Positions 1 through 18,944 of a stretch of 18,944 nucleotides of DNA are shown here, piece by piece (positions within the stretch are counted from its first letter, which is position 1; every line of letters starts with the position of its first letter). This stretch comes from a bacterium (GTDB lineage: Bacteria; Hinthialibacterota; Hinthialibacteria; Hinthialibacterales; Hinthialibacteraceae), in assembly GCA_963663405.2 (NCBI GenBank), contig CAXXSM010000081.1, positions 1 to 18,944 on the forward strand, given 5' to 3'. Made by a program: the position numbers and the translations under genes. The notes under the pieces were generated by a model that did no database searches, had not been told where the DNA came from, and worked only from the letters and a program-made list of their open reading frames with translations.

Positions 1-22
1 CAGTATCCCGTCCTGTTTTTTA

Positions 23-872
23 GTTTGCCCAGCGAAGCGGGCAACTCCGGCTTGTTGAAAGAAACAGGCGTCGCCCCGGCCAAGGGGAAGACAATCCAAA
101 TCGCAAGGGCGTTGCTGGCAACGGCAGGGTCTGAAGGAAGCGATAGGAAGTGAACGGCACATAGCGCAAGCGAACCTGATTCGGCGGCGCGGGTGGGTAA
201 GCGTGCTAAATAGCGCAACGCCCAAAACTTGGTCAGACCCGTGACGTGTTTGAGGATGGGGCAGTTCACAGGAACCCGTCAGTAACTGGGGAAGCCTCAT
301 ATCGTTCCGCCCGGCACAGCCGGAGCGGATAGTGAAACTCAAGAGGAGACTCGAGACGGATCGAAGCGGTGTGAGGTGGCAGATGAATCCGTAGTAGTGT
401 TGAAATCCCGGCCTGAGAAAGCGGGTAACCGTCTGGAGGAGAAAACCGGGATGACCTGCGGCCAAGTTCGCAGGGGCCGACGGAGAAGCCAAAAGCGCCG
501 CTGGTTGCGAAGGGAGGAAGTTGATTCGAAGGTTCTCGGAAATCGAAAGAAGCGTGGAACCGAACATAAGCCATTCGTCGGGATGGGGCACTTGGAAAGC
601 GGTACGCTGTGAAAGGCGGTCTGCCTTCCTGGGCTGTTCGCCGGAGTAGTTTGGAAACGAGGCCGCACATTGCCCGAGAGGGATAGAAGGCGACATCGTC
701 CAAGCGAAGAGCCGGAGGGGAAGTGATGATTTCGAAAGAAGAGGATGCAGGAGCGAGACTTCTGTTTCAGTCAAATGAAGGAGAATCAACAGGAGCCGTA
801 TACGAGGCCCGTACGTACGGTTCTGTGAGAGGGATAAGGTAGGATTGATTTTCCTACCTTACCCTACTCGAT
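23..872 (+). mobile_element. Group II intron, ORF-less (RT/IEP deleted), copy 1
   Basis: Domain V GAGCCGTATACGAGGCCCGTACGTACGGTTC (793-823, AGC triad). Domain VI hairpin GAGAGGG-ATAAGGTAGGA...TCCTACCTTA-CCCT[A]CTC with bulged A866, ending ...GAT (AY) at 872. DIII-like motif at 379-447. 5' boundary GTTTG is set by where identity with copy 2 begins. No RT ORF. Confidence 0.92.
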
Positions 873-930
873 ATGGGTTATGTGCGCCTGATACTATAAA
901 CGCTAATGGAATGATCAACTCCTTACGGTC

Positions 931-3345
931 CAGAACTCACTATTTCGGCCGTTTTGGTCCTGAAACAATCGCAATTTCAAATTCCGTTTTTTCCCCAAGA
1001 CGAAAGTGAATTTGCCGATTCGAACCATCGGGCATAAGCGGGTGGCTCTCATTAATGTTAGCCAGATACTGCTCCATAATCCGCCTTACTTTCGGTGGAT
1101 AATTCGGTTTCGGAAGGAGAATGACTTCCACCTGATCTCCCTGTTGTTTGATGACTCCATCCGATTGAGTTAAGGAACGAAAGAGCACGTGATCATCCCT
1201 GAAATTATCATACTCTTTTTTGAACGGCTCCAGCATTTTATAAAAGATATTTCGCGCCAACAATTTCAAAACGTCCATCAAATATTTATTGCGTGTATCC
1301 AAGCGGACGCAATCCTGCTCGATTAAAAACTCCAGCCGGGACATTTCCTTTTCTGTTGTTTTCATTTCCTCGTCAATCTCATCCAGCCGGAGAGACAAGG
1401 TTTGAATCTTTTCGGCACGTTTTGCATTTTTCCCAGGATGTTGACGCTCCTGGACCAAGAGTTTGCCCAATTTCTCTTGCGTTTGGCTTCGTTCCATTTC
1501 CAGCGCTTTATACGCGCCGCTCTTCATTTGTTTATCTTCCAGGTGATCTTGTAACCGCTTGTAAGGAATCACCGCATAACTGGTGATTTCGTTAATCCCA
1601 AAGTGTTTGTCTAAATACTTAAAATCATTTTCCTGGATCCAGCGCCGGAAGATCAATGTAATTATCTCTGGCGCCGGCCGAGTCAAGTCATCGGTCAATA
1701 CGCCCACTTCGATCGTCCGTCCTTTGGGATTGGCCGCACGCACGCGCAGTCTCCGCATTAACGAATCCTTTTCCCAGCGCTCATCAAGGTAGGCGAAGGT
1801 ATAGAGTTGCAGATCCGTAGCGCAATTGCGGTTCCGTTCCAGCGTGAAGGTTCCCGGCGCCAGTTCCGCTGGCCAAGGCGCCAACTTGAAGTTCTTTTCC
1901 CACGTGATCACATGCGTGGAAGTATCTTCGATGAATTTCTGAAAGACTTCAAGACTGTATATCCCACGGTCAACGATGAAGGTGATCACCTTCTTTTTAT
2001 CCATCTGTAAAAGCGCTCGAAAGTGGTTGGTCACCTGAAAAAACCGGTCCCGCATGTCTTCGTAATTATCGGTCGATTCGAGATACACCGGATGCCCCGC
2101 CGCCGTGTGAATAAAATCCATATAGAGCGCTTTATCCGCCGAACGGATGCTTGGACACCAGCCTTTCAAGACGTTCTAGATTCCTGTATAGCGTTTCGTA
2201 TGGGGATCGTAATAAAAGTCATCGTTCGCCGCCGCATTGACCTCTGCGGCGTTTAATCGAAGTACTTGCTCCGCTATCGCCGCCGTCGCCATTTGGCCCA
2301 GATGCGTTCGTTGATCATGCAAGGAGCGCATGCACTTTCCCAAAAGCCGTTTCAAATCCTCAAAATCCAGCAACTTGGTTTGTTCGATATTGACCGCTCC
2401 TAACAAGATGATCGCCACCCATTGTTTGAGCAGCCAACTCTCCTTCTCCGGGAAAGCGTCGAGACGGAGAAACAACGCGCTGAACAGCAACACGCCCAGG
2501 TGATGACACAGAGTCACTTCCTCCGGAAAGGCTTCCTTTAATTCGGGAGACTCCTTGCGATTGTTACAAGGCATTGGTGTGGATGACTCCTTAGATTGTT
2601 CTCGAATTTCTTCGTTTTCAGAGCCAATTTCGCTTGTCTTCTCCTCTTCTTCGATCTCGGGTTCCTGCTCACAATCCCAGGGAGTTTCCTCATTTTCCTT
2701 TTGATCTTTTATGCTTTCCTTCAATTCTCTCAGCAAGAGACGGAGCGTTTCCCCGGATAGGGTGCGGCCGAACACCTGCTCAATCTCGTCTCGCATGCGT
2801 TTGCTATATTCATATTTTGTTTCCTCGTAAATCGCTGGAAATCGCATGCGGATATACGATTCGATTTCCGGAGTGAGTTTTCTTCGCGCTTGGCGGCCAA
2901 ACAACACTTTCCGTAGTTGTTCACTATCCCCAGAGCGAAGAGCGGCGCCCCACCGCTTCATGGTTTTCCGGTCCACTTGAAAGACTTCTTGCAAGATGGT
3001 CGCATTGAGGTTGGCGTTGTAGAGTCGAGCGACGAGTAATTTGTATTCGATATGCTCTCGATCGTCCGGTACAATTTCTAATAGATGCGCGCCGTAATAG
3101 ACATGCAACTGGTCTTCCTCTTCATCGCAGAAAATCGTAAACACCGGATTTCTCTTGTCCGTGCCTAAAATCTTTTGTAAATAATCGGAATGTGATAAAG
3201 GAGAAATGATGAGTCCCTCTCTGTTTTTTTATTTATTGAATTACTGGATTGTAGAGGGGAGTAGGCTGACAGCAAATTCCCTCGGAAAGTGGGAATCTTA
3301 TTTGCGATTATTTTGGGTTAAAAATGGCTGTTTTAGTGAGGTCTG
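931..3345 (-). mobile_element. IS-like element with large DDE-type transposase (family not assigned)
   Basis: Terminal inverted repeats CAGAACTCACTA (931-942) and TAGTGAGGTCTG (3334-3345), 11/12 match, enclose the transposase frame. No TSD visible. Confidence 0.65.
940..3210 (-). pseudogene. Large (~756 codon) putative DDE transposase with a single in-frame TAG at 2176-2178
   Basis: ORFs 2176..3144 and 940..2169 are in the same frame (HTKRYTGI*NVLKGWCP). DDE-like motifs FYYDPH, FIVDRG, RRWIQENDFKY; N-terminal HTH-like segment. Frame stays open upstream to ATC at 3208-3210 behind GAGAGGG. Confidence 0.8.
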
Positions 3346-3428
3346 ACCCTCTTTGAGGCCAGGCCGCGAAACGATTGGGCTTTGATCAGTTCACAAAATC
3401 AATCGCATGGGGTAATTTTGCCTCTTCG

Positions 3429-3530
3429 CTATTTCATGTGGGTAGAGGGTAGAACCTTGGGAAGATTAAATTCCAATTTTCCTCTACCAAACAGATGGTT
3501 ATGATTAAATTGTAGACGTTTCGATATCTG
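3429..3530 (-). repeat. Diverged second copy of the ISL3 transposase 3' end (direct repeat of ~3909-4011)
   Basis: ctatttcatgtgggtagagggtagaaccttgggaagattaaattccaa vs ctatttcgtgtggggcgaggggaagaaccttgggaagattgaattccaa; translates RYRNVYNLIITICLV vs GYRNVNNLITTIYLI. Confidence 0.9.
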
Positions 3531-3627
3531 CTAAGCGACAAGTATTTTTCAGTAGGATTGCCTTCCATTGATCCGTTTGCGGGTTTGGATTTTATCGGAG
3601 AAAAAAACTTACTTTCATGTGCCGCAT

Positions 3628-3784
3628 GCTTGTGGAGTCTGTGGTCAGGCGCCTCAATAATCTTTCTCATTCCCCCTATTCTTTCGCAGGCGGCTGTCCA
3701 AATCTTGTGGGCAAACCGTCAGGAACTTTTTCTTCTCACCCAGAGTATCGGCGGTTTGTCCATAAGATGGCAGAATCCACAAGC
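3628..3784. ncRNA. Candidate structured three-stem element inside ISL3
   Basis: Outer stem 3628-3641/3771-3784 (13/14); inner stems 3642-3653/3689-3700 (10/12) and 3703-3718/3752-3767 (14 WC + 2 G-U on + strand). Confidence 0.5.
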
Positions 3785-3908
3785 CCTCACTCGTTCGGAT
3801 TACTGACCATGAATCGCAAGACCGGAGAGACTCGGTTGGTTTCATCCGGTGTCTTTTGCTTGGTTTGGCGGCTTGCCTGCAGGAACGGGAACGATTCAAA
3901 CCGTATTA

Positions 3909-5162
3909 CTATTTCGTGTGGGGCGAGGGAAGAACCTTGGGAAGATTGAATTCCAACTTGCTTCCAATCAAATAGATGGTAGTGATCAAATTGTTGACGT
4001 TGCGATAGCCTCTCGCACGAGCCTTGGCGGCTTGGATCAGACTATTCATCCCCTCCAACAGACCATTGTTGATTCGCGAAGTAAACCAACGCACCACACC
4101 AGCCCAGTGCTCTTTGATCGTTTTCGCGGCCTTGATCATCGGCTCAATCCGGCTGTGAGTCGCCCAGTAATACCACTTTTTAAGAAACGATTCCCCCTCC
4201 TCCGGATCGTCGAACGAAAACACGTCTTGGAACACGGATCGCAGATGGTAGGCTTTCACCGTCTTCAATTTGCTCCCTCGTACATCTTGAAAGATTTCGC
4301 TCCGTTTCTTTTCTTGCTTCTCCGTGAGATTCCATTCATTCTTCAGCCAAATATACTTCGTCCCCTTCAACAAGTCGGGATAGATCGCTTGGTCTTGTTT
4401 GCGCACTTCGTCTACGGCTTGATTGATAATCCTCATCAGGTGGTATTCATCAAATGTCATTTCGGCGGCCGGGAAATTGGCTTCAATCCCGGATTGAAAC
4501 GCCTGGGACATATCCAAACAAAATTCCTCCACCTGCTCCGCCTTTCCGTTATGCGTCTCTAAATCCTCTTTGAACGCCTTCACCGTTTGCGCGTCCTTTC
4601 CATCGGTGGCAAACATCACGCTGCGCTCGTCCAAATCCATGAATACGCTGACATAATTGTGCCCTTTGGCCTTGGAGGTCTCATCCACCCCCACCGCCTT
4701 CACTCCCGAAAAATCCTCCCTCTCTCGCGCGTCCATCACATAATGAGTCAGCACTCGCCAAATCAGCGTGTCATATTCTCCGACCACTCGGCTGATCGCA
4801 TTGGCCGTCATCCCATTCTCCGCCAGTGCCATGACCAACGCTTCAAATAACAACGTAAATCCCGCCCCCGGACGGGCCCAGGGAAGATTCACTGTCTTGA
4901 CTTTATGATTGGGACATTTCACACGAGGTTGCCGGGCGTGTAAATACGTCTCATACTGAAAGAAATTCAGATGCCTCCAAGTGCGTCGTTTCGTATCATG
5001 CACTCCGCACAGGTTCCCGCATTCGGGACAGGGAAACAGACTCCCCTCGGGAAAGTCCAGCGTGAGGTGCAAGGTTTTTTCTTCCTCAGGAAACTCGGCC
5101 TGGACGACCTGCCATGGCTCACTCAAACCTAACGCTAACCGGAATAATTCTTGGTTCTTCAT
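3909..5162 (-). CDS. ISL3-family transposase, 417 aa
   Basis: zf-ISL3 (CPECG...RVKCPNH), VGVDETS, CLDMS, FDEYH and NNGLLEGMNSLIQAAKARARGYRN motifs. Confidence 0.95.
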   Translation of the reverse strand: MKNQELFRLALGLSEPWQVVQAEFPEEEKTLHLTLDFPEGSLFPCPECGNLCGVHDTKRRTWRHLNFFQYETYLHARQPRVKCPNHKVKTVNLPWARPGAGFTLLFEALVMALAENGMTANAISRVVGEYDTLIWRVLTHYVMDAREREDFSGVKAVGVDETSKAKGHNYVSVFMDLDERSVMFATDGKDAQTVKAFKEDLETHNGKAEQVEEFCLDMSQAFQSGIEANFPAAEMTFDEYHLMRIINQAVDEVRKQDQAIYPDLLKGTKYIWLKNEWNLTEKQEKKRSEIFQDVRGSKLKTVKAYHLRSVFQDVFSFDDPEEGESFLKKWYYWATHSRIEPMIKAAKTIKEHWAGVVRWFTSRINNGLLEGMNSLIQAAKARARGYRNVNNLITTIYLIGSKLEFNLPKVLPSPHTK

Positions 5163-6097
5163 TCTCTTCCTTCTCTCTCTTGGGATTGGGATCTTTGTCT
5201 TTAGCCTGGGCGGAGGATCGGACCTTGCGGGGACGCGAACTGAGTGCTGACCAAGAAGACTGTCGAAGGACGGTCTAGCACCGCCCTTCTTGTTAGTTTA
5301 TCTCGTCGGGATTGGTACGTAAGCGATATATCTCCGGGAGGATGGAGGAAAGCCTTCCCCAAATCTACCCACTCGATTCCGCGAAGAGCCGTAATTTTCG
5401 CCGGAGACAAAAATGCGGGAATACTTCCTCAATGTGAAAAGACAGGAAGTAACAGGTCATATAATTCACAGTGGTCTGTTCAGAGAAAAGGGACGCTTAT
5501 TTGCCAGAAATTGGAAATGAACCAAAGAGCAGGTCGTTCAATGGTTTGGTTTTCTAATGTAGGACTGGGCGAACCCATGGAAGAAGGGGATTGGCTTTTT
5601 GCTGAAACGCAAAGTGCGTACGCTGCTGTGTGTATTGTCGATGGCGGATATGCCTGGGAAGATCAAACCAGACGTGCAAAGGGCAAATGGCTGGTTTGCA
5701 AGAATGAATATTCTCCTGTCATCCTCGAAGTGGACCAGAAATCAAACTATCAGTCATTTAAGAAGTTTCGTGCAAAAGTTATCGGGAATGCGTTATCGTT
5801 TAAAAACAATATCCTGCACTATACCGGTATTTATGGTGATTCGTTTACTTTCTTTGCTGACTATTCAAAAGCCCCTCAAATTAATGGTGCACCGGTAAAC
5901 TATGCTCCATCAAAAGCGTATGACAGTCCTTTTCTAAATGCAGACTGGGATAGTGGTGTGGTTTATATCCAAAAAGGAAAAAGGTCCCTGATTCTGGATT
6001 TCAGTTCAAATGGAAAGAAAAGTATACATTAACAAAGAACGAAAGATATGGGGGAGCATCAGATCGAGTGGTGAGGCCATTCCCCTGCCGTTTGGCA

Positions 6098-6610
6098 TTA
6101 CATATCCTTTGCGTCGGATGGACTCGACGAATCGAGCAATTCGAGGAATTCAGATTTGTTGATTCCTCCGGCTCGCCAATCCAAGGCATTTCCTTGTGGA
6201 GCGGTAACGATTGTGACTGGCGTGAATTCGACCTTGTAACGAGCCAACACTGAAGCGTTGTCCAGGTTGTCTACGTCAATTGCCACGGGTATGAATTGCG
6301 CATTGACCAATGCAACCACTTGCTCATCAGCCCACACTTGGCGTTTCATTATGCGGCAGGGAACACACCATGTAGCGGTGAAGAAAAGGATCATCGGTTT
6401 GCCAGAGTCGGCTGCTTGCTGCTGGGCTAAAGTGTAGTTGTCAGCCCAATCGATGTCATTGGAGGGGACGTAGTAGCAATACCAAGCGTACACAAGTGAT
6501 ACAACAAGGAATGTCAGCCAAAAGCATTGCCAGAAATGAAATCGTTTCTTTCCGACCGGTGGTGATTCGGAGTTTCCTGACGGATGTAATAGGGATGATG
6601 ATTCGTTCAT
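6098..6610 (-). CDS. Membrane-anchored thioredoxin-family protein
   Basis: N-terminal TM segment; GKPMILFFTATWCVPCRIMK (WCxxC); cis-Pro loop FTPVT. Confidence 0.9.
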   Translation of the reverse strand: MNESSSLLHPSGNSESPPVGKKRFHFWQCFWLTFLVVSLVYAWYCYYVPSNDIDWADNYTLAQQQAADSGKPMILFFTATWCVPCRIMKRQVWADEQVVALVNAQFIPVAIDVDNLDNASVLARYKVEFTPVTIVTAPQGNALDWRAGGINKSEFLELLDSSSPSDAKDM

Positions 6611-6748
6611 TGTTATGTGTCCACATCTGTTCGCGTGTGCGACGAACTAATCGTAATAAATTGTTGGTAATTATAATGTGTTTTCTTCTCAGTCAAGAAT
6701 AAACTGAATCATATCCTTGAATAAACAGGCGAGGACCTCAGTTCGGCG

Positions 6749-6784
6749 AGCTGAGGGTCGCGGGTTCGACCCCCGTCTCCCGCT
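6749..6784 (+). pseudogene. tRNA-Gly-like 3' half (possible att remnant)
   Basis: AGCTGAGGGTCGCGGGTTCGACCCCCGTCTCCCGCT gives anticodon-stem 3' strand, T arm (GTTCGA) and acceptor 3' strand typical of tRNA-Gly. No matching 5' half (GCGGGAG) and no CCA. Confidence 0.7.
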
Positions 6785-7065
6785 TCTGATTTTATTGGAC
6801 TTACGAATGTTTATCTATTAACAAAATCTGCCTCAGGAACCCTTTTGATTGAAATCACGCCATTTTTCTGATATATGATAGAAATACTCTATTTTATAAT
6901 CCCCTTATAACTATACAGTTAAAAAACTTGTTTTTTTATAATGGGGGGAGCATCAGCTCGATGATCTGGAAATGTAAAACCGCTCACAAATTAAATCTTG
7001 TCATATGATAATTTTTTCAATATGAGTGTCTGTTGATTTTCGCATTTATTTATTCAAAACAGAAA

Positions 7066-7451
7066 CCGAAGGATGTAGACTTTCGCGTAATGGTGAAAGA
7101 GAATACCGGGAAAGAAGATCAGGGAGGGGGACCCATCTGGCGATGCAAAGATAAAGACAATTATTATATTGTTCGCTGGAATCCGCTTGAATGAAAGCAA
7201 TTATCGAGTTTATTATGTCAAAGAGGGAAAACAGACTCAAATTGCGACCGCTCAAGCTTATATCGATTCCTCAAAATGGCATGAAATTCGAATTCTGATG
7301 AAAGGGAATAAGATCACTGTTTTTTTTGGATGGAGTCCAATCGATGATTGTGGAAGATAATACGTTTGCCGATACCGGGAAAGTTGGGTTATGGACCAAA
7401 GCCGATGCGGCTACGGCATTTGATCAACTAACCATTGAGGAAATAAAGTAA
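7066..7451 (+). pseudogene. DUF1080 / 3-keto-disaccharide hydrolase-like gene remnant, three frameshifts
   Basis: Stitched frames read KDVDFRVMVKENTG/KEDQGGGPIWRCKDKDNYYIVRWNPLE/SNYRVYYVKEGK...WHEIRILMKGNKITVF/LDG...DNTFADTGKVGLWTKADAATAFDQLTIEEIK*. Confidence 0.75.
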
Positions 7452-7468
7452 GACGATTGATTCTGAAG

Positions 7469-7504
7469 AAACCGATTTCAACTGTCTGGTGAAATCGGTT
7501 TTTT
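7469..7504 (+). terminator. Intrinsic terminator; insertion target of intron copy 2
   Basis: AAACCGATTTCA-actgtctgg-TGAAATCGGTTT followed by TTT, 18 nt after the stop codon at 7449-7451. Confidence 0.85.
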
Positions 7505-8354
7505 GTTTGCCCAGCGAAGCGGGCAACTCCGGCTTGTTGAAAGAAACAGGCGTCGCCCCGGCCAAGGGGAAGACAATCCAAATCGCAAGGGCGTTGCTGG
7601 CAACGGCAGGGTCTGAAGGAAGCGATAGGAAGTGAACGGCACATAGCGCAAGCGAACCTGATTCGGCGGCGCGGGTGGGTAAGCGTGCTAAATAGCGCAA
7701 CGCCCAAAACTTGGTCAGACCCGTGACGTGTTTGAGGATGGGGCAGTTCACAGGAACCCGTCAGTAACTGGGGAAGCCTCATATCGTTTCGCCCGGCACA
7801 GCCGGAGCGGATAGTGAAACTCAAGAGGAGACTCGAGACGGATCGAAGCGGTGTGAGGTGGCAGATGAATCCGTAGTAGTGTTGAAATCCCGGCCTGAGA
7901 AAGCGGGTAACCGTCTGGAGGAGAAAATCGGGATGACCTGCGGCCAAGTTCGCAGGGGCCGACGGAGAAGCCAAAAGCGCCGCTGGTTGCGAAGGGAGGA
8001 AGTTGATTCGAAGGTTCTCGGAAATCGAAAGAAGCGTGGAACCGAACATAAGCCATTCGTCGGGATGGGGCACTTGGAAAGCGGTACGCTGTGAAAGGCG
8101 GTCTGCCTTCCTGGGCTGTTCGCCGGAGTAGTTTGGAAACGAGGCCGCACATTGCCCGAGAGGGATAGAAGACGACATCGTCCAAGCGAAGAGCCGGAGG
8201 GGAAGTGATGATTTCGAAAGAAGAGGATGCAGGAGCGAGACTTCTGTTTCAGTCAAATGAAGGAGAATCAACAGGAGCCGTATACGAGGCCCGTACGTAC
8301 GGTTCTGTGAGAGGGATAAGGTAGGATTGATTTTCCTACCTTACCCTACTCGAT
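7505..8354 (+). mobile_element. Group II intron, ORF-less, copy 2
   Basis: Same length as copy 1 (offset 7482). Differences seen at 307/7789 (C/T), 446/7928 (C/T), 690/8172 (G/A). DV 8275-8305, branch A8348. Confidence 0.92.
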
Positions 8355-8641
8355 ACTACGGGATAAACTGCTAACGATAGGATTCAGGCCTGTTGCACTC
8401 TCGTCTATAGAGAGAGAGTACTTCCAACTTGTTCAACATTTGACAGGCATCAATTTCGTTGCAATAAAAATGGGGATGCGGTTGTTCTTCATCTCCATCC
8501 AAGAAAAATGTTTTGGGAATCAATTCGGTTTCCCAACCATATTTCTCAATCAATTCCGATAAAAATGTTTCTTGAAAATCTTTCCGGGGAGGAGAATAGG
8601 ATATTTTTTTGAAAGGCTTTGGGGCATATCTGACAAAATCT

Positions 8642-8660
8642 CATAATGATAATGAAAAAC
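8642..8660 (+). promoter_or_regulatory. Possible Fur/PerR-family box upstream of catalase
   Basis: CATAATGATAATGAAAAAC matches 14/19 of GATAATGATAATCATTATC; AT-rich context weakens it. Confidence 0.3.
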
Positions 8661-8793
8661 AACATGAAAAGAAATAGGTTGTCTGTTGCAATGCGTATAA
8701 GTGTATGGGGGAGGCTATTTGATATACAATCAGTGGATATGAGAAATTGAAGCCTGCGAAAATCTATGTCCAGGGAAAAACAAGGAGAACGAA

Positions 8794-10260
8794 ATGTCTG
8801 AAAAGAAGAATTTAACAAACGCAGTCGGATCGCCAGTCGCCGACAATCAGAACGTGATGACCGCTGGATCGCGTGGCCCAATGTTACTGCAGGACGTGTG
8901 GTTTTTGGAAAAACTCGCTCATTTTGACCGGGAGGTAATTCCAGAACGCCGCATGCACGCCAAGGGTTCCGGCGCGTTTGGCGCCTTTACCGTCACCCAC
9001 GACATCTCCAAGTACACAAAGGCCAAGATTTTTTCCGAGATCGGGAAAAAGACCGAAATGTTTGTTCGCTTTTCAACGGTGGCTGGTGAGCGCGGCGCGG
9101 CGGATGCCGAACGTGACATCCGTGGTTTTGCTATTAAGTTTTACACCGAAGAAGGAAACTGGGACTTGGTCGGTAATAACACACCCGTTTTTTTCCTTCG
9201 CGATCCACTTAAGTTTCCCGATCTTAACCACGCGGTGAAACGCGATCCAAAAACTAACTTGCGCAGTGCCCGGAACAACTGGGATTTCTGGACCTCATTG
9301 CCCGAGGCTCTACACCAAGTCACTATAACCATGAGCGATCGGGGAATTCCATTATCCTATCGTCACATGAACGGTTATGGGAGTCACACATACAGTATGA
9401 TCAATGCTGCAGGTGAAAGGTTCTGGATTAAGTTTCATTTGAAGACACAGCAGGGAATTAAAACGTTAACGGATGCAGAGGCAGAAGCAATCATCGGAAA
9501 GTGTCGAGAGAGCCATCAGCGGGATCTATTCGATAGTATTGAAAAGGGAGATTTCCCTAAATGGAACATGAAGATTCAGATTGTTCCGGAGAAAGACGCC
9601 GCTAAATTCCCGTTCAATCCTTTTGATCTTACCAAAGTATGGCCGCATAAAGATTATCCACTCATCGACGTTGGCGTGATGGAATTGAATCGGAATCCAG
9701 AGAACTATTTTGCAGAGGTAGAGCAGTCCGCTTTTAATCCTGCAAACATTGTGCCCGGAATCGGTTTTTCTCCCGACAAGATGCTTCAGGGACGACTCTT
9801 TTCCTATGGCGACGCGCAGCGATACCGGCTGGGAGTCAACCATCATCTGATCCCAGTGAATCGCGCCCGCTGTCCGGTTCACGGGTATCATCGCGATGGC
9901 TTAATGCGAGTAGACGACAATTACGGTGGAACTCTCGGCTACGAACCCAATAGCTATGGCGAGTGGCAGGAACAACCAGACTGCAAAGAACCGCCGCTAA
10001 GCCTGGAAGGTGCTGCAGATCATTGGAACCATCGAGAAGATGATGACGATTATTTCTCACAACCCGGTGATTTGTTCAGAATAATGAGCGCTGATCAACA
10101 AAAACGGCTCTTCGAAAACACCGCCAGGGCGATGGGAGATGCACCGAAAGAGATAAAGATTCGACACATAGGTAATTGCCTGAAAGCTGATCCGGCTTAC
10201 GGGGAAGGCGTCGCTGCCGCTTTAGGAATATCGTTAAGCGAGGTAAGTTCAGATAAGTAG
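8794..10260 (+). CDS. katA: Monofunctional small-subunit heme catalase, 488 aa
   Basis: Active-site [27 protein letters not shown], heme-ligand RLFSYGDAQ; AAGGAG RBS. Confidence 0.97.
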
Positions 10261-10302
10261 AGTGAAGCGTATATCAACAAAACGCAGTAAATTGTTATTA
10301 TC

Positions 10303-10347
10303 GACAGCCGGATGTTATGAAACGAATTCGTTCTTCATCCGGCTGTC
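10303..10347. terminator. Inverted repeat downstream of katA
   Basis: GACAGCCGGATG / CATCCGGCTGTC, perfect 12 bp with 21-nt loop; no clear U-tract. Confidence 0.5.
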
Positions 10348-10393
10348 AACTATTGATAAGGTGAATGGATGAAAGTGGATAACGATATCGCTA

Positions 10394-11298
10394 TTAAGGT
10401 TCATGTTTTCCAACCGCGCCAAAACGCTGCTTCATGTTAAAGTTATCAACAAATTCAGCGAAAGCGTAGCTGGTAAAAATCGGTTCTTGATCGGAGATTA
10501 TATGCTTCGGAGAGCCATGGATTTCAATTGCTTGTTCCAAGGTTTCTATTGTCCAACCGGCATTGGGGCCTTCCAGGGGAGAGCAGCAAACCACCTTCCG
10601 GGAATAATGGTCAATTGCAACAAGAACGTATGTTGGCCACAATCCCCACCGAAACACAATCGTTCGATCGACACTCCACACGTGATTGGGATACCAAGCC
10701 GGGATGGACCGCTGGGAGGATTGACCACTATTTTTTCCAGCCGGATTGGGCGCCAGAGATGGTTCCCCTGGTGGATAAGGTCGTTGCAGGATGTTGCGAA
10801 CCGTCGAGGCCGCCAAGAAAATGTTAAGAAGGGATAACTGAAGAGAAATCCGAATCCGTCCCCAATGCGGATTGGCTTTGGCAATTTCCCAGACGAGTAG
10901 GGCCACTTCGATAGGAGTTTTGTTTGCTGGTTCGTTTTTGTTCCCACTTTGATTTCGATATTCTTCAGCCATCGATTAATCGTTGATCGAGCCACACCAA
11001 GTCATTTCGTCATCTCCCGAGTGGAAATTTGAAAATATTCCTTGTACCGAAGAATCCATAACCGTTCTCGAAGTGAATAGCGTGGTTTATGATTCTTATC
11101 TCTTCCTTGTTTTCGCAAAATTTCTAGTTCCGTTTCCAATTGAAAAATGCGATTACGAAGAAATTGGTTCTCGACTTCGGGATTGTTCTCCTCTTCAGCA
11201 AGATTTTTCATTTGCTTGAAACGAGTAACTCCCGCCCATTGAGCTGACAAGAGGAGAGCCTTCAAAATCAAAGGAATTGCCGCTTGAATTACGTCCAT
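10394..11298 (-). pseudogene. Integrase-core (rve) transposase, IS481/IS3-like; nonsense + frameshift + 3' truncation
   Basis: MDVIQAA...STREMTK*LGVARSTINRWLKN (HTH), frameshift near 10950, then NPHWGRIRI, PNHVWSVD, VAIDHYSRKV, PKHIISDQ. Ends at GAVGKH before the expected catalytic Glu. Confidence 0.85.
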
Positions 11299-11332
11299 AG
11301 TGGTCCCGTTTATGAGTATGTATTGAAATGGG

Positions 11333-11361
11333 ATCCTATGTATTAACATCAATATTGTCAA
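11333..11361 (-). promoter_or_regulatory. Sigma70-type promoter for the rve transposase
   Basis: TTGACA-17 nt-TAGGAT on the minus strand, just inside a probable element end TGTGCCTGTT at 11399. Confidence 0.6.
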
Positions 11362-11748
11362 CCGGTTATCGGTGGACCGATTCTTGGATAACAGGCACAC
11401 TGGGACCGATGTAAGAATCCCCCTCAATTTGTTTGGACCTAAGTAAAAAAGACAATTCCATCTTGAAGACTTGCCAATGTAACAGGATAAGTGCGCCTAT
11501 AGGCTGATAATTTCAACTCGACGGTTCCTGTTCATACCCACTATTTCACTTACACGTTCTTTTTTTTCTGGATTTTCTATGAAATTAAACTTACATTTAT
11601 CAAACAACATAGTTGATCTTTGTAATTTCAATTAAAATGAATATTTTTCAAGAAGAATCGCTCAATTTAGGTTATTGAATGCTTTAGTGGCTCTCATGGG
11701 TATTGAGAGAGCCACGAAAGAGTGGTTACTTGTAAGGAGGTGATTACC

Positions 11749-11971
11749 ATAGAAAAATCGAAATCGATAACTAGCGAAAGGCACGAATCAGTGCGTTTTA
11801 TAGGCAGATGCGTATGCGGGAATATCTTGGAACCGGCGTTTAATCCTAATTTGAATATTGTTTTTTTGGAATTGTTTTGAATGCTTTCCATTCTACGATC
11901 GGGCCACGAAAGAACAGCGGGAAGAATTGATCCAGTCGTTTGAGGATAATGGATTCTTAAAACGAGAGTAG
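11749..11971 (+). pseudogene. Cryptic ~73 aa zinc-ribbon-like protein (ATA start, +1 T frameshift)
   Basis: Perfect SD TAAGGAGGTGA (11733-11743). RCVCGNILEPAFNPNLNIVF/WNCFECFPFYD...FLKRE* after removing one T from 11861-11867. Confidence 0.55.
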
Positions 11972-12114
11972 TGACGCCTTTATATTTTTTTTCTTTGCAG
12001 ATACAAAACGCGATTTACAATAATAGAATTTTTTTCTTTTTGGGCTTCAGCCTATAGAAATTACGCCGGGTAAGACGTACATCAGTACACTCTACTCAGC
12101 GGCTATTTGGAAGG

Positions 12115-12348
12115 TTAAAGAATTTTCGCTAAAAACGACGCCCATACCAAGACAGCGGTTGGTTTCGACGGGTTTACACTTTTACGTAGGTGACGTTGAC
12201 AAGGCCTGACCAAGTTCCAATCCGAACACCGCCGATCGAGAGTTTTTTCTTTCGCCGAGGTATCAGGATCGGGTTCTTCCGGTTCTACGGGAATATGTTC
12301 CGCCTCCAGCTGCCAATCCGGCTCATTCTCACCTATAAAATCATTCAT
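12115..12348 (-). CDS. Small acidic hypothetical protein (3' frame uncertain)
   Basis: AAGGA RBS before ATG; follows the FGE gene co-directionally. Confidence 0.4.
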   Translation of the reverse strand: MNDFIGENEPDWQLEAEHIPVEPEEPDPDTSAKEKTLDRRCSDWNLVRPCQRHLRKSVNPSKPTAVLVWASFLAKIL

Positions 12349-12432
12349 TTCTTTCCTTGCAAAGTATTCTAGATTTTTGGTAGATACTGATGATGGAAAA
12401 AAAACAAAAGTTAAGGATACAAGAGTAAAAGG

Positions 12433-14216
12433 TTAAGGCGTCCGGGAAACCGCCACACGGAATCCTAGGTTATTGAGCGAAGAGTCTGGTGTGCGACCAT
12501 AGCGGTTCGCCGAACGGCAGTACATAGGATCGTTTGTACCAATAATCACCGCGAATTGCGCGATTTGAACTGGTTTCACTCGATTGATTTATTGGGTCAA
12601 TCTCCGGCGAATTTTCCATAATAATGAACATCGTACACATCCAGACACCATTCCGCCACATTTCCGCTCATATCAAAGAGTCCCCAATCATTTGGCAGTT
12701 TTAATCCTACCTCTTTTACCCCATCAGGACTGTTATTTCCATTAAACCAGGCGTAATCGTGGATCATCGTGTAATCCGAATCCTCCCCCCAATAAAACGC
12801 CGTCTCCGTTCCGGCCCGGCAAGCGTACTCCCATTCTGCTTCTGAGGGCAACCGGAATAGTCCTTGCCCTAATTCATTCATTTTCCCTATGAATGTCTGG
12901 CAGTCATTCCAACTCACATAGTAAACGGGATAGTTGTTTCCAACGCCATAATCATTTGACGGATTACTGCCCATTATCGCTTCCCACTGCGCCTGTGTCA
13001 CCTCATATTTCCCAAGATAAAAATCTTGTGTGATTGTCACTTGATGTCTTGGCCCTTCATCATCCCCACGGTTTTTCTCATTATCTGGGCTGCCCATCAT
13101 GAATGTTCCTGAGGGGATCAATATCATCTCTAACCGCATTGCGCCGGCTGGGAGATTGGGAATGTCTATCGTGATTTCAGTTAGAGAAGTTGGGGTTGGG
13201 GTATTGGTTGGGGTTGATGTCGGGATATTAGTGGGTATGGCTGTAGGTATAGCTGTGGGTATTAGTGTTGGTATGGAAGTGGGTATTTCCGTTGAAGGAA
13301 TCACTTGAGTCGGCGTTGGAGTTGGTTCTACATCTGGCGCCTCTTCTTCCACTTGGTACATCAACTTGCCGCTGACCATCTTAGATACACTGACTTCAGG
13401 ATCTAATGGCATTAGGAACACTTTGAATTGATAAGTATGTCCGTTTTCAGGTCCGTTAATAAACGTCTCTTTGGTTTTAAAATCTTGGTTGGGAGTCCAC
13501 CAGAAGTAATTGATTTTTCCTGTGAGAGTCTGTCCTAACATCGTAAAATTAGCGCCATCTACACTTACATACACATGATATTCATTTACAGTCGCTGGAT
13601 CCACATCGAAATTCCATGCGATTTGGATCGCGCGCCAATCGGCCCGATCCATGTCGGAGCCTATACTCCCCTGTGGCGCTATATCATCAATGCCAAGAAT
13701 GTCATCACAGATCACAACTTTCTTTTCTTTGATATACGGCGGCTCCGGTTGCGCGACGGATAATTTGTTTCCACCTTCAAGATTGAATCCAACCGCGCCA
13801 GTCATATCATAGAAATCGTCCGGTCCCAGCGATCCATCGATGCGAATCATGCGAAACGTATAAACAGAATTGAAATCAGGTCCATTTTCAAATTCTTTGC
13901 TCACGCGAGGCGCGTTTGGATACCAGTCAAAGCTGACATCATTGCCCGCTCCCGTGGCGCCCAAGTATTTCATACCACCGAAACCTTTGCGAATGTAAAC
14001 GTGCCAATTGGTCGCGCCGGTTTGCGAGCCCTTGCAGTAAATAGTCAAGTTGCGATTATCGATAGGATCGAGATCGGTGTCGCCAGTCAAGTCACCCGAT
14101 GTGTCTCCTGGATTATCAAAGATGACTACGGAAGCGTTCTCAACCGCCCTCGTGTCAGCTAAAGTGAAAGAGAACATCAATAACAGAATTGAACATCTAT
14201 GGACTATCTTTCTCAT
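12433..14216 (-). CDS. Secreted FGE-sulfatase (SUMF1/C-type lectin fold) domain protein with two N-terminal beta-rich repeats and PT linker; 3' end frameshifted twice
   Basis: Signal peptide; PTxxPT linker; IPSGTFMMGS, YEVTQAQW, RLPSEAEWEYACRAG, GLFDMSGNVAEW. Removing one base at 12612-12615 and one at 12533-12535 restores RGDYWYNDPMYCRSANR...NNLGFRVAVSRTP*. Confidence 0.88.
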
Positions 14217-14501
14217 TCCTATTTCCTCCATACTATAAATTGTTTGATATTAACATATTCTTAAAAAGATTGTATAGTCCATATATTCGAATCATTTTGA
14301 TTTTTCCAAAAAGATTTTTGAGGAATTTATTTTCTATAACGAACGCGATAGTAAGGTTGAAATTGGAAGACTGAAAGATATACCAACGCAAGTGAGAACA
14401 AATTGTACGCTATTTGGTTCTTTCCCAAACCACAATCCGTTCCGCCACATAGGCGACTCTTGTAAATTGGAGAGCCGCCACGAGGATGACTCAACTAGAG
14501 T

Positions 14502-14816
14502 GTGATTGAAATGAATGAAAACACAAACCAACTTATGAATGAAAAAACCGTAAGCAAAGCCGAGAAGGCGAAGCAAATCCCTAACCTGGATCATCTTCAT
14601 ATGATCTGGCAATGTTTTTCGCTGCATGAATTTTTAGAGGAAGAAGTTTTGGACTACTTGAACGACAAACTATTCAATGAATCTCTCAAGACGAAGTTGG
14701 ATGAAGGGCAATTCGATCAATCTCTCTACGATCTTCTTATCATGCGTCGCGCGTTTGAGTTGATGAAAAAATTCTATCGTGAAAGAGGATTTGTTTTCGA
14801 GATGGAAAAGAAATGA
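14502..14816 (+). CDS. Hypothetical protein (~100 aa, helical)
   Basis: Open frame with protein-like composition; no recognised motif; start uncertain. Confidence 0.6.
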   Translation: MIEMNENTNQLMNEKTVSKAEKAKQIPNLDHLHMIWQCFSLHEFLEEEVLDYLNDKLFNESLKTKLDEGQFDQSLYDLLIMRRAFELMKKFYRERGFVFEMEKK

Positions 14817-15023
14817 GATTTTTTTGACGCGTTCGATTTTCGTTGTCTTTAGTCTTGAAGACAACCAAAATCAAATGAGGTGAAACATATGGAAGAGAAA
14901 AGAGATTATCCAACAGACCGGTTTCGAGAGGAACCAGACGCGCGGGATCGGTTGCTGAATCTGATCGCAAGCGATGGGCAATCGGATCGCCATCACGACG
15001 ATGAATTACGCGCGGCCTGACAA

Positions 15024-15730
15024 TCAGAATTCGGTCCGATCGTATAATCCATTTTTTCTTTTTTTTACTGTCGGTTGCTTCGATCGTTTTCTCAATCCCA
15101 TCATCAAAAAAAGGTTCAAATGCAAAGCCCGAATCCAAAGCCGAGAAGTTTTTGAATTTCTTCTCACAGGTATTCTTGGCTCGGGCACGACATTTATGAA
15201 CCGATTCTTAATCCATCTCTTTGCAGTTGACAATAAATTATAGGGAGGACCGGGATTCAATTTCCAGATTTGAACGGTCTCTTTCTCTCGTTTGGTTTGG
15301 ATTGATTTATTTTGCAAGGTTTCAGATTTCTGACTGGTCTCTTTGCTCGTACCGGAATCACACCGTTTGGAAGGTTCTTGCTGCGCGGATTTATTTGAAG
15401 CATCAATGGAAAGCGGAGTCTGTTTCTCATATATTTTCTCTTGCACCGTAGTCTCAGGTATTAAATTGGGAGATTGAAATTGATGCGCAGGCTGCAATTC
15501 TGTTTGAATCGCATAGTCATCGTATTGTTCTGAATTGTTATGGGTTGAAAAACGGGTGATTTTTTTTCTGCGATCGGTTCGATAACGATTTTAGCGTTTT
15601 GTGGTGTCTTTCCGAGAATGAATTTTCTAATCGATTGGATCCAAGAGAAGAATTGAACCGAACAAGTTGTTCTCTTGCGAGGGCCATATTTCACCGCCAA
15701 TTTTCTTTTCGCAATATTTTTCTTTGCCAT
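15024..15730 (-). CDS. Basic low-complexity hypothetical protein, probably one gene frameshifted at T8 15560-15567
   Basis: ORFs 15461..15730 and 15024..15497 overlap; adding one base to the run joins IAEKK to ITRFSTHNNSEQYDDYAIQTELQPAHQ. Confidence 0.45.
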
Positions 15731-16174
15731 ACAAGCATGGAATCTGTTGAACTATAAAAGTATTTCGGTAGTGAAAAAGATAGATTGGTATGGACTTTTC
15801 CGGAGTAAGATGTGGAGAGAAAAAATTAGATCGTTCCTATTTATATATTGTAGAGAAAGGATGACCCATATTGGAATGATTTGGTTTGCGTGATGGGAAG
15901 GGAGATGCAATCAACTGTTTGATGTTTTTTTGATTTCTTGATTTTAGTATTGGCTCCCCTTGGGGCGAGGACACGCAGATGCGCTTATCGTAAATCTTTC
16001 CTTCTTCGAATTATTTACAAAGGAATATTTGTCTCGAAAGAAAAATTTATCGAGCGATCCGCTTAACGTCCTTCGCCTTTTTTTTACGTGGCCGCATGTT
16101 TTATCCGAGGATCTTGTTTTTTTCGATGGCTCTTAAATGAGTGAAGAGCCATCAGAAAAGGTTCTTTGGAGGTC

Positions 16175-16447
16175 ATGAAAATGAATTGTCGTGAAAGCGA
16201 ATGGCTAGAGAGCATAACATATGATAGAGATGAAACCGGCGACGATTTCGGTCTAGACGTTATCGAACAGCAACGCAGCCTCGAGCGCGCGTCGAATCCG
16301 GATTTTGCCTTTGAGTTTTGCGGTCTTCCTTGGATCAGTGAAGACGTGGCATACAAGATGATTGAACTGGAGCAGAAAACGAAGCAGGTTCTCCCTTGGG
16401 AGAAACAACGTGTCCAGGCGTTTTGCCGTAAACTGGGATATTCTTGA
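16175..16447 (+). CDS. Hypothetical protein (~90 aa)
   Basis: GGAGG before ATG AAA ATG; T-rich tail after stop. Confidence 0.6.
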   Translation: MKMNCRESEWLESITYDRDETGDDFGLDVIEQQRSLERASNPDFAFEFCGLPWISEDVAYKMIELEQKTKQVLPWEKQRVQAFCRKLGYS

Positions 16448-16666
16448 TTTTTTCTTTTTGTTTTTTTAAAGCTATGTTGGTTCGGAATGACTCATGTCTC
16501 CATTTTAAATTTGGAATCATTCCGAACGATCTTTCATCCGCGCCGCTGGCGCGGATTGCGTTTGTGGGATTGTGAGAGGCTAATTTCTACGGTCATAGCC
16601 TTAGTGGTGGCTTTCTGATTTATGAGAAAGCCCCCTTCGCGGGTGGCATTATTGGAGCGTGATAGC

Positions 16667-16981
16667 ATGAATGAAGAGGTTTTAAGAGTAGATAAAGGAG
16701 AAATTGAACACGAGCGGATCATGACTTGTTTTCGTAGAATGGCGGCATGGAATCATGATGAACGGCGCATTCATTCGTTATTCGGCAGCGCGGCGAGCCA
16801 GCCGGTTTTGCGGGATCATGTAGATCGCTTCTATTCCACACGGTTAGGATTTGAATCGGTCACTGCGGGAACGGATTCTGATTTTTTTATTCTGATGCGC
16901 CATGAATGGGAGATTCTTACGATGGCGTTTGATCTGTTGGATGAGCTATATCGGAGAGATGAGTTTATGCTGTTTCATTGA
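16667..16981 (+). CDS. Hypothetical protein (~104 aa)
   Basis: GGAG before ATG AAT GAA; terminator follows. Confidence 0.6.
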   Translation: MNEEVLRVDKGEIEHERIMTCFRRMAAWNHDERRIHSLFGSAASQPVLRDHVDRFYSTRLGFESVTAGTDSDFFILMRHEWEILTMAFDLLDELYRRDEFMLFH

Positions 16982-17004
16982 GATCTTTTAGGTTTGGTAT
17001 TTTG

Positions 17005-17037
17005 GCGAACCTTCTCATCGAAGGTCCGCGTTTTTTT
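17005..17037 (+). terminator. Intrinsic terminator
   Basis: GCGAACCTTC-tcatc-GAAGGTCCGC then G and T7. Confidence 0.65.
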
Positions 17038-17326
17038 ATTGAAATGAATTTGGTCCTTCGGACGGTCTTACTTTCACCCTCGCCTTCGGCGAGGGTTAGG
17101 ATTTTTTGAGATGAACGAGATTTAGATTTTGACTTGGATAATGAATTGAATGGATTTGGGTTGATGATACTTCTCTGACGGTAGATTTATCTGGATTGAA
17201 TAGGATTGTTTTTTTGGGTCGGGCCCCCCGCCTTTGGGCGGGGAGAAAGTTTTTTTTTTGAATGATGAAGAGGTCATAATTTTTTTTAAAGAGTTTTTTT
17301 TAAGAAGAATTTCTTTTTGATGGTTT

Positions 17327-17692
17327 GATTTGATTTACAGGGTGGGTGGGGGGGATATAACCCGTGTAAATGTAAATCAAATCCGAGCCATTGGGAGATA
17401 ACTTATTTTTAGGCATGACTTTCTCACTTCGTTACAATAAATTTCGATTGTTTTTTTTTCGGAAATTCTATCCCATCAAGCCGAATTAACCCCTTGTAGG
17501 AAAGAATGGCTGCCTTTTCATGTGGTTAAACATCTAAATTTTTTCATGGATGCAAAAAATCAAGAAATTTTGAGAGGATTTTTTTTCTTTCCAACAAAAT
17601 CCAGGCAGGATTTTCTTTTTAGCGGGATTTCCGCGCGTGAATTTGATTTACACGCCTTGTATTTGATTTACATAGCGTGTGTAAATCAAATC
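17327..17692. repeat. Five copies of ATTTGATTTACA in direct and inverted orientation
   Basis: Forward at 17328-17339, 17641-17652, 17661-17672; reverse (TGTAAATCAAAT) at 17371-17382 and 17680-17691. Confidence 0.9.
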
Positions 17693-17761
17693 AAGGCTAT
17701 TTCAGTTGTTTTTATGTCAGGAAATTAATGGAAGGAAAAAAAACGTAGAGAAAAAATGATC

Positions 17762-18172
17762 TTAAAAAAAATATTTGAAGCCTCGTTGGTGGGAAGGATT
17801 TTTTTTGACGAGTATTTTATCGGCCAGAATGTTTTGAGCGCCGATCGAATAAAAATCTTTTTGGAAACTATCGTTAAACGGTAACATCGGTGTACGGTTT
17901 AGATCGACATAGTTGGAATTGTGGATCGCTTGCAGCGAGATATAAAAAATCACGATCACAAAAACAATCATTATCACGGTTAAAATAATCGTTCCGGCAG
18001 AGGGACGATCGTCATACACGCCACGTGAAGACGGTTCGGGCCGTGACTCGGATTCTTCATCCTCATAAAAAAACACAAATGGGGTTTGGGGAGATTCCGG
18101 ACTCTCATCGGATTCCTCCTCATCAAAAAAGAAATCATCCATCGGATTTTTGGACTGGAATGGATCTTTCAT
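17762..18172 (-). CDS. Hypothetical single-pass membrane protein, acidic N-terminus
   Basis: AAGGAG RBS; TM segment IILTVIMIVFVIVIFYISL. Confidence 0.7.
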   Translation of the reverse strand: MKDPFQSKNPMDDFFFDEEESDESPESPQTPFVFFYEDEESESRPEPSSRGVYDDRPSAGTIILTVIMIVFVIVIFYISLQAIHNSNYVDLNRTPMLPFNDSFQKDFYSIGAQNILADKILVKKNPSHQRGFKYFF

Positions 18173-18202
18173 TTCACAGGTCTCCTTCGATCTTTCACAC
18201 GA

Positions 18203-18424
18203 TTATTGATCGTCATCGCGAAAAAACGGATTCTGTTTGGGCTTGGGCGGCTCCGGCGCCTTCCGGAGAAACAGTTGCAGTAACGCGGCTAACGCCACGA
18301 GAAGAACAAATCCTTTTTCAAATAAAAACGTATACAACGTGGAAGACAAATGCGCTCCAACGCAGGCGAGAGCCAGGATGAAAATGACCAAGATACACTG
18401 ACGATTCCAATGCGAGTAGTCCAT
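18203..18424 (-). CDS. Small two-TM hypothetical membrane protein
   Basis: AGGAG RBS; two hydrophobic segments. Confidence 0.7.
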   Translation of the reverse strand: MDYSHWNRQCILVIFILALACVGAHLSSTLYTFLFEKGFVLLVALAALLQLFLRKAPEPPKPKQNPFFRDDDQ

Positions 18425-18456
18425 GATTTTTTTCTCCTATCTTTTTTTATGTGTGT

Positions 18457-18942
18457 TTACTGGACGTTTTTTAAAAAGGTCCATAGTGTTTTGATCTGCA
18501 AGCGTTTTCGCCTGATTTCGTTCTCGAGTTCGAAATTATTTTGGACGCATGTCAGAACATGGTGTTTCTGTTTTTCTGTGGCGACGATAATAATTATTCG
18601 ATCCGCATGAGTGGAACAGCATTGTTTCATGTTGGACACAATCGAGGAATGGCCCGTCTCATATTCGGCCGCGAGGATTATTTTTTTGAATGCGACAACG
18701 TCGATTTGATGCCGCGATGGAGCCAGCATGTGTTCGGTTTGCGTTCTGTAACCACACCGCTGAAAAACCGTGACAATTTTATCGATGGCGAAGGCGTGTT
18801 CGAATCCCCCCTTATGGGATGGCGCCGTTAGATTGAGATATTCCCAGCCCGCCGGAAGAATTTCAAACGCTTTAAAACGGGAGATCGCGTGTTTTCGGAT
18901 CAATCGGCGGCCTTCCAATTCGGCGATGTATTTTCCATACAT
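18457..18942 (-). CDS. C-terminal part of a winged-helix + PD-(D/E)XK nuclease-like protein (5' end outside window)
   Basis: YIAELEGRRLI...FEILPAGWEYL (wHTH end), GGFEH, then EH...IDVVAF...AAEYETG. Confidence 0.65.
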   Translation of the reverse strand: MYGKYIAELEGRRLIRKHAISRFKAFEILPAGWEYLNLTAPSHKGGFEHAFAIDKIVTVFQRCGYRTQTEHMLAPSRHQIDVVAFKKIILAAEYETGHSSIVSNMKQCCSTHADRIIIIVATEKQKHHVLTCVQNNFELENEIRRKRLQIKTLWTFLKNVQ

Positions 18943-18944
18943 GG

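Follow-up and report, generated by a model that had tools for sequence, protein, structure and literature searches.

The window (the whole 18,944-nt stretch of DNA that was analysed) carries two copies of what is probably a non-autonomous IIC-type group II intron, spread in trans by the RT/maturase (IEP) of a related intron after a single internal deletion in domain IV (DIV) had removed almost the whole RT/maturase ORF while leaving the ribozyme and the ORF-start region in place. We put the probability of this reading at about four in five. The inference that an ORF-deleted intron was mobilised in trans is well supported, and at least two mobility events after the loss of the ORF would have given rise to the two copies in the window and a third elsewhere in the assembly.

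In a MAFFT alignment of window positions 1-960 with 7400-8442, copies A and B (Table 1) differ at exactly three positions, all of them transitions (window 307/7789, C/T; 446/7928, C/T; 690/8172, G/A), which bears out to the base what a sequence-only reading of this DNA had seen by eye. The outermost intron ends given in that reading (23 and 8354) match the switch from variable to constant sequence in four copies (A, B, the third short copy C and a full-length copy, both described below), and it is this switch that fixes the intron boundaries. Upstream of A and B only a T-run is held in common, position 22 already being different, and downstream they share one base (A873/A8355) before the flanks diverge. 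The flanks are thus unrelated, as had been claimed, and identity that stops at the element ends excludes segmental duplication. Both copies match the Rfam families RF02001 (group-II-D1D4-3; 112-279 in A, 7594-7761 in B; 66.5 bits, cut-off 32) and RF00029 (DV/DVI; 791-862 in A, 8273-8344 in B; 43.6 bits, cut-off 40), so that the description of DV and DVI as intact agrees with a score above the gathering threshold in both copies and with a canonical fold. Likewise, the reported want of an RT ORF is reflected in the window ORF list, which has no plus-strand ORF of at least 80 aa inside either copy, and in a tblastn search with the family RT, which gave no match on the window contig.

Copy A starts only 22 nt from the contig end, and its 5' flank is therefore almost unseen; these 22 nt have no other occurrence in the assembly. 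The 5' junction of copy B is bridged, with zero differences, by a contig from run X1 that covers 6390-7579 (run X1 being possibly the source sample, this contig is independent of the assembler only, and not of the data). No empty insertion site was seen in four runs.

Table 1. Features of the two ORF-less introns and their 5' exons (window coordinates)
Feature	Position	Strand	Equivalent in copy B	Description	Basis
5' exon of copy A	1..22	+		T-run end; IBS1 = UUUA (19-22); rest of target beyond contig end	
ORF-less group II intron copy A	23..872	+		850 nt; 5' GUUUG ... 3' GAU	Alignment, Rfam RF02001 and RF00029, four-copy boundary
UCUGAAGGAAGC segment with AGGAA	130..141	+	7612-7623	Typical of IIC epsilon-prime region	Rfam alignment
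EBS1 (UAAA)	207..210	+	7689-7692	Intron nt 185-188; terminal loop of DI hairpin	Covariation
5' remnant of RT ORF in DIV	670..759	+	8152-8241	TTG 670-672, in-frame TGA 724-726	
Segment 3' of deletion junction	760..778	+		Short-form nt 738-850 matches full-length 1986-2096	blastn, alignment
Domain V	793..823	+	8275-8305	31 nt; AGC triad, 2-nt bulge, 3-bp distal stem	RF00029, fold
Domain VI	827..869	+	8309-8351	Bulged A at 866 (A8348 in copy B), seventh base from 3' end	Fold
5' exon of copy B	7470..7504	+		11-bp hairpin then T6; IBS1 = UUUU (7501-7504); -17.4 kcal/mol, 6 T in last 8	
ORF-less group II intron copy B	7505..8354	+		850 nt; three transitions compared with copy A	Alignment, Rfam

A genome-wide search for further short forms revealed the third of them, copy C (G000:C161:19590-20439), which has the same ORF deletion and flanks unrelated to those of A and B. 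The three are mutually 99.5-99.6% identical, and on alignment the deletion junction, the indels and a TGA at codon 19 of the ORF remnant are the same in all of them. The junction, at about window 759/760, leaves about 29 codons of the ORF on its 5' side and about six on its 3' side. At the ORF start, within the 5' remnant, lies an AUUGCC...GAUAGAAGGCG motif that is conserved in 18 relatives and is putatively the IEP-binding DIVa; it is retained in the short form, as are two covarying hairpins that precede it. At intron nt 392, A and B have T, but C and the full-length copy have G; private substitutions occur at 668 in A, at 285 and 424 in B, and at 636 in C. This pattern implies a branching order among copies that were already deleted, and the common deletion, the common premature stop and the substitution confined to A and B indicate that the deleted form itself multiplied, which upholds the earlier proposal that spread followed ORF loss. 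The presence of the three contigs concerned (C81, C161 and C77, the last with the full-length copy) in one cell rests on binning, the genome being a fragmented bin of 170 contigs (82% complete, 2.4% contamination). The bacterial family has other ORF-less derivatives, at G008:C244 and G003:C133; the deletion ends of the one at G008:C244 are about 12 and 5 nt away from those of copies A, B and C.

The full-length relative (C77:9666-11761; 2,096 nt) has the same ends as the short copies and encodes an intact 452-aa RT/maturase with a YADD motif and no stop. Its IEP has RVT_1 and GIIM domains only, being without an endonuclease domain, and scores 416.8 bits against TIGR04416 (cut-off 300); in tblastn searches it was the sole group II RT/maturase found in the assembly. 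Its best matches among solved structures were the GsI-IIC RT (6ar1; 278.7 bits) and a group II intron RT/maturase (7uim; 275.7 bits), LtrA giving 162.5 bits. The longer, RT-encoding parent implied by the sequence-only reading is therefore found in part: there is a relative with the right ends, but it is only 88% identical to the short form over the ribozyme, and the identity is a mosaic (98-100% over nt 251-450, 66-84% over nt 451-731), so that the C77 intron is not the direct parent. An IEP would be expected to bind on the DIV side, to which nt 451-731 correspond, and the C77 IEP might therefore fail to recognise RNA of the short form. Some IEPs of Thermosynechococcus elongatus are described as acting on their own intron only (PMC2882425).

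The short copies are predicted to keep a complete ribozyme. An RNAalifold consensus of DI-DIII from 26 aligned family sequences contains 125 pairs, and compensatory changes occur in 77 of these; of the 125, the short copy forms 121 and the full-length copy 122 (the range across the 26 rows being 107-125). In the DV fold, a 2-nt bulge separates a 9-bp basal helix, which includes the AGC, from a 3-bp distal helix. The bulged A of DVI, as the seventh base from the end, agrees with the group II criterion of a branch point 7-8 nt from the 3' splice site, and the 3' end of the intron (GAU) fits the criterion of an AY end. The 5' end is GUUUG, with U at position 3, compared with the usual GUGYG, but 29 of 30 distinct 5' ends in the family are the same (the other is GUGUG), from which it follows that GUUUG is a lineage trait of RT-encoding introns and not decay of the short copies.

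We class the element as IIC-type, meaning that it belongs to class C or to a sister lineage, and stop short of calling it a strict member of class C. Like IIC introns, it has an EBS1-IBS1 pairing of 3-4 bp, no IBS2, an AGGAA, a short DV distal stem and, in the full-length relative, an IEP without an endonuclease domain. The AGGAA, described for the epsilon-prime region of IIC introns (PMC1702495), is at 135-139 in A and 7617-7621 in B, is unpaired in both the Rfam and the RNAalifold structures, and lies within UCUGAAGGAAGC, which is invariant in 26 family members, single changes aside. At 3 bp, the DV distal stem fits the IIC criterion of being 2 bp shorter than in IIA and IIB. However, DV begins GAGCC, giving the triad AGC; the CGC that replaces it in IIC introns (PMC1702495) is not present, and this is why the element is filed as IIC-type only. 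Further differences are that the RNA without ORF is about 740 nt, compared with the figure of about 400 nt quoted for IIC introns (DI is small, closing at about intron nt 266, and DII-DIV are longer), and that the GUUUG end is unlike that of the IIC introns B.h.I1 and GsI-IIC. According to PMC1702495, every IIC intron then known was a component of a retroelement; the window copies have no ORF.

All the short copies begin immediately after a hairpin and T-run, which is also the position, directly behind terminator-like stem-loops, at which the class C introns B.h.I1 and GsI-IIC are inserted (PMC1702495, PMC4424553); terminator-following insertion has been reported too for the neighbouring IEP types g6, U1 and U2 (PMC8919778). 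Neither the IIC-type affiliation nor this mode of targeting had been spotted in the sequence-only reading. The target of copy B is a terminator-like motif that follows a frameshifted remnant of a gene (7033-7451). Copy C lies in a divergent promoter region, where the hairpin that precedes it is weak (-7.3 kcal/mol) and there is no clear terminator. Across the family, 26 of 32 distinct 5' flanks have both a hairpin at least as stable as -10 kcal/mol and at least four T in the last eight bases; of 2000 random 45-mers taken from the genome, 51 show this combination. There is no IBS2-EBS2 pairing, the hairpin standing in place of IBS2. EBS1 and the last four exon bases (-4 to -1) covary, and all four pairs are formed in 23 of 26 aligned family members (and in nine of the 12 members with an IBS1 other than UUUU). 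All three short copies have UAAA as EBS1, a sequence absent from the 25 other aligned family members; it pairs at all four positions with the UUUA of A and C, and at three of four with the UUUU of B (a U-U mismatch at exon -1). In the full-length copy, EBS1 is GAAA and IBS1 is UUUC.

Among other explanations, the one that survives best, although we consider it improbable, is ectopic gene conversion, by which one ORF-less allele would have overwritten the others through homologous recombination after full-length introns of a single lineage had become inserted at all three sites, the short form never having been retromobile. The mosaic relationship of the short form to the C77 copy does imply that intron copies here have exchanged sequence; but conversion requires three prior insertions and three conversions, compared with two retrotranspositions, and the C77 copy was left unconverted. 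The exact fit of the short-form EBS1 to two of the three sites, set against the GAAA of the full-length copy, also speaks for movement of the short form itself, unless a full-length ancestor with UAAA has been lost. It is more improbable still that one real short copy was placed several times in assembly, or that contigs from different organisms were binned together: the closeness of copy A to a contig end and the fragmentation of the bin would suit such an artefact, but copies B and C are contig-internal with unique sequence on both sides, the copies have their private substitutions, and the run X1 contig crosses the 5' junction of copy B cleanly. That the copies are immobile or splicing-only relics, left by a burst of a lost full-length parent and then deleted three times in parallel, is hardly credible, for although ORF loss recurs in this intron family (as at G008:C244), the identical junction, indels and stop would require an implausible coincidence to the base. 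Mobilisation by a non-intron host RT is just as hard to credit: the only other RT detected, on C100, has as its best NCBIfam match a group II RT model (TIGR04416) at a score far under the cut-off (112 compared with 300 bits), and it has RVT_1 without a GIIM/maturase domain, shares 29% identity with the IEP across 205 residues and has a defence-like context, adjoining a TIR-NACHT gene.

How might an ORF-less intron spread in trans, as we propose? Read-through from upstream would transcribe a copy, and the RT/maturase of the C77 relative, or of a closer unassembled parent, would bind the ORF-less RNA and aid its splicing. The RNP would then insert by reverse splicing into single-stranded DNA, immediately downstream of a hairpin and T-run, the site being chosen by the 4-nt EBS1 (pairing with UUUA or UUUU) and by recognition of the hairpin, after which the borrowed RT, itself without an endonuclease domain, would copy the RNA into DNA. 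Priming would presumably be from a replication-fork primer, as is described for IIC introns.

MITEs and SINEs are non-autonomous and rely on machinery provided in trans, and the intron had earlier been compared to a MITE. The analogy holds at the level of function, in that the cis signals are kept, the enzyme gene is lost and the autonomous copy is outnumbered (3 to 1 in this assembly), but it goes no further, as the element descends from group II introns and shares their chemistry, in which reverse splicing by a ribozyme is combined with reverse transcription. The idea itself was already established in print (PMC2882425, PMC2504315, PMC4424553), and a trans-mobilised ORF-less intron is not new in kind, TeI3 and B.c.I7 being direct precedents. 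ORF-less introns nearly always occur alongside a related intron that encodes an IEP and may help them in trans (PMC4424553, PMC3245105).

The ORF-less TeI3 introns of T. elongatus are mobilised by TeI4 IEPs, and for these precedents there is experimental support (Mohr, Ghanem and Lambowitz 2010, PMC2882425). As described there, TeI3 resembles the present element in having one DIV ORF deletion with identical break-points in all copies and ORF remnants on both sides, in the multiplication of the ORF-less form after the deletion, in sites that fit the EBS, and in the presence of related IEP introns in the same genome. However, TeI3 and TeI4 are IIB (CL) introns with EBS1 and EBS2 and IEPs that have an endonuclease domain, whereas here the intron is IIC-type with a 4-nt EBS1 only and an IEP lacking that domain; hairpin-T-run motifs are the target here, unlike the situation with TeI3 and TeI4; and there are 17 copies of TeI3 compared with three of this element, which is known from sequence alone. 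For B.c.I7, on plasmid pE33L466 of Bacillus cereus E33L, activation in trans was inferred by the authors (Tourasse and Kolsto 2008, PMC2504315). There too, three nearly identical ORF-less copies are accompanied by one complete copy, and a few bases of each ORF end are retained; B.c.I7 differs in being plasmid-borne in a host of another phylum, and in having a complete copy that is near-identical, compared with 88% here.

These copies leave the understanding of group II intron biology unchanged, but they give the branch that targets terminators (IIC-type) a clean example, with three copies whose branching order can be dated and a one-base difference in EBS1 from the autonomous copy that matches the difference between their target sites. 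Such ORF-less copies are missed by intron surveys based on RTs. As the candidate helper is clearly diverged, the system offers a usable test of the tolerance of an IIC-type RT/maturase for a foreign ribozyme, a question that bears on the evolution of a shared splicing apparatus. More tentatively, and we think it rather less likely than otherwise, the ORF-less form may be a persistent, specialised non-autonomous lineage, the 'SINE' of IIC-type introns, with its own target specificity and with sequence exchange with the autonomous copy, such derivatives, their deletions trimmed back to the edges of the ORF, arising or persisting repeatedly in the bacterial family. If this were so, hairpin-targeting introns could sustain stable parasite-of-a-parasite lineages.

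Copies A and B of the ORF-less intron are identical but for three differences when nt 1-960 of the window are aligned with 7400-8442, all of them transitions (307/7789, 446/7928 and 690/8172), and outside the introns their 5' flanks have a T-run alone in common and their 3' flanks one A. The Rfam models for domains D1-D4 (RF02001, 66.5 bits) and for DV/DVI (RF00029, 43.6 bits) match both copies above their gathering scores, and the ORF listing holds no plus-strand ORF of at least 80 aa within either. The sequence-only reading had described two such copies, with three transitions, unrelated flanks, exact boundaries at 23 and 8354, intact DV and DVI and no RT ORF; on the evidence of the alignment, Rfam and the ORF listing that description was exact to the base, and the observation of the copies is confirmed. 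Long antisense ORFs span the introns (286 aa over copy B, 263 aa over copy A, and one of 237 aa across the full-length copy), probably as a by-product of a purine-rich sense strand; the 286-aa one, which has no Pfam match, was rejected as a gene.

The genome bin (170 contigs, completeness 82%, contamination 2.4%), of which the window is one entire contig (C81, 18,944 nt), was searched with the element. A count of the short copies, as the same reading had proposed, adds a third complete one, copy C, with three mismatches to copy A in a comparison of 857 nt. A longer relative on contig C77 gave a split match (88% identity at 9661-10395, 93% at 11651-11761). The element also matched a fragment on C18 (99% identical to intron nt 523-652), which carries copy C's private T at 636, has one end precisely at the ORF-start AUUGCC, and lies in sense orientation within a large gene, now broken into two ORFs (507 and 442 aa); either capture of a piece of cDNA or an aborted insertion may explain it. 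A solitary DV/DVI match on C147 (RF00029, 42.1 bits), which has neither a D1-D4 match nor similarity to the element studied, adjoins an ORF that by eye resembles a response-regulator receiver domain, and probably represents what is left of the 3' end of another group II intron.

Coordinates of intron copies, internal features, derivatives and neighbours (window positions unless a contig is named)
Feature	Location	Strand	EBS1	IBS1	Pairs	Remark
Copy A	23-872		UAAA	UUUA	4/4
Copy B	7505-8354		UAAA	UUUU	3/4	U-U at -1
Copy C	C161:19590-20439	minus	UAAA	UUUA	4/4	locus L028, C161:18090-21939
Full-length copy	C77:9666-11761		GAAA	UUUC	4/4
RF02001 matches	112-279; 7594-7761
RF00029 matches	791-862; 8273-8344
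ORF start retained in short form	670-672					TTG; first start codon listed for full-length ORF
5' ORF remnant	TGA at 724-726					~29 codons; TGA in frame
Deletion junction	~759/760
3' ORF remnant						last ~six codons + stop codon
Antisense ORF, copy A	1-789	minus
Antisense ORF, copy B	7411-8271	minus
Fragment on C18	C18:40575-40704	minus				130 nt; L005 1501-1630
DV/DVI remnant on C147	C147:12612-12685	minus				L010 1501-1574
Derivative in G008	G008:C244, L018 ~1191-1646	minus				456 nt; L018
Remnant in G003	G003:C133					160 nt; L039
RT on C100	within C100:32000-36500					L099
Transposase_29-like ORF	940-2169	minus				weak match, below cut-off
ISL3-family transposase gene	3909-5162	minus
56-nt direct repeat	3429-3484; 3909-3964					86% identical
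Overlapping ORFs, different frames	7033-7194; 7169-7360; 7326-7451	plus
Catalase gene	8794-10260					same strand as copy B
rve integrase-core ORF	10394-10972	minus

The short form corresponds to nt 1 to ~735 of the full-length intron joined to nt ~1983-2096, and its deletion junction and in-frame stop are common to all three short copies. At intron nt 392 copies A and B have T where copy C and the full-length copy have G, and there are private substitutions at 668 (A), at 285 and 424 (B) and at 636 (C). The shared junction and stop, with the order that the substitutions give to the copies, thus bear out the proposal that the deleted form itself multiplied, and did so at least twice.

How might an intron without a maturase have moved? 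The full-length intron on C77 (2,096 nt) carries in domain IV an ORF of 452 aa with an RVT_1 and a group II maturase (GIIM) domain (TIGR04416, 416.8 bits against a cut-off of 300) and no endonuclease domain. Among solved structures the closest to the ORF product are the GsI-IIC RT (278.7 bits) and the group II intron RT/maturase 7uim (275.7), with LtrA at 162.5. A tblastn search of the genome with this intron-encoded protein (IEP) had just two hits, the IEP and an RT on C100 that is 29% identical to it. The latter (326 aa, RVT_1 only) directly adjoins a TIR-NACHT gene, and its best NCBIfam matches, a group II RT model (112 bits) and Drt3a (72 bits), are both below cut-off; unlike an intron maturase, it looks defence-related, and with its neighbour it forms a candidate RT-based defence pair.

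The sequence-only reading had proposed a search for a longer, RT-encoding parent. The C77 intron does encode an IEP, but its identity to the short form is mosaic (98-100% at nt 251-450, 66-84% at nt 451-731), and full-length relatives in two other genera (genomes G001 and G010) are no nearer, so the C77 intron is not the parent. Either a nearer parent is unassembled or lost, or the copies have recombined; this divergence is the chief weakness in naming the C77 IEP as the helper. Matches to the element occur in 16 of 61 genomes (60 relatives and the genome studied), including 11 of 19 in the same family, most of the matches being fragments at contig ends. In G008, a derivative behind a clean terminator hairpin is without the ORF and without most of DI-DIII (intron nt 149-522) and keeps the 5' end, the motif at the ORF start, DV and DVI; the ends of its ORF deletion lie ~12 and 5 nt from those of the window copies. 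A remnant in G003 consists of the two intron ends only. By these derivatives, ORF loss is recurrent in the lineage.

The short form appears well preserved as a ribozyme. A consensus structure was derived from the 5'-terminal 650 nt of 26 family members (125 pairs, 77 with compensatory changes); the short form makes 121 of the pairs and the full-length copy 122 (range over the 26 rows 107-125). On folding, DV and DVI are canonical, and the seventh base counted from the 3' end is a bulged A. Also retained are two covarying hairpins 5' of the ORF start and a strongly conserved motif around it (AUUGCC...GAUAGAAGGCG), which, by analogy with IIA introns as treated in PMC2882425, is a candidate DIVa site for binding the IEP. 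Two Marinobacter members (L086 and L066) have a 52-56-nt insertion in a DIII loop with its own T-run and palindrome (alignment A3 columns 430-485), which the remaining 24 introns of the alignment lack.

The four sites of insertion in the genome are alike, with a hairpin, then a T-run, then GUUUG. Relatives of the IEP were collected from public genomes (57 loci, in Desulfobulbales, Desulfuromonadales, Nitrospirae, Halomonas/Marinobacter-type Gammaproteobacteria, Planctomycetota and others) and the 5' ends of their introns located. A target with a hairpin at least as strong as -10 kcal/mol and at least four T in the last eight bases was present in 26 of 32 distinct 5' flanks, against 51 of 2000 random 45-mers of the genome studied; the six exceptions comprise three with a strong hairpin and fewer T, two with a T-run and a weak hairpin (copy C among them), and one intron behind another intron. 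The hairpin 5' of copy B is missed by a simple terminator scan, which accepts loops of up to 8 nt, the loop here having 9. In a gammaproteobacterial MAG (L060, JAMCWB010000063.1, ~position 125), a family member lies directly behind the 3' end of another copy (...CUCGAU), whose DVI stands in for the terminator hairpin.

Insertion behind a terminator-like hairpin is the target habit of IIC introns (PMC1702495, PMC4424553 and PMC7306698), and the IIC traits of PMC1702495 include several present here: the AGGAA motif (135-139), a distal stem in DV of only 3 bp, pairing of EBS1 with IBS1 over a short stretch, and no IBS2. The trait CGC in DV is absent, the element having AGC, and IEP types g6, U1 and U2, which neighbour class C, are also found right behind terminators (PMC8919778). 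Taken with the relatives of the IEP, this makes the element IIC-type, of class C or a sister lineage.

Among the 26 aligned members, a DI hairpin presents intron nt 185-188 in its terminal loop, and these nucleotides covary with exon positions -4 to -1: pairing is complete in 23 rows, extends to three of the four positions in two rows and to two in one. The exon ends in something other than UUUU in 12 rows, nine of them fully paired, and the fully paired rows include nine different EBS1/IBS1 combinations. A partner-swap control (278/756 fully paired, computed with wrong EBS1 letters for copies B and C) is uninformative because AAAA/UUUU dominates. The one base by which EBS1 of the non-autonomous form departs from that of the autonomous form matches the difference between their sites, and the fit confirms the 5' intron boundary. 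In DI no convincing candidate was seen for EBS3, a position that would covary with the base opening the 3' exon (A in the three short copies and C in the full-length copy).

Parts of the window occur as short contigs (Logan) in four public runs from four studies, and no RNA run is among those listed as containing it. One from X1, which may be the source sample, spans 6390-7579 without a difference and so crosses the 5' junction of copy B; the record at its 3' junction reaches 29 nt into the intron, below the 31-nt rule. Within the intron there are joints at 462-788 (X2) and 477-760 (X1). Among the contigs of the four runs no record listed bridges a junction of copy A, and none shows an empty site, with no joint skipping either intron. 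In a contig from X7 the intron's 5' end follows an upstream sequence unlike those here, suggesting another insertion site in a related strain. Scans of metagenome contigs for the 23-nt deletion junction, and with a gapped pattern meant to catch relatives that lack the ORF and are about as long, each gave 0 loci, although exact matching of this kind says little on absence.

The contig is abundant in other mobile-element genes, and the 56-nt repeat lies at the end of the ISL3 gene. The overlapping ORFs at 7033-7451 read like pieces of one frameshifted gene, and beyond the end of this putative remnant come the hairpin and T-run behind which copy B sits, with the catalase gene 440 nt downstream of the intron. 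Copy C is flanked by divergent genes, one for an AraC-family regulator and one for a glycoside hydrolase of the apiosidase-like kind. The hydrolase gene, on the same strand as copy C, starts 72 nt downstream of it, and copy C may be within that gene's leader.

An IEP in the genome, a shared deletion and the fit of EBS1 to its sites support the proposal that the deleted form spread using an IEP from elsewhere, to which we would give a probability of about 0.8. Similar behaviour is described in two papers: in the TeI3/TeI4 system of T. elongatus there is one ORF deletion with identical break-points, together with ORF remnants and good EBS/IBS fits, and mobilization in trans was shown experimentally (PMC2882425), and in B. 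cereus E33L a complete copy of B.c.I7 is accompanied by three that lack the ORF and are near-identical (PMC2504315). Reviews describe ORF-less introns as rare in bacteria and nearly always accompanied by a related IEP-encoding intron (PMC4424553, PMC3245105), and in 2006 every IIC intron then known was, according to PMC1702495, a component of a retroelement; among the papers listed by literature searches, at the level of titles and the opening lines of abstracts, we found none on proliferating ORF-less IIC copies. The additions to known behaviour are small ones: an IIC-type context, a covarying EBS1, a diverged candidate helper, and ORF-less derivatives that recur.
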